DNA of 64,000 nucleotides, taken from NCBI GenBank assembly GCA_902786975.1, contig CADAES010000017.1, positions 7,998 to 71,997 on the forward strand. The letters run 5' to 3'. Under the pieces are notes generated by a model. That model saw nothing but the letters and a program-made list of their open reading frames with translations. It had not been told where the DNA came from and searched no databases. The position numbers were made by a program, and so were the translations under genes. Shown here in pieces: positions 1 to 64,000 of the stretch. This stretch comes from an uncultured Ruminococcus sp. Lineage in GTDB: Bacteria; Bacillota; Clostridia; Oscillospirales; Ruminococcaceae. Within the stretch, counting starts at the first letter, position 1, and every line of letters starts with the position of its first letter.

Positions 1-18
1 CCTGAGCACTATCTTCAT
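1..18 (-). CDS. 5' end of a CDS running off the left edge (MKIVLR...)
   Basis: Minus-strand ATG at 16-18 preceded by an aaaggag SD about 6 nt upstream. Only 6 codons are visible. Confidence 0.25.
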
Positions 19-140
19 CCGGTTATCTCCTTTAATATTCAGGTTTTGCCCTGTTGATGCACGACAGAGTCTCTGCTGCCGCAGTTATCTTTATTCTAAT
101 GATAACAGCCCTTTCTGAAAAAACTCTTAAATAAATTCTT

Positions 141-182
141 AAAAAAACATTAAGGCAATGCAGCACCCGGCCGCATCGCCTT
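141..182 (-). terminator. putative intrinsic terminator of the ABC operon
   Basis: Imperfect GC hairpin (aaggcaatgc...gcatcgcctt), then a U-run on the minus strand (A-run 141-147 on plus). Confidence 0.4.
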
Positions 183-202
183 GTATTTTAAGCTTTTCCG
201 GC

Positions 203-1342
203 TCAAAGAGCCTTCTTGTTCTTCTTGACGATAAGTGATACTGCGAAGATAGCCGCTGCGAACAGCACCTGTATACCTATGCAGATCATAACGGTCGAAA
301 GCTTGAACGTGTCGCTGCTCAGACCGCAGATCATATCGTTCGCTCTTACGTACCAGTATGCGGGCAGGAACCTTGCAGCTGTTAGGACTCCGCTTGAAAG
401 CATCTCCTGCGGAACGAACATACCGCACAGGAACGCCATTCCAAGACCGAGCACCTGTGTTACGAACGCAAGGACGTTCTCCTTTACGCCAAGCTCTGAG
501 AACAGCATTGCGATAGCAACGCATACCAGCGTGAACGCTGCGGAGTTGAGCACACCGTACCAGATGTTGCCCGAGTACATACCGCCGTTCTTGCCGACAC
601 CTATCACCATAAGGAACAGCCAGATAACCAACACGAATATACCGCTTGCTGCGATCGTCTGCAGCGAAATGCTCGATACCTTGATGCTGGAGCACTTTGT
701 TCTGAACCCGACCTCTTTCTTGTTCATCGCAACTATTACCGGGCAAAGCACGCTTACGATTATGCTCAGCAGTGCATAAGGCAGATAGTTGAAGAACGAT
801 GCCGCTTTGGTGTTTGCGGTATTATCGGAGAACGTTTCAAAGTTTACCTCTGTCTTGATCGAGAGAGCTTCCTCTGCCGCATCGATCGCCTTTGACATTT
901 CCATACCGCCTGCCATATAAGCCTTTACGGTCGAAACGTAGGTATCCAGGGTAGAGTCTGCAAGCTTATTGGTATAGCTGTCGTGCAGGTAGCGGGTCGA
1001 GAAAAGTCCCTCTGTCTCGCCCTTTGCGAGCCTGTCTGCATAGCCCTCGTTGATGGTGATGACATAGTTTGTCGAGGTGATGTAAAGTGCGTCGATGAGC
1101 TTATCCTTGTCGTCCTCGACGTCAACGATCTCGTTGTCCTTTTTGAGGTACTCGCAAAGCTTTTTGCTCGCTTCGGTTTTGTCGTGGTCGTAAACGGTCA
1201 GCGCCATTTTAGATGTTGTGAAAGATGTGCTGCCGCCGCCGATGTTGGTAAAGTTGAGGATCAGCAGGAAGATACCGAGGAACACAAGCGTTGCCAGCCA
1301 CTTGGTCTTAGCGATCTTGAAAAACAGCTTAAAGACTTGCAT
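203..1342 (-). CDS. ABC-2 type transporter permease
   Basis: 379 aa with an N-terminal TM, a large extracytoplasmic loop and a C-terminal multi-TM bundle. Overlaps the upstream paralog by 14 nt. Confidence 0.8.
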   Translation of the reverse strand: MQVFKLFFKIAKTKWLATLVFLGIFLLILNFTNIGGGSTSFTTSKMALTVYDHDKTEASKKLCEYLKKDNEIVDVEDDKDKLIDALYITSTNYVITINEGYADRLAKGETEGLFSTRYLHDSYTNKLADSTLDTYVSTVKAYMAGGMEMSKAIDAAEEALSIKTEVNFETFSDNTANTKAASFFNYLPYALLSIIVSVLCPVIVAMNKKEVGFRTKCSSIKVSSISLQTIAASGIFVLVIWLFLMVIGVGKNGGMYSGNIWYGVLNSAAFTLVCVAIAMLFSELGVKENVLAFVTQVLGLGMAFLCGMFVPQEMLSSGVLTAARFLPAYWYVRANDMICGLSSDTFKLSTVMICIGIQVLFAAAIFAVSLIVKKNKKAL

Positions 1343-2504
1343 ACTTGCGCCTCCTTGTCATAATAAGTCCGAGAGTTACGAATACTACTGTTGTGATGAT
1401 CATAGTGACTACGCACTGAATGTATCTTGTGTAATCCTTGTAGATGTTGAGGCTGAAAAAGCTCTCGCATATAACAGCCGCAGGGTTTACCTTGTTGAAC
1501 CAGGCAAAAGAGGATTCAGCTATCTTCTGCTTTATAGAGGCGTCCATAAGTCCGCTTGCGAAGCAAAGCAGAAGTGAAACTGCGGTGCAGATAGCGTCCT
1601 TTGTGCTCTCGCCGAATCTGCCGACCGATCCGATGAAAAATCCCATCGAGCTGCCGACTGTGCCTGCGAGTATCGAGGTGAGATATACAAGCGGCAGCCT
1701 GTTACCCATATCGACACGCAGCACCGTGATAATGAATGTCAGCGAAATGACCATGCATATCGCCTGAACAACGAATGTTGCACACAGGCAGGAAAGGATA
1801 GTCTTGCTCTTTGGTGTGGGGGATATGCACTTTCTTGCGCCCAGCGACGAGAGGTTGCCCTGATTGTGCGTTGCAACGTGCAGACCGGTGATAGTACCGA
1901 AAAGTGCTACCATGCCCAGCAGGTTGTAGAAATACTGGTCGTACATATTCGTATTGCCCTGCGAAAGAGCCTCGCTCTTTATGCTGCTTATCTCCTCCGT
2001 CAGCGCATTTGTTACAGCCGCTATCTTTGTCGGGTCGCTGCTTGCGGTGTCGCCGATTATCTTTGCGTTGAGGTTGTACTTTTCAACGAACCTTTCAAGC
2101 ATAGTGCTCTTGAGGCTGTTTGAAGATACCGTAAGCGAAAGCTTGTCGTCTACAAAGATTATGCCACGGACGTCCTCTTTCTCAAGCTGCTTCATCGCAT
2201 CGTCCTTGTCGGTGTAGACAAACGAGAACATAGCATCGTCCGCATTCTCCATATTCTCGGCTATCTGCCTGAAAGTCCTGCCGCTTTCCTCGCTGTTTAC
2301 CACAACTGCGGTCTTGACGGCGGTGAACTTTATATCGTTGTCGTAGATGTTTCCGAAAGCCACCTTGAAGAAAGTGCCCAGTGCTATCGGATATATTATA
2401 AGCCAGATAATGACTTCTTTGACCCTGAGCGTCGTGATAAGGTCATATTTGAAATTATGCCTGAACATATCGTTTCTCCTTTTTGTCTTTCGTTGGTCAC
2501 TCAC
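1329..2504 (-). CDS. ABC-2 type transporter permease (second subunit)
   Basis: 391 aa with the same architecture as 203-1342. Overlaps the ATPase stop by 8 nt; the start could instead be the internal M at 2468. Confidence 0.8.
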   Translation of the reverse strand: MSDQRKTKRRNDMFRHNFKYDLITTLRVKEVIIWLIIYPIALGTFFKVAFGNIYDNDIKFTAVKTAVVVNSEESGRTFRQIAENMENADDAMFSFVYTDKDDAMKQLEKEDVRGIIFVDDKLSLTVSSNSLKSTMLERFVEKYNLNAKIIGDTASSDPTKIAAVTNALTEEISSIKSEALSQGNTNMYDQYFYNLLGMVALFGTITGLHVATHNQGNLSSLGARKCISPTPKSKTILSCLCATFVVQAICMVISLTFIITVLRVDMGNRLPLVYLTSILAGTVGSSMGFFIGSVGRFGESTKDAICTAVSLLLCFASGLMDASIKQKIAESSFAWFNKVNPAAVICESFFSLNIYKDYTRYIQCVVTMIITTVVFVTLGLIMTRRRKYASL

Positions 2505-3444
2505 TGTCTCTGAGCTGCTTACCCGTTATCTCAAGGAACACATCGTTGAGCGTGGGAAGCTCGGAATAAACTCTGCCGAAGTGGATATCCTTTTGCTGAA
2601 GCACACCCAGTATCCTTATAAGGTTGTGCTTGCCGCCCGAGCAGTAAACGTAAAGCTTTCCGTCCTTATACTCCACGTCGTAAACGTGAGGCAGAGCGCT
2701 CATTTTTTCTGTTGTATCGTCATCGGGCTGCTGCATCTCTATCGAAACCGTCTCGGTGTTCTTTATCATCTTTTTCAGCTCAGCCTTTGTGCCGAGTGCG
2801 ATGTTCTTGCCCTTGTCCATTATTGCGATGCGTGAGCATATCTGCTCGACTTCCTCCATATAGTGAGAGGTATATATAATAGTAGCGCCCTGTGCGTTGA
2901 GCTCGAGGATACCCTCGAGTATCCTGTTTCTGCTCTGCGGGTCCACCGCAACTGTCGGCTCGTCGAGGATTATAAGCTCGGGCTTATGAGCGATGCCGCA
3001 GGCGATGTTGAGTCGTCTTAAAAGACCGCCCGAGAGCTTCTTTGGTCTGAACTTCGTGAACTCCTCCAGCCCTACAAACTTTATCGCCTCGTCAACGTAC
3101 TTTTTTCTTGTCTCCTTGTCAGTGATGTACAGTCCGCAGAAATAGTCGATATTCTCATATACCGTAAGCTCGTCGTATACCGCAACGTTCTGTGAGATAA
3201 CTCCGACGCGCTTTTTTAAAGCGTAGTTTGTCGGGGTCATTTTCTCGCCGAAGATCTCGATCTCGCCCTTGTCAAAGTCCAGCAGCGACAGCAGACAGTT
3301 TATCGTCGTTGTCTTTCCCGAGCCGTTTGGTCCGAGCAGTCCGAACACCTCTCCCTGCTTTATGTCAAGGTCAAAGTGGTCTACTGCGATAAGCTCCTTG
3401 TATCTCTTGACCAGGTTTTGTATTTTTACTACCGTCTGTGCCAT
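2497..3444 (-). CDS. ABC transporter ATP-binding protein
   Basis: Walker A GPNGSGKTT, signature LSGGLLRR and Walker B ILDEP. Start set at MAQTVV because a GGGAGG SD lies 7 nt upstream. Confidence 0.93.
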   Translation of the reverse strand: MAQTVVKIQNLVKRYKELIAVDHFDLDIKQGEVFGLLGPNGSGKTTTINCLLSLLDFDKGEIEIFGEKMTPTNYALKKRVGVISQNVAVYDELTVYENIDYFCGLYITDKETRKKYVDEAIKFVGLEEFTKFRPKKLSGGLLRRLNIACGIAHKPELIILDEPTVAVDPQSRNRILEGILELNAQGATIIYTSHYMEEVEQICSRIAIMDKGKNIALGTKAELKKMIKNTETVSIEMQQPDDDTTEKMSALPHVYDVEYKDGKLYVYCSGGKHNLIRILGVLQQKDIHFGRVYSELPTLNDVFLEITGKQLRDSE

Positions 3445-3561
3445 AACTGTTCCTCCCATATTTTTTTGTTTTGTTCTTCCTACTGTAACTACATTATATC
3501 ACAGCATATGTCACAATGTAAGTGAACGGAGTAATCAAGTGATATGACAAATGTAATTTTT

Positions 3562-3817
3562 AGAGGTAAGATGTAAGAGGTAAGAGGTAAGAAGCGGAGA
3601 CCGGAAGCAAGAGCTATAAAGGGGAGTTTGTCGTGTGATGACACATTTCTTGCTTCTGAAAGCGAAGCGTTCCTGCTTCTATAAGCGTAATTCCCCCGAT
3701 GTCTTTCTGTCAAGTTGACAACAGATATCAAAATGTGCTATCATATCTTTGATATCAAAAAAGGTCAGAAGCGGGGATACAATCATTCTTACTTCTTACC
3801 TTTTACATCTTACTTCT
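3562..3817. repeat. MITE-like element bounded by 30-nt GTAAGA-rich inverted repeats
   Basis: Arm 3562-3591 matches the reverse complement of 3788-3817 at about 27/30. Related solo arms occur near 10822 and 32103-32137. Confidence 0.5.
3715..3744 (+). promoter_or_regulatory. sigma-A type promoter for the kinase/regulator operon
   Basis: TTGACA (3715-20), 18-nt spacer, TGcTATCAT (-10 at 3739-44). It lies inside the inverted-repeat element. Confidence 0.55.
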
Positions 3818-3939
3818 GAAGGGGGGCGGCAGCTATATCCGAGCTTATCGAAAAACTGATACTCACGCTGCTGTGTGCCTCTGCCCTGCCATACGGTGAC
3901 TGGGGAACGAGCCTGCCGGTAGTTTCGATACTGACGTGC

Positions 3940-4920
3940 GTGACTGTCAGCTGTCTTATCGCTTCGGCAGGGAACAGATATGTTCAGTACGCACTCACCG
4001 CAGTCTGCATAGCCTGCTGCTTTGCGAGCCCCTGCTTTGTGCTGTTTTTACCGCTGACAGCTTACGACATCTCCCGCAGAAAGCTCTATATATCAATATT
4101 TCCCGCACTTGCAGCGCTGGGGGTCCAGACCATCGGCGGAGATATAGGACTGCTTCTGCGAACGGTAATATTTATCACTGTCGCCGTGTCGCTCGAGCAT
4201 TTCAGCAGATATTCGCACGAACTGAAGCAGGAGCTTATCAGAACTCGTGACAACGCTGTTGAGTATTCAAACGAGCTTATCAGAAAAAACGAACAGATAA
4301 TCGAAGCACAGGACAACGAGGTACACCTCGCCACACTAAAGGAGAGGAACCGTATCGCCAGAGAGATACACGACAACGTCGGGCATATGCTCACCCGAAC
4401 GATACTTCAGATGGGTGCGATACAGATAATCAACAAGGACGAGAACTTAAAAGAGCCGCTTGACAGCGTAAAGCAGACGCTCGACGAAGCTATGAACTCG
4501 ATACGAAAGAGCGTCCACGACCTGCACAACGACTCGATAGACCTCGAAGGCTCGCTTCGTGAAGCAATATCCCCGCTTAAAGACAAATACAAGGTCAACT
4601 TTGACTACGACGCATCCGGAAATATAAACGGCAAGATAAAATACTGCTTCATAGCCATAGTAAAAGAGGCTGTCAACAATATAATAAAGCACTCAAACGG
4701 CGATACCGTTAATATAGCCGTACACGAACACCCCGGAATGTGTACCCTGTGTGTCGAGGACAACGGAAAATGCTCGGGGAACATCTCCTCGGGCGGCATA
4801 GGTCTTGACAATATGAACGACAGGGTAAATGCGCTTGGCGGCGTTCTCAATATCACCCCGAGCGAACAAGGCTTCAAGATATTTGTAAGTATAATGAAAA
4901 AGGTGGAACAAAGCACATGA
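3940..4920 (+). CDS. sensor histidine kinase, HisKA_3 (LiaS/DesK/NarX-like)
   Basis: H-box REIHDNVGH, a C-terminal HATPase region (GGIGLDNM) and N-terminal TM segments. The true start is probably upstream of 3940 (see finding). Confidence 0.85.
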   Translation: MTVSCLIASAGNRYVQYALTAVCIACCFASPCFVLFLPLTAYDISRRKLYISIFPALAALGVQTIGGDIGLLLRTVIFITVAVSLEHFSRYSHELKQELIRTRDNAVEYSNELIRKNEQIIEAQDNEVHLATLKERNRIAREIHDNVGHMLTRTILQMGAIQIINKDENLKEPLDSVKQTLDEAMNSIRKSVHDLHNDSIDLEGSLREAISPLKDKYKVNFDYDASGNINGKIKYCFIAIVKEAVNNIIKHSNGDTVNIAVHEHPGMCTLCVEDNGKCSGNISSGGIGLDNMNDRVNALGGVLNITPSEQGFKIFVSIMKKVEQST

Positions 4921-5537
4921 GGATAATTGTTATAGACGACGACAAGCTTGTTGCGCTGTCGCTCAAAACGATACTTGAAAACACCGGCAGCATAGAGATA
5001 GCTGCCATGGGATACAGCGGCGAGGAGGCTATCGGACTGTACGCTCAGCATAAGCCTGACGTTATGCTTATGGATATACGAATGCAGGGTATGACCGGAC
5101 TTGAAGCGGGCGAAAAGATACTTGCCTCGGATAAAAATGCAAGGATACTTTATCTGACGACTTTTTCCGACGACGAATATATCGTAAAGGCTTTGAACAT
5201 CGGTGCAAAGGGCTATATCCTGAAGCAGGACTTCAACGGCATCGAGCCTGCACTTCAGGCTGTAATGAACGGACAGCGTGTGTTCGGCGAGCAGGTAATA
5301 AGCAAGCTCCCCGAGCTTATGAGCGGAAAGGAAAGCTTTGACTACCAGAGCTTCGGGCTGACCGATAAGGAGTGGGAGATGACCACCCTCGTCGCACAGG
5401 GACTTAGCAACAAGGAGATAGCCTCGGAAATGTTCCTGAGCGAAGGCACGGTAAGGAACTACCTCAGCCAGATACTCGAAAAGCTCGACCTGCGTGACCG
5501 CACCCAGCTGGCTATATTCTATTTCAACCACAAATAA
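4917..5537 (+). CDS. response regulator, NarL/LuxR family
   Basis: Receiver (DDD...DVMLMDIRM...K) plus a C-terminal LuxR HTH (LTDKEWEMTTLVAQGLSNKEIA). ATGA overlap with the kinase. Confidence 0.92.
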   Translation: MRIIVIDDDKLVALSLKTILENTGSIEIAAMGYSGEEAIGLYAQHKPDVMLMDIRMQGMTGLEAGEKILASDKNARILYLTTFSDDEYIVKALNIGAKGYILKQDFNGIEPALQAVMNGQRVFGEQVISKLPELMSGKESFDYQSFGLTDKEWEMTTLVAQGLSNKEIASEMFLSEGTVRNYLSQILEKLDLRDRTQLAIFYFNHK

Positions 5538-5555
5538 GACAGTTTGTGCTGCACT

Positions 5556-5600
5556 AAAAAAGACACAAGGACCGTCGGGTCCCTGTGTCTTTGTTCGTTT
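5556..5600. terminator. bidirectional intrinsic terminator
   Basis: 13-bp stem agacacaaggacc/ggtccctgtgtct with an A-run on the left and a T-run on the right, between convergent genes. Confidence 0.7.
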
Positions 5601-5604
5601 TTGT

Positions 5605-6066
5605 TCAGTTTTCCTCAAATATCCCCTCGTCGCCGAGCCTTATGACTCTTTCGGGGTCGATGATACGGCACTCCCTGCCCTCGGGGTCGGTGAACATACC
5701 TGCGAGGAATCTTGCGCTCGCCTGCTCGTTCAGCTCGACGGCAGGCTGTACCTTGTCGTCGGGTATCTCCGCAAAGCCGAATATCTCATTGACCAGCAAA
5801 GCCGCCTGCTTTTCGGTGCTGTTGGTCACGATAAAGCAGTCGTGCAGGCGCACTCCGCCGAAATCGTAGCCAAAGCGTCTGGTGAGGTCTATAACGGGGA
5901 TATACTTGTTTTCGTATTTCACCGTTCCGAGCACATAGTCGGGAAAATCGGGTATTCGCTCGGGGATCACAGCGGGGATTATCTGTTTTACGTTTTTAAA
6001 GTTTACCGAATAGATATGTCCGTCCACCGAAAAGATAAGATACTTGTCTGCCTGCATATCTTCCAT
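5605..6066 (-). CDS. cheW: chemotaxis coupling protein CheW
   Basis: 153 aa single CheW-like domain (YLIFSVDGHIYSV...VIDL). Confidence 0.85.
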   Translation of the reverse strand: MEDMQADKYLIFSVDGHIYSVNFKNVKQIIPAVIPERIPDFPDYVLGTVKYENKYIPVIDLTRRFGYDFGGVRLHDCFIVTNSTEKQAALLVNEIFGFAEIPDDKVQPAVELNEQASARFLAGMFTDPEGRECRIIDPERVIRLGDEGIFEEN

Positions 6067-6068
6067 AT

Positions 6069-7085
6069 CTATTTCGCCTCCTTGTTAATAAGCTTCAGAT
6101 CGAGCATTATCTCGCCTGCGATGTTTTCAAGGCTCATCTGCCGTCTGACGCTGCCGTTTTCAAAGGCAGCTCTCGGCATTCCGTAGACAACGCTGCTCGC
6201 CTCGTCCTGCCCGATAGTATAGCTTCCCATCTTCTTCATATTCAGAAGCCCCGTCGCACCGTCTGCGCCCATTCCCGTAAGGATAACTCCGACAGCCTTG
6301 TTTTTTCCGCAGTAAGCCACCGAATCGAACAGCACGTTTACCGACGGACAGTGACCCGATACCCTGACGCCTGCTTCAGAGGTGACAAAGTAGCCTTCGT
6401 TGTCGTGGAACACTCTGAGGTGCTCACCGCCCTTTGCGATAACGACCATATTGTTTTTCAGATACAGACCGCTTTTTGCCTCGGTCACATCGAACCGTGT
6501 CGTCTTATTGAGCTGGTCTGCATATATCTGCGTGTAGGTCTCGGGCATATGCAGCACCGCAACTATGGGCGGGACATCTCCCGTGAGCTTTTCCAGTATC
6601 ACAGGCAAAGCCTGCGTGCTGCCCGTTGAACCGCCGATAGCGACTATACAGCCCTGATCACGCCTTATCAGCGCTTCCTTCAGCTTCTGCTCTCCTGCGG
6701 TCTTTCTGAGAAGCCTGTTAAGGCTCTCGCAGATCCTCGAAGAAAACCTTTCGGCGTCCTCGTGCGGCTTCATTATAACATCCATCGCACCCGCATTCAT
6801 AAAGCCGTAGTTTGAATTGTGCGAAACGGTGCAGACTATCAGCGGACGGTAGTATTTCGGCATGAGCTTTCGGATATACTCACAAACATCTTCCTTGCTG
6901 CCACGGTCGCCGTCGAGTATTATAACATCGGGCTTGTACATCTTTACCGCAGCCGCACCCTGGTCGAAAATACAGCTTTCGATAGTAAGCTCTGCCGAAG
7001 ACACCTTTTCCGTCATCTTCCTTATCCCGAAGGAGAAGTTCCTGTCATCTGCAATTATAAGTATCCTACCGTTTTCCCTGATCAT
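6069..7085 (-). CDS. cheB: protein-glutamate methylesterase CheB
   Basis: N-terminal receiver plus esterase motifs GGSTGS, HMP and GMGADG. Confidence 0.9.
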   Translation of the reverse strand: MIRENGRILIIADDRNFSFGIRKMTEKVSSAELTIESCIFDQGAAAVKMYKPDVIILDGDRGSKEDVCEYIRKLMPKYYRPLIVCTVSHNSNYGFMNAGAMDVIMKPHEDAERFSSRICESLNRLLRKTAGEQKLKEALIRRDQGCIVAIGGSTGSTQALPVILEKLTGDVPPIVAVLHMPETYTQIYADQLNKTTRFDVTEAKSGLYLKNNMVVIAKGGEHLRVFHDNEGYFVTSEAGVRVSGHCPSVNVLFDSVAYCGKNKAVGVILTGMGADGATGLLNMKKMGSYTIGQDEASSVVYGMPRAAFENGSVRRQMSLENIAGEIMLDLKLINKEAK

Positions 7086-7900
7086 CGCAGATCACCCTCC
7101 TTTCGGTAAATTGCCGTGGATTCCTTGAGATACATCATATCCGCAGGGGCACTCTCGGCGTGCCCTATGTAAAGATATCCTCCCGGCTCGGTCGCAGCAT
7201 AGAGCTTTTTGCACAGCCTTGACTTGGTCTCCTCATTGAAATATATCATAACGTTGCGGCAGTATATAAGATGAAAAGCGTGCTTGAACGAAATGTCCTC
7301 CATAAGATTGTGATACTTGAAAACAACGTTGTTGCGAATGTCGTCAACAACTCTGTAATCTCCGAAATCCGCACGGCAGAAGTATTTTTCACGCCATTTT
7401 TGGGGAATGTTCTCCAAAGACGCCTCCGAGTAAACTCCGTTTGAGGCACTTTTGAGAGCGTTGAAGGAAATGTCCGTCGCAAGTATCTTCAGATCCCACT
7501 GATACCGCTTCATTCCGAAATAATCATCAAGACACATTGCGATATTGTACGGCTCGTTGCCGAACGAACAGCCTGCGCTCCAGATACAAAGCATCCTGTC
7601 TTTTATCTGCTTTTCAGCTATAGGAAGAAACGTCTCCATCATATGACTGAAATGGGTCGATTCACGCATAAAATAGGTGTGGTTGGTCGTCAGACGGTTT
7701 ATCATATTGGCGACCTCACGCTGAGTAGAATCGCCGTAAACAAGGTTCAGGTACTCCGCAAAGCTGTCAAAACCGCAGTCAAGCACATAGTTGCTCAGCC
7801 TGCTCTCGACGAGAACTTTCCTGTCTGCAAGATTGAGCCCGTACCTTGCCTTTATAAATTCCGTAAGCTTTATAAAATCATCGTTCTCTATATGTAACAT
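7082..7900 (-). CDS. cheR: chemotaxis protein methyltransferase CheR
   Basis: CheR N-terminal and SAM-binding domains (IWSAGCSFGNEPY). Start moved to the ATG (MLHIEND), which has a GGGTGA SD; the track start is TTG. Confidence 0.88.
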   Translation of the reverse strand: MLHIENDDFIKLTEFIKARYGLNLADRKVLVESRLSNYVLDCGFDSFAEYLNLVYGDSTQREVANMINRLTTNHTYFMRESTHFSHMMETFLPIAEKQIKDRMLCIWSAGCSFGNEPYNIAMCLDDYFGMKRYQWDLKILATDISFNALKSASNGVYSEASLENIPQKWREKYFCRADFGDYRVVDDIRNNVVFKYHNLMEDISFKHAFHLIYCRNVMIYFNEETKSRLCKKLYAATEPGGYLYIGHAESAPADMMYLKESTAIYRKEGDLR

Positions 7901-7966
7901 TTCATCACCCTTTTCCGTAGTGGTATATGTTTTCAATTCACTATGATAGTATTTGTGATATAAAGG

Positions 7967-8013
7967 TCGCCCCCAGAGCGTCCGTCAGGACGGTGTGCCC
8001 CTTTCGGGTAAAC
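7967..8013 (+). repeat. short dispersed intergenic repeat (family B)
   Basis: tcgcccccaRagcgtccgtcag.acgg...gcccc recurs at 12244-12291. It contains the CGTCC-gtca-GGACG hairpin. Confidence 0.5.
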
Positions 8014-8075
8014 AATTATTGCTTGTGATGAGTAATCAGTAATTTGGTCGGGATAATTCTCTTGAAGCTTTACCG

Positions 8076-8230
8076 AGGATATTCTCTTAGTGAGAGTTTT
8101 CTCTCAAACTCTCCTCCCAAACTTTTACTACTTTTTCGTTATTGGGGTCGCAGACCCCAATGGCGAAAAAGAAATAAGAGGTTTAGGAAGGGGGTTCGGG
8201 GGAGAACCCTTCTCTAAAAGGGTTTCCCCC
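8076..8230 (+). repeat. structured dispersed repeat, three-hairpin module (family A, copy 1)
   Basis: About 125 nt nearly identical to 35241-35363; divergent copy at 10948-11099. The long hairpin at 8131-8171 has G-T wobbles on the plus strand only. Confidence 0.65.
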
Positions 8231-8261
8231 GGTAATACTCCAAAAGGGTTTGCCCTAAAAA

Positions 8262-10811
8262 TCAACCCTTTGCGTCATACCAGCTATGGCCGCTGTGGAC
8301 GTCTGCGGTAAAGGGAACGGCGAGTTTAACGGCGTTCTCCATTTCCTCTTTGAGGAGCTTTTCAGCCTTTTCCCTGTCCGCCTCGGCGACCTCGAGTATC
8401 AGCTCGTCGTGTACCTGGAGTATCAGCCTTGCGTCGAGCTTTTCCTCGTTTATCCTGTTATAGACATTGACCATAGCCTTTTTGATGATATCCGCAGCAG
8501 CGCCCTGGATGGGTGCGTTCATTGCGGCTCTTTTTCCGAAAGCCTGGAGATTCTTGTTGGAAGCGTTCAGCTCGGGGATATATCTTCTTCTGCCGAAAAT
8601 AGTCGTAACATAGCCGTTTTTGATGCCGTCGCTGACTGTCTTGTCCATAAACTCCGAGACCTTTGGGTAGTTGGCAAGGTAGTTCGCAATATACTGCTTT
8701 GCCTCTTTGACACTAACGCCGATGTCCTTTGACAGCGAGAATGCCCCGATGCCATAGATTATCCCGAAGTTCACTGCCTTAGCCGCACGCCTCATATCGT
8801 CGTCTACAAAGTCCTCGGGCAGACCGAACACCTGCGCCGCAGTCATCCGGTGAATGTCCGTCCCGCTAAGGAACGCACCCTGCATATTCTCGTCGCCGCA
8901 TACACACGAAAGCACTCTCAGCTCTATCTGCGAGTAGTCCGCATCGACAAGCACACAGCCGTCCTTTGCAACAAAGAACTTGCGCATGTTCCTGCCTATC
9001 TCCTTGCGGACAGGAATGTTCTGCATATTCGGCTCGGTCGATGATATGCGCCCCGTCCTCGTCTCGGTCTGCTTGAATACCGAGTGTACACGCCCGTCAG
9101 AGCCTATCTGCTTGAGCAGTCCCTCAACGTACGTCGAGTCGAGCTTCGTCAGCGTGCGGTATTCCAGTATCAGCGGTATTATCGGGTGCTTGTCCTCCAG
9201 AGCCTCCAGCACCTCCGCACCTGTGGAGTATCCGCTTTTGGTCTTTTTCTTCGCAGGCAGCCCCAGCTTTTCAAAGAGTATAGCTCCGAGCTGTTTTGTC
9301 GAGGCGATGTTGAACTCCTCGCCCGCATAGCCGTATATCTGCTGCGTAAGCTCGTCTATCTTCTTTTTAAGGTCGCTTCCAAACGCACGGATACCGTCCG
9401 CGTCTGCCTTAACGCCGTAAAACTCCATCGAGGCGAGCACCTCGCAAAGCGGAAGCTCTATCTCGCTGTAAAGCTTGGTCATCTGTGTTTGCTCCAGCTG
9501 TCTGCCGAGGTTTTCACACAGTGCGGGAAGGCTCGCTATATCGGCGTTTTCACCGCAGTCCGAACGGTATGTCACCTTGTAGGAAAGACACAGGTTCTCC
9601 ACCGTGTAATCGCTTGACTGCGAGTTGAGAAGATACCCCGCAAGGTCGCAGCAGAACACCACAGCATTCACCCTCACGCCGTTTTCAAATGCAAACAGGT
9701 GCAGACTCTTGCCCTCAAATGCGAATTTCTCACAGCTGCTCTGAACGAAGCGAACGATAAGCCCGCTGTCGTCCGTGACACAGACCGTATCACCGCAGAT
9801 GACCTTGAGGATACCGCCTTTGTATTCAAAGCCGACTCTCTTTGCATTTTCAAACTCCGTGATATCCGATGCTTCCATAGCCTTTTCGGCAATTTTCGGA
9901 AGGTCGGAAAGGCTGACCTTTTTCTCAGGCTCGGCAGGTGTCTCCCCCGCCGCACCGCTGAGCTCCAGCCTCTGCATGAGCCTGAACATCTCCAGGCCTG
10001 CCAGAAGCTCTCTGGTCTTTTCCCTGTCGCCGCCCGTGAGCCTGTAATGCTCAATTTGCGTGTCTATCGGCACTTCAAGGAATATCTCGGCGAGGAAACG
10101 GCTGTCCAGAGCGTCCTGGTGTCCGCCCTCGAGCTTCGCCCGAACAGACGGTGTCAGCTTCATCTCGCCCAGCATCTCGTACAGCCCGTCAACGCTTCCC
10201 GCCTGCTGTATAAGGCTGTAAGCAGTCTTTTCACCGATGCCCTTTATGCCCTTGATGTTGTCGGAGCTGTCGCCCATAAGCGCCTTTACTTCTATCATCT
10301 GACGGGGCTTGACACCGTATTCCTCCATAATGCGCTGCGGAGTGTAGATCTTTGTTTCCTTTGTCCCCGCAAGACGCACCGTCACGCTGTCGGATACCAG
10401 CTGAAAGCTGTCCCTGTCGCCTGTCAGTATAAAGCATTCGTTCCCGCTGTCAGTGCAAGCCTTTGAAAGCGTGCCGAGAATGTCGTCCGCCTCGTAGCCC
10501 TCGCACTCGACCGTCCTGATGCCCATATCGGTCAGAAGCTCTTTTATAACCGGCATCTGCTGGGCAAGCTCGTCGGGCATACCCTTGCGGTTGGCTTTGT
10601 AGTCTGAGTTTGCCTTGTGGCGGAAGGTCGGCGCTTTGAGGTCAAAAGCCACAGCAGCGCAGTCGGGCTGCACCTGTGATATCTCTTTGAGGTAGATGTT
10701 CATAAAGCCTGTTATGGCGTTGGTGAATTGCCCCTTTGAGTTCGCAAGCGCCTTTATGCCGTAAAAGGCTCTGTTCATTATGCTGTTTCCGTCTATCGCA
10801 AGTAATTTCAT
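8262..10811 (-). CDS. polA: DNA polymerase I
   Basis: 849 aa with a 5'-3' exonuclease N-terminus and pol A family motifs (DYSQIELR, QVHDEL). Confidence 0.97.
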   Translation of the reverse strand: MKLLAIDGNSIMNRAFYGIKALANSKGQFTNAITGFMNIYLKEISQVQPDCAAVAFDLKAPTFRHKANSDYKANRKGMPDELAQQMPVIKELLTDMGIRTVECEGYEADDILGTLSKACTDSGNECFILTGDRDSFQLVSDSVTVRLAGTKETKIYTPQRIMEEYGVKPRQMIEVKALMGDSSDNIKGIKGIGEKTAYSLIQQAGSVDGLYEMLGEMKLTPSVRAKLEGGHQDALDSRFLAEIFLEVPIDTQIEHYRLTGGDREKTRELLAGLEMFRLMQRLELSGAAGETPAEPEKKVSLSDLPKIAEKAMEASDITEFENAKRVGFEYKGGILKVICGDTVCVTDDSGLIVRFVQSSCEKFAFEGKSLHLFAFENGVRVNAVVFCCDLAGYLLNSQSSDYTVENLCLSYKVTYRSDCGENADIASLPALCENLGRQLEQTQMTKLYSEIELPLCEVLASMEFYGVKADADGIRAFGSDLKKKIDELTQQIYGYAGEEFNIASTKQLGAILFEKLGLPAKKKTKSGYSTGAEVLEALEDKHPIIPLILEYRTLTKLDSTYVEGLLKQIGSDGRVHSVFKQTETRTGRISSTEPNMQNIPVRKEIGRNMRKFFVAKDGCVLVDADYSQIELRVLSCVCGDENMQGAFLSGTDIHRMTAAQVFGLPEDFVDDDMRRAAKAVNFGIIYGIGAFSLSKDIGVSVKEAKQYIANYLANYPKVSEFMDKTVSDGIKNGYVTTIFGRRRYIPELNASNKNLQAFGKRAAMNAPIQGAAADIIKKAMVNVYNRINEEKLDARLILQVHDELILEVAEADREKAEKLLKEEMENAVKLAVPFTADVHSGHSWYDAKG

Positions 10812-10947
10812 TGTTAGCTCCTTAGATGTAAGATTTAAGCCGCTGGAAGCAAGAACGCTTCGCTTTCAGAGGCAAGAGACAAGATGCTTGCCGCAGCGCA
10901 TCTGTGGGTTTTGAAAGCCTTGAACCGCCTGTCCGTAAGATAATTGT

Positions 10948-11099
10948 GAGTATCCTCTTGAAAGAGATGTTCTCTGACTCTCTCTTTAAACCTTACTCAT
11001 TTTTCGGCATCAGGGGTTTATCCCCTGTTGCCGAAAAATCAATAAAAGTTTTAGGAAAGGGGTTTGGGGAACAACCCTTTTTCAAAAGGGTTTTCCCCA
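10948..11099 (+). repeat. structured dispersed repeat (family A, divergent copy 3)
   Basis: Same three-hairpin order as 8076-8230, with compensatory stem changes (AGAGA/TCTCT; CGGCAtCAGGGG/CCCCTGtTGCCG). Confidence 0.55.
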
Positions 11100-11120
11100 A
11101 CTATCATCCGAACAAACTGT

Positions 11121-12131
11121 TCAAAGATTTTCAAGGCTCAGCGTTGCCACTGCATTCAGGCTCATATCCGCACGCTTGCCGGCGAGGCAGTCGTAATACC
11201 CCTGGCAGGCGATCATTGCACCGTTGTCGCCGCAGTACTTTAGCTCGGGCAGGTACAGCTTGTACCCACGCTTTTCACACTCGGCGGCTATCTTCTCACG
11301 CACGCCCGAGTTCGCCGAAACGCCGCCCGCTACGGCGATAGTGTTGTAGCCAAGATTCTGCGCCGCAAGCATCAGCTTTTGAGAAAGAATCTCCGCTATC
11401 GTCCGCTGGAACGATGCCGCCATATCCTCACGGTTTATCTCTACGCCCTTTTGCTGTGAGTTGTGAACAAGGTTTATCACCGCCGTTTTCAGCCCCGAGA
11501 ACGAGAAATCGTACTCGCTTCCCTGTACCTTCGGGTGCGGCAGCTCAAACGCATTCGGGTCGCCGGCCTTTGCCGCAGCGTCGATAAACTTTCCGCCCGG
11601 GTACTCGTAGCCCAGCGTCCTTGCGACCTTGTCAAAGCATTCCCCTGCCGCATCGTCACGGGTACGCCCGACAACACGGTACTTTGTGTAGTCAAGCACC
11701 TCAACGATGTGCGAGTGCCCGCCCGAGACGACCAGACACAGGTACGGAGGTTTCAGCTCACTGTGCGAGATGTAATTTGTCGCAATATGCCCCGCAATAT
11801 GGTGAACGGGAACAAGCGGCTTTTTGGTGCTCATCGCAAGCCCCTTTGCATAGCTCACTCCCACAAGCAGCGCTCCGATAAGCCCGGGGGCATAGGTCAC
11901 CGCAATAGCATCTATGTCGTCAAGCGTGCAGCCTGCGGCTTCAAGAGCCTGTGAAACAACACGGTCGATGTTCTCGGCGTGGCGGCGTGAGGCTATCTCG
12001 GGAACTACCCCGCCGTAAAGCCTGTGCTCATCTATCTGGCTCGCAACTATGTTTGAAAGCACCGTTTTGCCGTCCTCTACCACCGAGCAGGCGGTCTCAT
12101 CGCATGAGCTTTCTATTCCAAGTATCTTCAT
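11121..12131 (-). CDS. tsaD: tRNA N6-adenosine threonylcarbamoyltransferase
   Basis: Start set at the conserved MKILGIESSCDET N-terminus, 25 codons inside the track ORF. HxxxH metal motif (VHHIAGH). Confidence 0.95.
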   Translation of the reverse strand: MKILGIESSCDETACSVVEDGKTVLSNIVASQIDEHRLYGGVVPEIASRRHAENIDRVVSQALEAAGCTLDDIDAIAVTYAPGLIGALLVGVSYAKGLAMSTKKPLVPVHHIAGHIATNYISHSELKPPYLCLVVSGGHSHIVEVLDYTKYRVVGRTRDDAAGECFDKVARTLGYEYPGGKFIDAAAKAGDPNAFELPHPKVQGSEYDFSFSGLKTAVINLVHNSQQKGVEINREDMAASFQRTIAEILSQKLMLAAQNLGYNTIAVAGGVSANSGVREKIAAECEKRGYKLYLPELKYCGDNGAMIACQGYYDCLAGKRADMSLNAVATLSLENL

Positions 12132-12230
12132 TTTTATCAGTCCTAACACAAATATTGTAGACCCCGACCATACAGGTTTCGGGTCAAGCCGTTTATGGCT
12201 CATCATTCAACGGGCTCTTTGGCATTTTCG

Positions 12231-12291
12231 GGGGCTTTCCGATCGCCCCCAAAGCGTCCGTCAGTACGGGTTGCCCCATTTGGGTACAAAT
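12231..12291. repeat. short dispersed intergenic repeats (family B copy plus GGGGGC...GCCCCC hairpin)
   Basis: gggggctttccgatcgccccc is the inverted form of 38932-38952. The rest matches 7967-8013. Confidence 0.5.
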
Positions 12292-12356
12292 ACTTTTATA
12301 GTTCGTATTGATTTATTCGGCATAAAAAATCACACATCAGAATTCTGAACTGTCTT

Positions 12357-13082
12357 CTATCCGTTAATCTCTGCCGTGTATATCTTCTGCATTTCTTCGG
12401 AGATGCCGCCGTCAGCAGAGCGCACATACAGCGGCTTTTCTATCTGTATAAAGTTGTTGCCGCCTTTTCTTCCCTCGACCAGTATCAGCCACGGCTGACA
12501 TTCGGGGTTTTTGTGCACCGTCCGCAGACGCTTGGGCTCGATGCCGTTTGCACGCATCGCCGTAACGATATCGCTGAGGCGCTCGGGTCTGTTGCAAAGA
12601 CACAATCGCCCGCCGAAGCGCAGGTTTTTCGCCGCCGCTTTGCAAACGTCGTCCACCGTGCACTCTATCTCGTGGCGTGCGATGGACACCGCCTCGCTGT
12701 CGTTTTTAGCACCCGTTCCGCTTATCTTGTAGGGCGGGTTGCAGGTTATAACGTCCAGCGGCTCGGGACTTTTCCACTCCTTAAGGTCGCCCAGCACCGC
12801 AAAGGTGTTTTCCTGTGCGCCCGAATGTTGGATAGACAGCTTCAGCTGCTCGTAGGCTTTTTCCTGCAGTTCAACGGCGTACAGCTTTTGGGGCTGGAAA
12901 TTCCGCCGCATTATCATAGCTATTATACCGCAGCCCGTGCAGAAGTCGCACACAACGTCCTTGTGCCTGGGGCGTGTGAAATCGGCAAGCAGAAAAGCGT
13001 CCGTGCCGAAGCGGTGCTCGCTTGAAATGCAGATCTTGTAGCCCCTGCCCAAGTCCTCAAATGTAAAATCGTTATAGACCAT
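12357..13082 (-). CDS. SAM-dependent methyltransferase, tRNA1(Val) m6A37 (YfiC/TrmN6)-like
   Basis: 241 aa with the NPPY motif (CNPPYK) and a small-methyltransferase fold. Confidence 0.75.
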   Translation of the reverse strand: MVYNDFTFEDLGRGYKICISSEHRFGTDAFLLADFTRPRHKDVVCDFCTGCGIIAMIMRRNFQPQKLYAVELQEKAYEQLKLSIQHSGAQENTFAVLGDLKEWKSPEPLDVITCNPPYKISGTGAKNDSEAVSIARHEIECTVDDVCKAAAKNLRFGGRLCLCNRPERLSDIVTAMRANGIEPKRLRTVHKNPECQPWLILVEGRKGGNNFIQIEKPLYVRSADGGISEEMQKIYTAEING

Positions 13083-13507
13083 CAGGTTTCTCCGTTCAGT
13101 ATTTTTGTCATTAGCAGCGCATCTTCCGTCGGCTTTTCGTAAAAGCCCCTGCGCTCGCCGACATGCTCAAAGCCAAAGCTCTCATACAAAGCTATCGCCG
13201 CAGCGTTTGACTTTCGCACCTCGAGCGTAACGCTGTCTGCACACGACAGGTCTGAAAGCATTTTTTGCAAAAGCGCCCTTGCTATCCCTTTTCTGCGGTA
13301 ATTCTCACTAACGGCGATGTTGTTTATGCTCACCTCGCCGCAGACCTCCCACACACTCAGAAAGCCCGCTGCTTCGCCGCTTTCGTAAGCAACGTAGGTG
13401 TGTGCGTTTTGGTTTGAAAGCTCCCCGAAAAAGGTCTTTTCACTCCACGGCTGAGAAAAGCACTCCGCCTCGATCTCAGCCACCGCCTTATAGTTTTGCT
13501 CATTCAT
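13082..13507 (-). CDS. rimI: ribosomal-protein-alanine N-acetyltransferase
   Basis: GNAT motif (RRKGIARALL) in a tsaD neighbourhood. Start moved to MNEQNYK, 23 codons inside the track ORF. Confidence 0.8.
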   Translation of the reverse strand: MNEQNYKAVAEIEAECFSQPWSEKTFFGELSNQNAHTYVAYESGEAAGFLSVWEVCGEVSINNIAVSENYRRKGIARALLQKMLSDLSCADSVTLEVRKSNAAAIALYESFGFEHVGERRGFYEKPTEDALLMTKILNGET

Positions 13508-14195
13508 CGGAACTATCGTTATCAATTTCGTTCCCTCTTTTTTTGCCCACAAGACAGTACATGAACTTCTTTTCATCGACCACCTTGATCTTCACGTTCT
13601 CAAAGCCGTGCGCCTGCACAAGCTCTTTGAGCTCCCTTGTCGAGTAGTATGTCTCACCCTCGAATTGGTATTTCTCACTGCGCTCATAATACTCTTTGCT
13701 GTAAAAGCCGCAGATAAAACGTCCGCCGTCTTTCAGAACACGATGCATCTCGCTGAACGCCTTGTCTGCGTCCTTGTAGAAGTATACCGTGTTCACCGTG
13801 TAAACGCAGTCGAAAAAGCTGTCCTCGTAAGGCATATCCTCAACGTCGCCCACCGTAAGGAACATTCTTTCCTTTGCAACAGCCTCAGCATTTGCCTTTG
13901 TCGCAAGGACTTTCATATCCTCGGAAATGTCGATGCCGTAAAGCTTTGCGTCGAGCTTCTCGTCAAGGCGCTTGAGAGTGTCGCCGTTTCCGAAGCCGAC
14001 ATCGAGTATCTTAACGCCCTCGTCCTTGGGAACGAAGTTGTAAACGGCATTGTACAGCTTGAAATTAAAAACGTTCATCGCCAGCGTGAAGAACTCGCCC
14101 ACCTTGCCCTCGGGCTTTGCAAACTGCGTTTTCATAAGGTTCTTGACGTTCTTCGGCGTCGTCAGCACAAACGCCTTTAAGTTTTTGACATTCAT
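13500..14195 (-). CDS. class I SAM-dependent methyltransferase
   Basis: Motif I ILDVGFGNGD; Methyltransf_11-like, 231 aa. Confidence 0.75.
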   Translation of the reverse strand: MNVKNLKAFVLTTPKNVKNLMKTQFAKPEGKVGEFFTLAMNVFNFKLYNAVYNFVPKDEGVKILDVGFGNGDTLKRLDEKLDAKLYGIDISEDMKVLATKANAEAVAKERMFLTVGDVEDMPYEDSFFDCVYTVNTVYFYKDADKAFSEMHRVLKDGGRFICGFYSKEYYERSEKYQFEGETYYSTRELKELVQAHGFENVKIKVVDEKKFMYCLVGKKRGNEIDNDSSDE

Positions 14196-14232
14196 TGTAT
14201 CTCTCCTAATGCTTAGAGTGTTAAACCTGTTG

Positions 14233-15063
14233 TTATTTTTCCTCTAACAGCTTTGTGTACAGCTCTCCCTTTGAGAAGCCTGTTGCCTTTGCGATCTGCC
14301 TGCAGGCATCTGCGCCGCGCATACCCTTTTGCATAAGCGTCCTCACCTGTTCAAGCGCTTCGTCGATAGTCTCCGCCGCCGAAAGCTCGCTCTCGTTCGC
14401 TCCCTCTATCACCAGCACGAACTCGCCCTTGGGCTTGACGTCCCTGTACATCTCTGCCGCCTGCGAAAGCGTCGTGCGTATGACCTCCTCGTGAAGCTTT
14501 GTCAGCTCACGGCAAAGCGATATTTTCCTGTCCCCGAAAAATCTCAGCATATCCTCGAGAGTGTTTTGCAGCTTGTGCGGCGCTTCGTAGAAAACAAGAG
14601 TGTGCGTTGACTTTGCCACCGCCGCAAGGTGCTCCTGCCTCTGCTTTTTCGTCACCGACAAAAAGCCCTCGAACTGAAAGTTTTTCGTGTTAAGCCCGCT
14701 TATCGCAAGCCCCGAGATTACTGCGCTCGGTCCGGGCACGACCTCGACCTTTATTCCACGATCATAGCACATCTTCACCAAAAGCTCGCCCGGGTCGGAA
14801 ATGCACGGCATACCCGCATCGGTCACGATAGCCGCATTTTCGCCCGCCGCTATCCTGTCGCATATGCTTGCGCCGACCTGTGCGGCGTTGTGCTCGTGAT
14901 AGCTCACAAGCGGAGTCTTTATCTCAAAATAGTTGAGCAGCTTTGAGCTTACCCTCGTGTCCTCGGCGCAGATGAAATCCACCTTTTCAAGCGTCTCAAC
15001 TGCCCTGTATGTCATATCCCCGAGGTTGCCTATCGGCGTGCCCACCACATATAATATTCCCAT
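14233..15063 (-). CDS. rsmI: 16S rRNA (cytidine1402-2'-O)-methyltransferase
   Basis: N-terminus LYVVGTPIGNLGD and a TP-methylase fold, 276 aa. Confidence 0.93.
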   Translation of the reverse strand: MGILYVVGTPIGNLGDMTYRAVETLEKVDFICAEDTRVSSKLLNYFEIKTPLVSYHEHNAAQVGASICDRIAAGENAAIVTDAGMPCISDPGELLVKMCYDRGIKVEVVPGPSAVISGLAISGLNTKNFQFEGFLSVTKKQRQEHLAAVAKSTHTLVFYEAPHKLQNTLEDMLRFFGDRKISLCRELTKLHEEVIRTTLSQAAEMYRDVKPKGEFVLVIEGANESELSAAETIDEALEQVRTLMQKGMRGADACRQIAKATGFSKGELYTKLLEEK

Positions 15064-15081
15064 TTTACGCTATTCCCTTTA

Positions 15082-15867
15082 CTAAAGATCCTCTATTTTA
15101 TATCCACTGCTGAGTTTATACACTCTGAACCAATGGCACCAGTCATTACTGCAAAAGACATAAAAGCCTTTAGCATTTCCCTCTGGATGATCTTTCCCGA
15201 TCTCGGCATAATATACGACCATTCCCATTTGGTCGCTTTTACAGTATCCTTTCCCCAGGAACACCTCATCATAGATGTAATCGTGCCTGCCGATAAATGT
15301 ACTTCCGTGTTCATTCGTTTCGACCGTAAACCCGTCGCTCAGATGAAAATAAACGAGCGTAGCCTGCGGCAGCTCTTTGAAACCGTATCCATATTGTTTA
15401 AGATACGAATAAATCATTATCTCGGTGTATGTAAAAAACAGTGCAAACAGTATCAGACAAGTCACGATTATCGTCTTTGCTTTTTTATGTTTTTTCGCCT
15501 TGGTTTTTGCACTTTCATTTCGGATATACTTTACCTCGCAGCTGCCGTCATTGTCAAAAGTCTCTATCTCATATCTCAGTGCGCCGTCTTGGTAGATCTC
15601 GTTATACATCTGACTAAGCTCGGCAGTCTTTCCCGTGACAGTCACCCAATCCTCGTCGGGCAGCTGCACCGTGCAGTCTGCGCCGTCAATAGCGCCCTCT
15701 TTGAGTCCGATGACATATTCGATAGTCGTGCTTGTCCAGTTGTAACCCAGACCACGCAGGTTTTCAAGACCGTACTTTGCGCTCATCTCGTCCCAGAACG
15801 CACCGATAGTCTTGTACTGCTCCTCACCGACAGTCGAAAAAGTCCTGCTTATACCTTCAAATATCAT
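15082..15867 (-). CDS. hypothetical membrane protein with an N-terminal GyrI-like/effector-binding-like domain
   Basis: 261 aa with a central TM (IIVTCLILFALFFTYTEIMIY). The domain assignment is by weak resemblance only. Confidence 0.55.
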   Translation of the reverse strand: MIFEGISRTFSTVGEEQYKTIGAFWDEMSAKYGLENLRGLGYNWTSTTIEYVIGLKEGAIDGADCTVQLPDEDWVTVTGKTAELSQMYNEIYQDGALRYEIETFDNDGSCEVKYIRNESAKTKAKKHKKAKTIIVTCLILFALFFTYTEIMIYSYLKQYGYGFKELPQATLVYFHLSDGFTVETNEHGSTFIGRHDYIYDEVFLGKGYCKSDQMGMVVYYAEIGKDHPEGNAKGFYVFCSNDWCHWFRVYKLSSGYKIEDL

Positions 15868-17006
15868 ACTATTTCTCCACCAATCATCACAAGTGCAGGG
15901 CTGCTCATCACCTCAAAGGGATTGCCCTCAAACAGCGTGAGGTCGGCGTCCTTGCCTGTCTCTATGCTGCCGACCCTGTCGGCGATGCCTGCTATCTCGG
16001 CGGCGTTTCTCGTCACGCTCAGCAGTGCGTCCTCAAACGGCAGACCGTTTTTCATACAGATACCGACCGACAACGGCAGATACTCTATCGGTATCTCCGA
16101 ATGATCGGTGCAGACAGCGACCTTCACGCCGTTCTTTGCTAGTACAGCCGCATTTTCGGGCGAGAGCGATGCCATTTCAGGCTTGCATCTGTCGCAGATA
16201 ACAGGCCCTATCACCGCAGACGCCTTTTCCTGCGCCAGCTCGTCTGCAATAAGGTATCCGTCGGTGCAGTGTACCAGCGTGTAGTCAAGCCCGAACTCGT
16301 TTGCGATCCTTATCGCCGTGAAGATGTCGTCCGCACGGTGGCAATGGAAATGGGCTTTTATCCTTCTGTCAAGCAAGGGCAGCAGAGCCTCGCTCTTAAT
16401 GTCATATTCGGGCATATCGCCGTCCTCGGTCTGCGCCTTTGCGATATCCTCCCCGTAACGCTTCGCCTTGTAAAGCGCCTCTCTTATAACCGCTGCGATA
16501 GCCATTCTCGTCACAGGAGTTTCGTCACGGTCATTGTAGGTCATTTTCGGATTCTCACCGAGAGAGAGCTTTATCCCGACCTCGCCCATAGACATCTTGT
16601 CGATACGCTTTCCTGCGGTCTTTATCGCATATATCTGCCCCGCAACTGCGTTTGCCGAGCCGGGCGATACCACCGCCGCAGTCACCCCCGCTTTTCTAGC
16701 AAGCTCAAACGAGATATCCAGCGGGTTGATGCCGTCGATAATGCGAAGCTGCGGAGTGCAGGCATCGACCGACTCGTTGAGGTCCTCGCCCTCAAAGCCC
16801 ACTCCGCCCGTGGTCAGCCCAAGGTGCGTGTGGCAGTCGATAAACCCGGGGAAAAGCTTTTTCCCCTTTGCGTCGATGTCGCCGCTGCTGTTCGGAGCAC
16901 ACTCGCCGACATTCACTATCTTTGCGTTGCGCACCTCGACAAACCCGTTTCTGATAACGGTGAAGTCCTTGTCGCAGACGTATATTTCAGCGTTCACTAT
17001 CTTCAT
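15864..17006 (-). CDS. amidohydrolase family protein
   Basis: Metal motif PGFIDCHTHLG. Start moved to MKIVNAEIY. Confidence 0.85.
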   Translation of the reverse strand: MKIVNAEIYVCDKDFTVIRNGFVEVRNAKIVNVGECAPNSSGDIDAKGKKLFPGFIDCHTHLGLTTGGVGFEGEDLNESVDACTPQLRIIDGINPLDISFELARKAGVTAAVVSPGSANAVAGQIYAIKTAGKRIDKMSMGEVGIKLSLGENPKMTYNDRDETPVTRMAIAAVIREALYKAKRYGEDIAKAQTEDGDMPEYDIKSEALLPLLDRRIKAHFHCHRADDIFTAIRIANEFGLDYTLVHCTDGYLIADELAQEKASAVIGPVICDRCKPEMASLSPENAAVLAKNGVKVAVCTDHSEIPIEYLPLSVGICMKNGLPFEDALLSVTRNAAEIAGIADRVGSIETGKDADLTLFEGNPFEVMSSPALVMIGGEIV

Positions 17007-17292
17007 TTTCCCTGTCGTCCTCTTTCTTTTCGTCATTCTTTTTCTTTCCGCCGAATATCAGCGCATACGGCAGCATCAGCCACGAGTAATCGGCAAAGCA
17101 CAACAGCGCCCAGATCTTGTGATGTGACAGCAAAAAGCCTATCAGCGTCAGCAGACCGCCGAACAGCGGTATCCCCGAAACATAGTGATCTCTCTTTCGG
17201 TTTTTCAGCAGGTTGACAAGATTCAGCACCGAAAGCAGCAGCCCGATAAGAGCTATTATCACCGACGGATTTTTTGTAAAGAAATCTCCCAT
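16987..17292 (-). CDS. small membrane protein
   Basis: About 101 aa from MGDFFTKNP, with 3 TM segments and an acidic/basic tail. Lies between dut and the amidohydrolase. Confidence 0.5.
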   Translation of the reverse strand: MGDFFTKNPSVIIALIGLLLSVLNLVNLLKNRKRDHYVSGIPLFGGLLTLIGFLLSHHKIWALLCFADYSWLMLPYALIFGGKKKNDEKKEDDRENEDSER

Positions 17293-17293
17293 A

Positions 17294-17734
17294 TCACTTG
17301 TTCGTCGAACCGAAACCGCCTTCGCCCCTTGCCGTGTCCGAAAGCTCGCCGACCTCCTCGACCTCGGGCGTGAAAACGGGCGCAAGCACCAGCTGTGCGA
17401 TACGCTCACCGTGGTTTATGACAAAGTCGTCCTGCGACGAATTGTGCAGAGCCACGATAAGCTCCCCACGGTAATCCCAGTCGATAACGCCCACGCAGTT
17501 CGCAGGTGCGATTCCGAATTTGGTGGCGATACCGCTTCGGGCGTAGATAAGCCCGACTGTGTTCCTGTCGCCGTCTATCTCCATAGCGACGCCCGTGTGG
17601 ACTTTAACAGTCTGCCCCGCCTTAACGGTCAAAGGCTCACCACAGCAGGCAGAAAGGTCATAGCCCGCGCTGAATTCGGTCTGCCTCTTTGGCAAGACTG
17701 CATTTTCATCAAGTTTTTTTATCAGAAGTTTCAT
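17294..17734 (-). CDS. dut: dUTP diphosphatase
   Basis: Trimeric dUTPase motifs (AGYDL, GVIDWDYRGE, RGEGGFGST). GAGGAAAG SD before MKLLIKKL. Confidence 0.93.
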   Translation of the reverse strand: MKLLIKKLDENAVLPKRQTEFSAGYDLSACCGEPLTVKAGQTVKVHTGVAMEIDGDRNTVGLIYARSGIATKFGIAPANCVGVIDWDYRGELIVALHNSSQDDFVINHGERIAQLVLAPVFTPEVEEVGELSDTARGEGGFGSTNK

Positions 17735-17757
17735 TTTCTTTCCTCGTTTCTGTATAA

Positions 17758-18159
17758 TCAACGCTCAAACGGCTTGTTGAACGAACCTATCTCGATAAGG
17801 TTGCCCTCGGGGTCTGCGACATAGCAGGTGCGCTGTCCCCACGGCTCGGTCGTCGGCTCGAGTACCGGCTGTGCGCCCTTTGCAACGACCTCGCTGAATC
17901 TCTCGTCCACTTCCTCAAACGTGTCCACATACAAAGCCAGCTCAAAGTGCCCGTTCAGGCCCTTGATGTATTCGTATTTCCTGCCTGTCATCTTCTCGAA
18001 ATCGCTTCGCCCGTAAAGCAGGAACAGCGTGCCGTCCTTAATAAGATATACGTTTGAGGTGTCCTCGTCCTCTTTTATCTCAAAGCCGAGCACATCTCTG
18101 TAAAAGCGTATCATTGTGCCCATATCGTTTACAAAAAGCCCGAATCCGTCAAGCCGCAT
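17758..18159 (-). CDS. VOC/glyoxalase family protein
   Basis: 133 aa, one glyoxalase/bleomycin-resistance fold. Confidence 0.85.
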   Translation of the reverse strand: MRLDGFGLFVNDMGTMIRFYRDVLGFEIKEDEDTSNVYLIKDGTLFLLYGRSDFEKMTGRKYEYIKGLNGHFELALYVDTFEEVDERFSEVVAKGAQPVLEPTTEPWGQRTCYVADPEGNLIEIGSFNKPFER

Positions 18160-18171
18160 AAGTATCCTCCT

Positions 18172-18312
18172 CTATTTCTTTTTTCTGACCAGCTTCGCCG
18201 CATAGGTGAAGTCAAGCTCGCCTTGCCCGTCGTCGAGCGCCGCCGCAACCGCTTCGCAGACGACATTTATCACCGTTTCTCCGAGCTTGACCGCTTCCCC
18301 ATACTTTATCAT
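18172..18312 (-). CDS. small ORF, 46 aa (MIKYGEAVKLGETV...), below the ORF-track size cutoff
   Basis: GGGGGA SD 6 nt upstream of the ATG. Stop is 12 nt before the VOC start codon. Confidence 0.4.
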   Translation of the reverse strand: MIKYGEAVKLGETVINVVCEAVAAALDDGQGELDFTYAAKLVRKKK

Positions 18313-18422
18313 TTTTATTCCCCCATTCAGCTGAATATTTATAATTCTTTATCATCACCGCAGGCTATACCTGCATTATTCTTTATTCATTGTTCTCTGT
18401 CATCGTTCTTTGAGCGATTATT

Positions 18423-20471
18423 TCAGATTATCCCCCGGTAGTAAAGACCTCGGGTGATGTTTTCTGTTTCAGCTTTTTTGCCTGTTTTATATGCCGAAAC
18501 TATCCGTCCAGCCTCCTCAGCGTTTTCGCCGTCAAAGCACAGCGTAACGAATGCCGCACCCCTGAAGTCTGCCAGCTTGTCCGCCATGTACAAAACGTCC
18601 GAGTTGAGTATCTCAACATACCCCTCGCCCTTTGAGCAGCGCACAGGGAACTCTCTCCCCGTCGGGTCAAAAAGCTTCTTTGTGCATTTTCCGCAGCCCA
18701 CAGCCTGCCTTATCGGGCAGTTCACCGTCAGCATCGCAGGCAGCCGCCCGTAGCCTATCACGCCCACAGGCACACTCTTTTTCAAAGCCCGTATCTGCGA
18801 GGCTTTCAGCTCGAACGAAGCCGTGACATCACTCGCTCCCAGCTCGCCCAGAAGCTTGACCGCCACGCTGTTTGTAGCATTCAGACCGAAATCGGTGTGT
18901 ACCGTCAGCCCCAAAGCCCTGCCTATGCGAAGATGTGCGATGTTTGCCGCAAGAATGTGCTTCAAGCCCCTTTGCGCCAAAGCCTCCAGCCGATGTATGA
19001 CTTTTTCCTCGTCGAACGTGAACCTCGGCAGCTGTGCCATAAGCCTGCCGCCGTAGCTTTGGATATCCGCCTTTTCGCACCCGGCAAGCGGCATTATCAC
19101 AAATTCGATGTCATTTAGCTGTATATTTTCAAGCTGCTTTTCGCTTGATATCTGTATCCTTATTCTCGGCGAACTGCACTCGCAGCCGCCGTCGAACGCC
19201 ATAATATCAACGTCTTTGAACGGCACCGACCTGTCGTTTGCCAAAGCCCTTTGTTCGTCAAGCCCCTCGCAAACCTCTCTGCGCAGAGCGTTGAGCTGTG
19301 CGGGGCTGACGTAAAGCATCTCCCCGATGTCACATTCACACCCGCCGAACTCGTATATCGTTGTGCCAAGCTTTGAAAGCTGCTTTTGCACCTGCTCGGC
19401 GGTAAGGCCCTTGTTCTGCGCCGTCTGCGGTATCTCGCCGTACACCGTGAAGCTGCTGCCGTGAGAATCCGCCGCCGAAAGGCTGACAGGGCTTCCCTGC
19501 TTTGCCGTAAAAACAAAGCTCACCGTGTCACGCTTGAACTCGCTTCGGTAAAGCTCGTGGAGCTTCGGCAGAACGCTTGCCGAAACAGCAGCGTCCTCTT
19601 TTTCACGCCGACCGAACATCCCGCTGCCCGTCTTCCCCTCAAAGTAGCCCTTTGTAAAGCCGCTTCGTGAAAACACCTCGGCAAGCCCCTTCATATCGGG
19701 GTCAAGCCCCCTGCAAGCCTTGTAACAGCTGTCGGTCGCCTTTGCCACATACTCGGGACGCTTCATCCGCCCCTCTATTTTCAGCGACGACGTGCCCGTT
19801 GAAAGCATCCTGTCCATAACGTCCAGAGTTGACATATCTTTAAGCGAAAGGTCGTACCTCTGCTCGCCCCTTACCGCACTCACCGCAAGCCTGCAAGCCT
19901 GCGCACAGAGTCCTCTGTTTGCGCTTCTTGAACCTATAAGGGCGCTCATAAAGCATTGCCCCGATACAGACATACAAAGCGCACCATGAACGAAAACTTC
20001 CGTTTCTATCCCCAGCCTTGAAAGCTCGGCAATTATCCCCTCGGGCAGCTCCCTTGAAAGCACCGCCCTTGAAAACCCAAGCTCCTTTACCGCTTCAACG
20101 CCGTTTTTAGTGTGTACCGTCATCTGCGTCGAAGCGTGTATCTCCAGCTGCGGACAGCACTTTCTGACTATCTGTGCAAGGCACAGGTCCTGCGTGATAA
20201 GTCCGTCCACGCCTATCTTTGCGGCGTAAGCGACTGCCTTTTTGCAGTCCTCCAGCTGACTGTCCAGTATCAGCGTATTTATCGCAAGGTAAAGCTTCAC
20301 CCCTCTTATGTGGCAAAGCCTCACCGCCTCTTTCAATTCCTCGTCGGAAAAGTTTGCGGCATTGGCTCTTGCAGAAAAGCTCCTGCCGCCGACATACACC
20401 GCATCACAGCCGCACCTCAGCGCCGCCTCCAGCGCCTCGGGAGAGCCTGCGGGCGAGAGTATCTCCGCCAT
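18423..20471 (-). CDS. peptidase U32 family protein
   Basis: 682 aa with the U32 N-terminal barrel (EILSPAGSPEAL...AVYVGG) and an extended C-terminus. Confidence 0.9.
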   Translation of the reverse strand: MAEILSPAGSPEALEAALRCGCDAVYVGGRSFSARANAANFSDEELKEAVRLCHIRGVKLYLAINTLILDSQLEDCKKAVAYAAKIGVDGLITQDLCLAQIVRKCCPQLEIHASTQMTVHTKNGVEAVKELGFSRAVLSRELPEGIIAELSRLGIETEVFVHGALCMSVSGQCFMSALIGSRSANRGLCAQACRLAVSAVRGEQRYDLSLKDMSTLDVMDRMLSTGTSSLKIEGRMKRPEYVAKATDSCYKACRGLDPDMKGLAEVFSRSGFTKGYFEGKTGSGMFGRREKEDAAVSASVLPKLHELYRSEFKRDTVSFVFTAKQGSPVSLSAADSHGSSFTVYGEIPQTAQNKGLTAEQVQKQLSKLGTTIYEFGGCECDIGEMLYVSPAQLNALRREVCEGLDEQRALANDRSVPFKDVDIMAFDGGCECSSPRIRIQISSEKQLENIQLNDIEFVIMPLAGCEKADIQSYGGRLMAQLPRFTFDEEKVIHRLEALAQRGLKHILAANIAHLRIGRALGLTVHTDFGLNATNSVAVKLLGELGASDVTASFELKASQIRALKKSVPVGVIGYGRLPAMLTVNCPIRQAVGCGKCTKKLFDPTGREFPVRCSKGEGYVEILNSDVLYMADKLADFRGAAFVTLCFDGENAEEAGRIVSAYKTGKKAETENITRGLYYRGII

Positions 20472-20953
20472 TATTTGCGGTTGGAGTCGCCGTTCATCTG
20501 CTGAACGGTAGGTCTGCTCAGCGGCGAGTTTATAGCCGCATTTATCTCTTTGGAGAGCATATCTCTTGCGTTCTCCACCTTGTCGTTATCGTATCTTATG
20601 ACTGTGGTGCGCTTTTTCAGCTCGGTCTGGAGCTCCTCGACCTTAGCCCTGAGTATTCTCAGCTCCTTGTTGGCTTCGTCCGCAGCCAGCCTTGCCTGTC
20701 CTGCGTCGTCAACATAGTCCTTTATCTGCGAGCGTATGTTCTCAACGTTGCGGTTTGCCTTTGTAAGCTCGTCAAGACAGTCCATCGCACAAAGCAGAGC
20801 TGCATCGAGCGAGGAAAGATTTTCGGAAGCGGACGTTATCATGTCCATTCTCCTGTTCAGCTCCCTTGCAAGCCTGATGGTGTAGTCGGGAGTTTCCGTC
20901 GATGTAAGGTTGTAGTTTCTCCCCGCAAGCTGCACCTTTACCACATTTTTCAT
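20471..20953 (-). CDS. zapA: cell division protein ZapA
   Basis: ZapA N-terminal domain (VQLAGRNYNL) plus a long C-terminal coiled coil. Confidence 0.85.
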   Translation of the reverse strand: MKNVVKVQLAGRNYNLTSTETPDYTIRLARELNRRMDMITSASENLSSLDAALLCAMDCLDELTKANRNVENIRSQIKDYVDDAGQARLAADEANKELRILRAKVEELQTELKKRTTVIRYDNDKVENARDMLSKEINAAINSPLSRPTVQQMNGDSNRK

Positions 20954-21162
20954 AATTCAAAATCCTCCGTTTCTGTTTATGGAAATTCTTTTCAAAGAGT
21001 ATAGTATACCATTTTCATTATACTACATTTCAACAGAAAAATAAAGGGTTTTGCCAAAAAAAGTACCGCCATTCCAAGTTTTTTTAATAAAAACGGCGGT
21101 TGACAGATACGCTTTGAAGTGGTAGAATGTATCAGGATATTTTTTTGATTGGAAGTTATACT

Positions 21163-22377
21163 ATGAGAACATTTGCAAAATCCACAAAACTGAACAACGT
21201 CTGCTACGATATCAGAGGCCCAGTTATGGACGAGGCGAACCGAATGATCGCAGCGGGAGAAAAGATCATCAAGCTCAACATCGGTAACCCTGCGCCGTTT
21301 GATTTCAACGCACCCGACTATATCCTCGCCGAGATGAGCGAGCATCTGCACGACGCCCAGGGCTACTCCGATTCTCACGGCATCGCCCGTGCAAGAGAGG
21401 CAATAAAGGCTTACCACGATTCAAAGGGCGTGATCGCAGCTTCTATCGACAACATATACACCGGCAACGGCGTTTCGGAGCTTATCACAATGGCTATGCA
21501 GGCGCTGCTTGACAACGGCGACGAGGTGCTCGTGCCCGCCCCCGACTATCCCCTGTGGACAGCCTCGGTAACGCTTTCGGGCGGCAACGCCGTACACTAT
21601 ATATGCGATGAATCTTCTAACTGGTACCCGGATATTGAGGATATGCGCTCCAAGATAACCGACAGGACAAAGGCGATAGTCATCATAAATCCGAACAACC
21701 CCACGGGAGCTGTTTACCCCAAGGAGCTGCTTGAACAGATAGCCCAGCTTGCAAGAGAGAATGAGCTGATACTGTTCTCCGACGAGATATACGACAGGCT
21801 TTGTATGGACGGCATACGCCACACCTCGATAGCTTCGCTCGCACCCGACCTTTTCTGCGTGACCTTCAACGGACTTTCAAAGTCCCACAAGATAGCGGGA
21901 TTCCGTGTCGGCTGGATGGTGCTCAGCGGAAACCTCGACAGAGCAAGGGGCTATATCGAGGGTATAAATATGCTCTCCTCGATGAGACTCTGCTCAAACG
22001 TTCAGAGCCAGTATGTCATAGAATATGCGCTGAAAGACTTTGACAAGGTCGATGAGATGCTGCTCCCCGGCGGACGCATCTACGAACAGAGAGAGTGCAT
22101 CTGCAAGCTTATCGACGGCATCGACGGAATGACTGCCGTAAGACCGCAGGCGGCTTTCTACATCTTCCCGAGGCTGGACAAGGAAAAGTTCAACCTCAAA
22201 AACGACGAACAGTTCGTCCTCGATTTTCTGAGGGACAAAAAGATACTGCTCACTCACGGCGGCGGCTTCCATTGGGAACAGCCCGACCACTTCCGCATCG
22301 TTTATCTCCCCAACTGCGAACAGCTCACCTACGCAATGGGCGAGATGAAGGATTTTCTCAGGACATATCATCAGTAG
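21163..22377 (+). CDS. PLP-dependent aminotransferase class I/II (AlaA-like)
   Basis: PLP-lysine context SKSHKIAGFRVGW. Start moved to MRTFAKS. Confidence 0.9.
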   Translation: MRTFAKSTKLNNVCYDIRGPVMDEANRMIAAGEKIIKLNIGNPAPFDFNAPDYILAEMSEHLHDAQGYSDSHGIARAREAIKAYHDSKGVIAASIDNIYTGNGVSELITMAMQALLDNGDEVLVPAPDYPLWTASVTLSGGNAVHYICDESSNWYPDIEDMRSKITDRTKAIVIINPNNPTGAVYPKELLEQIAQLARENELILFSDEIYDRLCMDGIRHTSIASLAPDLFCVTFNGLSKSHKIAGFRVGWMVLSGNLDRARGYIEGINMLSSMRLCSNVQSQYVIEYALKDFDKVDEMLLPGGRIYEQRECICKLIDGIDGMTAVRPQAAFYIFPRLDKEKFNLKNDEQFVLDFLRDKKILLTHGGGFHWEQPDHFRIVYLPNCEQLTYAMGEMKDFLRTYHQ

Positions 22378-22424
22378 GGCGTTTACCCCTGCTGTCGAAC
22401 GCTCATTTTTGCAAAAACAAAACA

Positions 22425-22458
22425 AACGGAGAAGTCAAGCTCGGCTTCTCCGTTTTTT
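22425..22458 (+). terminator. intrinsic terminator
   Basis: aacggagaag/cttctccgtt stem followed by TTTTT. Confidence 0.8.
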
Positions 22459-22502
22459 CGTTCAATATTTTCTTTCGGGCAATTCGATGTATATCCGAGG
22501 TG

Positions 22503-23417
22503 TCAGTAGTTTTTCAAAAGCTCGGCGAGCCTGCTCAGAACGGCATTGGCGTCAACGTCCTTGCCAATTGTGAGGCTAACGGTGGTCGCACCGTTTGACT
22601 GCTTCGCCTTCGCCTTGATGTTTGAATTGTCGTTCACGCTTATCTCAAACTCACGCAGGAACGGGTTTTCCTGCTTCACCGCTGCCCTGCTCGCCTTGCG
22701 CACGGGCTTTGAAAGAGCTGCGATGTACTGCTCGAGCTGACGCACGGACAAGCCCTTATCAGCTGCATATTTCGCACATTCAGCCTGCTTTGCGGGGTCG
22801 TTTATGCCGGCGAGCATCTTGGCGTGTCCGACGGTCAGCCTGCCCTCGTCAAGCAGCTTTGCGGCCGTGTCGCAAAGTGTGAGCAGCCTCAGCGAGTTTG
22901 CGATGACCGAGCGTGACTTCCCCACCGCCTCGGACACCTCCTGCTGCGTCATTCCGTGGACCTCCATGAGCTGCTTGTACGCCCTCGCCTCCTCAAGCGG
23001 GAGCAGGTCCTGACGCTGAACGTTCTCGATGAGCGCCAACTGCATTACCTGCCTGTCGGTCAGTTCCCTTATGTAAACAGGTATCTCCTTCAGACCCGCA
23101 AGCCTTGCCGCACGCCATCTTCTCTCGCCCGCAACGATGCGGAAACCACCGTTGTCAAGCGGCGTAACAAGAATCGGCTGCAAAACGCCGTTTTGCTTTA
23201 TGCTCTGTGAAAGCTCCTCTATCTTTTCGCTGTCGAACTCGGCTCTCGGCTGATTTTTGTTCGGCTCAACGAGCGAAATGCTCACCGTGGAAATGCCATT
23301 CGCCGCATTTTCCGGCTTTTCCGCACTCCCCTTTTCCTCGTCCGACTTCTGCGCAGGTATATAGTTGTCTGTGAACAGGTCGTCCAGACCCCTTATCATT
23401 CTTGATTTTTTTCCCAT
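22503..23417 (-). CDS. parB: chromosome partitioning protein ParB/Spo0J
   Basis: ParB box GERRWRAA and an HTH. Start at MGKKSRM with an AAAGGAAAG SD. Confidence 0.92.
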   Translation of the reverse strand: MGKKSRMIRGLDDLFTDNYIPAQKSDEEKGSAEKPENAANGISTVSISLVEPNKNQPRAEFDSEKIEELSQSIKQNGVLQPILVTPLDNGGFRIVAGERRWRAARLAGLKEIPVYIRELTDRQVMQLALIENVQRQDLLPLEEARAYKQLMEVHGMTQQEVSEAVGKSRSVIANSLRLLTLCDTAAKLLDEGRLTVGHAKMLAGINDPAKQAECAKYAADKGLSVRQLEQYIAALSKPVRKASRAAVKQENPFLREFEISVNDNSNIKAKAKQSNGATTVSLTIGKDVDANAVLSRLAELLKNY

Positions 23418-23439
23418 TTTTACTTTCCTTTCGACCAAA

Positions 23440-23455
23440 TGTTTCACGTGAAACA
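23440..23455. promoter_or_regulatory. parS centromere site
   Basis: Perfect palindrome TGTTTCACGTGAAACA, matching the Firmicutes parS consensus TGTTNCACGTGAAACA. Lies between parA and parB. Confidence 0.9.
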
Positions 23456-23456
23456 T

Positions 23457-24233
23457 TTATTTTGTTTTCTTCTTGTTCCTCTTGATAAGCTCGGCGGCAA
23501 GCTCCTCGTAAGCCTTTGCGCCCTTGGATCTCTTCTCGTAGTAGATGACAGGCTCGCCAAAGCTCGGAGCTTCGGAAATGGCGATGTTTCTCGGTATCAC
23601 CGTGTTAAGAGCCTCGTTCGGAAAATGTTTCCTGACCTCCTTGATTATCTGGTCGGTCAGCTTGTAGCGCGCCACGCACATCGTAAAAAGAATGCCCTCG
23701 ACCCGAAGCTCGCTGTTCCACGTCTTGCGCACACGTTCAACGGTCTGGTGAAGCTCGACAAGCCCCTCAAGCGACAGAAACTCGCACTGTATCGGTATCA
23801 GCACCGAGTCAGCCGCAACGAGCGCATTTATCGTGAGCATATCCAGCGTCGGCGGGCAGTCTATAAGAATGTAGTCGTAAAACTTTCTTGCATCTTCTAT
23901 GCAGGTGCGCAGTCGCATAGCTCTGTTTTCCATTGTCAGAAGCTGAACGGAAGCGCTCGCAAGATCCTGCGTCGTCGGCACGACCGACACGCCCCTGAAC
24001 GCCGAGGCAACGACAGCTTCCTGAACAGGGCACTCGCCAAGCAGAACATCATACACTGTGTTGCGTATCCTCTTTTTTGAGATACCATAGCTTGTGGTCG
24101 TGTTGCCCTGCGGGTCAAAATCTATTATAAGCACCTTTGAGCCTTTTGATCCGAAAACAGCCGCAAGATTTACGACCGTCGTGGATTTTCCGACTCCGCC
24201 TTTCTGGTTTGAAACTGCAATAACTCTACCCAT
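23457..24233 (-). CDS. parA: chromosome partitioning ATPase ParA/Soj
   Basis: Deviant Walker A KGGVGKST, 258 aa. Confidence 0.95.
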   Translation of the reverse strand: MGRVIAVSNQKGGVGKSTTVVNLAAVFGSKGSKVLIIDFDPQGNTTTSYGISKKRIRNTVYDVLLGECPVQEAVVASAFRGVSVVPTTQDLASASVQLLTMENRAMRLRTCIEDARKFYDYILIDCPPTLDMLTINALVAADSVLIPIQCEFLSLEGLVELHQTVERVRKTWNSELRVEGILFTMCVARYKLTDQIIKEVRKHFPNEALNTVIPRNIAISEAPSFGEPVIYYEKRSKGAKAYEELAAELIKRNKKKTK

Positions 24234-24332
24234 TTTATGTCACGCCCGAAAGCGTTTCCTCCTCTCGTTCTCATATCGCTTTTTATTATACAACATAATT
24301 CTGATTTTTGCAAATCTTTTTTGAAAAAACAT

Positions 24333-24348
24333 TGTTTCACGTGAAACA
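24333..24348. promoter_or_regulatory. parS centromere site (second copy)
   Basis: An identical TGTTTCACGTGAAACA in the parA/noc divergent intergenic region. Confidence 0.9.
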
Positions 24349-24514
24349 TTTTTCGGCAGAAAGCGGGAGGGGAGTGGTCGAAGCACAAGATATTGTGGGT
24401 CAAAGCTCTGAAACGCCCCGCAATTTGTCGTTATTATTGGATTTTTTCTTGGGATAAACCGTTGAGAAACGACTGCGGGTTGTGTTAAACTCAGTGAAAA
24501 GGAGCGTGAAAGCA

Positions 24515-25441
24515 ATGAGCATAATACCAAAAGCACTTACTCGTGTGTTTATAAACGAGTGCGATTACGACGAGGAGATAGGCTGCCATGACGATTTGCA
24601 GCTTGAGATGCCTCAGGAAGCGGCAGACGAAAAGCCGAGCCTCTGGGTCAAGGAGATAGGCAAGATCTTCGATATCCCAATCGCCGACATCAGAACGAAC
24701 CCCTCCCAGCCGAGAAAGGTCTTTTCTCCCGAGCAGCTGACCAGCCTCGCCAAAAGCATTTCGCAGGACGGCGTTATCCAGCCGCTTTCGGTGAGAAGGG
24801 TCGGGGGCGGGTTTGAGCTTATCTCGGGCGAAAGACGTCTGCGTGCCGCAAAAATGGCAGGCATGACGACCGTGCCCTGCATACTTATCAACGCCGACCG
24901 CAAGCGCAGCGCTGTGATGTCGCTTATCGAGAACATACAGCGCTCGCAGCTCAATTTCTTCGAGGAAGCACAGGCGCTGGACAAGCTTATAAAGACCTTC
25001 GGGCTGACACAGGAGGAGGTCGCCGTAAGGCTCGGGCTTGCACAGTCCACCGTCGCAAACAAGCTAAGGCTTCTGCGCCTCAGCAGTGAGGAGCAGCAGA
25101 GCATAATCGAAAACGGTCTTTCCGAGCGCCACGCAAGAGCGCTGCTTAGGGTAAGGGAAACACCCGTCAGAAAGGGAATACTGCTCAAAGCAATAAACGG
25201 GAACTGGACGGTCACACAGCTGGAAAGCTACATAAAAAAGCTGGAGGAGCAGGAGATACACCGCCGCTGTATCCGCAAAAGCGCCGTTATGCTGCGTGAC
25301 GTAAAAATGTTCTTCAATACGGTCAACAAGGCTGTCGATGTGATGCGTCTCGCAGGTGTGGACGCCGATACACAGCGCATCGACCACGACGACTACATAG
25401 AGTATATAATTAAAATATCCTCCAAATCCGCAGAAAATTAA
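24515..25441 (+). CDS. noc: ParB-family protein, nucleoid-occlusion (Noc)-like
   Basis: ParB box GERRLRAA and an HTH, adjacent to parAB. Start moved to MSIIPK after a GGAG SD. Confidence 0.75.
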   Translation: MSIIPKALTRVFINECDYDEEIGCHDDLQLEMPQEAADEKPSLWVKEIGKIFDIPIADIRTNPSQPRKVFSPEQLTSLAKSISQDGVIQPLSVRRVGGGFELISGERRLRAAKMAGMTTVPCILINADRKRSAVMSLIENIQRSQLNFFEEAQALDKLIKTFGLTQEEVAVRLGLAQSTVANKLRLLRLSSEEQQSIIENGLSERHARALLRVRETPVRKGILLKAINGNWTVTQLESYIKKLEEQEIHRRCIRKSAVMLRDVKMFFNTVNKAVDVMRLAGVDADTQRIDHDDYIEYIIKISSKSAEN

Positions 25442-25527
25442 AAATATCTCCTATTCATTCTGTTGACTTGACCAACGGTCAGTGTTATACTTAAACTAAC
25501 GTATTGTGGTTCTTGGGAGGTGTTTTT

Positions 25528-27186
25528 GTGAACAGACTGAAAAGAGTGCTGCTCGGTCTATCCGTGCTTGCTATGAGCATCTGTATCTTTGCAGGCTCAG
25601 ACTCGAGCCTTTCTGACATTGCAACTGCGGACGGCGACACCGTATCAGTCACGCCTTCCGACAGCGACTCACAGGCAGACTCCGGGGAAAAGAATGACCC
25701 CGCAAGTACAACTGCGCAGACCTCTGCACCCAAGCCCGCCGCTGTGACCACAACGCTCAGCAGGGAAGACTCGCTGGTCAGCATAGCTCTTGACAAGTGT
25801 ACTCTGTTCGTTCAGTCGGACAACTACATCGTTCTGAAGGACGAAAACGACCTGGAGACCGAAAGTGTCACGGTCACTCCCGACGCTGACGGCTCGCCGG
25901 TAACGATAAAGTGCAAAAACAACCAGGTCACCTTTGAACAGGACGGAAAGCAGATAACGAGCTTTTCCTATAAAGGTACGATCATCGAGTTAAGAAACGG
26001 AAGCGTTTACGCAGGCTCAAAGAAGCTTGCTTATACCGACCGTTCGTTCAACAGGGCAGAGCTGACAAAGGATCTGACCGTCGTGCTCAGCTCCGGCGGA
26101 AACTATACGCTCAGAAACGCCTCGGGCGACATCATCAACAGCTCGATAATCAGCGACGACGATGGACGTTTACTGACCATTATGACCTCTGAGGACCAGA
26201 CCGAGATGATCGTTCGCAACGAAAAGGGCACACGCATAGATTCCTTCAGGATAGGCGGAAAGCAGATAGAGATTGAAGACGAGATGATGCTTGTTGACGG
26301 AAATCTGCTCGAAAGGGCACATTCGCAGGACATCGTGACAAGCATTTCGACCAAGGCGGTACAGACCGAGTCCGAAAGCGAAACGCAGGACACCGAGCCG
26401 ACACAGCAGCCGTCCGAAACGCAGGAGTCCTCCGAAACGGAGCAGTCCACAACAGCTGAGCAGACCACATCGGCTGCACAGACCACCTCGCAAGCAGGGC
26501 AGACCACAGCGGCTTCCACAACTACAAAGGCTGCTACCGCTGCGACCACCCGCACGACCACAGCTGCGGCAACTACCACCACAAAGGCTGCAGCGACAAC
26601 GACCAAGGCTGCAACGACAACAGCAGCTACTACCAAGAGCGGTACCTCCCGCTTGTCGCTCAAACCGCTTAAGATACCGAACCACTACACCAAGATAGAG
26701 GACAAGACCTCTGAGTTTCTTGCATTGCTCAATCCTGAAAGAAAAGCATCCGGTCTGAAGCCGCTTTCGGCAAATGCGACCATTTCGCAGGCAGCGAAGA
26801 TCAGGGCTGAGGAATATGCGGCGTATCCGGGGAATAAACACAAAAGACCGAGCGAGCGTGGCGGCGGAAAGTACCACACGGTATTCAGCGACGTGATCTT
26901 CGACGGAAGAACGGGTATCCCCACATACGTTACCTACACGCAAGCCTGGGACGCAGGAGAGAACCTGCTCAACGGCTGGGGCACAGGCGCTTCGGAAACT
27001 ACGAAGCAAGCCTTTGACAAGTGGATGAATTCGCCGATACACAAGGCGAATATGTTCAAGCCAGTTTACAAGAACACGGCAGTTTATAAGGTAACACAGC
27101 AGGAAACTGTCGATGGCGTTTCAAGGACCTGGTATTACTGGGTACAGCTGTTCTACACAGATCTCGGAAGCTGGGCTATAAAGTAA
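25528..27186 (+). CDS. secreted protein with a C-terminal CAP/SCP (YkwD-like) domain
   Basis: GTG start after a GGGAGG SD, a signal peptide, a Thr/Ala-rich linker and a CAP-like C-terminus (AEEYA...GENL...H). Confidence 0.75.
   Translation: MNRLKRVLLGLSVLAMSICIFAGSDSSLSDIATADGDTVSVTPSDSDSQADSGEKNDPASTTAQTSAPKPAAVTTTLSREDSLVSIALDKCTLFVQSDNYIVLKDENDLETESVTVTPDADGSPVTIKCKNNQVTFEQDGKQITSFSYKGTIIELRNGSVYAGSKKLAYTDRSFNRAELTKDLTVVLSSGGNYTLRNASGDIINSSIISDDDGRLLTIMTSEDQTEMIVRNEKGTRIDSFRIGGKQIEIEDEMMLVDGNLLERAHSQDIVTSISTKAVQTESESETQDTEPTQQPSETQESSETEQSTTAEQTTSAAQTTSQAGQTTAASTTTKAATAATTRTTTAAATTTTKAAATTTKAATTTAATTKSGTSRLSLKPLKIPNHYTKIEDKTSEFLALLNPERKASGLKPLSANATISQAAKIRAEEYAAYPGNKHKRPSERGGGKYHTVFSDVIFDGRTGIPTYVTYTQAWDAGENLLNGWGTGASETTKQAFDKWMNSPIHKANMFKPVYKNTAVYKVTQQETVDGVSRTWYYWVQLFYTDLGSWAIK
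26362..26640 (+). repeat. low-complexity Thr/Ala/Gln/Glu-rich coding linker
   Basis: Translates to ...ETQESSETEQSTTAEQTTSAAQTT...TTTKAATTTKAATTTAATTK. Confidence 0.7.
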
Positions 27187-27220
27187 CCGCAGTCTGCGAA
27201 AACTACAATAACAACAAAAC

Positions 27221-27260
27221 AAGGCTCTCGGGAAGAACAACTCCCGGGAGCCTTTATCAT
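27221..27260. terminator. bidirectional terminator hairpin
   Basis: 13-bp stem aaggctctcggga/tcccgggagcctt (one mismatch) between convergent genes. Confidence 0.6.
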
Positions 27261-27284
27261 TGTCTGTCAATTTTATATCTCTGC

Positions 27285-27827
27285 TCAGCCTTCGCAATGA
27301 AGCTTTAAATACGCTTTTATAACGCCGAGCTGTGTCTTGGCGTCGGGCAGCTCGTTGTTCAGCGCCATTTCGTAAGCCTGCTTCAGCGGCATCTTTTTCA
27401 CATCAAGGAACTCGCCGTCGTCAAGATGCTGGTCGGAAAAGCTCAGTCCTCTCGCAAGATACATATATATCTTCTCGGTGTCGTATGCTACGGTCGGATA
27501 CAAACAGCCGAGATATTCAAAGCTCTGAGCCTGTGCGCCGACCTCCTCTTTAAGCTCACGCCGTCCGCACACCTCGGGCTGCTCACCGTATTCGAGCTTT
27601 CCCGCAGGCAGCTCGGTCAGCACCTCGCCGAACGGATACCTGAACTGCTGTACCATAAACACGTTCTCGTCCTCGTCAACTGCGGCAACACACACGCCGC
27701 CGGGGTGATGTATCACCTCACGCACAGCCTTGTAGCCGTTGTCCAGCTCAACATCGTCGCTGAAAAGCTTGACAACGATGCCGTCGTAGACCTGCTTTGA
27801 GGATATCTTAGTTTCCTTTGAGTACAT
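27285..27827 (-). CDS. NUDIX hydrolase (ADP-ribose pyrophosphatase-like)
   Basis: Nudix box GKLEYGEQPEVCGRRELKEEVG. Start moved to MYSKETK. Confidence 0.85.
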   Translation of the reverse strand: MYSKETKISSKQVYDGIVVKLFSDDVELDNGYKAVREVIHHPGGVCVAAVDEDENVFMVQQFRYPFGEVLTELPAGKLEYGEQPEVCGRRELKEEVGAQAQSFEYLGCLYPTVAYDTEKIYMYLARGLSFSDQHLDDGEFLDVKKMPLKQAYEMALNNELPDAKTQLGVIKAYLKLHCEG

Positions 27828-30375
27828 CTTCTTCCTCGCTTTCCGCCGTATCTTCGGCATTTTCGGGTACATCTGCCTCTGTGGTGCCATCTGTATCGCC
27901 TGTATCATCGGTGTCGTCCGGCTGTGCATCGTCGTCGCCGTTGTCAGCCTTTCCCTGTGCAAGCCTCTCACGTCTTTTGAAATAAACGACATAGCCCGTC
28001 CACACTACGAATCCCGAGCCCGTCAGCACAAGTCCGAGATTAAGATACTTTGTTTTGTAGGTAAAGTGTATGCTGTTTTCGCCCTCCTCACAGGGAACAG
28101 CCATAAAGCCGAAATCGACCTTAACGATGTCAACGTCCTGTCCGTTGACCTGTGCCGACCAACCGTCGTCGTAGGGAACGGAGAAGAACACCATTCTCTT
28201 GGCTTTCAGAGTTATCGAAGCATCAAAGCCGTTTGTTGAATACTCGAACTTGTCACAGCACTCCGCACGCCTGTCGTTGCAGTTGGTCATATACGCCGAA
28301 GCTGTCAGGTCAGACGGCAGGAAATAGTGATACTTGAAGTAGTCCTTGTATTTTACCGCCGTGTCGGTATCGACAACGAGCGCCTTGGTGAGAGCCTGCA
28401 TCTTGTTGACATCGCTCTTTGCGGCAAGGTCCTCCTTTTTGCAGTAGCTGTCAAAGGCATAGCCCATCGGGATAAAGTACTCGTTCTCGTAGATCCGGAA
28501 GCCGTTTTGCTTGCCGACATATTTGAAGCCGACAAGATTGCCCGCACTCTCGGGGCTTTCGCCCGATTTCAGCTCGTGCTGGTCAAAGTAATACTTGACC
28601 GACAAAAGCCCTCTCAGCGGGTAAAGGCTCGTTTCCATTCGTGAAGCAACGTCACGGGTCTGTCCGAGGGTCGTGTAGAAATCCATTATCGAGGTGCTGA
28701 CAACGCTGTGAAAGCATCTCATCGAGGAAAGTCCCCAGAACATACACCAGTTATCGACATCGGGCGAGGTATCTATGCGGTAGAATGTGTTGTCGGGATT
28801 CTGATACCCGCTGTTGGCGTCAAATACCGACATATTGATATTTTCCTTGCCCTTTACGCCTCGGTTGATATAGTCCATCGGGTCTGAGGTCTGCGTTGAG
28901 CCGTAGATAACGCCCGAGCACATGCAAAGTCCCGCCGCTATCGCAGTCATTATGCAAGCAACACGCTTGAAGCTCAGCTTCAGCTTTGAAAGTCCGTCAA
29001 CGATATGCCTGTTTGCGACAAAGTAAATAAGGAATGCCAGCATCGCAAGCATTATCAGCGTTACGAACGCCTGGATATAGTAGAACTCGGGGTATTTCGC
29101 TATCTTGCCGAATACGAGCTTGCCGTTCTCTTCCTTTGGCAGAAGCCCGACACCGAGGAACACAAGACACACCACGAGCACAGGCCAGAAGCCCTTGCGC
29201 AGGTCGTCCCTGCTCTCGTTTATTACCTTTGCGGTCATAACGCACATCAGCAGTATCGGCATATAATACCATCTTGCGTAGTAAGAGGCGTTGAACAGCA
29301 CGAAAGACGAGTTGAGTATCGGCACGCACGCCATTATCATAAACACGAACACAGCCCTTGTGAGCCAGTGTTTTTTTCGTGTCCTCATAAATGCGATAAC
29401 GCCCGCAACCGAGAACATCGGCAGATAGCCCGCCATAGAAGCCCATCTTGCCCTGTCGGTAGCGAAGATATTTATTCTTGCAGGCATATCGTTGAGCATG
29501 AAGAACGCCTGGAAGATACGAGGTATGCGCACGCTTTCGTCGTAAACGACCATATCCATTCCGTAGAGCCTCTCGACAAGCCTCGGGTTTGCGATTATAT
29601 CCATGCACGCAGGCAGGAACAGCACCGCCGCCATCGCAACGCCCAGCACCGCTTCAAATATGAGCCAGCCGAATTTCTTGAACGTAATGGGGAAGCCCTT
29701 TTTATCCGTACAGCGCAGGAAGAAATAGATCACCAGGAACACGCACTCGCCGATAAAGAAGAAGTAGCTGACCAGCGCACAGATAGCCGTCGCCAGCGCA
29801 AATCCGCCCTTTTTGTTGTCGCACACGAGACGTTCAAAGCCCAGCAGCAGAAGCGGGAAAAACGCCGTCGCATCGTGGAAATGGTTGAAAAACACGTTGT
29901 ACATCTGAAAGCCCGAGCAGCCGTAAAGCAGTCCGCCGATAAAGCAAGCCGACGGGTCGTCTGCGAAACGTCTGATGTAGGCATAGGCAAAAACCGATGC
30001 CAGCGCTGTTTTAAGAGCAAGCAGCCACGGTATCATATACGGAACGAACGACGACGGGAAAATAGTCGTTATCCAGAAAAACGGCGAGCCGAGCAGATAG
30101 AACGCATACGAACCGATAAAGCTCGAACCGAGGTCGGTCCCCCAGTCCCAGCCAAGATTCCCCGCCTGCACCGCATCGTGCGAATGCTGGTAGAACATTA
30201 TCTGCTGAGAGTTAAAATCGCCGTAATATGTGAATATACCGCCGTTTGCTATCATTCTCGGAAGGAAAGACAGCATCATTATCACAAACGAAACGACAAA
30301 TAACAGCAGGTACTTTTCCCCAGACTTTCTGAACGGATTTTTCAGAAAACCTTTTTTAGCCGCTGAAGCTTCCAT
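27808..30375 (-). CDS. YfhO family membrane glycosyltransferase
   Basis: 855 aa with more than 12 TM segments, a large extracytoplasmic C-domain and an acidic tail. Confidence 0.85.
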   Translation of the reverse strand: MEASAAKKGFLKNPFRKSGEKYLLLFVVSFVIMMLSFLPRMIANGGIFTYYGDFNSQQIMFYQHSHDAVQAGNLGWDWGTDLGSSFIGSYAFYLLGSPFFWITTIFPSSFVPYMIPWLLALKTALASVFAYAYIRRFADDPSACFIGGLLYGCSGFQMYNVFFNHFHDATAFFPLLLLGFERLVCDNKKGGFALATAICALVSYFFFIGECVFLVIYFFLRCTDKKGFPITFKKFGWLIFEAVLGVAMAAVLFLPACMDIIANPRLVERLYGMDMVVYDESVRIPRIFQAFFMLNDMPARINIFATDRARWASMAGYLPMFSVAGVIAFMRTRKKHWLTRAVFVFMIMACVPILNSSFVLFNASYYARWYYMPILLMCVMTAKVINESRDDLRKGFWPVLVVCLVFLGVGLLPKEENGKLVFGKIAKYPEFYYIQAFVTLIMLAMLAFLIYFVANRHIVDGLSKLKLSFKRVACIMTAIAAGLCMCSGVIYGSTQTSDPMDYINRGVKGKENINMSVFDANSGYQNPDNTFYRIDTSPDVDNWCMFWGLSSMRCFHSVVSTSIMDFYTTLGQTRDVASRMETSLYPLRGLLSVKYYFDQHELKSGESPESAGNLVGFKYVGKQNGFRIYENEYFIPMGYAFDSYCKKEDLAAKSDVNKMQALTKALVVDTDTAVKYKDYFKYHYFLPSDLTASAYMTNCNDRRAECCDKFEYSTNGFDASITLKAKRMVFFSVPYDDGWSAQVNGQDVDIVKVDFGFMAVPCEEGENSIHFTYKTKYLNLGLVLTGSGFVVWTGYVVYFKRRERLAQGKADNGDDDAQPDDTDDTGDTDGTTEADVPENAEDTAESEEEDVLKGN

Positions 30376-30478
30376 TTACATTCCCCTTTACAAAAGATAC
30401 TCATACTCTGTTATTATAACACACTCGTTCGGATTTTTCAACAGTATTTAAACTTTTGCCGAACAAAATGCGCTCCGC

Positions 30479-30507
30479 TTTACAAATCACATTTATTATG
30501 GTATAAT
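30479..30507 (+). promoter_or_regulatory. sigma-A type promoter for mnmE
   Basis: TTTACA, 17-nt spacer, TGgTATAAT. Confidence 0.55.
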
Positions 30508-30539
30508 ATATTGATTAACATCTGAAAGGAAAGGATACT

Positions 30540-31907
30540 ATGTCTACGGTCTGTGCTATATCCACTCCGCTTTCGCAAGGCGGTATATCCGTTATACGCA
30601 TTAGTGGGGAGCAGGCGATAAATATCGCAGCTGCGGTATTTGCTCCGCTGAGCTGCCCGAGCGTCGAACAAATGGCGGGCTACAGCTGTGCATACGGAAA
30701 GATAAAGGACGCTTCGGGGAAGACCGTCGACGACGGCGTACTGACGGTGTTCCGTGCCCCGAAGTCGTACACCGGCGAGGACGTCTGCGAGATATCCTGC
30801 CACGGCGGGATATACGTTACCAAAAAAGTCCTCCGGCTGTGCCTTGAAAGCGGCGCAAAGCTCGCTGACAGGGGAGAGTTCACAAAGCGGGCGTTCCTCA
30901 ACGGCAAACTTTCTCTGACGCAGGCCGAGGCTGTTATGGACACCATTTCCGCACAGGGCGAATACGCTCTTAACTCGGCGAACCTTGCCAGAGAGGGCAG
31001 GCTTTTCAAGAGCATCAAGGCTGTCTCGGATATGCTCGTCGGGCTGCTGGGAGAGCTTGCGGCGTGGGTGGATTACCCCGAGGAGGACATCCCCGAGGTC
31101 GAGCAAAGTGCGCTCGGAAAAAGCCTTGAAAGCGCCGTTTCCACGCTTGACAGAATAATCAGAGACTATGACAGGGGGCTTGTTTTCAAAAGCGGCATCG
31201 ACACCTGCATCGCAGGAAAGCCGAACGTCGGCAAGTCCGCACTTATGAATATGCTGCTTGGATTTGAGCGCTCGATAGTCACCGACATCGCAGGCACGAC
31301 CCGGGACGTTATACAGGAAAGCGTACAGCTGGGCAGCGTCACGCTGAAGCTGTCGGACACGGCAGGGATACACGAAACGGGCGACACCGTCGAGCAGCTG
31401 GGCGTCGAGCTTGCAAAAAAGCGGCTGGACAGCGCTATGCTGATACTTGCGGTGTTCGACTCGTCGCAGAAGCTTGACGAAGCTGACAAGGCTCTGCTGG
31501 AGTACATCTCAAAGCTCGGCAAAAAGGTGCTGGTGATACTCAACAAGACCGACCTTGAAACGGCTGTCGACCGCACGGAGCTTGAAAGCTTCGGCAGGGT
31601 AGTCGAGATATCCGCAAAGAACGGCGAGGGGCTTGACCGCATTCAGGCGGCAGTCGAGGAGCTTTTCGGCGTGTGCGACTACGACGCCGACAGCGATGTT
31701 TTCGCAAACGAGCGACAGAAAGAGTGCGCCCTTACCGCAAGGACACACCTCAAAGCTGCGCTGGAAAGCCTGCAGGGCGGACAAACGCTCGACGCAGTTA
31801 CGGTTATGATAGACTATGCCGCACAGTCGCTTATGGAGCTGACAGGCGAAAAAGCCACCGAAGCCGTGGTAAACAACGTGTTTGCTAAGTTTTGTGTGGG
31901 TAAATAG
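30540..31907 (+). CDS. mnmE: tRNA modification GTPase MnmE
   Basis: G-domain GKPNVGKS...DTAG...NKTD and the C-terminal FCVGK motif. Confidence 0.96.
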   Translation: MSTVCAISTPLSQGGISVIRISGEQAINIAAAVFAPLSCPSVEQMAGYSCAYGKIKDASGKTVDDGVLTVFRAPKSYTGEDVCEISCHGGIYVTKKVLRLCLESGAKLADRGEFTKRAFLNGKLSLTQAEAVMDTISAQGEYALNSANLAREGRLFKSIKAVSDMLVGLLGELAAWVDYPEEDIPEVEQSALGKSLESAVSTLDRIIRDYDRGLVFKSGIDTCIAGKPNVGKSALMNMLLGFERSIVTDIAGTTRDVIQESVQLGSVTLKLSDTAGIHETGDTVEQLGVELAKKRLDSAMLILAVFDSSQKLDEADKALLEYISKLGKKVLVILNKTDLETAVDRTELESFGRVVEISAKNGEGLDRIQAAVEELFGVCDYDADSDVFANERQKECALTARTHLKAALESLQGGQTLDAVTVMIDYAAQSLMELTGEKATEAVVNNVFAKFCVGK

Positions 31908-31950
31908 TTGGGGACAAACAGATTAAGGCTTACCGGAAGGACCCGAAAGT

Positions 31951-32002
31951 CTTGCCTCTTGCTTCTGATTGTCTTGCTTCTAAAAGGGGAGGGCTGCCCC
32001 TT
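31951..32002 (+). repeat. 52-nt direct repeat, copy 1
   Basis: cttgcctcttgcttctgattgtcttgcttctaaaaggggagggctgcccctt, identical to 32171-32222. Confidence 0.85.
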
Positions 32003-32170
32003 GGTACGTGTAGAACTCTTTACCCTCAAGCCATTATGGCTTGACGTACAAACATTAAACCTATTGTTTCTTTTTTGAGGGCGACCGGAAAGCCCCCGAA
32101 TAGAGGTAAGAGATAAGATGTAAGAGGTAAGAAACGATTAAGGCAAGTATGTCATATGATAATACTTTTT

Positions 32171-32222
32171 CTTGCCTCTTGCTTCTGATTGTCTTGCTTC
32201 TAAAAGGGGAGGGCTGCCCCTT
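32171..32222 (+). repeat. 52-nt direct repeat, copy 2
   Basis: Exact copy 220 nt downstream of copy 1. Related cttgcctcttgcttct motifs occur at 3647, 10846 (inverted), 34277 and 35058 (inverted). Confidence 0.85.
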
Positions 32223-32289
32223 ATGAAAAGACCGAACAAGCTTGCCTCAAACCCTTAGGGTTTGACAGATAAATCGGAGGAACAAAACA

Positions 32290-34194
32290 ATGTCCAACAC
32301 TCAGACGACCGAACATTTCAATATTATAGTCGTGGGCGCAGGTCACGCAGGCTGCGAGGCGGCGCTTGCTTCGGCACGCCTTGGCTTAAAGACCGCACTT
32401 TTCACCATAACTCTCGACTGTGTGGCAAATATGCCATGCAACCCGTCGATAGGCGGCACCGCTAAGGGTCATCTCGTGCGTGAGATAGACGCTCTCGGCG
32501 GTGAAATGGGCAGGGCGGCTGACAAGACGCTTATCCAGAGCCGTATGCTCAACCGTGGAAAGGGTCCCGCCGTACACTCGCTGCGTGCGCAGATAGACCG
32601 TATGGCTTACCACAACCTTATGAAAAACACCGTCGAAAAGCAGGAAAACCTGTTTTTGAAGCAGGCGGAGATAACCGATATCATTATCGAAAACGGCACT
32701 GTCAAGGGCGTTAAGACGATGCTCGGGACACAGTACAGCTGTGATGCGGCGATAATCGCAACGGGAACGTATCTCGGCGGAGTTATCCACGTCGGGGCAG
32801 TTTCTTATCCAAGCGGACCCGACTCGGTGACACCTGCGACAAAGCTCACGCAGAGCCTTATCGATGCGGGAGTTGAGATACGCCGTTTCAAGACGGGCAC
32901 ACCCGCAAGAGTACACAAGCGCTCGATAGATTTCGACAAACTCGAGGAGCAGTCGGGCGACGAGGACATCGTACCGTTTTCGTTCTCCACAAAGGGTGAG
33001 CTAAGGAACATCGCCAAGTGCTATGTGGCTTACACCAACGAGGAGACACACAGGATAATCAAAGACAACATTCATCTTTCGCCGATATATTCGGGGCGCA
33101 TACACGCTATCGGACCGAGGTACTGCCCGTCGATAGAGGATAAGATAATGCGCTTTTCCGACAAGCCGAGACACCAGCTTTTCATCGAGCCTATGGGGCT
33201 TGACACAGAGGAATACTATTTGCAGGGAATGAGCTCGTCGCTGCCCGAATTTGTGCAGCTTCAATTCCTGCACTCGATAAAGGGGCTGGAGCACGTCGAG
33301 ATAATGCGCAACGCCTACGCCATCGAGTACGACTGCGCCGATCCGACACAGCTGCTCGCAACGCTGGAGTTCAAAAAGATAAAAGGTCTTTACGGAGCAG
33401 GGCAGTTCAACGGCACATCGGGCTACGAGGAAGCCGCCGCACAGGGATTTGTCGCAGGCGTGAATGCGGCTCTGAAGCTCAAAGGCGAACCGCCGCTGGT
33501 GCTTGACAGGGCGTCAAGCTACATCGGAACGCTGATAGACGACCTTGTTACAAAGGGCTGCTCCGACCCGTACAGAATGCTCACCTCACGAAGCGAGTAC
33601 AGGCTCCTCCTGCGCCAGGACAACGCAGACATACGCCTGCTGCCCGAGGGTCACCGCATCGGGCTTGTCAGCGACGAAGCTTATGAGCATCTTCTGAAAA
33701 AGAATGAGCTGATCGCCGCCGAGATAGACAGGGTCAACCACGTAAATATCGCACCGGGCGAAAAGCTCAATGAGCTGCTTGAAAGCCTCGGCACAGACCC
33801 GCTGAACAACGGGATAAAGCTGTCACAGCTGATAAAGCGCCCCTGCCTGTCCTATGACCTGCTTGCGCCGTTTGACAAGAACAGACCGCAGCTTGACAGG
33901 GAAGTCACCGAGCAGGTGGAATTGCAGATAAAGTACGACGGCTATATAAAAATACAGCTGGAACAGGTCGAAGCGATGCGCAGGCTCGAAAGCAAGTCTC
34001 TGCCCGCAGACCTTGACTACAACACCGTTGGCAGCCTGCGGCTCGAAGCAGTGGAAAAGCTCAACAAGATAAAGCCTCTGTCCGTCGGACAGGCAAGCCG
34101 AATAAGCGGCGTAAACCCCGCAGATGTAGGAGTGCTGCTGGTGTGGTTAGAGCAGAATCGCCGTCTTGACGGCTCAGTGAACAGTGAACAGTGA
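32290..34194 (+). CDS. mnmG: tRNA uridine 5-carboxymethylaminomethyl modification enzyme MnmG
   Basis: FAD motif VVGAGHAGCEAA; 634 aa GidA family. Confidence 0.97.
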   Translation: MSNTQTTEHFNIIVVGAGHAGCEAALASARLGLKTALFTITLDCVANMPCNPSIGGTAKGHLVREIDALGGEMGRAADKTLIQSRMLNRGKGPAVHSLRAQIDRMAYHNLMKNTVEKQENLFLKQAEITDIIIENGTVKGVKTMLGTQYSCDAAIIATGTYLGGVIHVGAVSYPSGPDSVTPATKLTQSLIDAGVEIRRFKTGTPARVHKRSIDFDKLEEQSGDEDIVPFSFSTKGELRNIAKCYVAYTNEETHRIIKDNIHLSPIYSGRIHAIGPRYCPSIEDKIMRFSDKPRHQLFIEPMGLDTEEYYLQGMSSSLPEFVQLQFLHSIKGLEHVEIMRNAYAIEYDCADPTQLLATLEFKKIKGLYGAGQFNGTSGYEEAAAQGFVAGVNAALKLKGEPPLVLDRASSYIGTLIDDLVTKGCSDPYRMLTSRSEYRLLLRQDNADIRLLPEGHRIGLVSDEAYEHLLKKNELIAAEIDRVNHVNIAPGEKLNELLESLGTDPLNNGIKLSQLIKRPCLSYDLLAPFDKNRPQLDREVTEQVELQIKYDGYIKIQLEQVEAMRRLESKSLPADLDYNTVGSLRLEAVEKLNKIKPLSVGQASRISGVNPADVGVLLVWLEQNRRLDGSVNSEQ

Positions 34195-34337
34195 ATAATG
34201 AAGAGTGAATAGAAAAGGTATCGCCTTCGGCGATCAGAAACCCGGGCGGCAAGTTTGTACTAAAATGACCATTTTCTTGCCTCTTGCTTCTTAAAAGCGA
34301 AGCATTCTTGCATCTATATAAGGAAAGGAAGCTTTAA

Positions 34338-35051
34338 ATGATAATTGAAACAGGCAGGTTTATAAAAATGTTTGCCGATGCGGGCATAGAGCTGACCGAC
34401 GAACAGGTCTACCGCCTCGGTATGTACAGCGAAATGCTCGTTGCTTGGAACGAGAAAATAAACCTCACCGCTATCACCGACCCCGAGGGCATCAGCATAA
34501 AGCACTTTTTCGACAGCATCTACCCGTTCTCGCTGGTCGAAATACCCAAAGGCAGTACGCTCATCGACATCGGCACAGGTGCGGGCTTCCCGTCCTGCCC
34601 AGTGAAGATATGGCGTGAGGATATCAAGATAACTTTGCTTGACAGCCTGCAAAAAAGAATTACTTTTCTCGCCCAGCTGTCGGATACCCTCAGCCTCGGT
34701 GCGACCTGTATACACTCACGGGCAGAGGACCTCGGCAGAAGCCCCGAGTTCCGTGAGAACTTTGACTTTGCATCTGCAAGAGCCGTCGCAAACCTGTCCG
34801 ATCTGTGCGAATACTGCCTGCCGTTTGTAAAAGTCGGCGGAAAGTTCCTCGCTCTCAAAGGCTCGGACGCAGGCGAGGAAATAAAGCAGGCAAAGGACGC
34901 CGTAAAGCTTCTGGGCGGAAAGATATCACATACCGCCGAGTATAGCCTGCCAAACGGCGACGGCAGAACGCTGGTCGTTATCGACAAGGTCAGCCCCACA
35001 CCCGACAAATATCCGAGAAATCAAGCACAGATAAAGAAAAAGAGCCTTTGA
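34338..35051 (+). CDS. rsmG: 16S rRNA (guanine527-N7)-methyltransferase
   Basis: GidB family motif DIGTGAGFP; directly follows mnmG. Confidence 0.93.
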   Translation: MIIETGRFIKMFADAGIELTDEQVYRLGMYSEMLVAWNEKINLTAITDPEGISIKHFFDSIYPFSLVEIPKGSTLIDIGTGAGFPSCPVKIWREDIKITLLDSLQKRITFLAQLSDTLSLGATCIHSRAEDLGRSPEFRENFDFASARAVANLSDLCEYCLPFVKVGGKFLALKGSDAGEEIKQAKDAVKLLGGKISHTAEYSLPNGDGRTLVVIDKVSPTPDKYPRNQAQIKKKSL

Positions 35052-35152
35052 CCACGCAGAGGCAAGAAGCAAGAGGCAGGAGGCAAGAGGTTCTGTTTTC
35101 AGCAGGCGTTCTTTTCTGTTGGATCACAGTACATTTTCTTACAAAGAAGCCT

Positions 35153-35181
35153 TTGACAAAAGCTTTATGATGTGCTATACT
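35153..35181 (+). promoter_or_regulatory. sigma-A type promoter; would give tatD a leader of about 330 nt
   Basis: TTGACA, 17-nt spacer, TGcTATACT. Confidence 0.6.
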
Positions 35182-35240
35182 AACTATGTTTACGTGTTTG
35201 GTATATCCTGTGCACTTTATGTTATCCTCTCTGTCTTATT

Positions 35241-35491
35241 GAGGATATTCTCTTAAAGAAAAGTTATTTCTCAAACTCTCCTCCTGAACTTTTACTACTT
35301 TTTCGACATTGGGGTCTGCGACCCCAGTGTCGAAAAAGAAATAAGAGGTTTAGGAAATGGGGTTAACTGTCCTGCGGACAGTTGCGAGGATACCCAAAGG
35401 GTATCCTCGGGGGGGAACAGCGTAACCGTTACCACGGTTACGCTCGAAAAAATGCAAAGCATTTTTTGCTTCTTCTAAAAGGGTTTCCCCC
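35241..35491 (+). repeat. structured dispersed repeat (family A, copy 2) with an inserted run of perfect hairpins
   Basis: 35241-35363 is nearly identical to 8076-8199. 35364-35470 adds 4 perfect palindromic hairpins. Ends with aaaagggtttccccc, as copy 1 does. Confidence 0.65.
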
Positions 35492-35515
35492 AACAAAACA
35501 GAAAGGACAATACAA

Positions 35516-36301
35516 ATGAACAATATATTTGATACACACTGTCATTATGACGACCGATGGTTTGACGGGGACAGGGAGGCGGTACTTGAACGGGTGCTGG
35601 GCGAAGGCTCGGCGGTGAGCTTTGTCAACCACGCCGCAACCGATGAGGCTTCGGCGCTGTTCGGTATAGAAAACGCAAAACGGTTCAGGAACTTTTACAC
35701 CTCGGTCGGCTTTCATCCCGAATTTGCAAGCGTCCTGCCCGACGATTGGGAGCAAAAGCTCTGTGAGCTTTACGAGCTTGCCAAAGCAACGGGAAAGCTC
35801 ACTGCGATAGGTGAGATAGGGCTTGACTACCACTACGAGGGCTACGACAGGGACAAAGAAATATATGTCTTTGAAAAACAGCTCGACTTTGCCTCGAAAA
35901 AAGACCTGCCCGTCATCGTACATTCCCGGAACGCCTCGCAGGACACTATGGAGCTTTTGAAAAAGCACGGCTCAAGAGGCGTTATACATTGTTTCTCCGG
36001 CTCTGCCGAAATGGCAAAACAAGCCGTGGCAATGGGATTTTACATCGGTTTTACCGGAGTGCTCGCTTTCGGAAATTCAAAAAAAGCGCTCAAGGCTCTG
36101 AACGAAGTCCCTATGGATAAACTCGTTCTTGAAACAGACTGCCCGTATATGGCTCCGCCTCCGTACAGAGGACAGCGGTGCGAAAGCCCGATGATAGCGG
36201 AGGTCATAAAGGTCGTAGCTGTGCAAAAAGGGCTCAGCGAACAGCAGGTCGCAGATATGACCTGTGAAAATGCAAAAAGACTGTACGGTATAAACGCTTG
36301 A
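35516..36301 (+). CDS. TatD family hydrolase
   Basis: N-terminal FDTHCH metal motif, 261 aa. Confidence 0.9.
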   Translation: MNNIFDTHCHYDDRWFDGDREAVLERVLGEGSAVSFVNHAATDEASALFGIENAKRFRNFYTSVGFHPEFASVLPDDWEQKLCELYELAKATGKLTAIGEIGLDYHYEGYDRDKEIYVFEKQLDFASKKDLPVIVHSRNASQDTMELLKKHGSRGVIHCFSGSAEMAKQAVAMGFYIGFTGVLAFGNSKKALKALNEVPMDKLVLETDCPYMAPPPYRGQRCESPMIAEVIKVVAVQKGLSEQQVADMTCENAKRLYGINA

Positions 36302-36378
36302 CCGTCACGGTCTTAAATAAGGGGCGCCGCCCCGTAATTTCTCAGACTGAATACAGATAAAAAAAGGGACAGATAACA

Positions 36379-37329
36379 ATGCTTGAAAAACTCTATATTG
36401 TAATACCCTGCTACAACGAGGAGGAAATGCTCCCGATAACCGCAAAGGCTCTGCTTGAAAAAATGCAGACGCTTATCGACGAGCAGAAGATACACCCCGA
36501 CAGCAAGGTCATGTTCGTAGACGACGGCTCAAAGGACAAAACGTGGGAGATAATCACGAAGCTCCACTCGATACCCTATTTCACGGGCGTAAAGCTCTCA
36601 CGCAACAAGGGACACCAGAACGCCCTGCTCGCAGGTATGTATACTGCGGTGGAGTATGCGGATATCATAGTTTCGATGGACGCAGACCTTCAGGACGATA
36701 TCAACGCTATCGACGGATTTCTCGAAAAAAGAGCCGAGGGCTGCGAGATAGTCTACGGCGTAAGAAGCTCACGCAAAAAGGATACCAAGTTCAAAAGAGG
36801 CACAGCCCAGGGCTACTACAAGCTTCTTTCAAAAATGGGCGTGGAGATAACCTACAACCACGCAGATTACCGCCTGATGAGCAAGCGTGCGGTCGAAGCG
36901 CTGCAGCAGTTCAAAGAGGTCAACCTGTTTTTGCGTGGACTTGTGCCAATGGTCGGCTTCAAGACCGCTATCGTAGAGTACGAACGAAACGAGCGCCAGG
37001 CAGGCGAATCAAAATACCCGCTTAAAAAGATGATAGGCTTCGCCATAGAGGGTATAACCTCGCTGTCGGTCAAGCCGATAAGATTTATCACGTTCCTCGG
37101 CTTTTTCATCTTTTTCATCTCGATAATCATGCTGATAAAAGTGCTTGTGACATGGGCGATAGGCAACGCAGTTGCGGGCTGGTCTACCATAGTTATCTCG
37201 ATATGGGCTATCGGCGGACTTCAGCTTCTGTCTATCGGTATCATCGGAGAGTATATCGGCAAGATATATCTTGAGACCAAGGCACGACCTAAATTCATAA
37301 TCGAAAAAAATCTTGAACAAGGAGAGTAA
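36379..37329 (+). CDS. GT2 glycosyltransferase, GtrB/CsbB-like (polyprenyl-phosphate sugar synthase type)
   Basis: IVIPCYNEE and DAD motifs plus two C-terminal TM helices. Confidence 0.88.
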   Translation: MLEKLYIVIPCYNEEEMLPITAKALLEKMQTLIDEQKIHPDSKVMFVDDGSKDKTWEIITKLHSIPYFTGVKLSRNKGHQNALLAGMYTAVEYADIIVSMDADLQDDINAIDGFLEKRAEGCEIVYGVRSSRKKDTKFKRGTAQGYYKLLSKMGVEITYNHADYRLMSKRAVEALQQFKEVNLFLRGLVPMVGFKTAIVEYERNERQAGESKYPLKKMIGFAIEGITSLSVKPIRFITFLGFFIFFISIIMLIKVLVTWAIGNAVAGWSTIVISIWAIGGLQLLSIGIIGEYIGKIYLETKARPKFIIEKNLEQGE

Positions 37330-37332
37330 ACC

Positions 37333-37902
37333 ATGCCAGAATTCAATGTAAGCAGACCACAGCAGGATCTTACCAAGATCGACAACTCAATGCTCATAAA
37401 CGCTATCGCCGAAATGAGGAAGGAATATACCGACGCATCAAGAGACAACGTTGTAAACGCTGTTGTTTTCGATGCTACCTTCTTTATTCCCGCTATATTC
37501 GACAAATCCACCGAGCTTGTCCAGAACGACAATCAGAGGCTTGAATTCACCGAGCGCCCCAAGGCTCAGTTCGTACTTATCGAAAATCCCAAGGGCGAAA
37601 AGTATATCCCCGCTTTCACCTCGACCGAGCTTCTCACTGCGTTCAGAAACCAACAGCCCGAAGCCGCACAGAACGCACAGTCGTTCGTGATGACCTTTGC
37701 AGACCTCGCAGGCGTTACAGAGTCGTTCGGCTTTATCGAGGGCTTCGTTATCAATCCGTTTGACGAAAACCTGCCGTTCACAAAGGACTTTATCCTTGCT
37801 ATCAAGCAAAATATCCAGGAGCAGATGGCAAAGATGCAGCAGGCTCAGCAGGACAGCGAAGACGCTGCCCCCGATATCACTATGAGCACAAATAAGAGCT
37901 GA
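37333..37902 (+). CDS. hypothetical protein, SseB-like
   Basis: 189 aa. The family call rests on weak resemblance only. Begins 4 nt after the GT2 stop. Confidence 0.45.
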   Translation: MPEFNVSRPQQDLTKIDNSMLINAIAEMRKEYTDASRDNVVNAVVFDATFFIPAIFDKSTELVQNDNQRLEFTERPKAQFVLIENPKGEKYIPAFTSTELLTAFRNQQPEAAQNAQSFVMTFADLAGVTESFGFIEGFVINPFDENLPFTKDFILAIKQNIQEQMAKMQQAQQDSEDAAPDITMSTNKS

Positions 37903-37948
37903 TACGGTTTTCCCGCAGCGGACAGCAAACGTGGCCTTAAAAATCTCG

Positions 37949-37977
37949 TTGACAAACGGAGCATACTGTGTTATACT
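37949..37977 (+). promoter_or_regulatory. sigma-A type promoter
   Basis: TTGACA, 17-nt spacer, TGtTATACT. Confidence 0.55.
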
Positions 37978-38042
37978 AATATTTGTATAGGAGTAGCCTT
38001 CCGTGTTGCTTATGCGTTTATCAAAAAGGAGACAGATAGCTT

Positions 38043-38729
38043 ATGGCTGATCAGAAAGAACTCGACAGAATGAATCGTGTCGCTGAGTATATCAACAGAT
38101 ACTACGAGTTCGATGATGCTGTTGAGATAAACAAGCAGAATAAGGAGTATCTTAAAACATATATACACGACCCCGATTACGTCGAAAAGAATTTTGATAT
38201 GAAAAGCAAGGTAATGCGTGACCTCTGTTTTGCCTTTGGTGCGGGCGTTGTCGCATTTGCAGTTGCCTTGTTGTTCATGAAGCTCATCATAGCCGCGATA
38301 ATCGGCGTTGCTGTGCTTATTATCTGTGTCGTTGCCGTAGTTATGATAAACAAATCCAAGCTCAATGCTGCACAGCAGGAGCAGCTGGAGGTCAACAGCG
38401 GCATCAAGGAACAGATGCAGGTCTGCGATACCAGAGCAAAGCAGATAGAGAAGCAGCGTGCGGATTATAAAAAGGGTCTTGAAAAAAGGCTTGACTTTAT
38501 GTCATTTGATTATATTGGAAGCATAGATACGCTCAAGGGCTACCTTGAAAACGGCGAAGCCGAGACCTGTGAGGAAGCAGTTGAGCTGCTGGAACAGAAT
38601 ATGCTGATGAAGAAAATGAGCGACCTTATGACAAAAAGCAGCAGAAAGCCGCTGGATATGGACTTCAAACAGCAGAAAGAAAAGTTCGGCGACCCGCTTG
38701 CCCTAATCAAAAAGAAAAAGAAAAAATAA
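38043..38729 (+). CDS. hypothetical membrane protein
   Basis: 228 aa with two central TM helices, coiled-coil-like flanks and a Lys-rich tail. AAAGGAG SD. Confidence 0.6.
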   Translation: MADQKELDRMNRVAEYINRYYEFDDAVEINKQNKEYLKTYIHDPDYVEKNFDMKSKVMRDLCFAFGAGVVAFAVALLFMKLIIAAIIGVAVLIICVVAVVMINKSKLNAAQQEQLEVNSGIKEQMQVCDTRAKQIEKQRADYKKGLEKRLDFMSFDYIGSIDTLKGYLENGEAETCEEAVELLEQNMLMKKMSDLMTKSSRKPLDMDFKQQKEKFGDPLALIKKKKKK

Positions 38730-38735
38730 ATGTCA

Positions 38736-38771
38736 AAAGCCTTGGAATCTCTTCCAAGGCTTTGTTGTTAT
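38736..38771 (+). terminator. intrinsic terminator
   Basis: 12-bp stem aaagccttggaa/ttccaaggcttt followed by a T-rich tail. Confidence 0.7.
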
Positions 38772-39346
38772 TATAAATCAGAATTTGCCGCCGCTGCGGC
38801 GCGCAATTCCCTCGCCCACAGCTTTGCGAGAGTTGTGGCTTTGTCTGGCTCGGGGCTGAATTATTTTAGTTCTATAAATCAGAGATTAAACTATTATTAT
38901 CAAATTAATAGTTGTGCACCCGAAGGGGTATGGGGGCGATCGGAAAGCCCCCTAAAGAGTATAATAATAAATAAGTTCAGGTTAAACGCTCGAACGTCAA
39001 GCCATAATGGCTTGAGGAAAAAGAGTTCTATGTTTTGAAATTCACCCCTTGCGGAGCGCACAACGTATGGGGATTCCGCTGACTGCGGTCAGCGGCGAGG
39101 GCTCTGCCTCTCGCCAAACTGTCCGTAGGACAGTTTACACCATTTTTTTACGAGAAATAAGGCAGAGAATGGCTTTGCCATTCTCTTAAGTAACCGTGGT
39201 AACGGTTACTTTGGGACAAGAAAAAACCTGTTATTATTAAACCATACTCACCAAATGAAAGCCCGGAGCGACACAAAGGCAGCTGTCATCTCATACTGAT
39301 ATGCGACGGACAAGCGCGCCGCCGCGGCGGCAAATTCTGATTTATA
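38772..39346. mobile_element. MITE-like non-autonomous element with 33-bp terminal inverted repeats
   Basis: 38772-38804 (tataaatcagaatttgccgccgctgcggcgcgc) matches the reverse complement of 39314-39346 at 32/33. The interior is non-coding and full of perfect hairpins. Confidence 0.6.
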
Positions 39347-39365
39347 GCATAGCAAAGGAGAAATT

Positions 39366-39806
39366 ATGAAACACGTTGATATATTCACAGACGGCGCCTG
39401 CTCGGGAAATCCCGGTCCGGGCGGCTACGGTATAATAATGAAGTATAAGGAAACGGTCAAGGAGCTTTCGGGCGGTGCGGCGCAGACGACCAACAACCGT
39501 ATGGAGATGACTGCGGTGATAACTGCGCTTGAAACGCTCAAAGAGCCTTGCGAGGTAACGCTTTACAGTGACTCGAAATACGTTATCGACTCGGTGACTA
39601 AGGGCTGGGTATACAACTGGGAGAAAAAGAACTGGAAAAGAGGCAGCGAGCCTGTCCCGAACACGGAACTGTGGAAGCAGCTGCTGTCGCTTCTTGGCAA
39701 GCACAAGGTCGAGTTCGTGTGGGTCAAGGGTCACGCAGGGCACCCCGAGAACGAGCGCTGTGACGAGCTGGCTGTCGAACAGTCGCAAAAATACAAAAAC
39801 GCCTAA
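39366..39806 (+). CDS. rnhA: ribonuclease HI
   Basis: DGACSGNPGPGGYG...TNNRMEM...DS...HAGHPENERCDELA catalytic DEDD pattern. Confidence 0.93.
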   Translation: MKHVDIFTDGACSGNPGPGGYGIIMKYKETVKELSGGAAQTTNNRMEMTAVITALETLKEPCEVTLYSDSKYVIDSVTKGWVYNWEKKNWKRGSEPVPNTELWKQLLSLLGKHKVEFVWVKGHAGHPENERCDELAVEQSQKYKNA

Positions 39807-39823
39807 AACACGGAGGGCAAGCT

Positions 39824-40900
39824 ATGGAAAATAAAAAAAGAGTGCTCGTTGCGATGTCTGGAGGCGTGGACAGCTCGGTCTGTGCCAAGCTTCTGCTTGA
39901 CATGGGCTACGATGTCACGGGGGCAACGATGCACCTTTACGCTAACGAGGATATCGGGATCGAGCGCACAAAGACCTGCTGTTCGCTTGACGATGTTGAG
40001 GACGCACGTGAGGTCGCTTACAAGCTGGGTATCCCCTTTCACGTTTTCAACCTTGCGGACAGCTTCAAGGCGAATGTTATGGACAAGTTTGTCAGCACAT
40101 ATCTTGACGGCGGCACACCAAATCCGTGCATAGACTGCAACAGGTATCTGAAGTTCGGCGACTTTCTCAAAAGGGCGGAAATACTGGGTTTTGACTACGT
40201 TGCGACGGGTCATTACGTTACAAAAGTCAAGGACGAAAAAACAGGGCGCTGGCTTTTAAAGCGTTCGGCGGACAGGAAAAAGGACCAGACCTATGTGCTT
40301 TACTCGCTGACGCAGGAGCAGCTGGAGCACAGCCTGTTCCCTGTAGGCGAAATGAACAAGGACGAGATAAGGGCAATAGCCGAGAACAACGGTCTTGTCA
40401 ATGCAGGAAAGCCCGATTCACAGGACATCTGCTTTATCCCCGACGGCGACTATGCGTCATTTATCACGAGCAAGGCCGGGCAGCAGCCAAGCGGTGACAT
40501 CGTTCTGACGACGGGAGAAAAGCTCGGCACGCACAAGGGGCTGATACACTACACTATCGGGCAGAGGCGTGGCGTCGGCGTGTCCTACACCGAACCTGTT
40601 TTCGTGGTGGAAAAGGACATACAGGGCAACAGGCTGATCCTCGGAACGCCCGACAAGCTGCTTCGCACAACACTTATGGCAAGCGATGTGAATATGCTTA
40701 CGACCGACGAGCTTAACAGTCCAATTAAATGTACAGCTTGTACAAGGTATCATCAGCAGGATATGCCCTGCACGGTGACACCTATAGGCGAAAGGCGTGT
40801 AAGAGTGGACTTTGAACAGCCGCACAAGGCGATATGCAAGGGACAGGCTGTTGTATTCTACGACGGAGACTATCTTATCGGCGGCGGAACAATAGAATAA
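39824..40900 (+). CDS. mnmA: tRNA 2-thiouridine(34) synthase MnmA
   Basis: PP-loop AMSGGVDSSV and conserved Cys residues. Confidence 0.96.
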   Translation: MENKKRVLVAMSGGVDSSVCAKLLLDMGYDVTGATMHLYANEDIGIERTKTCCSLDDVEDAREVAYKLGIPFHVFNLADSFKANVMDKFVSTYLDGGTPNPCIDCNRYLKFGDFLKRAEILGFDYVATGHYVTKVKDEKTGRWLLKRSADRKKDQTYVLYSLTQEQLEHSLFPVGEMNKDEIRAIAENNGLVNAGKPDSQDICFIPDGDYASFITSKAGQQPSGDIVLTTGEKLGTHKGLIHYTIGQRRGVGVSYTEPVFVVEKDIQGNRLILGTPDKLLRTTLMASDVNMLTTDELNSPIKCTACTRYHQQDMPCTVTPIGERRVRVDFEQPHKAICKGQAVVFYDGDYLIGGGTIE

Positions 40901-40907
40901 TAAGAGT

Positions 40908-40945
40908 AAAAAAAAACGGACTTGAAAATATCAAGCCCGTTTTTA
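40908..40945. terminator. bidirectional intrinsic terminator
   Basis: acggacttga/tcaagcccgt stem with an A-run on the left and a T-run on the right. Confidence 0.7.
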
Positions 40946-40962
40946 TTGATGTTTAAAATACC

Positions 40963-41682
40963 TTACCTGATGTCAAGCGAATCAAAGATGTAAAGATAAT
41001 CCTTGGGGTCGGTGCTGAACGCAGTACCCTTATTCTGATTATACCACTCTTTAAATTTCTTTTCTGCGTCCTGCTCGCTCAGACTCATATCACCCTGCAG
41101 TTCGTCGATGTATCTCGCTCCTATTGCGACGCTCAGGACTGCATAATAATCCTTTTCAAGAGGCAGCACCGTAAAGAACGAACGGACATCGTTGCTGTCT
41201 CCGTTCTTGAACAGATTTACCTGATACTTTGCTTTCTTTCCCGAATGATCCAATGTTCCCGTTTTGAACGCCGCATTATCCTGCTCCTCGCTTCCGAGAA
41301 AGTCTGAGATCTCATCTGCGGTGACGATCTCCATAAAACAAGTATAATAATCGGTCGCAAAAGAACAGCTTGTCCTTGCTTTACCGCCTATCTTTCCTTT
41401 TTTGGTGAACTCCCACTGCGGTGCATTATCGACATCATTGACGCTTATATAATACTTTCCGCAGATTATGCTGTTCTGCGGTGCAGAGGGCGGTTCGTCC
41501 TCTTCAGCCTGCGATGACGTTACGGATAAGGTGCCCGTATCAGCGCTCACGGCTGTTGTAGTTGTTTCGTTTTGCGATGATGATCCGCTGTCGCTGTCAG
41601 ATGATGACTTATCTGCGCAGGCGGTCACTGAAAGCGCTATCGTCAGCGCAAGCAGCGCACTTATAAGCTTCCTTTTAGTCAT
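40963..41682 (-). CDS. hypothetical lipoprotein
   Basis: Lipobox LSVTAC followed by a Ser/Asp-rich linker, 239 aa. Confidence 0.65.
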   Translation of the reverse strand: MTKRKLISALLALTIALSVTACADKSSSDSDSGSSSQNETTTTAVSADTGTLSVTSSQAEEDEPPSAPQNSIICGKYYISVNDVDNAPQWEFTKKGKIGGKARTSCSFATDYYTCFMEIVTADEISDFLGSEEQDNAAFKTGTLDHSGKKAKYQVNLFKNGDSNDVRSFFTVLPLEKDYYAVLSVAIGARYIDELQGDMSLSEQDAEKKFKEWYNQNKGTAFSTDPKDYLYIFDSLDIR

Positions 41683-41776
41683 TATCTCTCCTCCTCGTTA
41701 TGTACAGCATAGCACTAATTCTTGGATATGTCAACAAAAAAAGGCTCGGATACGCTCCAAGCCTTTTGGTGTTTAA

Positions 41777-42385
41777 TTAGTCCATTGCGTTTTTGATAGC
41801 CTCGTAAAGCTCGTCGTACTCCTCATACGCAGGGATATCGGGGTTATCGGCCTTGATGTTGTCGGGGCTCTTGAACAGGAAGCCTGCTTTGCTTGCCTTT
41901 ATCATTCCGAGGTCGTTATGGCTGTCGCCCGAAGCGATAGTTTCAAATCCGATCGACTGAAGCGCCTTGACGGTGGTGTACTTAGACTTCTCGACTCTCA
42001 TCTTATAGCCTGTGATCTCGCCGTTCTCCCCTACCTCAAGGGTATTGCAGAAGATAGTCGGCATACCGAGCTTCTTCATCAGCGGCTTTGCGAACTGTGT
42101 GAAGGTATCGCTTATGATAATGACCTGTGAAAGATCTCTGAGCTTGTCAAGGAACTCCTTAGCGCCCGGCATAGGATCTATCTTTGCGATAGTTTCCTGT
42201 ATCTCCTTCAGGCCGAGGTTATGCTCCTTGAGTATGGCAAGGCGGTACTTCATCAGCTTGTCATAATCAGGCTCGTCACGAGTGGTCTTGCGAAGCTCTG
42301 GGATACCGCTTGCTTCGGCAAAAGCGATCCAGATCTCCGGAACGAGAACACCCTCAAGGTCAAGACATGTGATATACATTGACAT
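41777..42385 (-). CDS. thrH: HAD phosphoserine phosphatase / homoserine phosphotransferase (ThrH-like)
   Basis: CLDLEGVLVPEIWIAFAE N-terminus and SGDSHND motif, recalled as close to Pseudomonas ThrH. Start moved to MSMYITC. Confidence 0.8.
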   Translation of the reverse strand: MSMYITCLDLEGVLVPEIWIAFAEASGIPELRKTTRDEPDYDKLMKYRLAILKEHNLGLKEIQETIAKIDPMPGAKEFLDKLRDLSQVIIISDTFTQFAKPLMKKLGMPTIFCNTLEVGENGEITGYKMRVEKSKYTTVKALQSIGFETIASGDSHNDLGMIKASKAGFLFKSPDNIKADNPDIPAYEEYDELYEAIKNAMD

Positions 42386-42482
42386 TTTACATTCCTCCAA
42401 ATCGGAAATTTAAGGTAAAAACTTTTCCTTACGTCTTATATGATACCACACATCTCACACTTTTTCAAGGATATTTTGTGAA

Positions 42483-43844
42483 TTATGAAACGCTCGGGTC
42501 GCAGACTGTTCCCATAAACACGGGCAGTCCTGTTTCGGTGTCCATTATAGCGTAAACGAACGGTCTGTCAAGAATGACCTGCTTAGTTTCGTCGGGTTCG
42601 ATGGCGATAGCAGCCTCTTTCATAGTAACGACGGTCGCAGCGGCAGCCTTTGTGCCCTTTGCATCAAGCTCGATATGTGTCTTGTGGATAACTTTGCTTA
42701 TTGCAGCGTTGCCCTTTTCAAACAGATTAGTAAAATCAGGATTAGAGAACGCATCACTCATACCCATATATGACAGAGTTTTACTGAGCTCGCAGTCATA
42801 ATCATAGGTGAAGCTCGGGAGCTTCGTGATCACATCTTCGCTTGTTTTGCCTGCATAAAGCTTTGCTATCTCGTCCTTAGTCATTGAGCTTACGTAGTCA
42901 GCAATGCTGTTGTCGTTGGGGAGAACTGCCATAAATGCATACTTTCCGCCCTTATAATTCTTGACAAATCCCGTTGCTCTGCCGTTCTCAACATAGTTTT
43001 TTTCTGTACTGCAAAGCATTGTACAAGAGATCCTATCACCCTTGAAATTGGTGAATTTCTGATCTTCTCTTACCTGCTTGTCAGTGTACTGCTTATCCCA
43101 CTTTGAATCAAAGGCTATACAGTTGACAAGGCACATAATCTCATCGCCGGTGAAATTCTCAAGGATCTTGGGGATCATCTTGTCGGTCTTTTCGTTCACC
43201 CAGCCGTTAAGCTTATTGAGAGTGCCGTTGTCAAAAGGCGCTCTGAACATCTCGGCGTTGAATATCTCCTTGCAGTTCTTTGCAAACTGCTGTGTGAGAA
43301 CGAGATCCTCTCTGTCCTTAACCCATACGGAATTTGCAATATTAAGCTTAGAATCCTCGGTATTGTTCTTCTGCGTGTTGGATATGAGCAGGTTCATATT
43401 CTTATTGAATCTGTCCAGCTCGACACCGCCCGCCATAACGTCCTGCATCTGCTTGAGGGTATTGCCCTTTGCGCCGTTAGCTGTCATACCAAGAGCGAAT
43501 GCCACGGACTCAGCGGAAATGAGGGTATTCTTTCCCTGTTCAAGGTCGCTTTTTACGGCATTTTTGAAAAGCTCGGCAGAAAAGCCGTTCAGACCGTTGA
43601 TAAAGTCCGCATCGGCGCTGCTGTTATCCGGTGCTTTAGCAAAGCTGTAATTTGCGGTAAGCTCGATATTATCCCCGTTTGTGCTCGGTGCATCGGGCTG
43701 ACTTGAAGGTGAATCAGATGTATCGGGCTGACTGATGATCGAATTTGGTGAAGCAGGCTCACTTGAAGATGATTCACTGCACGAACACATCATGCCCATT
43801 ACCATTGTTATAGCTATCACTGCGCTTACTATTCTTTTAAACAT
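42483..43844 (-). CDS. serpin family lipoprotein (paralog 1)
   Basis: Lipobox VMGMMCSC, serpin hinge GTKAAAAT and C-terminal DRPFVYAIMD...PVFMG. Start moved to MFKRIV. Confidence 0.9.
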   Translation of the reverse strand: MFKRIVSAVIAITMVMGMMCSCSESSSSEPASPNSIISQPDTSDSPSSQPDAPSTNGDNIELTANYSFAKAPDNSSADADFINGLNGFSAELFKNAVKSDLEQGKNTLISAESVAFALGMTANGAKGNTLKQMQDVMAGGVELDRFNKNMNLLISNTQKNNTEDSKLNIANSVWVKDREDLVLTQQFAKNCKEIFNAEMFRAPFDNGTLNKLNGWVNEKTDKMIPKILENFTGDEIMCLVNCIAFDSKWDKQYTDKQVREDQKFTNFKGDRISCTMLCSTEKNYVENGRATGFVKNYKGGKYAFMAVLPNDNSIADYVSSMTKDEIAKLYAGKTSEDVITKLPSFTYDYDCELSKTLSYMGMSDAFSNPDFTNLFEKGNAAISKVIHKTHIELDAKGTKAAAATVVTMKEAAIAIEPDETKQVILDRPFVYAIMDTETGLPVFMGTVCDPSVS

Positions 43845-43853
43845 AAAAAACAA

Positions 43854-43910
43854 CTCCTTGTGTGTATATCTGTATTGCTTAACGCTTACACAAGATATAC
43901 GGACAAGGAG
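43854..43910 (-). promoter_or_regulatory. 5' leader hairpin sequestering the serpin-1 RBS
   Basis: In mRNA sense, CTCCTTGTCCGTATATCT pairs with AGATATACACACAAGGAG, which contains the AAGGAG SD 9 nt before the ATG. Confidence 0.5.
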
Positions 43911-43932
43911 TGTCGTTTTTATTGCGGCATTT

Positions 43933-43962
43933 TGCACAAATCAAAATGAATTTTTTTGTGCA
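43933..43962. promoter_or_regulatory. operator-like inverted repeat TGCACAAA-N14-TTTGTGCA
   Basis: Perfect 8-nt arms. The same site recurs upstream of serpin 2, with a degenerate copy upstream of serpin 3. Confidence 0.45.
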
Positions 43963-43965
43963 GCT

Positions 43966-45381
43966 TTATTTAACTGTCGGGTCGCATACTGTTCCGATAA
44001 ACACGGGCAGTCCCGACTCAGTATCCATTATCGCAAACAGGAACGGTCTGTCGAGAATGACTTTCTTGAAATCCTCTTGTACCGAGACAGCGTTGGTCCT
44101 CATCGTAACAGCGGTAGCTGCGGCTGCCTTGGTGCCCTTTGCATCAAGCTCGATGTGTGTCTTGTGGATAACTCTGTTGACAGCTACACTTGTGTTCTCA
44201 AACATCTTCGAGAAATCCGCATTGTTGGTGAACGCTTCCTTCATACCCATAGCAGCAAGGGTATCTCCCATTTCGGCACTGTAATCAAACGTAAACTCAG
44301 GGAGCTTTGTGACAACATTGCAGCCGCAGTTTCTGTTCTGATAAAGTGTGGTTATCTCGTCCCCTGACATCGAAGCAACATAATTGCCTATGTCCGTACC
44401 CTCGTTGGGGAGCACTGCCATAAAGGCATATTTTCCGCCCTTATAGTTCTTTACAAAGCCTGTTGCCCTGCCGTTCTCAACATAGATATCCTCTTTGCGT
44501 CCGAGCATTGTACACTTTACCTGCTGACCCTTAGCGTTGGTAAAGGTCTGGTCTTTCTGCTCCTGCTTTTCTGTATACTCCTCTTCCCACTTGGAATCGA
44601 AAGCGACACAATTCACAAGGCACATAACTTCGGTGCCTGTAAATCTGTCGATGATCTTTGGTATCATCTTGTCGGTCTTATCGTTCACCCAGCCGTTGAG
44701 AGCTTCAACTGTCTTATTGTCAAAAGGCGCTCTGAACATCTCGGCGTTGTAAAGCTCCTTGCAGTTCTTAACAAACTGCTGATTGAGCGTAAGACCCTCT
44801 TTGTCCCTTACCCATACGGAATTGGCAATGCTGAGCTTGGAATCGGCGGTGTTGCTGTTGTGAGCCTTTGAGATGAGAAGGTTCATATTGCTGTTGAACT
44901 TGTCGATATCAACGCCCTTGCACAAAACGTCCTGCATCTGCCTGAGGGTACTGCCGTTTGCGCCGTTGGCTGTCATTCCCATAGCGAAGGCTACCGACTC
45001 GGGCGAAACAAGGGTATTGCTGCCGCCGTTTGTGAGGTCGTTCTTTACCGTTTTTTTGAAAAGCTCGACAGAAAAGCCGCTGAGCCCCTTTACAAAGTCA
45101 GCATCTATCTGCTGTTCGGTTTTTGTTTTGCCGAACGAATAATTTGCTGTAAGCTCGACTGTTTCTCTGCCGCTTTCAGCAGGCGGCTCAACAGGCTCGG
45201 TCTTTGTTTCTGCGGGTTTGCTCTGTGTAACATCCGGCTCGCTCGGTGTTACATCGGGATCTTTCTGCGAAGCGGTCGTGATGCTCGGCTCAGCCGACTG
45301 TGACGACGCCTGCTCACTGCAGGAGCACATTCCCATCACCAGTGTTATTGATATTACTGCACTAAGTATTTTCTTGAACAT
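43966..45381 (-). CDS. serpin family lipoprotein (paralog 2)
   Basis: Lipobox VMGMCSC, hinge GTKAAAAT, DRPFLFAIMD. Start at the ATG (MFKKIL); the track start is GTG. Confidence 0.9.
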   Translation of the reverse strand: MFKKILSAVISITLVMGMCSCSEQASSQSAEPSITTASQKDPDVTPSEPDVTQSKPAETKTEPVEPPAESGRETVELTANYSFGKTKTEQQIDADFVKGLSGFSVELFKKTVKNDLTNGGSNTLVSPESVAFAMGMTANGANGSTLRQMQDVLCKGVDIDKFNSNMNLLISKAHNSNTADSKLSIANSVWVRDKEGLTLNQQFVKNCKELYNAEMFRAPFDNKTVEALNGWVNDKTDKMIPKIIDRFTGTEVMCLVNCVAFDSKWEEEYTEKQEQKDQTFTNAKGQQVKCTMLGRKEDIYVENGRATGFVKNYKGGKYAFMAVLPNEGTDIGNYVASMSGDEITTLYQNRNCGCNVVTKLPEFTFDYSAEMGDTLAAMGMKEAFTNNADFSKMFENTSVAVNRVIHKTHIELDAKGTKAAAATAVTMRTNAVSVQEDFKKVILDRPFLFAIMDTESGLPVFIGTVCDPTVK

Positions 45382-45389
45382 AAAAAACA

Positions 45390-45440
45390 CTCCTTATCAG
45401 CGTTGTAATGTTTGCTTACAACAGATATACGGATAAGGAG
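45390..45440 (-). promoter_or_regulatory. 5' leader hairpin sequestering the serpin-2 RBS
   Basis: CTCCTTATC pairs with GATAAGGAG (the SD). There is a nested GTTGTAA/TTACAAC hairpin. Confidence 0.5.
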
Positions 45441-45462
45441 CGTATTATTTATTGTGTCATTT

Positions 45463-45491
45463 TGCACAAATTTCAAAAATAATTTTGTGCA
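45463..45491. promoter_or_regulatory. operator-like inverted repeat TGCACAAA-N13-TTTGTGCA
   Basis: Perfect 8-nt arms in the same relative position as 43933-43962. Confidence 0.45.
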
Positions 45492-45506
45492 TTTTGTCGC
45501 TATTTG

Positions 45507-46832
45507 TCAGCCGGCGCTGGGGTCACACACAGCACCCATAAACACGGGCAGACCTGTTTGTGTATCCATTATCGCATATGCGAATGGTCTGTCAAGAACG
45601 ACTTTTGTTTGATCGGCAGGGGGCGCTGCGGAATCGACCATTTCGACTGCTGTTGCGGCTTCTGCCTTTGTTCCGCCCTCGGTGACCTCGATATGTGTCT
45701 TGTGGATCACCTTGCTGATATGGAGCTTAAAATCGGAGGACATATCCGAAAAGTCTGCACTTTCGTCCAGGAATGCGTCCTTGATGCCCATATCGGTAAG
45801 TGTCTTGTTAAGAGTTGCGCTGTAATCGGACTTGAACCTTGGCATATACACACTTATCTCTTCATTGGTAAGTCTGTTCTCGTAGAGCTTTGTGAACTTT
45901 TCGGCGGTGAGAGACCCGATATGATCCGAGAGGCTTGTTCCCTCGTTGGGGAGCAGTGCCATAAATGCATATCTTCCGCCCGCATAATCCTTGATAAAGC
46001 CTGTGGTGTCGGCGTCCCTGATATACTTTTTCGCTGTGCCCGACATCATATCGCACTTTACCACACTGCCGTCAGCTTTTGTAAAGGAAGCGCCCTTTTG
46101 TGTGTCACTTTCCTCGAATTCCTTTGCCCACTTTGCGTCGAATGCGAGACAGTTCACCAGCAAAGCCTTGTCGTCTTCCGAAAGCTCCTTGATTATCTCG
46201 GGTATCATCTTGTCGGTCTTATCGTTCACCCAAGAGTTTATCTGCTCGACGGTCTTATCGTTGAACGGTGCCCTGAACAGCTCTGCGTTGTAGGCCTCCT
46301 TGCAGGTGTTAGTAAACTTTGCCGTAAGGTCCTTGCCCTGTACGTCCTTTACCCATACGGAATTTGCCGACCTGAGCTGTCTGTAACTGTAGCTTTGGAT
46401 ACCGGAAAGGATAAGGTTAAAGTTTTTATTGAATGTGCCGATATCGGTATCTGCATACAGGACCTTTTTCATCTGCTCGGCTGTTTCGCCCTTTGCACCG
46501 TTTGCGGTCATTCCAAGAGCGATGGCACAGGACTCGGGCGAGATAAGGAAATTGCTGTTGTTTTCAAGCTCCTGCTTTGCTGTTCTTTTGAAAAGCTCGA
46601 CAGAAAAGCCGTTCACGCTGCTGATAAAGCCCTTGTCAAACTCGCTGCTGTCGGAGGTATCTGCCTTTTTGAATTCGATGTTGGCTGTCGGCTGAGCTAC
46701 ATCGTCGGCGAGGACGAACGAAGCGCTCTGAGCTGACTTGTTTTTGCTGCCGTTGTCATTCTGCTGGGAGCAGGCTGCCATTCCCATTACGATAGTGATA
46801 GCTATCACCGTACTTACGATCCTTTTCAACAT
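45507..46832 (-). CDS. serpin family lipoprotein (paralog 3)
   Basis: Lipobox VMGMAAC, hinge GTKAEAAT, DRPFAYAIMD. Start moved to MLKRIV. Confidence 0.9.
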   Translation of the reverse strand: MLKRIVSTVIAITIVMGMAACSQQNDNGSKNKSAQSASFVLADDVAQPTANIEFKKADTSDSSEFDKGFISSVNGFSVELFKRTAKQELENNSNFLISPESCAIALGMTANGAKGETAEQMKKVLYADTDIGTFNKNFNLILSGIQSYSYRQLRSANSVWVKDVQGKDLTAKFTNTCKEAYNAELFRAPFNDKTVEQINSWVNDKTDKMIPEIIKELSEDDKALLVNCLAFDAKWAKEFEESDTQKGASFTKADGSVVKCDMMSGTAKKYIRDADTTGFIKDYAGGRYAFMALLPNEGTSLSDHIGSLTAEKFTKLYENRLTNEEISVYMPRFKSDYSATLNKTLTDMGIKDAFLDESADFSDMSSDFKLHISKVIHKTHIEVTEGGTKAEAATAVEMVDSAAPPADQTKVVLDRPFAYAIMDTQTGLPVFMGAVCDPSAG

Positions 46833-46968
46833 TTTGATCTTCCCCTTTTTGTAAAAATGAATTTGCACGCTGTCTGTTTTATTTTGCGTACACTTGATAT
46901 ACGAACAAGGGGTGTGATTTTTATTGCGTCATTTTGCACAAACATTACAAAAAGGAACTGTGTATTCT

Positions 46969-48045
46969 TTACAAAGGCAAACAGTATAGGTTCGTTTCCC
47001 AGCAGGGATAGTATCTCGACTGGCGAAGGTAATACTTATAATCGGCGTTTATGCTGTTTATCAGCACAGGTATAAGGAAATAGTCGTAGGGCTTATGGTA
47101 GACAGCCGTACATATCTTCGGCGTATACTTTCTTATAGTATTTACGCTGCCAAGCAGAGCCTCGCAGTCTGCGCCCTCGACGTCGTACTTTACATAGGTA
47201 CAGCCGTCACGGGCTATGCTGTCAAGAGTTATCGCATCGACCGCAGCGCCTTTGTCGGATATCTTTGCCTGTCTGCCTGCGCCGAGCGAAAAGGTCAGCT
47301 GTGTACATTCACTCCACGCTGCGGCGTTATACAGGGTCACGTTTTCGAGCTTTGCGGTGTTTTCGCTGCACTTGCGGAAATTGCGCTTGTTCGGCTCGAC
47401 AGCTGCGATGCTTCGGTACTTTCCGCCCGTTTGGCTGACAAAGCTCTCGACGGTATCGCCTCTGTAAGCGCCGAGGTCGAAATACATCTCATCGTCGGTC
47501 AGCCCGAGAAGCTGTGCTGTCTTTTGCTCGTCACAGAAGCAATTTCGCAGGTACTGCGTATCCCCTGTTATCTTGAAAGCCGTGACACACTCAAATGTCT
47601 TTCTCGAAAGGTCGTCCTCAAGCAGGCTGTAAGCTTTGCGTGCTTTTGAGAACAGGTCAAAGAACCTGTCCTTGTCAAAATACCCGCAGTCGGTGACAGA
47701 GGTATCGGGGGCTATCAGTTCAAAGCGCTGTTCAATGCTTTCGATGCGTGCCATTATATCGTCAAGACTGCTGCCGAAGCCGAGAACGATGAGCTTGTCG
47801 GTCGGGTCGTTCATCACCTCGGAAAAGCTTTTCACCCTGAACCCGCAGAAGCTTTGCCCTCTCACAAAATCGTCGCTTGCAAAGACACCGTCACAGGTTA
47901 TCCCGAAGCGGTCAAACAGACGCAGTATCTTCTCGCTGCCGTTGCCCATACCATATATAAGCACAGGCTTGCCGCAATTCTTTATTCTTTCCCAGCTCGG
48001 AGTGAGCTGCTCGAAAAGCTTTCTGTCAAGTATATATCCGTTCAT
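46969..48045 (-). CDS. FkbM family methyltransferase with an N-terminal extension
   Basis: 358 aa. The C-terminal half has FkbM-like motifs (FDLGAYRGDT...YDVEGAD). Confidence 0.65.
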   Translation of the reverse strand: MNGYILDRKLFEQLTPSWERIKNCGKPVLIYGMGNGSEKILRLFDRFGITCDGVFASDDFVRGQSFCGFRVKSFSEVMNDPTDKLIVLGFGSSLDDIMARIESIEQRFELIAPDTSVTDCGYFDKDRFFDLFSKARKAYSLLEDDLSRKTFECVTAFKITGDTQYLRNCFCDEQKTAQLLGLTDDEMYFDLGAYRGDTVESFVSQTGGKYRSIAAVEPNKRNFRKCSENTAKLENVTLYNAAAWSECTQLTFSLGAGRQAKISDKGAAVDAITLDSIARDGCTYVKYDVEGADCEALLGSVNTIRKYTPKICTAVYHKPYDYFLIPVLINSINADYKYYLRQSRYYPCWETNLYCLPL

Positions 48046-48097
48046 TTCAACATCTCCAAAAAAGGACGGAAATCAACTTTCCGTCCTTGATAGCATA

Positions 48098-48526
48098 TCA
48101 GAAATAATTATCGTCTGCGTCGATATCACCGTCGATGAATGCATCGTCACTGTGTGCGCCGAACGAACCGCCGACCATGTCTCTGCCTCTTACACGGTAC
48201 TTGTCACGGTTGAGATTGATATATTTATCGAGCTGTTCAAGCACCTGTCTGGGCTTCTTGATCGACTTGACGATCTTTATCGGCGTATCGACGTCACGGA
48301 CGTGCATCTGGATAGTGCCGCACTTGAAGAGCCTCTGTCCGAGGGTAAGTATGAGCTTTTTATCGGTCACTCTGTAAAGCTCGAGCTCGTCCTCCTGGAC
48401 TCTGAGAAATCCGCTTCTCGTGATGAACTTGGTCTCGGTAAGGAAATACCTTGTGAAAGAAAGCGGCAAGCCGAAAAGTGTACGCTTTTTATCTGTCCAG
48501 ATATAATCGAACATATCCTTTTTCAT
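48098..48526 (-). CDS. PH-domain (bPH_2/YdbS-like) protein
   Basis: About 142 aa from MKKDMFDY. Family call is by resemblance only. Confidence 0.5.
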   Translation of the reverse strand: MKKDMFDYIWTDKKRTLFGLPLSFTRYFLTETKFITRSGFLRVQEDELELYRVTDKKLILTLGQRLFKCGTIQMHVRDVDTPIKIVKSIKKPRQVLEQLDKYINLNRDKYRVRGRDMVGGSFGAHSDDAFIDGDIDADDNYF

Positions 48527-48969
48527 ATTCTTTACCCCCGATTTTTTATTATTTCGGTGTCGGAGAAGGCATATCACAGCGCTGTTCACCCGACAAAAAC
48601 AGTTTATCACACTGCAGGCATTTTGTCAAGCGCCGAGGCTTGTTTCGTCACAGACTATATGAAAATATGAAACTAATTGTAAAATACTCTCATATTTGTA
48701 CATTCGTAATAAACATAGAACATCACTTTTAAATGAAACCTCAGCGGTTTTAAACCGGCACGGCGCATCCGGTCTTTACAGCTGAAACAGATTTCAGCGT
48801 TTTTGCGCACTTTCGCACGATAATCTGCTGCGATTTCATCAAATTTACAAGTCGTACACATTGTTGTATGAATGTGTCGAAACCTTCGACTCAAACCCGC
48901 CATTTATTAAGCTCAGATGAAAAAAAAGTAAAACTTGCTCGGACGGTATAAAAAAATGAAAGAAAAAGC

Positions 48970-48997
48970 TTGATTTTATTTTTTCGTGTGATATAAT
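48970..48997 (+). promoter_or_regulatory. sigma-A type promoter for the Spo0A-like gene
   Basis: TTGATT, 16-nt spacer, TGaTATAAT. Confidence 0.6.
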
Positions 48998-49035
48998 AAA
49001 TTCTGGCAATCAGCCGGAAAGGAAATGAAGGAAAA

Positions 49036-49797
49036 ATGACAAGACCCATTATGACAAACACCAACAGCATCAGGATACTGATAGCTAACAATGACGACAC
49101 CGCACTATCCCTTGCTACGACACTTGAAAACCACGGCGCAGATGTGAGCTATGCAAGCTGCGACCCGCTTCAGATACAGTTCGAGGTACTCAGGAGCCAG
49201 CCGGATGTGCTTGTTCTTCCAAGCATAACAAGGCACACAGAAAAGCTCTGCAAGCTTCTCAAAAGCTGCGAGCACGCACCTTACATCGTGCTTATTTCCG
49301 AGGACGGCATCGCATCGGAGGCGGTAAGGTACGCAGGCTGTGCCGACCTGTTTCTCAGCGAAAAGGACGATATGCTTGCACAGAAACTTTGTGCAAGGAT
49401 ATTCGGAGGCTGCAGCGCACCGATCCGCACTGACGGTGACAGACATCTTGAAGAAGCTATCGCACAGGCGCTTTTTGAGTTGTGCATCACGAGGGTATAC
49501 AACGGTTATTTCTATCTGAGCGAGGCTATAATGCTTGCGGTGAAGTCTGATATACTGACGAGGTTCATTTCAAAGGACATCTATCCCGAGGTCGCCGCCA
49601 AGTTCGGAGTTACTTCGTGCAGCGTTGAAAGAAACATAAGGACTGCTATCCACAGCGCTTGGCCGAGGATAAGCGTGGCTGTCAAGAGAAGATATTTCGG
49701 AACGTTTGCTCACGACGGCGAATGGACGCCGACAAACAGTAATTTCATTTACATCATAGCCGAAAGGATAATAAGAGACCAGAGCATGTACGCATAA
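49036..49797 (+). CDS. Spo0A-family protein with a degenerate receiver domain
   Basis: The C-terminus matches the Spo0A DNA-binding domain (YLSEAI...SVERNIRTAIHSAW...PTNSNFIYIIAERI). The N-terminal receiver has Pro where the phospho-Asp is expected (PDVLVLPSI). Confidence 0.8.
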   Translation: MTRPIMTNTNSIRILIANNDDTALSLATTLENHGADVSYASCDPLQIQFEVLRSQPDVLVLPSITRHTEKLCKLLKSCEHAPYIVLISEDGIASEAVRYAGCADLFLSEKDDMLAQKLCARIFGGCSAPIRTDGDRHLEEAIAQALFELCITRVYNGYFYLSEAIMLAVKSDILTRFISKDIYPEVAAKFGVTSCSVERNIRTAIHSAWPRISVAVKRRYFGTFAHDGEWTPTNSNFIYIIAERIIRDQSMYA

Positions 49798-49802
49798 CTC
49801 AG

Positions 49803-49837
49803 AAGGGAGCCATGAAATACCGGCTCCCTTTATTTAT
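49803..49837 (+). terminator. intrinsic terminator
   Basis: aagggagcc/ggctccctt stem followed by TATTTAT. Confidence 0.75.
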
Positions 49838-49974
49838 CGGCAGCATCCGCCTGCATCGTCAGCACAGGCTGTTCTGCGGACAAAGCGGTCTGCCTTGCCA
49901 CCAATGCTCAGTGCAAGGCTTTGCTGCCGTCAGTTCATACTATGCACGGTCATGCTGTACTGACATTGTGCAGT

Positions 49975-50006
49975 CATAAAAAAAGCGAGGCACGAAGCCT
50001 CGCTTT
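49975..50006 (-). terminator. intrinsic terminator of the structured RNA
   Basis: 10-bp stem AAAGCGAGGC/GCCTCGCTTT, then a U-run on the minus strand only. Confidence 0.75.
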
Positions 50007-50039
50007 AACACATACCGTGTGGTACGCTAAATAATAACC

Positions 50040-50247
50040 GCCTTGCCGTCGCACAGTTGATAAAACCCGCTCTCGCAGGTGGGTACCAGCCCAATGACTT
50101 CTCGCTCCCAACGTCCGGATACACACGGCACAAAGTCGGCGTGCACCGGGAGGTCTGCAATCCGTTTCTCGGAGACCCGGTTCCCTTTTAATTGTGTGTT
50201 GGATTTATAATGACCGTGCTCAACGCACAAGGCAGAAATCTTTTTCT
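50040..50247 (-). ncRNA. structured RNA with a cobalamin-riboswitch-like core; class unverified
   Basis: In order on the minus strand: AAUUAAAAGGGAA, a CCGGG...CCCGG hairpin, CGCCGACU, GGGAGCG, AAGUCA...ACCUGC. A long 5'/3' closing rod. No RBS-led ORF. Confidence 0.45.
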
Positions 50248-50253
50248 GTTATT

Positions 50254-50282
50254 ATGATAGCACATATGTAATGAATTATCAA
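50254..50282 (-). promoter_or_regulatory. sigma-A type promoter for the structured RNA
   Basis: On the minus strand: TTGATA (50282-50277), 17-nt spacer, TGcTATCAT (-10 at 50259-50254). Confidence 0.5.
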
Positions 50283-50365
50283 GTACAATTATATACAAAT
50301 CAATGTCCGAAAATTTGTACATTTATAACTACAAGTGCCTGACTTAAACGTTTTCTGAACGCTTA

Positions 50366-50743
50366 TCAGCTGAAATGCTTACCGTCACAGTCCGCATCGC
50401 CGCAGCCGCATTCCTCATCGTCGTCGTATTCAAACATCTCCTCGATGCGCTTCATGAACATATCGCCGATCCTTTCGTACTCGTCATCGTCGTCGATAGA
50501 AGCAAGTATCTCGTCGTTGTTCTCGTCAAACTCGGATTTGAGTATAACGACCTCGCCGCAGTCATCAAGCATCTTGTCAAGCTCCTGCTCGTCATAGTAC
50601 GGTGTGAGCGCATAATACTTCTCACCCTCGAATTCCATAACATCAAGAAGCTCAAAGCTCTGCTTATCGCCGTTCTCGTCCTCAAGCTCGTAAAGATCGG
50701 GTGTGTAATCCTCATTCATTTCGATCTCATTGTCCTTGCTCAC
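50366..50743 (-). CDS. DUF1292 family protein
   Basis: 125 aa, very acidic, with the typical core ELEDENGDKQSFELLDVMEFEGEKYYAL. Confidence 0.85.
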   Translation of the reverse strand: MSKDNEIEMNEDYTPDLYELEDENGDKQSFELLDVMEFEGEKYYALTPYYDEQELDKMLDDCGEVVILKSEFDENNDEILASIDDDDEYERIGDMFMKRIEEMFEYDDDEECGCGDADCDGKHFS

Positions 50744-50967
50744 CGTAGTTTCCCCCTTATCTCAAAAAATGTGATATGTTTTAACATATCACCCGGGTCA
50801 TCCCCTCAATGACTTCAATATAAACCAAAACGGCTAAACAAAAGGCTTTTCACGCCAAATTGCCCGCCGCAACAATATTATTATACTACATTATAAAAGG
50901 AATGTCAAGGCTTCTATTGTAAAAGTAATATTAAATATAAAATATGCAAAAAAGTTGAGAAAAACTA

Positions 50968-50996
50968 TTGACAAGTAACAAAAAGTGTGATATATT
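50968..50996 (+). promoter_or_regulatory. near-consensus sigma-A promoter of the long non-coding unit
   Basis: TTGACA, 17-nt spacer, TGaTATATT, with an AT-rich UP-like region upstream. Confidence 0.7.
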
Positions 50997-51460
50997 ATAT
51001 TCAAGAAAACAAGAACCGAACAGTTCACTTGAACGTGAAGCTGAACGGCAGCGAAAATACACAGCATCAGCGCAGATGCCTGCACCTTTCGCAGCACGGT
51101 TCCGAGGATGTCAGATGCCGCATATGCGGTGGTGCCAGCAATCGGACGGCTCGAGTTTTTGAGATCACGGGTCAGAACGGAAATAAGTGAACGCACTGCA
51201 ATACATGCACGATCCCCAACAAGCAGCGAAGTACTCCGGGAGATCTAAACTGACACGAAAGGAGCGAGTCCCATGGGCGTACTGGATATCAAGAGCGGTA
51301 GCCATAGGCTCGGCAGTTTCGACAATTAAGAGGATCAGGACACGGACATACGGGCCGTCAGATCTCAACAGTATGATTTACATAAACGAACTGCCTTGTC
51401 TTATGGAAAACGGAATTACTTATGAATCTTTACAGCAAGGCTACCATATATAATTGAATA

Positions 51461-52312
51461 TCAAGTCCGGTTTGGACACCGGCACACTATATTACATTTT
51501 AGGATTGGAGTTGTTTCCGATGCACGCTTCGGATCATTTTGACGAGAAAGAAATATCATGATAGAGTGAGTCCAATGTAATATCGTGTTTTTTCATCAAA
51601 CTTTAAATATATCTTATAAATATTTTTGGAGTGATGCGCTATGAAAATAGCAAACACCAGGTTCCTGAACATTTGAATCTAAGGAGTGAGTCCACCAAGA
51701 TATTTACGAGTTTGAAGCTCTTTTCAAAATAAGTTTCTGAACATATTTCTATGACGGGAGTGGTGCATATGATCTGCACATGCACAAAACGTTTGAATAT
51801 TTGACAGACAGGAGTGAGTCCGCCGGAAAGTTCAGCTTTTACCTGAAATTCAGGTAGTATGATTTGATTTGAAATAAACCGAAAGGAAATTGATCCAATG
51901 GCTCTATAAACTGCGTTTTTACGCACAGTACGAATTTTTACTTACGGTCAAAAAACTTTTACCATTGTGGCCAGACTTCAAATTTTGAGAGGTAATAAAT
52001 CCGATGGGTTAAATATTTTTAATATCAGATATTCAACATCATGGCGGAAATTGATCCGACAAAGTTGATGTCTGTGAGCACAAAATTTAATGAAGGGCGT
52101 GAGTCCAAAGTACTATTTAACTTGAATTCGACTTTATAGTTATATATCTTTTGAAGGGACTGAGTCCAAAATTCTGTTTTAAATGATGGATGGCAAGCAG
52201 GGGCTTGTCTATATGGACCAATTTAATTCTACGAAAGGTGTAAAGTCCAATGGCTTAATTCAATTTCAAACCAACTATCTTATTTGAATTGGAGTGAGTT
52301 GCGATGTGCTAA
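51461..52312 (+). repeat. array of about 13 degenerate units (period 50-105 nt) with core aAGGAGTGAGTCCaATG
   Basis: Cores at 51505, 51563, 51626, 51681, 51756, 51809, 51881, 51987, 52044, 52092, 52153, 52233 and 52289. An upstream A/T-rich TTTGAAYATTTGA-like box is often present. Confidence 0.7.
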
Positions 52313-52349
52313 CTAAATAGTACATATGCAAAAAAATATTGATATATAC

Positions 52350-52383
52350 GAGAGCAGCAGTGTTTGCTGCTCTCTTTATTTTT
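52350..52383 (+). terminator. strong intrinsic terminator
   Basis: Perfect 10-bp stem GAGAGCAGCA/TGCTGCTCTC followed by TTTATTTTT. Confidence 0.85.
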
Positions 52384-52397
52384 GTGTCTGAACCTAT

Positions 52398-52427
52398 AAC
52401 AAAAAGAGCTGCCGTTTTGCGGGCAGC
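52398..52427 (-). terminator. intrinsic terminator of the aldo/keto reductase gene
   Basis: GCTGCC/GGCAGC stem followed by UCUUUUUGUU on the minus strand. Confidence 0.6.
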
Positions 52428-52436
52428 CCTTTGTGT

Positions 52437-53405
52437 TCAGATCCTGTTTTCGAGAAATGCTACGGTCTTTGCGTCGTATCTGAGGTCCTGTGCGGACATA
52501 TCCTCCTCTATCTGCCACGTTCTCGATGCGGCAAACACAGACGTTACAAAAAACGGCTGGCTCGAAAGATATCCGATAGGTATCATTGCCGGTGAATCGC
52601 CAGTCTGGCGGCTCAGCTCCTTCACCCTCGCAAGTCTTGCAAGGTTAGCTGTGCTGGCATATTGTCCCTCGGGGAGATACTGTGCGGTGTCGCCCTTTGC
52701 AAGTCTTGCAAAGAAGCCCTTGGCCTGCGGCGAGAACGCCATAAGCGGGAAATTGTTGCTGCTGTACCACCGGAATTCCTTAGTGTCCATACATACCAGC
52801 GTCGGGTCGCCGAGTATGCTTGAGCTTGCGTGTGCAAGGCTGTAATATATCTGGCTTATCCTTATCGGCTCAAGTCCGTTCTTGTTCGCAAAATCATTGG
52901 CTGCCTGTATCCTTTCGCAGCTCCAGTTTGAAACGCCGATAAAATGCGCCTTTCCGCTTTGGTAGATATCGTTGAGCACAGGCATTATCTCCTCGACCGG
53001 GACACGGACATCGTCTCTGTGCAGGAAGAATATATCGACGTGGTCGGTGCCGAGACATTCAAGGCTGTCGCTGATATCCTTTTCAAGGTCTTCCCTGCTC
53101 AGACGATTCTCGTCCATATGACCCATTGCGGGATGTCCGCCCTTGGTCGCAAGGACGATCTTGTCACGGTTGTTCCTTGCTTTCATCCAGCGTCCGATAA
53201 CGCCTTCGCTGGAATTGTGCCCGTCCTCCAGCCAGTCGCAGTACACCCTCGCAGTGTCGATGCACCAGCCGCCGTTGTTGATATATGTATCCAGTAGTTC
53301 AAAATATACTTCGTCGTTGTCGTGCCTTTTGAAATCTCCCGTACCGAAAGTCAGTGCGGGAAGCTTTATTTCATATTTGTCGTTTTTAAGTGTATAGCTT
53401 ATCAT
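52437..53405 (-). CDS. aldo/keto reductase
   Basis: 322 aa AKR fold (DTARVY...LATKGG...GVSNW). Confidence 0.9.
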   Translation of the reverse strand: MISYTLKNDKYEIKLPALTFGTGDFKRHDNDEVYFELLDTYINNGGWCIDTARVYCDWLEDGHNSSEGVIGRWMKARNNRDKIVLATKGGHPAMGHMDENRLSREDLEKDISDSLECLGTDHVDIFFLHRDDVRVPVEEIMPVLNDIYQSGKAHFIGVSNWSCERIQAANDFANKNGLEPIRISQIYYSLAHASSSILGDPTLVCMDTKEFRWYSSNNFPLMAFSPQAKGFFARLAKGDTAQYLPEGQYASTANLARLARVKELSRQTGDSPAMIPIGYLSSQPFFVTSVFAASRTWQIEEDMSAQDLRYDAKTVAFLENRI

Positions 53406-53564
53406 TCTTACGCCCCCATCATAGTCACTGTTCTGTTTTTCTGATTATATCATAAACTTTACTGCAATTTCAAAATTTTCTGTTAATTTATTCACAACAT
53501 ATTGATACAACAAATATATGCCTTTGTTACAATACTTATGAGAATAAACAATGGAGGTGCTCTT

Positions 53565-53822
53565 ATGGAGAATATTGAATACAGGTACGACACACAGCTT
53601 CTTATCGACGCTCAGGGACTCGACGAGGACGAGGTGAGCGAATACTTTGAGAAGAATTTTAAAGGCGACTGTCTGCTCGCTATCGGAGATGACGAAGTGA
53701 TGAAGATACACTATCACACCAACGAGCCGTGGAAGGTGCTTGAATACTGTGCGACTCTCGGAGAGATATACGACATAGTTGTTGAGGATATGGACAGGCA
53801 GGCAAGAGGTCTGAAAGGCTGA
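53565..53822 (+). CDS. stand-alone small protein resembling the C-terminal domain of DAK2-fusion protein YloV
   Basis: 85 aa from MENIEYRY after a GGAGGTG SD. Contains GDDEVMKIHYHTNEPWKVLE and VVEDMDRQ motifs. Confidence 0.5.
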   Translation: MENIEYRYDTQLLIDAQGLDEDEVSEYFEKNFKGDCLLAIGDDEVMKIHYHTNEPWKVLEYCATLGEIYDIVVEDMDRQARGLKG

Positions 53823-53868
53823 GTTTTCTGACCTGATATCGGTTTTTCGGTTTTTTTGCAAAAAACAC

Positions 53869-53897
53869 TTGACAAGTAACTTTACTTGATATATAAT
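53869..53897 (+). promoter_or_regulatory. consensus sigma-A promoter of the ylxM-ffh-rpsP-KH operon
   Basis: TTGACA, 17-nt spacer, TATAAT. Confidence 0.7.
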
Positions 53898-53954
53898 AGG
53901 TAATGTTGTAAAGCTTTCAGACTTTACATTCACTTTGCAAGGGAGGCGGCTTTG

Positions 53955-54356
53955 ATGAGCAAGAATCTTGATATGTGCAGGCTTCTTGACCTTTACGGCT
54001 GTCTGCTTACCGAAAAGCAATTCGATATAATGGACTTTTACTATAACGACGATCTCTCACTCGGCGAGATAGCCGACCACTACGAAATATCCAGACAGGG
54101 CGTTCACGATGCTATCAAGCGCGGAGATGAGGCTCTGACGGAATACGAGGAAAGGCTCGGGCTTCTCAAAGCCGAGCAGGAGCGCAGAGATGAGATAGCC
54201 GGTTTCAGGGAGCTGGCACTCGCCGCTTTCAACGAGTGCAACGCTCATCGTTCTTTCCGTAATGTCGCTGAAAAGATAGTTGTTTTGCTCGAGACTTTCG
54301 ACGAAAAGCTTGAAGAATACGAAAATCCTGCGCCCACCGAGGAAAAGCAGGATTGA
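53955..54356 (+). CDS. ylxM: YlxM/p13-like HTH protein (UPF0122)
   Basis: Conserved LTEKQ...YYNDDLSLGEIA...ISRQGVHD, directly upstream of ffh. GGGAGG SD before the ATG. Confidence 0.85.
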   Translation: MSKNLDMCRLLDLYGCLLTEKQFDIMDFYYNDDLSLGEIADHYEISRQGVHDAIKRGDEALTEYEERLGLLKAEQERRDEIAGFRELALAAFNECNAHRSFRNVAEKIVVLLETFDEKLEEYENPAPTEEKQD

Positions 54357-54371
54357 TACAGGAGGATATAT

Positions 54372-55754
54372 ATGGCGTTTGAAGGACTTTCCGAAAAACT
54401 TAATGGCGTGTTCAAGCGTCTTAAATCAAGAGGACGCCTCAGCGAGTCTGATGTCAAGGAGGCTATGCGTGAGGTCAAGATGGCTCTGCTTGAAGCCGAT
54501 GTCAGCTACAAGGTAGTCAAGGACTTTATCAGCAGTGTTTCAGAGCGTGCTGTCGGTGAGGACGTACTCAAGAGCCTTACTCCGGGACAGCAGGTAATTA
54601 AGATAGTTCACGAGGAGCTTATCAAGCTCATGGGCGAGGCTAACGCCAAGATAAATTTTCCAAGCAAGCCGCCGTGTATTATAATGATGTGCGGACTTCA
54701 GGGTTCAGGTAAGACTACCCACGCAGCTAAGCTCGCAAAGATGTTCAAGGAGCAGAACAAGCGTCCACTTCTCATAGCTGCGGACGTTTACAGACCTGCT
54801 GCTATCGAACAGCTGAAGGTCGTCGGCGCAAAGGCTGAAGTACCGGTATTTGAAATGGGTCAGATAGACCCCAGGAAGATCGTAAAGGAAGGCATCAAGC
54901 ATGCCAAGGATTACGGTCACGACCTGGTGATAATAGATACAGCAGGACGTCTTCATATCGACGAGGAGCTGATGAACGAGCTCAAGGATATCAAGGCTAT
55001 CGCTGAACCTAACGAGATAATGCTCGTTGTCGATGCGATGATAGGTCAGGACGCAGTCAAGGTCGCTTCAAGCTTTGACGAGGCACTTGGTATCGACAGC
55101 GTTATACTTACAAAGCTCGATTCAGACACCCGTGGCGGTGCGGCACTTTCCGTGCTTGCTGTTACAGGTAAGCCGATCAAATTCGTGGGCATGGGCGAAA
55201 AGCTGGGCGAGTTTGAGCCGTTCCACCCCGAAAGAATGGCATCGAGAATACTTGGAATGGGCGATATGCTCACCCTTATCGAAAAGGCTACACAGACCAT
55301 TGACGAGAAGGAAGCCAAGAAGCTTGCCGACAAGATGCAGGAAAAAGGCTTTGACCTCAACGACCTTCTCGACCAGATGAGACAGATACAGAAGATGGGC
55401 TCGATGAAGTCGCTTATCAGACTTCTCCCAGGCGTTGGAAAGATCGACGACGAACAGCTCGAACAGGGCGAGATACAGCTCAGAAAGACCGAGGCTATGA
55501 TAAACTCGATGACCAAGGCCGAGCGTGAGAAGCCGTCGATAATCGACCCGAAGAGAAAGCGCAGGATCGCTGCCGGTAGCGGTACGCAGGTGCAGGACAT
55601 CAACCAGCTTCTGAAGCAGTTTGAACAGATGCAGAAGATGATGAAGCAGTTTGGCATCGGCGGAAAGCTTCACGGAAAGAAAGCCAAGATGAACAGAGCT
55701 GCTCTGCTCAAAGGACTCGGCGGAGTTGACCCTAACACATTCCCAAAACAGTAA
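54372..55754 (+). CDS. ffh: signal recognition particle protein Ffh
   Basis: NG domain GLQGSGKTT...DTAGR...TKLD and a Met-rich M domain. Confidence 0.97.
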   Translation: MAFEGLSEKLNGVFKRLKSRGRLSESDVKEAMREVKMALLEADVSYKVVKDFISSVSERAVGEDVLKSLTPGQQVIKIVHEELIKLMGEANAKINFPSKPPCIIMMCGLQGSGKTTHAAKLAKMFKEQNKRPLLIAADVYRPAAIEQLKVVGAKAEVPVFEMGQIDPRKIVKEGIKHAKDYGHDLVIIDTAGRLHIDEELMNELKDIKAIAEPNEIMLVVDAMIGQDAVKVASSFDEALGIDSVILTKLDSDTRGGAALSVLAVTGKPIKFVGMGEKLGEFEPFHPERMASRILGMGDMLTLIEKATQTIDEKEAKKLADKMQEKGFDLNDLLDQMRQIQKMGSMKSLIRLLPGVGKIDDEQLEQGEIQLRKTEAMINSMTKAEREKPSIIDPKRKRRIAAGSGTQVQDINQLLKQFEQMQKMMKQFGIGGKLHGKKAKMNRAALLKGLGGVDPNTFPKQ

Positions 55755-55814
55755 GTCGTTAAATATCAAAACAGATATTTATGATACAAGTTCACATTCG
55801 GAGGTGAAATCACA

Positions 55815-56054
55815 ATGGCAGTAAAGATCAGACTCAGAAGGATCGGCGCTAAGAAGGCTCCTTTCTACAGAGTTGTAGTTGCAGATTCCAGATATCCAAG
55901 AGACGGACGCTGCATCGAGGAGCTCGGATACTACGATCCTACCAAGGAACCCTCTGTATTCAAGGTAGACGCTGAAAAGGCTAACGCATGGATAGCAAGA
56001 GGTGCTCAGCCGACTGATACAGTTAAGGCACTCTTCAAGAAGAACAACATCTGA
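55815..56054 (+). CDS. rpsP: 30S ribosomal protein S16
   Basis: [26 protein letters not shown]. Confidence 0.97.
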
Positions 56055-56155
56055 GATGCTGTTTCAAAAAACCAGTAAGGCACTTATCCCACCGCCGCCT
56101 TACCGGTTTTCTCGGTGGGAACACCGCATTTTGTGGGAGAATGGAGAAATACTGA

Positions 56156-56389
56156 ATGGAAAACTTACTCAGGACCATTGTTTCGGAGCTTGTTGAAAAC
56201 AAGGACGCTGTTGAGGTCACTGTTGACGAGCCCAACGAGGAAGGCGTTATTGTTTACCACCTGCACGTTGCACAGGAAGATATGGGACGTGTCATCGGTA
56301 AGCAGGGTCGTATAGCAAAGGCTATCAGAGTTGTTATGAGAGCCAGCGCTTCAAGGAACGATCAGAAGATAATGGTCGAGATAGACTGA
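56156..56389 (+). CDS. KH domain RNA-binding protein (YlqC/UPF0109)
   Basis: GRVIGKQGRIAKAIR KH motif; follows rpsP. Confidence 0.9.
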   Translation: MENLLRTIVSELVENKDAVEVTVDEPNEEGVIVYHLHVAQEDMGRVIGKQGRIAKAIRVVMRASASRNDQKIMVEID

Positions 56390-56398
56390 TAAAAATAT

Positions 56399-56429
56399 AG
56401 GCTTCGCAGATGCGAAGCCTTTTTCTTTT
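56399..56429. terminator. intrinsic terminator (usable in both directions)
   Basis: aggcttcgc/gcgaagcct stem followed by TTTTCTTTT, with an A-rich left flank. Confidence 0.8.
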
Positions 56430-56448
56430 ATATTCGTATCGGAACTGG

Positions 56449-56772
56449 TCATTCAGCGGTGTGGCTGTCTCCTTTGTTATTCGGTATCGCCCTGCACAAA
56501 AATCTGAAAACAATAATTGCTATCAGTATCGTGAACAGATCGGCAAACAGAGCGATAAATCCGGTCAGCAATACACCCAGGATAAAAGCAGGTATAGCTG
56601 CGAGATAGCCGAATATCCTTAGCCCGACACCCAGCTTTCTGCGAGATGTTTTTCTCATCAGCAGAGTGCCGATAAAGATGAATATGACACCGAACACAAA
56701 GCCGCCGATAACTGCGGCTACGATCGCAGAAAATATTGCTGCCGTTACTCCCAGTACAGGTATTATCGCCAT
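56449..56772 (-). CDS. small membrane protein
   Basis: About 107 aa from MAIIPVLG after an AGGGGTGG SD, with 3 TM helices. Confidence 0.6.
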   Translation of the reverse strand: MAIIPVLGVTAAIFSAIVAAVIGGFVFGVIFIFIGTLLMRKTSRRKLGVGLRIFGYLAAIPAFILGVLLTGFIALFADLFTILIAIIVFRFLCRAIPNNKGDSHTAE

Positions 56773-56785
56773 GGAAGCGCCACCC

Positions 56786-57211
56786 CTATTTGTCCTTATT
56801 TTTGCGCCTGTGGTCAAGGTAGGATTCAAGGATAATGCTCGCCGCAACGGTGTCTACGACCGCTTTTCTCGCCTTTCCACGTACATTTGTGGTATTGAGG
56901 ATATTGTGTGCGGTGACTGTTGTTGAACGCTCGTCCCACATCTCAACTGGACAATCGACAAGCTCCTTGAGCATCTGCGCAAAAGCCTCACATTTCTCGG
57001 CTCTGGGGCCTCTCGTTCCGTTCATATTTATCGGCAGACCCACTACGATAAGCTCTGCTCCCTTCTCCTTTGCCGAGTCGGCGACCTTTTGTGCAAGCCT
57101 TTCGGCGTTCCTCTCGGTCACCGTCCCGACAGGCGTTGCAAGAAACTCAGTTCTGTCGCTTATCGCAAGACCTGTGCGTGTGTCGCCGTAGTCTACTGCA
57201 AGTATCTTCAT
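56786..57211 (-). CDS. ruvX: putative pre-16S rRNA nuclease / Holliday junction resolvase-like YqgF
   Basis: MKILAVDYGDTRTGLAISD... YqgF family. Confidence 0.92.
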   Translation of the reverse strand: MKILAVDYGDTRTGLAISDRTEFLATPVGTVTERNAERLAQKVADSAKEKGAELIVVGLPINMNGTRGPRAEKCEAFAQMLKELVDCPVEMWDERSTTVTAHNILNTTNVRGKARKAVVDTVAASIILESYLDHRRKNKDK

Positions 57212-57391
57212 CGCTTTCCCTCCCTGTCAGACAGCTTGTTGTGCAAAGTATAGCACAACTGCAAAGCAAAGTCAAATGGGAATAGATAAAAATATTAAAA
57301 AATTCCGTTTTGTAACCCTCTTTTTGTTGACATTACAGTATATATTATGCTATAATATTTTTAATTAGTGATAGAAAGCAGGAGTGTCCGA

Positions 57392-58369
57392 ATGTCTGTT
57401 TTCAAACTGTGTCCTGTATTCAAGGACTACATCTGGGGCGGTACACGTCTGCGTGACGAATTTGGTAAACAATGCAGCTTTGACAGGGTCGCTGAAAGCT
57501 GGGAGCTTGCCTGCCGGAGCGACGGCTGCTGCACAATCTGCGGCGGCAGATACGACGGTAAAACTCTTGACGAGCTGATACGCCTTGATGGCAAAGAGAT
57601 ACTCGGGCAGAGGTGCAAAGACGGGAACTTCCCGCTGCTTGTCAAGCTGATAGACGCTCACGACGACCTCTCTGTACAAGTCCACCCCGACGACAGATAT
57701 GCTCTTGAACACGAGGGCGATCAGGGCAAGACTGAAATGTGGTATGTGCTCGGATGTGAGAAAGATGCCGGCATAATCTGCGGCTTTGACAGTGAGCTGA
57801 CCAAAAGCGAGCTTGTCAGTGCCATACAGCAGGGCGGGCTTCTTGACAGGGTCAGAAGGTTCAGGGTCAGAAAGGGCGACGCTTTCTTTATACCGTCGGG
57901 AACGCTCCACGCTATCTGCAAAGGCACGCTCGTTGTGGAAATACAGCAGAACTCCAACACCACATACAGAGTGTTTGACTATAACAGGCTCGGACGTGAC
58001 GGAAAGCCGAGGGAGCTTCACACCGACAAAGCCGTCGAGGTCATCAGCACCGAGCCGGCAGAGCCTTTGATAAACTGCGAAGCGGTAAGCTGCGGGAGCT
58101 TCGGATACACAGTGCTTGTGAAGTGCAGATATTTCACGGCGGTCAAGTTCGATACGCAGGACAAGGTGACGCTTCACATCGACGGGCAGAGCTTTGCGCA
58201 TCTGCTTATTCTCGAAGGCAGCTGCTCTGCACAGGGTGTTCAGGCGCAAAAGGGCGACAGTCTTTTTATCACCGCCGCAAGCGGTACGGTAGCGATACAC
58301 GGTCGCTGCAGCTTTATTCTCACACGCACGGGCTGCGAGGAAGGAATTGATAGTCTTGTTGAAAAATAA
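57392..58369 (+). CDS. manA: mannose-6-phosphate isomerase, class I
   Basis: YIWGG, LSVQVHPDD and EMWYV motifs. Start at MSVFKL after the SD AGGAGTGTCCGA. Confidence 0.88.
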   Translation: MSVFKLCPVFKDYIWGGTRLRDEFGKQCSFDRVAESWELACRSDGCCTICGGRYDGKTLDELIRLDGKEILGQRCKDGNFPLLVKLIDAHDDLSVQVHPDDRYALEHEGDQGKTEMWYVLGCEKDAGIICGFDSELTKSELVSAIQQGGLLDRVRRFRVRKGDAFFIPSGTLHAICKGTLVVEIQQNSNTTYRVFDYNRLGRDGKPRELHTDKAVEVISTEPAEPLINCEAVSCGSFGYTVLVKCRYFTAVKFDTQDKVTLHIDGQSFAHLLILEGSCSAQGVQAQKGDSLFITAASGTVAIHGRCSFILTRTGCEEGIDSLVEK

Positions 58370-58673
58370 CGGCAAGGAGTTTTTTATAACATTCATCATC
58401 ACTGCTATTGTCAATCTGTTGTGTATGATGATATACTACTATCTGCGAAAGAACGGGATAATGTTCCAGAGCTTTGACGTTGCAAGGTTCACCACGGTCG
58501 CAATAGTATTTACGGCAGTTGCTGTTGCGATAATCGGTGCGGTAAGGCACAAGAAAAAGAAAAACACCTTTGAGGTGGTAACTATATGCACACTGATATC
58601 GCTGGTCAGCTCGTTTATCGGGTCGGTCGGAGGCGCTGTGATATCGGCAAACCTTTTCGGAAGAATAACCTAA
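58347..58673 (+). CDS. small membrane protein (start uncertain)
   Basis: 3 TM helices. Candidate TTG starts at 58347, 58356 and 58359 overlap the manA 3' end. Confidence 0.5.
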   Translation: MIVLLKNNGKEFFITFIITAIVNLLCMMIYYYLRKNGIMFQSFDVARFTTVAIVFTAVAVAIIGAVRHKKKKNTFEVVTICTLISLVSSFIGSVGGAVISANLFGRIT

Positions 58674-58699
58674 TGTTAAAATATATGGAGGGCTTTTAA

Positions 58700-59665
58700 A
58701 TGAAATACTACATAGGAATCGACCTTGGCGGAACAAATATCAAGGCGGGTGTCGTTAACGAAAACTATGAGATAGTTTCAAAGGCAACGACCAAGACCCT
58801 GCTCCCCCGCCCTGCGGAGGAGATATGTGCTGATATGGCAAAGGTATCTCTTGAGGCTGTACAGCAGGCAGGACTTACACTTGACGACATCGAGTCTGTC
58901 GGCATCGGAACTCCGGGCACCGCAAATTCCGAGACGGGTATAATCGAATACTCAAACAACCTCGGTTTTCTCAACCTCCCTGTTGTGGAGATTATGCAAA
59001 AGCACATCGACAAACCTGTTTATGTTGAGAACGATGCTAATGCTGCGGCTTACGGCGAATTTGTCGCAGGCGCTGCAAAGGGTGCGAACGACGCTGTGTG
59101 CATCACTCTCGGAACAGGCGTTGGCGGAGGAATAATCATCAACGGTAAGATATACTCCGGCTTCAACTTTGCAGGCGCTGAGATAGGTCACACGGTGGTT
59201 GACCCCAACGGTCCGGAATGTACCTGCGGAAGAAAGGGCTGCTTTGAGGTGTTCTCCTCGGCTACAGGCCTTGTGAGAATGACTAAGGAAGCAATGTATG
59301 AGGACAAGTCCTCTATCATGTGGAAGATGAACGAGGAGGACGGAAAGGTATCAGCAAGGACTGCTTTCAACGCTATGAGAGCAGGCGACAGAGCCGGAAA
59401 GGCTGTCGTTGACAAGTACATCAAGTATCTTGCATGCGGTATCACAAATACGATAAACATTTTCCAGCCGGATATCCTTTGCATCGGCGGAGGCGTTTGC
59501 AACGAGGGCGACCCGCTGCTGCTGCCTCTGAAGGAGCTTGTTGCAAAAGAGGTTTACACCAAGAATTCGGCTAAGAACACCGAGATCGTTATCGCAAAGC
59601 TGGGCAACGATGCAGGAATAATCGGTGCGGCATTCCTCGGTCAGGACCATAAAGGAGGAAACTGA
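58700..59665 (+). CDS. glcK: ROK family glucokinase
   Basis: IGIDLGGTNIK and the ROK Zn motif CxCGxxGC (CTCGRKGC). Confidence 0.9.
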   Translation: MKYYIGIDLGGTNIKAGVVNENYEIVSKATTKTLLPRPAEEICADMAKVSLEAVQQAGLTLDDIESVGIGTPGTANSETGIIEYSNNLGFLNLPVVEIMQKHIDKPVYVENDANAAAYGEFVAGAAKGANDAVCITLGTGVGGGIIINGKIYSGFNFAGAEIGHTVVDPNGPECTCGRKGCFEVFSSATGLVRMTKEAMYEDKSSIMWKMNEEDGKVSARTAFNAMRAGDRAGKAVVDKYIKYLACGITNTINIFQPDILCIGGGVCNEGDPLLLPLKELVAKEVYTKNSAKNTEIVIAKLGNDAGIIGAAFLGQDHKGGN

Positions 59666-59666
59666 T

Positions 59667-60281
59667 ATGGGATTTTTCGATAAGGTGAAGGATTTTCTCG
59701 ATGACGGCAAGATAAACGGATCTACACAGCAGCCGCAGCAGACTAATTATCAGCCGCCGGTACAGCCTGTTCAGCCTCCGCAGGAGCAGCCACAACAGGT
59801 TCAGCCTGCACAAAATGAAAATGACAACTTGGCGAGGGCTAATGAAATTGTAGATAATATCAATAAGATGAAAGCACAGGCAGGCATTGATACAAATGCC
59901 GCTGCCAATTCAGAAGATGACAGAACGATCGAGGCAGGAGAAACGGTAACGGTAAATGTAGGCTTTGACAGCCCCGTAGCATATGCCGATAAGGACAAGG
60001 TGCCTGTAAGATTCACTTTAAAGGGTACAGTCACAGTTGAAATGGTAGACTACACGCAAAGATACAATAAGATACAGGATCTGCTGAATAAGTATATCAG
60101 AGGTGAAGTCTTTAGTAACATCCCTGCCAAAAGGCCAAAGGCAAATGAACTTGGAGGAATCGCAAAAGCTGCAGAGAGTTCTTTACAGAATATTTCCAAT
60201 TATATATCTTTCCTTAGATTTAAAAGTGCAAGCATACAGATAGTCGGCCGGGAGGTTCTCGGAGAACAGCCTATGCTGTAA
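59667..60281 (+). CDS. hypothetical protein with a Pro/Gln-rich N-terminus (paralog A), possibly SPFH/YdjI-like
   Basis: Starts MGFFDKVKDFLDDGKINGSTQQPQQTNYQPPVQ after an AAGGAGGA SD. The family call is weak. Confidence 0.6.
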   Translation: MGFFDKVKDFLDDGKINGSTQQPQQTNYQPPVQPVQPPQEQPQQVQPAQNENDNLARANEIVDNINKMKAQAGIDTNAAANSEDDRTIEAGETVTVNVGFDSPVAYADKDKVPVRFTLKGTVTVEMVDYTQRYNKIQDLLNKYIRGEVFSNIPAKRPKANELGGIAKAAESSLQNISNYISFLRFKSASIQIVGREVLGEQPML

Positions 60282-60296
60282 CAGGAGGTCAGCATC

Positions 60297-60803
60297 ATGG
60301 GATTTTTAGATAAGGTCAAGGATTTTCTTGACGACGGAAAGATAAACGGATCAACACAGCAGCCGCAGCAGACTAATTATCAGCCGCCGGTACAGGCTCC
60401 GCAGGAGCAGCCACAACAGGTCCAGCCGACACAGACACAGACAGCTGTATCAAATACCCTTGAAGTAGGAACGACGATAACAGCCAAGTTTGGCACACCG
60501 TATCCCGTACCATACAAAGAGCCCGACGGCAGTGTTTCATATGTCCGTGCATCAGGAAATATGACACTGGTCATTAAAGCGGAAGGTTTCACAGAAGAAA
60601 TGCTGAATAATGCTGTTGCTCCTATGGTTTCAGAAGAGCTTATCAAAGAACTTGCACGACGCAGCTCAGACGGTATCCGTTCAAACCAGCTGCATATGCA
60701 TCATCGTGAAATGGGAGAGAATATAGTGAAGAACCTCCAGCTCAATTCGGCAGAGGTACGGAGCATTTCTTTTGCAAACATTGTAGCTTCAGCCGAGCGC
60801 TGA
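60297..60803 (+). CDS. hypothetical protein with a Pro/Gln-rich N-terminus (paralog B)
   Basis: Its first ~33 aa are almost identical to paralog A; the C-terminal domain diverges. CAGGAGG SD. Confidence 0.6.
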   Translation: MGFLDKVKDFLDDGKINGSTQQPQQTNYQPPVQAPQEQPQQVQPTQTQTAVSNTLEVGTTITAKFGTPYPVPYKEPDGSVSYVRASGNMTLVIKAEGFTEEMLNNAVAPMVSEELIKELARRSSDGIRSNQLHMHHREMGENIVKNLQLNSAEVRSISFANIVASAER

Positions 60804-60974
60804 TGCTGCGGTGAGCAACAATAATTTTTAAGGATATTTTTTAATAACATATATCCACGACTCACACCCCACCTGCCTGTAAGGTGACAGTGATACTGTT
60901 CACCAAATAAATAATGAGTGAAACTGTAACAAACACTGCTTGTTTTGCCGTGGATCTGAAAGAAGGTAATTATT

Positions 60975-62654
60975 ATGTCAGAATGCAAAGACTGTAAGAA
61001 TTATTTTTGCGAGGGCGTTGACAAGGCTCCACAGAGGTCGCTGTTCAATGCACTGGGACTTACGAAAGAGGAAATGGACAGACCGCTGGTAGGTATTGTT
61101 TCTTCGTTCAACGAGATAGTTCCGGGTCATATGAACATCGACAAGATCGTTGAGGCTGTCAAGCTCGGCGTCGCTATGGCAGGCGGAACTCCTATCGTGT
61201 TCCCCGCTATCGCTGTGTGCGACGGTATCGCAATGGGTCATGTCGGTATGAAGTATTCGCTCGTTACTCGTGACCTTATCGCAGATTCGACCGAGTGTAT
61301 GGCGCTGGCTCATCACTTTGACGCACTGGTAATGGTGCCTAACTGCGATAAGAACGTTCCGGGACTGCTTATGGCAGCTGCGAGAGTGAACGTTCCGACT
61401 GTGTTCGTTTCGGGCGGACCGATGCTCGCAGGTCACGTCAAAGGCTCAAAGACTTCCCTTTCAAGCATGTTCGAGGCTGTGGGTACTTACAACGCAGGCA
61501 AGTTCACGCTTGATGACGTCGAGGAATATGAAAACAAGGCTTGTCCTACCTGCGGCTCCTGCTCGGGTATGTACACGGCTAACTCTATGAACTGTCTGAC
61601 CGAGGTGCTCGGAATGGGTCTGAAAGGAAACGGAACTATCCCGGCTGTTTATTCGGACAGGATAAAGCTCGCAAAGCACGCAGGAATGCAGGTAATGGAG
61701 CTTCTTAAAAAGAACATCAGACCTCGTGACATAATGACCGAGGACGCTTTCAGAAACGCTATCGCTGCGGATATGGCTCTTGGCTGCTCGACGAATTCGA
61801 TGCTGCACCTGCCCGCTATCGCTCACGAATGCGGTATCGAACTTGACCTGGATATGGTCAACGAGATAAGCGAAAGGACTCCGAACATCTGTCACCTTGC
61901 TCCCGCAGGTCACGCTTATATGGAGGACCTCAACGAAGCAGGCGGCGTTTATGCAGTGCTTAATGAGCTGGCTAAGAAGTCGCTTATCAACACCGACTGC
62001 CTCACCTGCACAGGAAAGACTGTCGGCGAGAACATCAAGGGCTGTGTCAACAAGAACCACGATATAATCAGAGATATTGACGACCCGTATATGCCAAACG
62101 GCGGTATCGCTGTGCTCAAGGGCAACCTTGCTCCCGATACCTGCGTTGTAAAGAGAAGCGCAGTTGCTCCGGAGATGCTCAAGCACGAAGGTCCCGCAAG
62201 AGTGTTCGACAGCGAAGAAGAAGCTATCGAGGCTATAAGAGGCGGAAAGATAGTTGACGGCGACGTTGTTGTCATCAGATATGAAGGTCCTAAGGGCGGT
62301 CCTGGAATGAGAGAGATGCTCAACCCGACATCTGCTATAAGCGGTATGGGTCTTGGCTCAACAGTTGCACTCATCACCGACGGACGTTTCAGCGGCGCAA
62401 CAAGAGGTGCGGCTATCGGCCACGTTTCTCCCGAGGCTGCTCTCGGCGGAACGATCGCTCTGGTTCAGGAGGGCGACATCATCGCAATAGATATCAACGC
62501 TCACAGCATCCAGCTCAAGGTCTCCGACGAGGAGCTTGCGCAAAGAAGAAAGAACTGGGTTCCGAGAGAGCCGAAGATAAAAACAGGCTACCTTGCAAGG
62601 TATGCATCACTGGTGACATCTGCCAACAGGGGTGCGGTACTTGAGATAAAATAA
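60975..62654 (+). CDS. ilvD: dihydroxy-acid dehydratase
   Basis: 559 aa IlvD/Edd family ([23 protein letters not shown]). Confidence 0.97.
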
Positions 62655-62678
62655 TCATTATCTGGGAGGAAAAATATC

Positions 62679-63191
62679 ATGAACAAAACCGTGAAAAAAA
62701 TCATTTCAACTATTCTGGGAGTCCTGTTCGTAATCCTGGTAGTATGCGGTATCGTTGTTGCTACATACGTTTTCAACACTCCGTCAAAGGACGGCGAATC
62801 AAGACAGTTTATCATGGGTGACTGGATAGATGCGGATAACAACGTGAAGTTCGTATTCTCCGAGGAAGGCGACTTCTATATGTACGACACCAAGGACGGT
62901 GAAACTGTACTTGCCAAGGGATTTTTCAAGGTAAACGAGGACGACCACGCTCTGAAGCTGCTGCTCACTGAACATTCAAGCGATATGGATTTCGGCATCA
63001 AGCTGTGGTTCTTCTCCACAATTACCTACACAGACCTTAAATATCCTTCCGCTGAAGATATCGAATACGACAGACCGCACGACAAGGCTACCTGCAAGTT
63101 CCTGTTCCAGGACGCAAACGCTAAGGTTTACAAGTGCGAGAGAGACGGAGAAAAGAAGAACTTCTATGGCAAGAAGATAGACGAGAAATAA
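62679..63191 (+). CDS. hypothetical membrane-anchored protein
   Basis: N-terminal TM anchor, 170 aa, no recognised domain. Confidence 0.55.
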   Translation: MNKTVKKIISTILGVLFVILVVCGIVVATYVFNTPSKDGESRQFIMGDWIDADNNVKFVFSEEGDFYMYDTKDGETVLAKGFFKVNEDDHALKLLLTEHSSDMDFGIKLWFFSTITYTDLKYPSAEDIEYDRPHDKATCKFLFQDANAKVYKCERDGEKKNFYGKKIDEK

Positions 63192-64000
63192 TGGATATAC
63201 TTATCAAGAACGTTATTGCGGTAGACCCGCAAAGCAGCCTTAACACAGTCACGGACATCGGCATCAGCAACGGTGTCATCACAAGCATCGGAAAGACCGA
63301 CGAGCCTGCCGACAGAGTCATAGACGCAAGCGGCAGACTTGCGGCTTTGCCCGGTCTGTTTGATATGCACGTACATTTCCGTGACCCGGGGCAGACACAC
63401 AAGGAAGATATCATTACCGGAGCCGCCGCTGCAAAAGCAGGCGGCTTTACCGGAGTTGCATGTATGCCTAACACAAAGCCCGTTATCGACAATGCGGATA
63501 CGGTGAAGTATGTGCTGGACAAGGCGAAGAAAACAGGTATCGACGTACTGCCGATAGGCTGTGTCACAAAGGGCATGCAAAGCAAGGAGCTTTGCGACTA
63601 CGACGAGCTTAAAAGCGCCGGCGTATGTGCGCTATCCGACGACGGACGCCCTGTCGAGAACGCAGAGCTTATGAGGCAGGCTCTTGAAAAGTCTCTGGAC
63701 AACGGACTTTGTGTACTTTCGCACTGCGAGGACTTAAAAATAATCAACGGCGGCATCATCAACAAGGGTGAGATATCTCAGAAGCTCGGTGTCAAGGGAA
63801 TGGACAGGGCGAGCGAGGACTCTATAACCGCACGTGAGATTGCTCTTGCTATGAGCTGCGGTGCGCACATACACATCTGCCACGTTTCGACAAGAGGCTC
63901 GGTGAACATCATCAGAGCTGCAAAGCGTGACGGTGTCAACGTTACATGTGAGACTGCGCCGCACTATTTCACATTCACCGACGAGAAGCTTCTCAGCCGT
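63191..64000 (+). CDS. pyrC: dihydroorotase (5' part, truncated by the window end)
   Basis: ATG overlaps the preceding TAA. MDILIKNV...DMHVHFRDPG...ACMPNT motifs. Absent from the ORF track because no stop lies in the window. Confidence 0.9.
   Translation, partial: MDILIKNVIAVDPQSSLNTVTDIGISNGVITSIGKTDEPADRVIDASGRLAALPGLFDMHVHFRDPGQTHKEDIITGAAAAKAGGFTGVACMPNTKPVIDNADTVKYVLDKAKKTGIDVLPIGCVTKGMQSKELCDYDELKSAGVCALSDDGRPVENAELMRQALEKSLDNGLCVLSHCEDLKIINGGIINKGEISQKLGVKGMDRASEDSITAREIALAMSCGAHIHICHVSTRGSVNIIRAAKRDGVNVTCETAPHYFTFTDEKLLSR

Follow-up and report, generated by a model that had tools for sequence, protein, structure and literature searches.

A conserved stand-alone RNA gene in Ruminococcus carries an ordered array of ribosome-binding sites that open only very short reading frames

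The window, the whole 64-kb stretch of Ruminococcus DNA analysed here, contains a dedicated stand-alone RNA gene that is real and conserved and has its own promoter and terminator. The 5' third of the RNA folds into a domain whose helices covary and which conserves base pairs and not codons, and the 3' two-thirds form an ordered array, not plain repeats, of modules built on Shine-Dalgarno (SD) sequences (14 modules in the window; a median of 13 across species, about 57 nt apart). Since about twelve ribosome-binding sites each open a frame of only 1-18 codons, this RNA of about 1.4 kb, which is probably abundant, may well act through ribosome loading and not by making protein; we place this reading a little below an even chance.

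The gene lies between a DUF1292 gene and an aldo/keto reductase (AKR) gene, in an intergenic span (50744-52436, 1,693 bp) that holds one plus-strand unit. The features of the locus are as follows.

50031-50241, minus strand: 6S RNA (Rfam match), 3' of the DUF1292 gene and outside the RNA transcript
50366-50743, minus strand: DUF1292 gene, a linked neighbour outside the RNA transcript
50968-50996, plus strand: sigma-A type promoter with an extended -10, TTGACA and TG-n-TATATT around a 17-nt spacer, A-tract upstream; 11/12 match
51005-51482, plus strand: folded 5' domain, about 50% GC; 104 pairs predicted by RNAalifold, 20 of them changed on both sides
51021-51043, plus strand: 5'-proximal hairpin predicted by RNAalifold, CAGUUCAC / GUGAAGCUG
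51169-73/51242-46, 51297-303/51439-45, 51312-19/51388-95 and 51109-12/51134-37, plus strand: predicted long-range helices of the 5' domain
51332-51365, plus strand: conserved hairpin with the best support in the 5' domain (GAUC.GGACACGGAC...GCCGUCAG.AUC), 43 species
52350-52383, plus strand: intrinsic terminator, 9-11-bp GC-rich stem GAGAGCAGC/GCTGCTCTC and U-run TTTATTTTT
52437-53405, minus strand: AKR gene, convergent with the RNA unit

The preliminary description had proposed a near-consensus promoter, the best terminator of the window and a separate terminator for the reductase gene, and all three were recovered. The promoter is invariant across 9 aligned close relatives, and its core, TTGAC-N-TGTGnTATAnT, is present in 54 of the 81 upstream regions searched. 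Among the perfect-stem terminators of the window, that of the unit ranks first in stability (-16.9 kcal/mol), and its stem carries compensatory changes in relatives (G-C to A-U and A-U to G-C). The terminator of the reductase gene was found on the minus strand at 52432-52403. From the sequence we infer a transcription start near 51003 and transcription of the gene as a single unit. An internal promoter candidate, TTGACG-17-TAGAGT at 51539, was rejected because distant species do not have it. The DUF1292-6S promoter (a perfect TTGACA-17-TATAAT at 50908-50880) is divergent from the RNA gene, with the 6S RNA gene at a distance of about 700 bp.

At least 52 species-representative genomes have a homolog, 0.9-1.9 kb long, on the upstream side of DUF1292(-6S RNA) and in divergent orientation to it; this synteny, together with the invariant promoter and the covarying terminator, bears out the earlier claim of a stand-alone gene. 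A motif-only scan added about 60 further elements on gut and rumen metagenome contigs. When the scan was anchored on the RNA motif, DUF1292 lay within 1.5 kb in 37 of the 39 elements with enough flank. The gene on the 3' side is not conserved, being the convergent AKR gene in the window and a different one in loci L050 and L065. The hosts are rumen and gut Ruminococcus-type species (more than 50) and include isolates, e.g., Ruminococcus sp. FC2018, Marseille-P6503 (locus L050) and Ruminococcaceae bacterium FB2012 (locus L065); in YE71 the match was weak and partial. A phage or mobile origin was rejected, as the three viral motif matches all lacked the array.

Rfam 15 at the gathering threshold returned 6S RNA at 50031-50241 as the sole match in the whole window. 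The best hit in 50700-52500 at E<=10 had E = 0.4, far under gathering, and ten homologous loci from other species gave, at gathering, 6S and one tRNA and nothing else. The element is therefore not OLE, GOLLD, ROOL or raiA. The open-access literature yielded no description of minigene arrays, ribosome sponges, large Ruminococcus RNAs or DUF1292-associated motifs like this element, so that we found it described neither in Rfam nor in what is searchable there. The same literature gives no function for DUF1292. The DUF1292 protein is very acidic (AlphaFold model, pLDDT 72.5). It matched no NCBIfam model, solved structures included no relative, the best E being 0.16, and Foldseek gave nothing at E < 0.5.

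The composition changes along the gene, as first described: GC content falls from 0.50-0.53 at 51000-51400 to 0.34-0.36 at 51400-52300, and the 3' part is rich in repeats, with 14 copies of the motif GG-N3-8-(GA)(G)TCC. GAGTCC itself occurs 6 times in the region vs 5 times elsewhere on the plus strand (62.6 kb), and not at all on the minus strand of the region. DNA-level repeats, iterons and a CRISPR-like array were rejected in view of the strict strand asymmetry, the promoter and terminator and the stop-codon signature described below. Supposed likenesses (of GAGUCC to tRNA T-arms; to GNRA mini-hairpins; to the 16S h44 region) lacked support and were set aside. The further claim that the 5' part is helix-rich failed by folding energy and held by homolog covariation. 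The folding energy of 51000-51470 was no better than that of shuffles (z = +0.23), for either strand, so energy alone is uninformative. Across 43 species, 93.4% of all cells of the tested 5' structure were paired vs 25-43% when the partners were slid, and 86 double-change cells were counted vs 29 +/- 7 in shuffles (0/500). All 86 fell within the two helices of the hairpin at 51332-51365, in which 87-91% were paired. Three of 9 sequences have C-G instead of U-A at one position of the 5'-proximal hairpin, whose other pairs are invariant.

Only overlapping ORFs of 43-101 aa occur in the interval, and gene callers made no call there in 10 near-identical metagenome contigs. Gene callers, ORF lengths and the codons of the 5' domain gave no sign of a conserved long frame as expected for a protein-coding gene or pseudogene. 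The earlier statement that the interval has no credible ORF thus stands for long ORFs and fails for micro-ORFs, which are the conserved features; the label "non-coding" fits only in part, as the repeats are modules of SD, ATG and early stop with stops and ORF lengths under selection. From 5' to 3', the modules of the window, all on the plus strand, are these.

51257-51329, plus strand: module a, SD GAAAGGAGCGAGUCC, ATG at 51273, 18-codon frame (MGVLDIKSGSHRLGSFDN, stop)
51507-51561, plus strand: module b, SD GGAGUUGUUUCC, ATG at 51520, 13 codons (MHASDHFDEKEIS, stop)
51563-51580, plus strand: module c, SD AGAGUGAGUCC then ATG-TAA (start-stop), in the 3' arm of helix 51493-508/51567-82
51628-51676, plus strand: module d, SD GGAGUGAUGC, ATG at 51641, 11 codons (MKIANTRFLNI-stop)
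51683-51693, plus strand: module e, orphan (start-less) SD GGAGUGAGUCC, 6 nt past the d stop, invariant in 9 relatives
51756-51804, plus strand: module f, SD GGGAGUGGUGC, ATG at 51769, 11 codons (MICTCTKRLNI-stop), a paralog of d
51811-51821, plus strand: module g, orphan SD GGAGUGAGUCC, 6 nt past the f stop
51885-51909, plus strand: module h, SD GGAAAUUGAUCC, ATG GCT CTA TAA (MAL-stop; relatives MA-stop)
51991-52012, plus strand: module i, SD (GAGA)GGUAAUAAAUCC, ATG GGT TAA (MG-stop; relatives MA-stop)
52046-52057, plus strand: module j, orphan SD GGAAAUUGAUCC, an exact repeat of h
52095-52106, plus strand: module k, orphan SD GGGCGUGAGUCC, invariant in 9 relatives
52156-52167, plus strand: module l, orphan SD GGGACUGAGUCC
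52237-52258, plus strand: module m, SD GGUGUAAAGUCC, ATG GCT TAA (MA-stop), invariant in 9 relatives
52291-52312, plus strand: module n, SD GGAGUGAGUUGC, ATG TGC TAA (MC-stop; other species MY-stop, MH-stop, MN-stop)

Three kinds of module can be distinguished, most modules belonging to the first two: an SD and ATG with 1-3 codons, an SD and ATG with 10-12 codons, and an SD without a start codon. The order of ORF classes is the same in all species, namely 16-18 codons, 8-13, 1-3, then one to four units of a 10-12-codon ORF plus orphan SD, and finally a run of 2-3 codons. Per element, the sense strand carried 9.6 strong SD+ATG sites, the antisense strand 0.21 and shuffled sequence 3.2, and chance matches elsewhere to the search motif of 17 specified bases had no SD+ATG modules downstream. 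ORF lengths peaked at 2, 11, 3, 10, 12 and 1 codons, and only 2% of the SD-led ORFs exceeded 19 codons vs 20-24% in controls. A stop followed within 3 codons at 63% of the [TA]CC-N-ATG sites vs 21.5% of SD-less ATGs (Fisher P = 1e-29), these and the other module, ORF and stop counts treating related species as independent. The triplets after ATG-NNN were TAA 54 times, TAG 30 times, TGA 28 times and TGG never, where selection for T-purine-purine alone predicts 15.6 TGG (P = 2e-7). Stop function itself appears to be under selection, with TAA, TAG and TGA interchanging.

An SD and start codon followed by a stop after 0-1 sense codons is seen in modules c, i, m and n, and after 2 sense codons in h. 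Such minigene ORFs number 1-10 per element (median 3; 52 species), and the commonest second codon is GCU (45 of 93), a codon class whose enrichment in highly expressed genes has been reported (PMC1397820). Module SDs have a median strength of -12 kcal/mol, equal to or above that of ordinary genes, and reach -19 kcal/mol for AAAGGAUGUGAUCC, a 13-of-14 complement of the 16S 3' tail if the tail is the standard GGAUCACCUCCUUUCU, as assumed here; the SD duplex of module h with the 16S tail has -16.6 kcal/mol. The element [TA]CC occupies positions -4 to -2 in 56% of modules vs 0 of 69 ordinary gene starts, and GG...[TA]CC-N-ATG was absent from ordinary gene starts in the 64-kb window.

The individual modules differ in what they conserve. 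The SD-ATG of module a recurs in 43 species, where it opens 10-18 codons. The frame has no codon periodicity, its codons 9-16 lie inside covarying helices, and CGAGUC (51265-70) pairs with GGCUCG (51307-12). We rejected ORF a as a conserved peptide because of the missing periodicity and because the seemingly synonymous changes are compensatory base pairs. ORF b was rejected likewise: its peptide is not conserved because in L019 the frame is shifted while the nucleotides are invariant. At the position of module c, other species have M-stop or 3-codon ORFs (MRT-stop, MEL-stop), and the helix holding it shows one compensatory pair (U.G to A-U, 4 of 9 sequences). In the 3' arrays of other species, e.g., L047, ATG-bearing GGUGAGUCC modules (M-stop, MA-stop) occur as candidate counterparts of k. 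Module n is the last module in most species, and its stop changes from TAA to TGA in L019. Helices are predicted to join adjacent modules, namely b to c, d to e, f to g and m to n; that between the m ORF with its 3' flank (52252-65) and the n SD (52287-300) has one-sided changes only. In module f, the AUG sits in the loop of the hairpin GUGCAU/AUGCAC (51763-68/51780-85).

The selected stops and ORF lengths, together with the synonymous codons of an [RK]xLNI motif that ends the 10-12-codon ORFs, indicate that the RNA is most likely heavily engaged by ribosomes and not a purely structural non-coding RNA. Alternatively, the gene might be a polycistronic mRNA for functional peptides of 10-12 residues (2-5 paralogs with the [RK]xLNI end), perhaps with a 16-18-residue one, in which the 1-3-codon ORFs and orphan SDs only tune ribosome flow. 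The C-terminal motif uses synonymous codons for Leu (TTG/CTT/CTG/TTA), Asn (AAT/AAC) and Ile (ATT/ATC), variability climbs from codon position 1 to 3 (1.26, 1.48, 1.68), and the length of 10-12 codons is fixed. The ORF class of module d is present in all species; in 9 relatives d has 11 codons throughout, with synonymous changes (ATT/ATC, TTG/TTA) and a stop that shifts from TGA to TAA, and the paralogs d and f encode Arg, Leu and Asn by different codons. However, the synonymous changes are mainly T/C transitions, which would be compatible with RNA pairing as well, and the N-terminal and middle residues either vary freely or, as "CT" or "MH", represent one arm of the AUGCAC hairpin read in different frames. 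Moreover, about half of the modules are incapable of making a peptide, yet their order is conserved and their stops are selected, and neither an export signal nor a partner or modifying enzyme nearby was seen. We therefore consider a micropeptide mRNA unlikely.

A further alternative is a translation-sensing switch RNA, in which the 10-12-codon ORFs would encode erm/cat/tnaC-type leader or arrest peptides. A stall in response to a drug, a metabolite or the state of a release factor would refold the RNA, and the output would lie in the stability of the RNA, in its 3' extension, in a surface that acts in trans or in how active the divergent DUF1292-6S promoter is. Known arrest leaders have about the length of the 10-12-codon ORFs, in which conservation is concentrated in the final 3-5 residues before the stop. 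In most species a conserved SD follows 6-8 nt past the stop of each 10-12-codon ORF, and ORF bodies pair with downstream SDs in the predicted helices. GGCUCG of module a has two mutually exclusive predicted pairings, and the b-c stem-loop is followed by a U-run. Against these features stand the lack of a regulated gene downstream, where a strong terminator is followed by a convergent gene that is not conserved, and the many 2-codon ORFs, which are incapable of nascent-chain sensing. To our knowledge, the 10-12-codon ORFs contain no known arrest motif. On balance a switch of this type seems distinctly unlikely.

That the RNA is an untranslated sponge, whose GG...GAGUCC sites bind a CsrA-like protein, the DUF1292 protein or an RNA while its ATGs and stops are incidental mimicry as in CsrB/RsmZ, is improbable: it would fit the 8-23 repeats of a GGA-containing motif per RNA, the [TA]CC at -4 to -2 that is specific to the element and not found at ordinary gene starts, the AAAGGAG in a predicted hairpin loop of module a and the tight DUF1292 linkage, but it leaves unexplained the in-frame stop selection (TGG 0 vs 15.6 expected), the lack of ORFs >19 codons and the fixed 10-12-codon frames, and no target mRNA with the motif turned up in the 64-kb window, nor was an RNA-binding fold recognised in the very acidic DUF1292.

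The ribosome-loading reading itself meets difficulties. A plain good ribosome-binding site does not explain the [TA]CC at -4 to -2, which could be a protein or RNA site. A pure sponge for ribosomes needs no conserved C-terminal peptide motif, and titration by an abundant RNA would be costly; both points count against it. So do the predicted structures: local unpaired probability at 465 SD-ATG sites gave no signal of accessibility above background, and several SDs or AUGs sit inside conserved helices. The conservation of module a, explained by RNA pairing, and the middles of the 10-12-codon ORFs, explained by a hairpin arm in different frames, weigh against it as well.

Parts of the array have counterparts elsewhere. 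Start-stop sites of E. coli bind ribosomes in vitro and in vivo although a product is impossible (bioRxiv 10.1101/520783). Those seen by retapamulin profiling (yecJ, hslR) share the SD-like sequence, the start codon and the immediate stop, but they are single, lie out of frame inside protein genes and have a weak local effect, whereas the RNA described here arrays 3-10 such sites in a dedicated transcript with an order conserved across species. Similarly, an SD, AUG, one sense codon and a stop make up the bar minigenes of phage lambda. These two-codon ORFs act by translation itself, through peptidyl-tRNA drop-off, and not through a product. They are single phage sites, toxic only when peptidyl-tRNA hydrolase is limiting, in contrast to a chromosomal array without phage context and with mostly GCU as second codon. 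The orphan SDs of e, g, j, k and l are comparable with 5' stabilisers such as STAB-SD of Bacillus thuringiensis cryIIIA, a start-less SD that binds 30S; STAB-SD is a single site and lies close to the 5' end of a protein-encoding mRNA, whereas the orphan SDs here are internal, multiple and 6-8 nt past stops.

At the level of whole RNAs, the CsrB/RsmZ sponges and the 6S decoy are stand-alone RNAs that mimic the natural target of a cellular machine, and like them the RNA runs from promoter to terminator with many copies of a motif. CsrB sites, however, are GGA hairpin loops 15-30 nt apart without start or stop constraint, whereas here stops and lengths are selected; GGA/GGAG is present in most modules, in a predicted loop in a and without a consistent hairpin in the others. 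While 6S mimics an open promoter, the present RNA would mimic a translation initiation region, apparently one used for real initiation. RNAIII/hld, SR1/SR1P and SgrS/SgrT combine a folded RNA with one ORF of 26-43 codons, and the Drosophila pri/tal RNA encodes several 11-residue peptides. The RNA resembles these in its fold, its very short frames and its several 11-codon paralogs on one transcript, but none of the bacterial dual-function RNAs is known to string together 1-3-codon ORFs and orphan SDs. OLE, GOLLD, ROOL, raiA and HEARO are alike in that they measure about 1-1.6 kb, have a promoter and a terminator of their own and helices that covary, and occur in a narrow range of taxa, and ROOL shares the rumen/gut origin. 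They have ornate folds that are not known to include initiation-site arrays, and none of their covariance models matches here.

If ribosome loading is indeed the mode of action, a strong promoter would produce a transcript with a conserved multi-helix 5' third and a chain of stem-loop units bearing initiation modules in the 3' two-thirds. Each module would capture a 30S or 70S ribosome, which would start and then stop almost immediately, so that about ten ribosomes could be held per RNA at a small amino-acid cost, and a ribosome at one module may melt the helix masking the next. We infer the level of transcription, the ribosome occupancy, the sequential unmasking and the physiological role. 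The RNA would most likely act as a decoy for the translation machinery, or park or sense it, in a role analogous to that of the neighbouring 6S RNA for RNA polymerase. The more specific proposal of a dedicated ribosome decoy in Ruminococcus and relatives, coupled to the DUF1292-6S operon, which parks, titrates or test-drives about ten ribosomes on start-stop minigenes and so sets the free-ribosome pool or checks new 30S subunits, is possible, if on the doubtful side.

Should the reading be true, this would be a bacterial RNA class whose working parts are initiation sites making nothing, acting on the ribosome pool as 6S acts on RNA polymerase and CsrB on CsrA. It would be relevant to the buffering or storage of ribosomes in the cell and would give a natural function to start-stop and two-codon ORFs, so far isolated curiosities. 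The case is also a caution for annotation, since gene callers and non-coding RNA models are both blind to this gene. Even if the role differs and lies in micropeptides or sensing, the element is a large, conserved and unannotated RNA family of major fibre degraders of the rumen and the human gut, tightly linked to 6S RNA and to the DUF1292/YrzB protein family, and it is testable in cultured isolates.

The interval between the minus-strand DUF1292 gene and the minus-strand aldo/keto reductase gene (52437-53405) measures 1,693 bp (50744-52436) and contains or is flanked by the following signals:

50968-50996, plus strand: promoter TTGACA-17-TG-n-TATATT, score 11/12
52350-52383, plus strand: terminator, -16.9 kcal/mol, the most stable perfect-stem terminator of the 64-kb window
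50908-50880, minus strand: perfect divergent promoter of DUF1292

The reductase gene has its own separate minus-strand terminator. GC content drops from about 0.52 to about 0.35 around 51400-51460, gene callers predicted no gene in the interval on ten rumen metagenome contigs (96-100% identical), and the Rfam scan left it empty, the sole match in the window being 6S RNA at 50031-50241. The preliminary description of a promoter, the window's best terminator and an abrupt change in composition was therefore accurate.

DUF1292 homologs led to rumen and gut Ruminococcus. Among 80 loci from the scan (one genome per species), seven species gave full-length blastn homologs of the element at 74-90% identity and about 40 further species gave core matches, all upstream of DUF1292 and on the opposite strand. 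In the closest relatives, the 3' array is better conserved than the 5' part. When a promoter core and a terminator were required, 52 elements of 926-1,923 nt were delimited. In an alignment of nine sequences the promoter does not vary, and compensatory changes are seen in the terminator stem as well as in a 5' hairpin (51021-51043). A second search using a 17-specified-base RNA motif alone, with no protein anchor, yielded about 60 additional elements from gut, rumen and fermentation metagenomes; DUF1292 lay at most 1.5 kb away in 37 of the 39 with enough flank. The remaining motif matches, including all three viral ones, lacked the array and served as negative control. Judged by these sequence comparisons, the element is a conserved gene. 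Two contigs of one MAG (RGIG6565; L086 and L087) each carry DUF1292 and the element, reflecting either duplication or assembly/binning redundancy.

RNAalifold predicted 104 pairs from the nine sequences, 20 of them changed on both sides, including these 5'-domain helices:

51169-73/51242-46, plus strand
51297-303/51439-45, plus strand
51312-19/51388-95, plus strand

In 43 species, a structure consisting of hairpin 51332-51365 and two flanking helices was 93% paired as compared to 25-43% with partners slid, and contained 86 double-change cells versus 29 +/- 7 in shuffles (0/500), all confined to the two helices of the hairpin. Helix CGAGUC/GGCUCG (51265-70/51307-12) is retained in the 43 species and has a competing alternative pairing of the same bases. 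The covariation shows helices, and hence a folded RNA, in the 5' domain. Its description as helix-rich therefore holds for covarying helices in homologs but not for folding energy, which was no better than that of shuffled sequence (z = +0.23).

The GG-N-(GA)GUCC repeats have the consensus AGGAGUGAGUCC-R-AUG-G, resembling a sequence complementary to the 3' tail of 16S rRNA (assumed to be the standard GGAUCACCUCCUUUCU), and appear to be translation-initiation modules. Strong Shine-Dalgarno (SD) plus ATG sites number 9.6 per element in sense, versus 0.21 in antisense and 3.2 in shuffles (52 elements). Lengths of the SD-led ORFs in these elements peak at 2, 11, 3, 10, 12 and 1 codons, and only 2% exceed 19 codons versus 20-24% in controls. 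A stop falls within three codons at 63% of [TA]CC-N-ATG sites versus 21.5% of ATGs without SD (P = 1e-29, species taken as independent). Third triplets were TAA (54), TAG (30) and TGA (28); TGG occurred 0 times versus 15.6 expected if only T-purine-purine were conserved (P = 2e-7, species taken as independent), which argues for selection on stop function, a translation-level property. GCU is the favoured second codon. Gene callers agree with the claim that no credible ORF exists, but conserved SD-led frames of 1-18 codons qualify it. Likewise, "non-coding" fits the unit's own promoter and terminator, folded 5' domain and missing long frame, but not the selected stops and ORF lengths.

The order of ORF classes is identical from the window to distant relatives:

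First: a 16-18-codon frame
Second: an 8-13-codon frame; distant species have a 10-11-codon frame ahead of it
Third: a start-stop or 3-codon ORF
Fourth: 10-12-codon ORFs, between one and four in number, with an orphan SD (lacking a start codon) 6-8 nt behind each
Fifth: a series of 2-3-codon ORFs (MA*, MG*, ME*, MV*), the last being MY* or MC*

The additional frame of distant species, located before module b, is of the MIRFSRFLNIS/MRIFITRLNII type; its SD, ATG and stop are all lost in the window clade, where TTGAATATCAAG (51452-51463) resembles a decayed C-terminal "LNI" end of such an ORF. Directly before the terminator, 52314-52347 repeats pieces of the element's own promoter region (50932-50953 and 50980-50995; 86% and 81% identity) and is kept in nine close relatives.

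The reading that accounts for the largest number of features, and that we tentatively favour, is an RNA made for engaging ribosomes. Strong SDs, the GCU second codon, stops that come almost at once and orphan SDs downstream of stop codons fit this reading, and predicted helices tie one module to its successor's SD. Modules number a median of 13 per element at a spacing of 57 nt, leaving room for a ribosome on every module, and start-stops bind ribosomes in E. coli (bioRxiv 10.1101/520783). Unaccounted for by ribosome engagement are [TA]CC at -4 to -2 (56% of modules versus 0/69 ordinary starts) and SD accessibility, which local folding did not predict.

A micropeptide mRNA is an unlikely alternative that draws on the 10-12-codon ORFs: these end in [RK]xLNI followed by any of the three stops, use synonymous codons for the motif (Leu TTG/CTT/CTG/TTA, Asn AAT/AAC, Ile ATT/ATC), and vary increasingly from codon position 1 to 3. 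Their middle ("CT" or "MH") is the AUGCAC hairpin arm read in differing frames. ORF a lacks periodicity, its "synonymous" changes being compensatory pairs, and in one species ORF b has shifted out of frame. Across the ORF classes, what supports translation is thus mainly the constraint on starts, stops and lengths, and peptide conservation only partly. A sensor of the leader-peptide type, for which short SD-led frames would be suited, seems rather improbable, as it would have no downstream gene. An untranslated protein sponge would suit the repeats and is very doubtful given the selection on stops.

The neighbouring 6S RNA (RF00013, 59.6 bits; 50031-50241, minus strand) sits immediately downstream of DUF1292 and shares its strand, an order that recurs in five of the ten other species examined (L015, L018, L030, L050 and L065, at about 6400-6700, plus strand); DUF1292 and 6S may belong to a single operon that diverges from the new RNA. 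Just upstream of the RBS, the DUF1292 leader (50792-50771, minus strand) contains a terminator-like hairpin, GTGATATGTTAAAACATATCAC, plus T-run that could be an attenuator. The DUF1292 protein (50366-50743, minus strand) is extremely acidic with a Cys-rich tail (CGCGDADCDGKHFS). Its AlphaFold model is a small beta-sheet and helix fold (pLDDT 72.5) for which Foldseek returned no PDB match (best E = 0.5); no solved sequence relative was found, and the searchable literature gives no function. Loci L001-L010, from this rumen Ruminococcus, carry a pair of neighbouring serpin genes plus a Methyltransf_21 gene next to and beyond Spo0A (locus positions ~8200-12378). Serpins are uncommon in bacteria.

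The element belongs to no Rfam family (window, interval and ten other loci scanned), and we found no description of such an element in the searchable open-access literature. E. coli start-stops, lambda bar minigenes, STAB-SD, CsrB-type sponges and dual-function RNAs each share single features with it; none of them is a conserved and ordered minigene array carried by a transcript of its own. As far as sequence can tell, the element represents a genuinely new RNA family; we could match its architecture to no described system, and we infer that it may serve these bacteria as a ribosome decoy, in ribosome parking or in sensing.

Follow-up and report, generated by a model that had tools for sequence, protein, structure and literature searches.

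The repeat array in the window (the whole 64,000-nucleotide stretch of Ruminococcus DNA analysed here) forms the body of a predicted, independently transcribed and unannotated RNA of ~1.4 kb. The reading that we favour, with a probability of roughly 45%, is that this is a multi-site ribosome-docking and abortive-translation RNA, which would park or titrate ribosomes. Decoy RNAs are known for other machines of gene expression, such as 6S RNA for RNA polymerase and CsrB for regulatory proteins, and we know of no bacterial RNA that binds many ribosomes via their anti-Shine-Dalgarno (anti-SD) tail. If the reading is correct, the array RNA would represent a new layer of global translational control in an abundant group of fibre degraders of gut and rumen, as well as a natural test bed for the limits of SD/anti-SD extension and of post-initiation persistence. 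It would also explain how selection can act on open reading frames (ORFs) of one to three codons, and could supply synthetic biology with compact parts in the form of high-affinity ribosome docks and insulated mini-cistrons. Should the sponge idea prove wrong, there would still be an RNA of 1-1.8 kb, conserved like its neighbouring genes in dozens of species, that is missing from Rfam and from annotation. Three cultured strains, Ruminococcus sp. FC2018 (L025), Ruminococcus sp. Marseille-P6503 (L019) and Huintestinicola butyrica (L084), carry the array RNA, which makes it directly testable.

Bounds and layout of the transcription unit

The transcription unit is predicted at window positions ~51003-52384 on the plus strand, lacks a long ORF and an Rfam match, and is composed of the elements collected in Table 1. 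Its promoter (CTATTGAC..GTGTGnTATAnT) is kept in 32 species loci and is invariant in alignment A1, and transcription is predicted to start at ~51003, at a conserved CAAG. The 5' domain shares only 52-68% identity with relatives, and its hairpins include compensatory pairs (e.g. 51021-51029/51034-51043 and 51169-51173/51242-51246). The RNA is closed by a terminator in 23 species; the downstream gene is convergent, and the transcript would stop at the terminator before it. No genes were called in the array gap of any relative compared, strong SDs in the array RNA precede no coding sequence of more than 18 codons, and a scan for tRNA and tmRNA returned none.

Sites resembling GGAGTGAGTCC are clustered far above chance, as eight of the twelve matches in the window (at most two mismatches) fall inside 1.04 kb, seven of them on the plus strand. 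The window array contains 12-14 internal sites at a spacing of 51 to 106 nt, and GGAAATTGATCC is found as an exact repeat at 51885 and at 52046 (unit 9). The copies are too degenerate for Tandem Repeats Finder, which reports no array. The preliminary description of this DNA had listed 13 units with their ATG positions and mini-ORFs, together with longer ORFs of 13 codons (51520) and 11 codons (51641 and 51769), both 11-codon ORFs ending in TTGAAYATTTGA, 5 nt ahead of the next AGGAG; all of these are present. It had bounded the array at 51461-52312, where the array does lie, but these limits leave out the promoter, the terminator and an additional, best-conserved unit 0 upstream (51256-51272).

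Table 1. Predicted features of the array RNA in window coordinates (site classes are defined in the next section; duplex energies refer to pairing with the 16S tail)
Feature	Coordinates	Strand	Sequence and ORF	Remarks
Promoter	50968-50996	+	-35 TTGACA, 17-nt spacer, extended -10 TGaTATATT	near-consensus, score 11/12 with TG extension
5' domain	51003-51255	+		local hairpins, variable sequence, relatively G+C-rich; from composition, hairpins and identity to relatives
Unit 0 and ORF0	51256-51329	+	CGAAAGGAGCGAGTCCC (51256-51272); ATG 51273, 18 codons, MGVLDIKSGSHRLGSFDN	stop 51327-51329
Unit 1	51507-51561	+	GGAGTTGTTTCC + G + ATG (51520), 13-codon ORF MHASDHFDEKEIS	-12.3 kcal/mol; ATG invariant among relatives
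Unit 2	51560-51580	+	GATAGAGTGAGTCCA + ATG-TAA (51575-51580)	stop directly after start; ATG-TAA kept in L011, L013, L015, L018, L019, L020 and L239
Unit 3 (class II)	51628-51676	+	GGAGTGATGCGCT + 11-codon MKIANTRFLNI (51641-51676)	frame, length and stop retained in 12 relatives, with synonymous changes
Unit 4 (class III, start-less)	51679-51696	+	AAGGAGTGAGTCC-ACC	exact core 51683-51693; -14.3 kcal/mol; begins 5 nt past the unit 3 ORF stop; core invariant in relatives
Unit 5 (class II)	51756-51804	+	GGGAGTGGTGCAT + 11-codon MICTCTKRLNI (51769-51804)	
Unit 6 (class III, start-less)	51806-51824	+	ACAGGAGTGAGTCC-GCC	exact core 51811-51821; -15.8 kcal/mol; 5 nt past the unit 5 ORF stop
Unit 7 (class I)	51880-51909	+	CGAAAGGAAATTGATCCA + ATG GCT CTA TAA (ATG 51898)	-18.3 kcal/mol, predicted to engage both ends of the 16S tail; ATG-GCT-TGA or ATG-GCA-TAA in relatives
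Unit 8 (class I)	51986-52012	+	TGAGAGGTAATAAATCCG + ATG GGT TAA (ATG 52004)	ATG-GCT-TAG in relatives
Unit 9 (class III, start-less)	52043-52060	+	GGCGGAAATTGATCCGAC	-12.6 kcal/mol
Unit 10 (class III)	52091-52108	+	TGAAGGGCGTGAGTCCAA	repeat D1; -15.5 kcal/mol; invariant in relatives
Unit 11 (class III)	52152-52169	+	TGAAGGGACTGAGTCCAA	repeat D1; -14.3 kcal/mol
Unit 12 (class I)	52232-52258	+	CGAAAGGTGTAAAGTCCA + ATG GCT TAA (ATG 52250)	ATG GCT TAA and CGAAAGG invariant in nine relatives, remaining core slightly variable
Unit 13 (class I variant, terminal mini-ORF)	52289-52312	+	TTGGAGTGAGTTGCG + ATG TGC TAA (ATG 52304)	orthologous terminal unit GGAGTGAATCCGATGTACTAA in L019, GGTGAATCCAATGTACTAA in Fumia
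Intrinsic terminator	52350-52384	+	11-bp stem + T-run	two compensatory pairs across relatives

The preliminary description knew of no described counterpart, and neither Rfam 15 nor the literature searched supplied one. At the Rfam 15 gathering threshold, the window yields only the 6S RNA at another locus (50031-50241), and a search of 50800-52500 with E values up to 10 returned nothing but chance-level matches of 10-24 bits. Seven distant homologues gave tRNA and 6S only, and 35 homologous or neighbouring loci, searched at gathering and permissive thresholds, gave no match for the array RNA. The families OLE, ROOL, GOLLD, raiA, HEARO and Clostridiales-1, as well as leaders and sRNAs, were not matched at or near their gathering scores. 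Similarly, the literature searched on the motif, DUF1292/YrzB, minigene arrays, ribosome sponges and Ruminococcus non-coding RNAs describes no such element.

Several other kinds of element were considered and rejected. CRISPR arrays consist of regularly spaced, near-identical repeats of 24-48 nt with unique spacers, whereas the cores here are 11-20 nt long and degenerate, and the spacers are conserved. Sites acting at the DNA level (GANTC/GATC methylation, iterons) are destroyed by the variants, and the units all lie on one strand within a promoter-to-terminator unit. The positions that suggest tRNA-like 3' ends (GAGUCC-ACCA or -GCCA) read GAC, GAA or AAC in other species, and upstream AUG or UUG codons, from which translation would run through class III sites (MKGVSPK..), lack conservation as starts. 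In addition, a scan of viral contigs with GTGAGTCCN{95,125}GTGAGTCC returned about as many matches as estimated by chance for its 16 specified bases, the pattern being too loose to be informative.

The repeated motif and its fit to the 16S tail

The unit consensus, yGAAAGGnGUGAGUCC, is an extended SD element. Paired with the 16-nt 16S tail in its canonical form, it has a predicted duplex energy of -18.8 kcal/mol as compared to -6.8 +/- 2.4 for shuffled sequences, of which 0 of 2000 were as good. The predicted pairing takes in the 5'-terminal GGA as well as the 3'-terminal CCUUUC of the single-stranded tail GGAUCACCUCCUUUCU, and a position matrix built from 92 units equals the complement of the tail plus one bulged nucleotide. 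The earlier proposal that the core matches almost the entire 16S tail holds, but not as a straight complement, since one bulge or short internal loop is needed opposite CAC(C); full pairing also requires that G1529/G1530 at the base of helix 45 are free. The SDs of the window genes are of the GGAGG type, which fits a canonical anti-SD, and an unusual anti-SD of the clade was set aside on these grounds; none of the loci retrieved contains a 16S 3' end.

At a cut-off of -14 kcal/mol, strong tail-pairing sites number 5.8 per kb in the array and 0.39 per kb elsewhere in the window, counting both strands, which amounts to a 15-fold enrichment. None of the 45 ordinary window genes has TCC at -4..-2 before its start codon. 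Individual units read AGGAGU, AGGCGU, GGGCGU or AGGUGU; the third base of GGN may be A, G, U or C, while UCC is invariant. The distance from GG to UCC ranges from 10 to 12 nt, and UCC-N-AUG is fixed; the conserved motif spans ~17 nt plus AUGG.

Folding does not show the sites to be constitutively open, since their predicted unpaired probability (0.37) is no higher than that of the remaining RNA (0.42). Covariation is limited to local hairpins of the 5' domain, the spacers and the terminator, and none is found in the cores. A GGA...UCC hairpin inside each unit was rejected, as the third base of GGN varies and UCC never covaries. The AUG of unit 5 is placed in the loop of a GUGCA/UGCAC hairpin (helix 51763-51768/51780-51785), the stem of which becomes GUGCG/CGCAC in distant homologues.

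Across the family, the sites take four forms. Class I (28% of sites) has an AUG one nucleotide past the pairing region, which opens an ORF of 1-3 codons with an in-frame stop after 0-2 sense codons. Class II (23%) has an ORF of 9-14 codons ending in [L][N/K/E][I/F]-stop (the L-N-I-stop type), and the next docking site follows at a fixed distance of 5-6 nt. Class III (38%) lacks a start codon, with no AUG, GUG or UUG at the start position, and its sites pair with the tail at -12.6 to -15.8 kcal/mol. Finally, each RNA carries one ORF of 16-29 codons near its 5' end (ORF0). The preliminary picture leaves out that ~38% of family sites are start-less and that the array is embedded in a longer RNA with a 5' domain.

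In cross-species counts, for which the species are phylogenetically non-independent, the arrangement of SD, AUG, one or two sense codons and stop was found at 66 of 232 sites from 18 species, and at five ORFs in the window. Among 89 units from 15 divergent species, 69% have an in-frame stop within two codons of the AUG, compared with 11% and 15% in the other two frames (odds ratio 14.7). ORF lengths behind strong-SD AUGs are bimodal: 102 of 249 have 1-3 codons, 97 have 9-13 and only three have 4-7. The mini-ORF products (MA, MG, MY, MV, ME, MAR, MER and others) number more than 25, and all three stop codons are used. Judging from these patterns, selection acts on the complement of the 16S tail, the AUG and the immediate in-frame stop, and not on the di- and tripeptides.

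Distribution and conservation across species

In at least 34 of 76 species-level loci, the array RNA adjoins a DUF1292 gene, with its direction of transcription leading away from that gene; colinearity of the array region extends to more than 30 species. Related arrays had been called for in the preliminary description, and their synteny argues against neutral decay; its choice of Oscillospiraceae as the group to search proved right. A separate metagenome scan found ~100 contigs with the array, and the linkage to DUF1292 recurs in 75 of 83 independent metagenome loci having sufficient flank. The carriers come from gut and rumen, human-gut metagenomes included. Expanded arrays occur in genera such as Ruminococcus and Huintestinicola, and minimal versions of 230-480 nt with 2-3 sites are found in Fumia, L088 and other genomes.

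Outside the window, the length of the array RNA ranges from 925 to 1760 nt. Expanded arrays have 8-22 sites per RNA, the number varies from 2 to 22 between lineages, and one six-fold tandem amplification was found. This variation in site number resembles that of titrating RNAs; with just 2-3 sites, the minimal relatives cannot be sponges of high capacity. The spacing of sites has its mode at 50-59 nt, and gaps shorter than 45 nt make up 7% as opposed to 27% under random placement. Identity of the array to the nearer relatives (L011 to L025) is 69-82%, and that of the flanking coding sequence 71-82%. The cores have 76% invariant columns and the spacers 40%; the spacers are also conserved between species. 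Array identity and core invariance both point to purifying selection.

Candidate functions and relation to known RNAs

The many sites that match the 16S tail and offer a start with a near-immediate stop most likely serve ribosome loading and not protein making. In the docking and parking model, one 30S subunit would dock per site; class III sites would be places of pure docking, and at class I sites initiation and termination would occur while the SD core is still reachable by the anti-SD. With no more than three codons, the core would lie at most ~14 nt from the P site, and because of this proximity the ribosome is proposed never to depart, and to re-initiate or idle. The modal spacing of 50-59 nt would allow adjacent sites to be occupied simultaneously, and a single RNA would hold a dozen or more ribosomes in a row. 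Such a row would titrate or park 30S/70S particles and protect the RNA from RNase J-type decay, which would make the array RNA a translational counterpart of sponge or decoy RNAs. A more specific version is rather doubtful, namely that this is a dedicated ribosome-titrating or parking RNA, the translational counterpart of 6S RNA, in which 8-22 sites placed one 30S footprint apart set the free-ribosome pool, for example in gut or rumen feast-famine transitions. Here, essentially the entire single-stranded 16S tail would be paired, and the ORFs of up to three codons would be translated without SD release. The array RNA is located back-to-back with the DUF1292-6S RNA operon.

Unit 0 and ORF0 form the most conserved segment (88-93% identity in nearer relatives), and the codon changes in ORF0 are four synonymous ones and a single non-synonymous one; the 3' end of ORF0 (51312-51319) also pairs with 51388-51395, where a compensatory change is seen. 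Class II ORFs keep their frame, length and C-terminal end through synonymous codons (TTG/CTG/CTT/TTA, AAT/AAC and ATT/ATC), all three stops occur, and in 47 of 74 modules the stop lies 11-12 nt upstream of GAGTCC. These features suggest that the RNA may act partly via peptide products or nascent-chain effects, and the preliminary statement that docking and initiation are conserved rather than a peptide fits the di- and tripeptides of the mini-ORFs, but neither class II nor ORF0. In the ermC, cat and tnaC leader peptides, a short ORF controls the SD of a downstream gene. Class II resembles such attenuation leaders in its short ORF, in its C-terminus conserved at the stop and in the SD at a fixed short distance; however, the SD that follows is usually without a start codon and without a gene, and there are 1-8 modules per RNA.

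Taken further, the RNA could be a polycistronic micropeptide mRNA that encodes ORF0 (16-29 aa) and the class II products of 9-14 aa, for example toxin/antidote or signalling peptides, with the start-less and mini-ORF sites serving peptide expression as ribosome-mediated stabilisers or as reinitiation or insulation devices. The yrzI/spyTA operon of B. subtilis, a similarly polycistronic transcript of four small ORFs in which an SD matching at 11 of 12 positions blocks RNase J1, provides a precedent (PMC12067863). In the array RNA, ORF0 and two or three ORFs of 11-13 codons combine strong SDs with frame-level conservation, and most sites are unable to encode a peptide. This explanation is nevertheless improbable. 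Units 7-13, the 3' half of ~450 nt, hold ORFs of 1-3 codons or none and are as conserved as coding DNA. Furthermore, ORF0 peptides are unrelated in distant lineages (MGVLDIK.., MKSEDCC.., MFTETEPK..), class II ORFs show no third-position excess in close relatives (variable sites per codon position 3/4/6 and 5/5/5), and no export or processing genes are conserved near the array in the relatives' loci.

A short motif in many copies, with irregular spacers and hairpins, is the layout of CsrB/RsmZ-type titrators, and the array shares it, including unrelated spacers, local hairpins and a copy number that varies between lineages. Its sites might therefore bind a non-ribosomal factor that recognises SDs, either a CsrA-type repressor protein or a small or other RNA with an anti-SD-like sequence, and AUG-stop would be there only to abort unwanted translation. 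The 38% of start-less sites agree with this, and selection against accidental translation would likewise produce early in-frame stops. Still, we regard such a factor as distinctly improbable. The conserved motif is far longer than a GGA site and tracks the 16S tail from end to end, and its variable GGN (GGA, GGG, GGU, AGA) and invariant UCC and AUGG differ from the A(N)GGA in hairpin loops of CsrA sponges, as does the lack of greater predicted exposure. A distance from GG to UCC that varies by 2 nt is less usual for a rigid binding site than for SD-AUG spacing, class II ORFs with their conserved ends are left unexplained, and the complementary GGACUCACUCC is not found elsewhere in the window.

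Start-stop elements, in which a stop codon comes right after the AUG, are known from E. coli leaders and plant NIP5;1, each acting alone and in cis on the gene downstream of it. Unit 2, with its conserved AUG-UAA behind a strong SD, resembles them, but no downstream gene is present here. Likewise, lambda barI/barII, the LEE1 leader minigene and the axe-txe minigene consist of SD, AUG, one or two sense codons and stop, without a useful peptide. Natural minigenes are known to act singly as regulators (PMC3262186, PMC8708949). Minigenes of these kinds lie in leaders or operons and are cis-acting or toxic via peptidyl-tRNA drop-off. The array RNA combines 3-8 minigenes with start-less SDs and 11-codon ORFs in a dedicated, terminator-bounded RNA, and its SDs complement the full tail.

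The exact minigene architecture, which is under selection here, could mean a battery that depletes tRNA through peptidyl-tRNA release, as in lambda bar, or consumes fMet-tRNA, release or recycling factors, thereby slowing growth under particular conditions. We consider this very unlikely, and the tRNA-depleting battery raised in the preliminary description agrees badly with the range of second codons (Ala, Gly, Tyr, Val, Glu, Asn, Asp, Arg and others). Lambda bar depends on one specific last sense codon and is toxic when Pth is limiting, as opposed to the many different mini-peptides of the array. One conserved unit, ATG-TAA, lacks any sense codon, 38% of sites cannot initiate, and high constitutive expression, as suggested by the strong and conserved promoter, would come at a cost if the element were toxic. 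Moreover, the commonest second residue, Ala, is the one described as enriched in highly expressed proteins (PMC1397820).

The length and conservation of this non-coding transcript, the compensatory changes in some hairpins and the quasi-palindromic GGAGUGAGUCC (I1) could also be taken as signs of a large structured RNA, ribozyme-like or of the self-assembling 'ornate' kind, in which GGNG..UCC would form structural modules or kissing contacts and the likeness to ribosome binding sites would be incidental. The chances of this are slim. The cores are without covariation, no Rfam family matches, and frame-specific stops and preserved ORF frames would not be expected. The long-range inverted repeats I1 (51551-51573 / 51683-51705) and I10 (TTGAATATTTGA / TCAGATATTCAA) were rejected as switches because the relatives L017 and L025 break the pairing without compensation. 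Neutral decay of duplicated gene starts or of a mobile repeat, to which the degenerate copies and the AT-rich region might point, can practically be dismissed in view of the colinearity, the conservation equal to neighbouring genes, the conserved promoter and terminator, and cores more conserved than spacers.

Ribosome docking and parking would have partial parallels among known RNAs. As proposed here, the array RNA would resemble CsrB/CsrC, RsmX/Y/Z and 6S in being abundant, non-coding and able to bind part of the gene-expression machinery; CsrB has many short degenerate sites, 6S mimics a natural nucleic-acid ligand, and site number varies between lineages. The difference is that the proposed ligand is the 16S tail and not CsrA or RNA polymerase, and there is no sequence or structural homology.

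At the level of single sites, the array resembles STAB-SD elements (cryIIIA, hbs, yrzI/spyTA), which are near-maximal complements of the 16S 3' end that bind ribosomes and block 5'-to-3' decay (PMC12067863; Agaisse and Lereclus 1996, cited there). Class III sites are likewise start-less and highly complementary to the 16S 3' end, and a stabilising role is putative. STAB-SD cases comprise a single element close to the 5' end, which shields a message coding for a protein or peptide, whereas the array RNA has 8-22 internal sites, mostly with nothing to express.

In S. aureus, also a Firmicute, cryo-EM and toeprinting have demonstrated extended SD pairing of the AGGNGU type close to the start codon (PMC13009471). 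As predicted for the array, pairing there involves 16S nucleotides 5' of CCUCC, and the spacer joins the helix (PMC13009471). The S. aureus extended SDs belong to ordinary genes and add few extra pairs, whereas in the array sites the complement extends as far as the GGA of the helix 45 base and stops 1 nt short of the AUG.

The predicted array transcription unit

The genes for a DUF1292 protein and an aldo/keto reductase border a 1.69-kb gap (50744-52436), in which ORF and gene calling in the window found no plausible gene. The gap has no match in Rfam 15, even at E-values up to 10, and a tRNA scan of the window found no tRNA. A promoter and a terminator bound a predicted array transcript of ~1.38 kb, running roughly from 51003 to 52384. 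All features listed in the preliminary description, which had reported about 13 units of a Shine-Dalgarno (SD) sequence, ATG and minigene at 51461-52312, were found where it placed them, and an extra unit, CGAAAGGAGCGAGTCCC at 51256-51272, lies upstream of that range and is followed by an 18-codon ORF. The window contains 12 matches to GGAGTGAGTCC with up to two mismatches, and 8 of them fall within 1.04 kb of array region.

On the strand that carries the DUF1292 gene, the 6S RNA gene follows it after ~125 nt. Of 35 further species loci scanned, 23 show this order too, with or without an expanded array. Since the DUF1292-then-6S order is on the minus strand, the array RNA diverges from a likely DUF1292-6S operon. 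The AT-rich GTAAAAGTAATATTAAATATAAAAT between the divergent promoters (window 50880-50960) is nearly invariant across species and could hold UP elements used by both promoters or a site for a regulator. The stem of the hairpin in the DUF1292 leader is not kept in the nearest relatives, and this hairpin may be strain-specific. Farther away, the serpin, Methyltransf_21 and bPH_2 cluster by spo0A is conserved in rumen relatives.

Positions of the array features and neighbouring elements in the window
Feature	Position	Strand	Remarks
Serpin genes (PF00079), 2-3 in tandem, then Methyltransf_21 and bPH_2 genes	45507-46868	-	adjoin spo0A
6S RNA (RF00013, 59.6 bits)	50031-50241	-	sole Rfam 15 match in window
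DUF1292 gene	50366-50743	-	one border of gap
Terminator-like perfect 9-bp hairpin and T-run	50771-50792	-	DUF1292 5' leader, just upstream of ribosome-binding site
DUF1292 promoter TTGACA-17-TATAAT	50908-50880	-	perfect consensus; ~60 bp from array promoter
Array promoter TTGACA-17-TGaTATATT	50968-50996	+	near-consensus
ORF0	51273	+	
Class II ORFs	51641, 51769, 51520	+	51520: 13 codons
Class I sites	51575, 51898, 52004, 52250, 52304	+	
Class III sites	51683, 51811, 52046, 52096, 52157	+	
Intrinsic terminator	52350-52374	+	strong, then T-run
Aldo/keto reductase gene	52437-53405	-	other border of gap

Sites complementary to the 16S rRNA tail

The criterion for a site was its energy of duplex formation with GGAUCACCUCCUUUCU, the 16S tail of Firmicutes; on this basis 18 non-redundant species yielded 232 sites, with 8-22 per RNA. 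They comprise class III sites without an AUG (89/232), class I sites with an AUG and an ORF of 1-4 codons (66/232), class II sites with an ORF of 8-15 codons (53/232) and the ORF0 type with 16-30 codons (20/232), which typically occurs once per RNA near the 5' end; all four types occur in the window. A position matrix of 92 class I units gave the consensus yGAAAGGrrnUrAkUCC-r-AUG-G, which, with position -5 bulged, equals the complement of the tail from the penultimate C to the GGA beside helix 45. Against the 16-nt Firmicute tail, which stands in for the host's own, the consensus makes 14 base pairs (-18.8 kcal/mol), and shuffled consensus sequences reach -6.8 ± 2.4 kcal/mol (0/2000 as good). 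Single window units range from -12 to -18.3 kcal/mol, all of them using both tail ends, and sites at or below -14 kcal/mol are 15 times denser in the array RNA than in the rest of the window, despite the AT-rich region. The SDs of the window's ordinary genes are of the GGAGG type, which fits the canonical anti-SD, and TCC is found at -4 to -2 in 0/45 of them. In another Firmicute, experiments have demonstrated extended pairing in which the spacer binds 16S nucleotides lying 5' of CCUCC, through motifs of the AGGNGU type (PMC13009471); the motifs of the array units resemble these.

Spacers are unlike between units and frequently contain hairpins, some of which are altered in sequence between species with their pairing preserved. 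In 47 of 74 cases, the GAGTCC of the next site comes 11-12 nt after a class II stop. Site-to-site distances show a sharp peak at 50-59 nt (68/214), and gaps below 45 nt make up 7%, versus 27% under random placement. The chemical footprint of the 30S subunit on mRNA, reportedly described by Huttenhofer and Noller in 1994, spans ~54 nt (-35 to +19); if this figure is right, the 50-59-nt peak suggests that neighbouring sites could be filled simultaneously.

Short ORFs and the proposed role

ORF lengths after strong-SD AUGs are bimodal, with 1-3 codons in 102/249, 9-13 codons in 97/249 (peak at 11) and 4-7 codons in merely 3/249, and after weak-SD AUGs of the same RNAs they decay smoothly. Among 139 non-identical CCnAUG units, a stop within two codons occurs in frame in 66%, versus 11% and 15% in the other frames; for 15 divergent species only, the values are 69% versus 11% and 15% (odds ratio 14.7), and in nearly all of these species the majority of units have the early stop. 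The mini-ORF products are diverse (MA, M, MG, MY, MV, ME, MAR, MER and others), their stops are TAA (76), TGA (21) or TAG (11), and between orthologous units the stop shifts and the ORF stays tiny (ATG-GCT-CTA-TAA vs ATG-GCT-TGA). The distance between GG and UCC ranges over 10-12 nt with a fixed UCC-N-AUG, as expected of SD-to-start spacing. These patterns provide evidence that translation, besides binding, is under selection.

Our favoured reading, at a probability of roughly 0.45, is an RNA with many sites at which ribosomes would dock and translate abortively; it would be stabilised by the ribosomes, and its physiological role would be to park or titrate them. The sites would be occupied by 30S or 70S particles. 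In mini-ORFs of up to three codons the GGAG core would lie within ~14 nt of the P site, where a terminating ribosome could still be held by its own anti-SD, and such retention would account for the abrupt upper limit on the length of mini-ORFs. Arguing against this reading are the predicted unpaired probability of the sites (0.37 vs 0.42 for the rest of the RNA), the bulge that tail pairing requires and the low site number of minimal relatives (2-3). What the compared sequences show directly are the transcription-unit signals, conservation, the match to the 16S tail, the frame specificity of the stops, the distances between sites and copy-number variation.

Among the longer ORFs, MKIANTRFLNI and MICTCTKRLNI keep their 11 codons and stop in 12/12 close relatives. 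Of 74 distinct class II sequences, 55 end in an Ile or Phe codon, and the codons before the last are mostly Asn/Lys/Glu and Leu, with synonymous codons varying freely (TTG/CTG/CTT/TTA, AAT/AAC, ATT/ATC) and all three stops in use. The conserved part of ORF0 has 4 synonymous vs 1 non-synonymous codon change, and its peptides are unrelated between distant lineages. Because its 3' end (GGCAGTTT, 51312-51319) pairs with AACTGCC (51388-51395), ~75 nt downstream, ORF0 shares sequence with a conserved helix, which ribosomes translating it would open; in relatives a compensatory change from A-U to G-C affects both sides of this helix, and the ORF residue changes from Ser to Gly. On these grounds class II ORFs and ORF0 are probably translated. 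A micropeptide mRNA furnished with stabiliser sites is the leading alternative to ribosome docking, if an unlikely one. It is still more doubtful that the tail complements form a sponge for another SD-binding factor. We give little credence to a battery that causes drop-off or depletes a factor, and slightly less to a purely structural RNA.

Counterparts of the individual parts of the array RNA are already known: minigenes (PMC3262186, PMC8708949), STAB-SD together with yrzI/spyTA, a small-ORF mRNA with a strong SD (PMC12067863), extended SDs (PMC13009471), and titrating RNAs and 6S RNA. The putative combination is a dedicated, terminator-bounded RNA with 8-22 full-tail complements, start-stop or 1-3-codon ORFs, start-less docks and family-wide conservation. 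Because neither Rfam 15 nor the searched literature contained this layout, and the array RNA lacks at least one defining feature of every known family considered apart from polycistronic small-peptide mRNAs, which it may resemble in part, it is rated a new kind of element, with a function proposed from sequence.

Conservation and spread

Rumen metagenome contigs with an identical DUF1292 protein have gaps 99-100% identical to the window, and a further contig (L007) has a gap 96% identical. Relatives whose DUF1292 proteins are 66-83% identical retain, upstream of DUF1292, a gap of 1.6-2.3 kb that holds no gene and persists even where the other neighbour differs; Ruminococcus sp. Marseille-P6503 is among such relatives. 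In alignment these gaps are colinear, with promoter, terminator and unit cores at equivalent places. Identity to nearer relatives is 69-82% for the array, 71-82% for flanking coding sequences and 88-93% for ORF0 together with unit 0, the site preceding it. Invariant columns make up 76% of the array's cores and 40% of its spacers. Neutral decay can be dismissed, since the array is conserved like the flanking coding sequences.

A species scan with the DUF1292 protein as query and one genome per species gave 80 loci, 76 of them evaluable. An expanded array, encoded on the strand diverging from DUF1292, is present in at least 34 of these 76, including Ruminococcus sp. FC2018 and Huintestinicola butyrica, both Oscillospiraceae. 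Taking the conserved promoter and terminator as limits, the RNA measures 925-1506 nt in 23 species, and up to about 1760 nt in four more whose ends were placed by hand. Minimal versions of 230-480 nt, with the same promoter type, ORF0 and 1-3 sites, lie upstream of DUF1292 in distant genera (loci L072, L085 (Fumia) and L088). The Fumia version (~480 nt) has ORF0 and 1-2 mini-ORF units, and that of L088 (~230 nt) combines ORF0 with a single start-less site, a single mini-ORF and a terminator. The ORF0 stop UGA of L088 falls inside the GGUGAGUCC core.

When metagenomes were scanned independently with the unit-0 pattern, 108 loci turned up in samples from the human gut, the rumen, rodents and fermenters. 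DUF1292 diverges within 1.2 kb in 75 of the 83 loci with enough flank; the exceptions include one chance match on an ordinary gene and two arrays in other surroundings. The metagenome contigs L239 and L226 hold full arrays without a recognisable DUF1292 alongside; another acidic ORF with Cys-x-x-Cys pairs diverges from the array in L239, and no gene is present there in L226. In an Oscillospiraceae MAG (L062:899-2269, minus strand), a two-site module of AAGGAGTTCAGTCCAATGAACGGCTAA then TTGAAAGGCGTGAGTCCAACAGG is present in six tandem ~101-nt copies, a recent amplification that shows how arrays grow.
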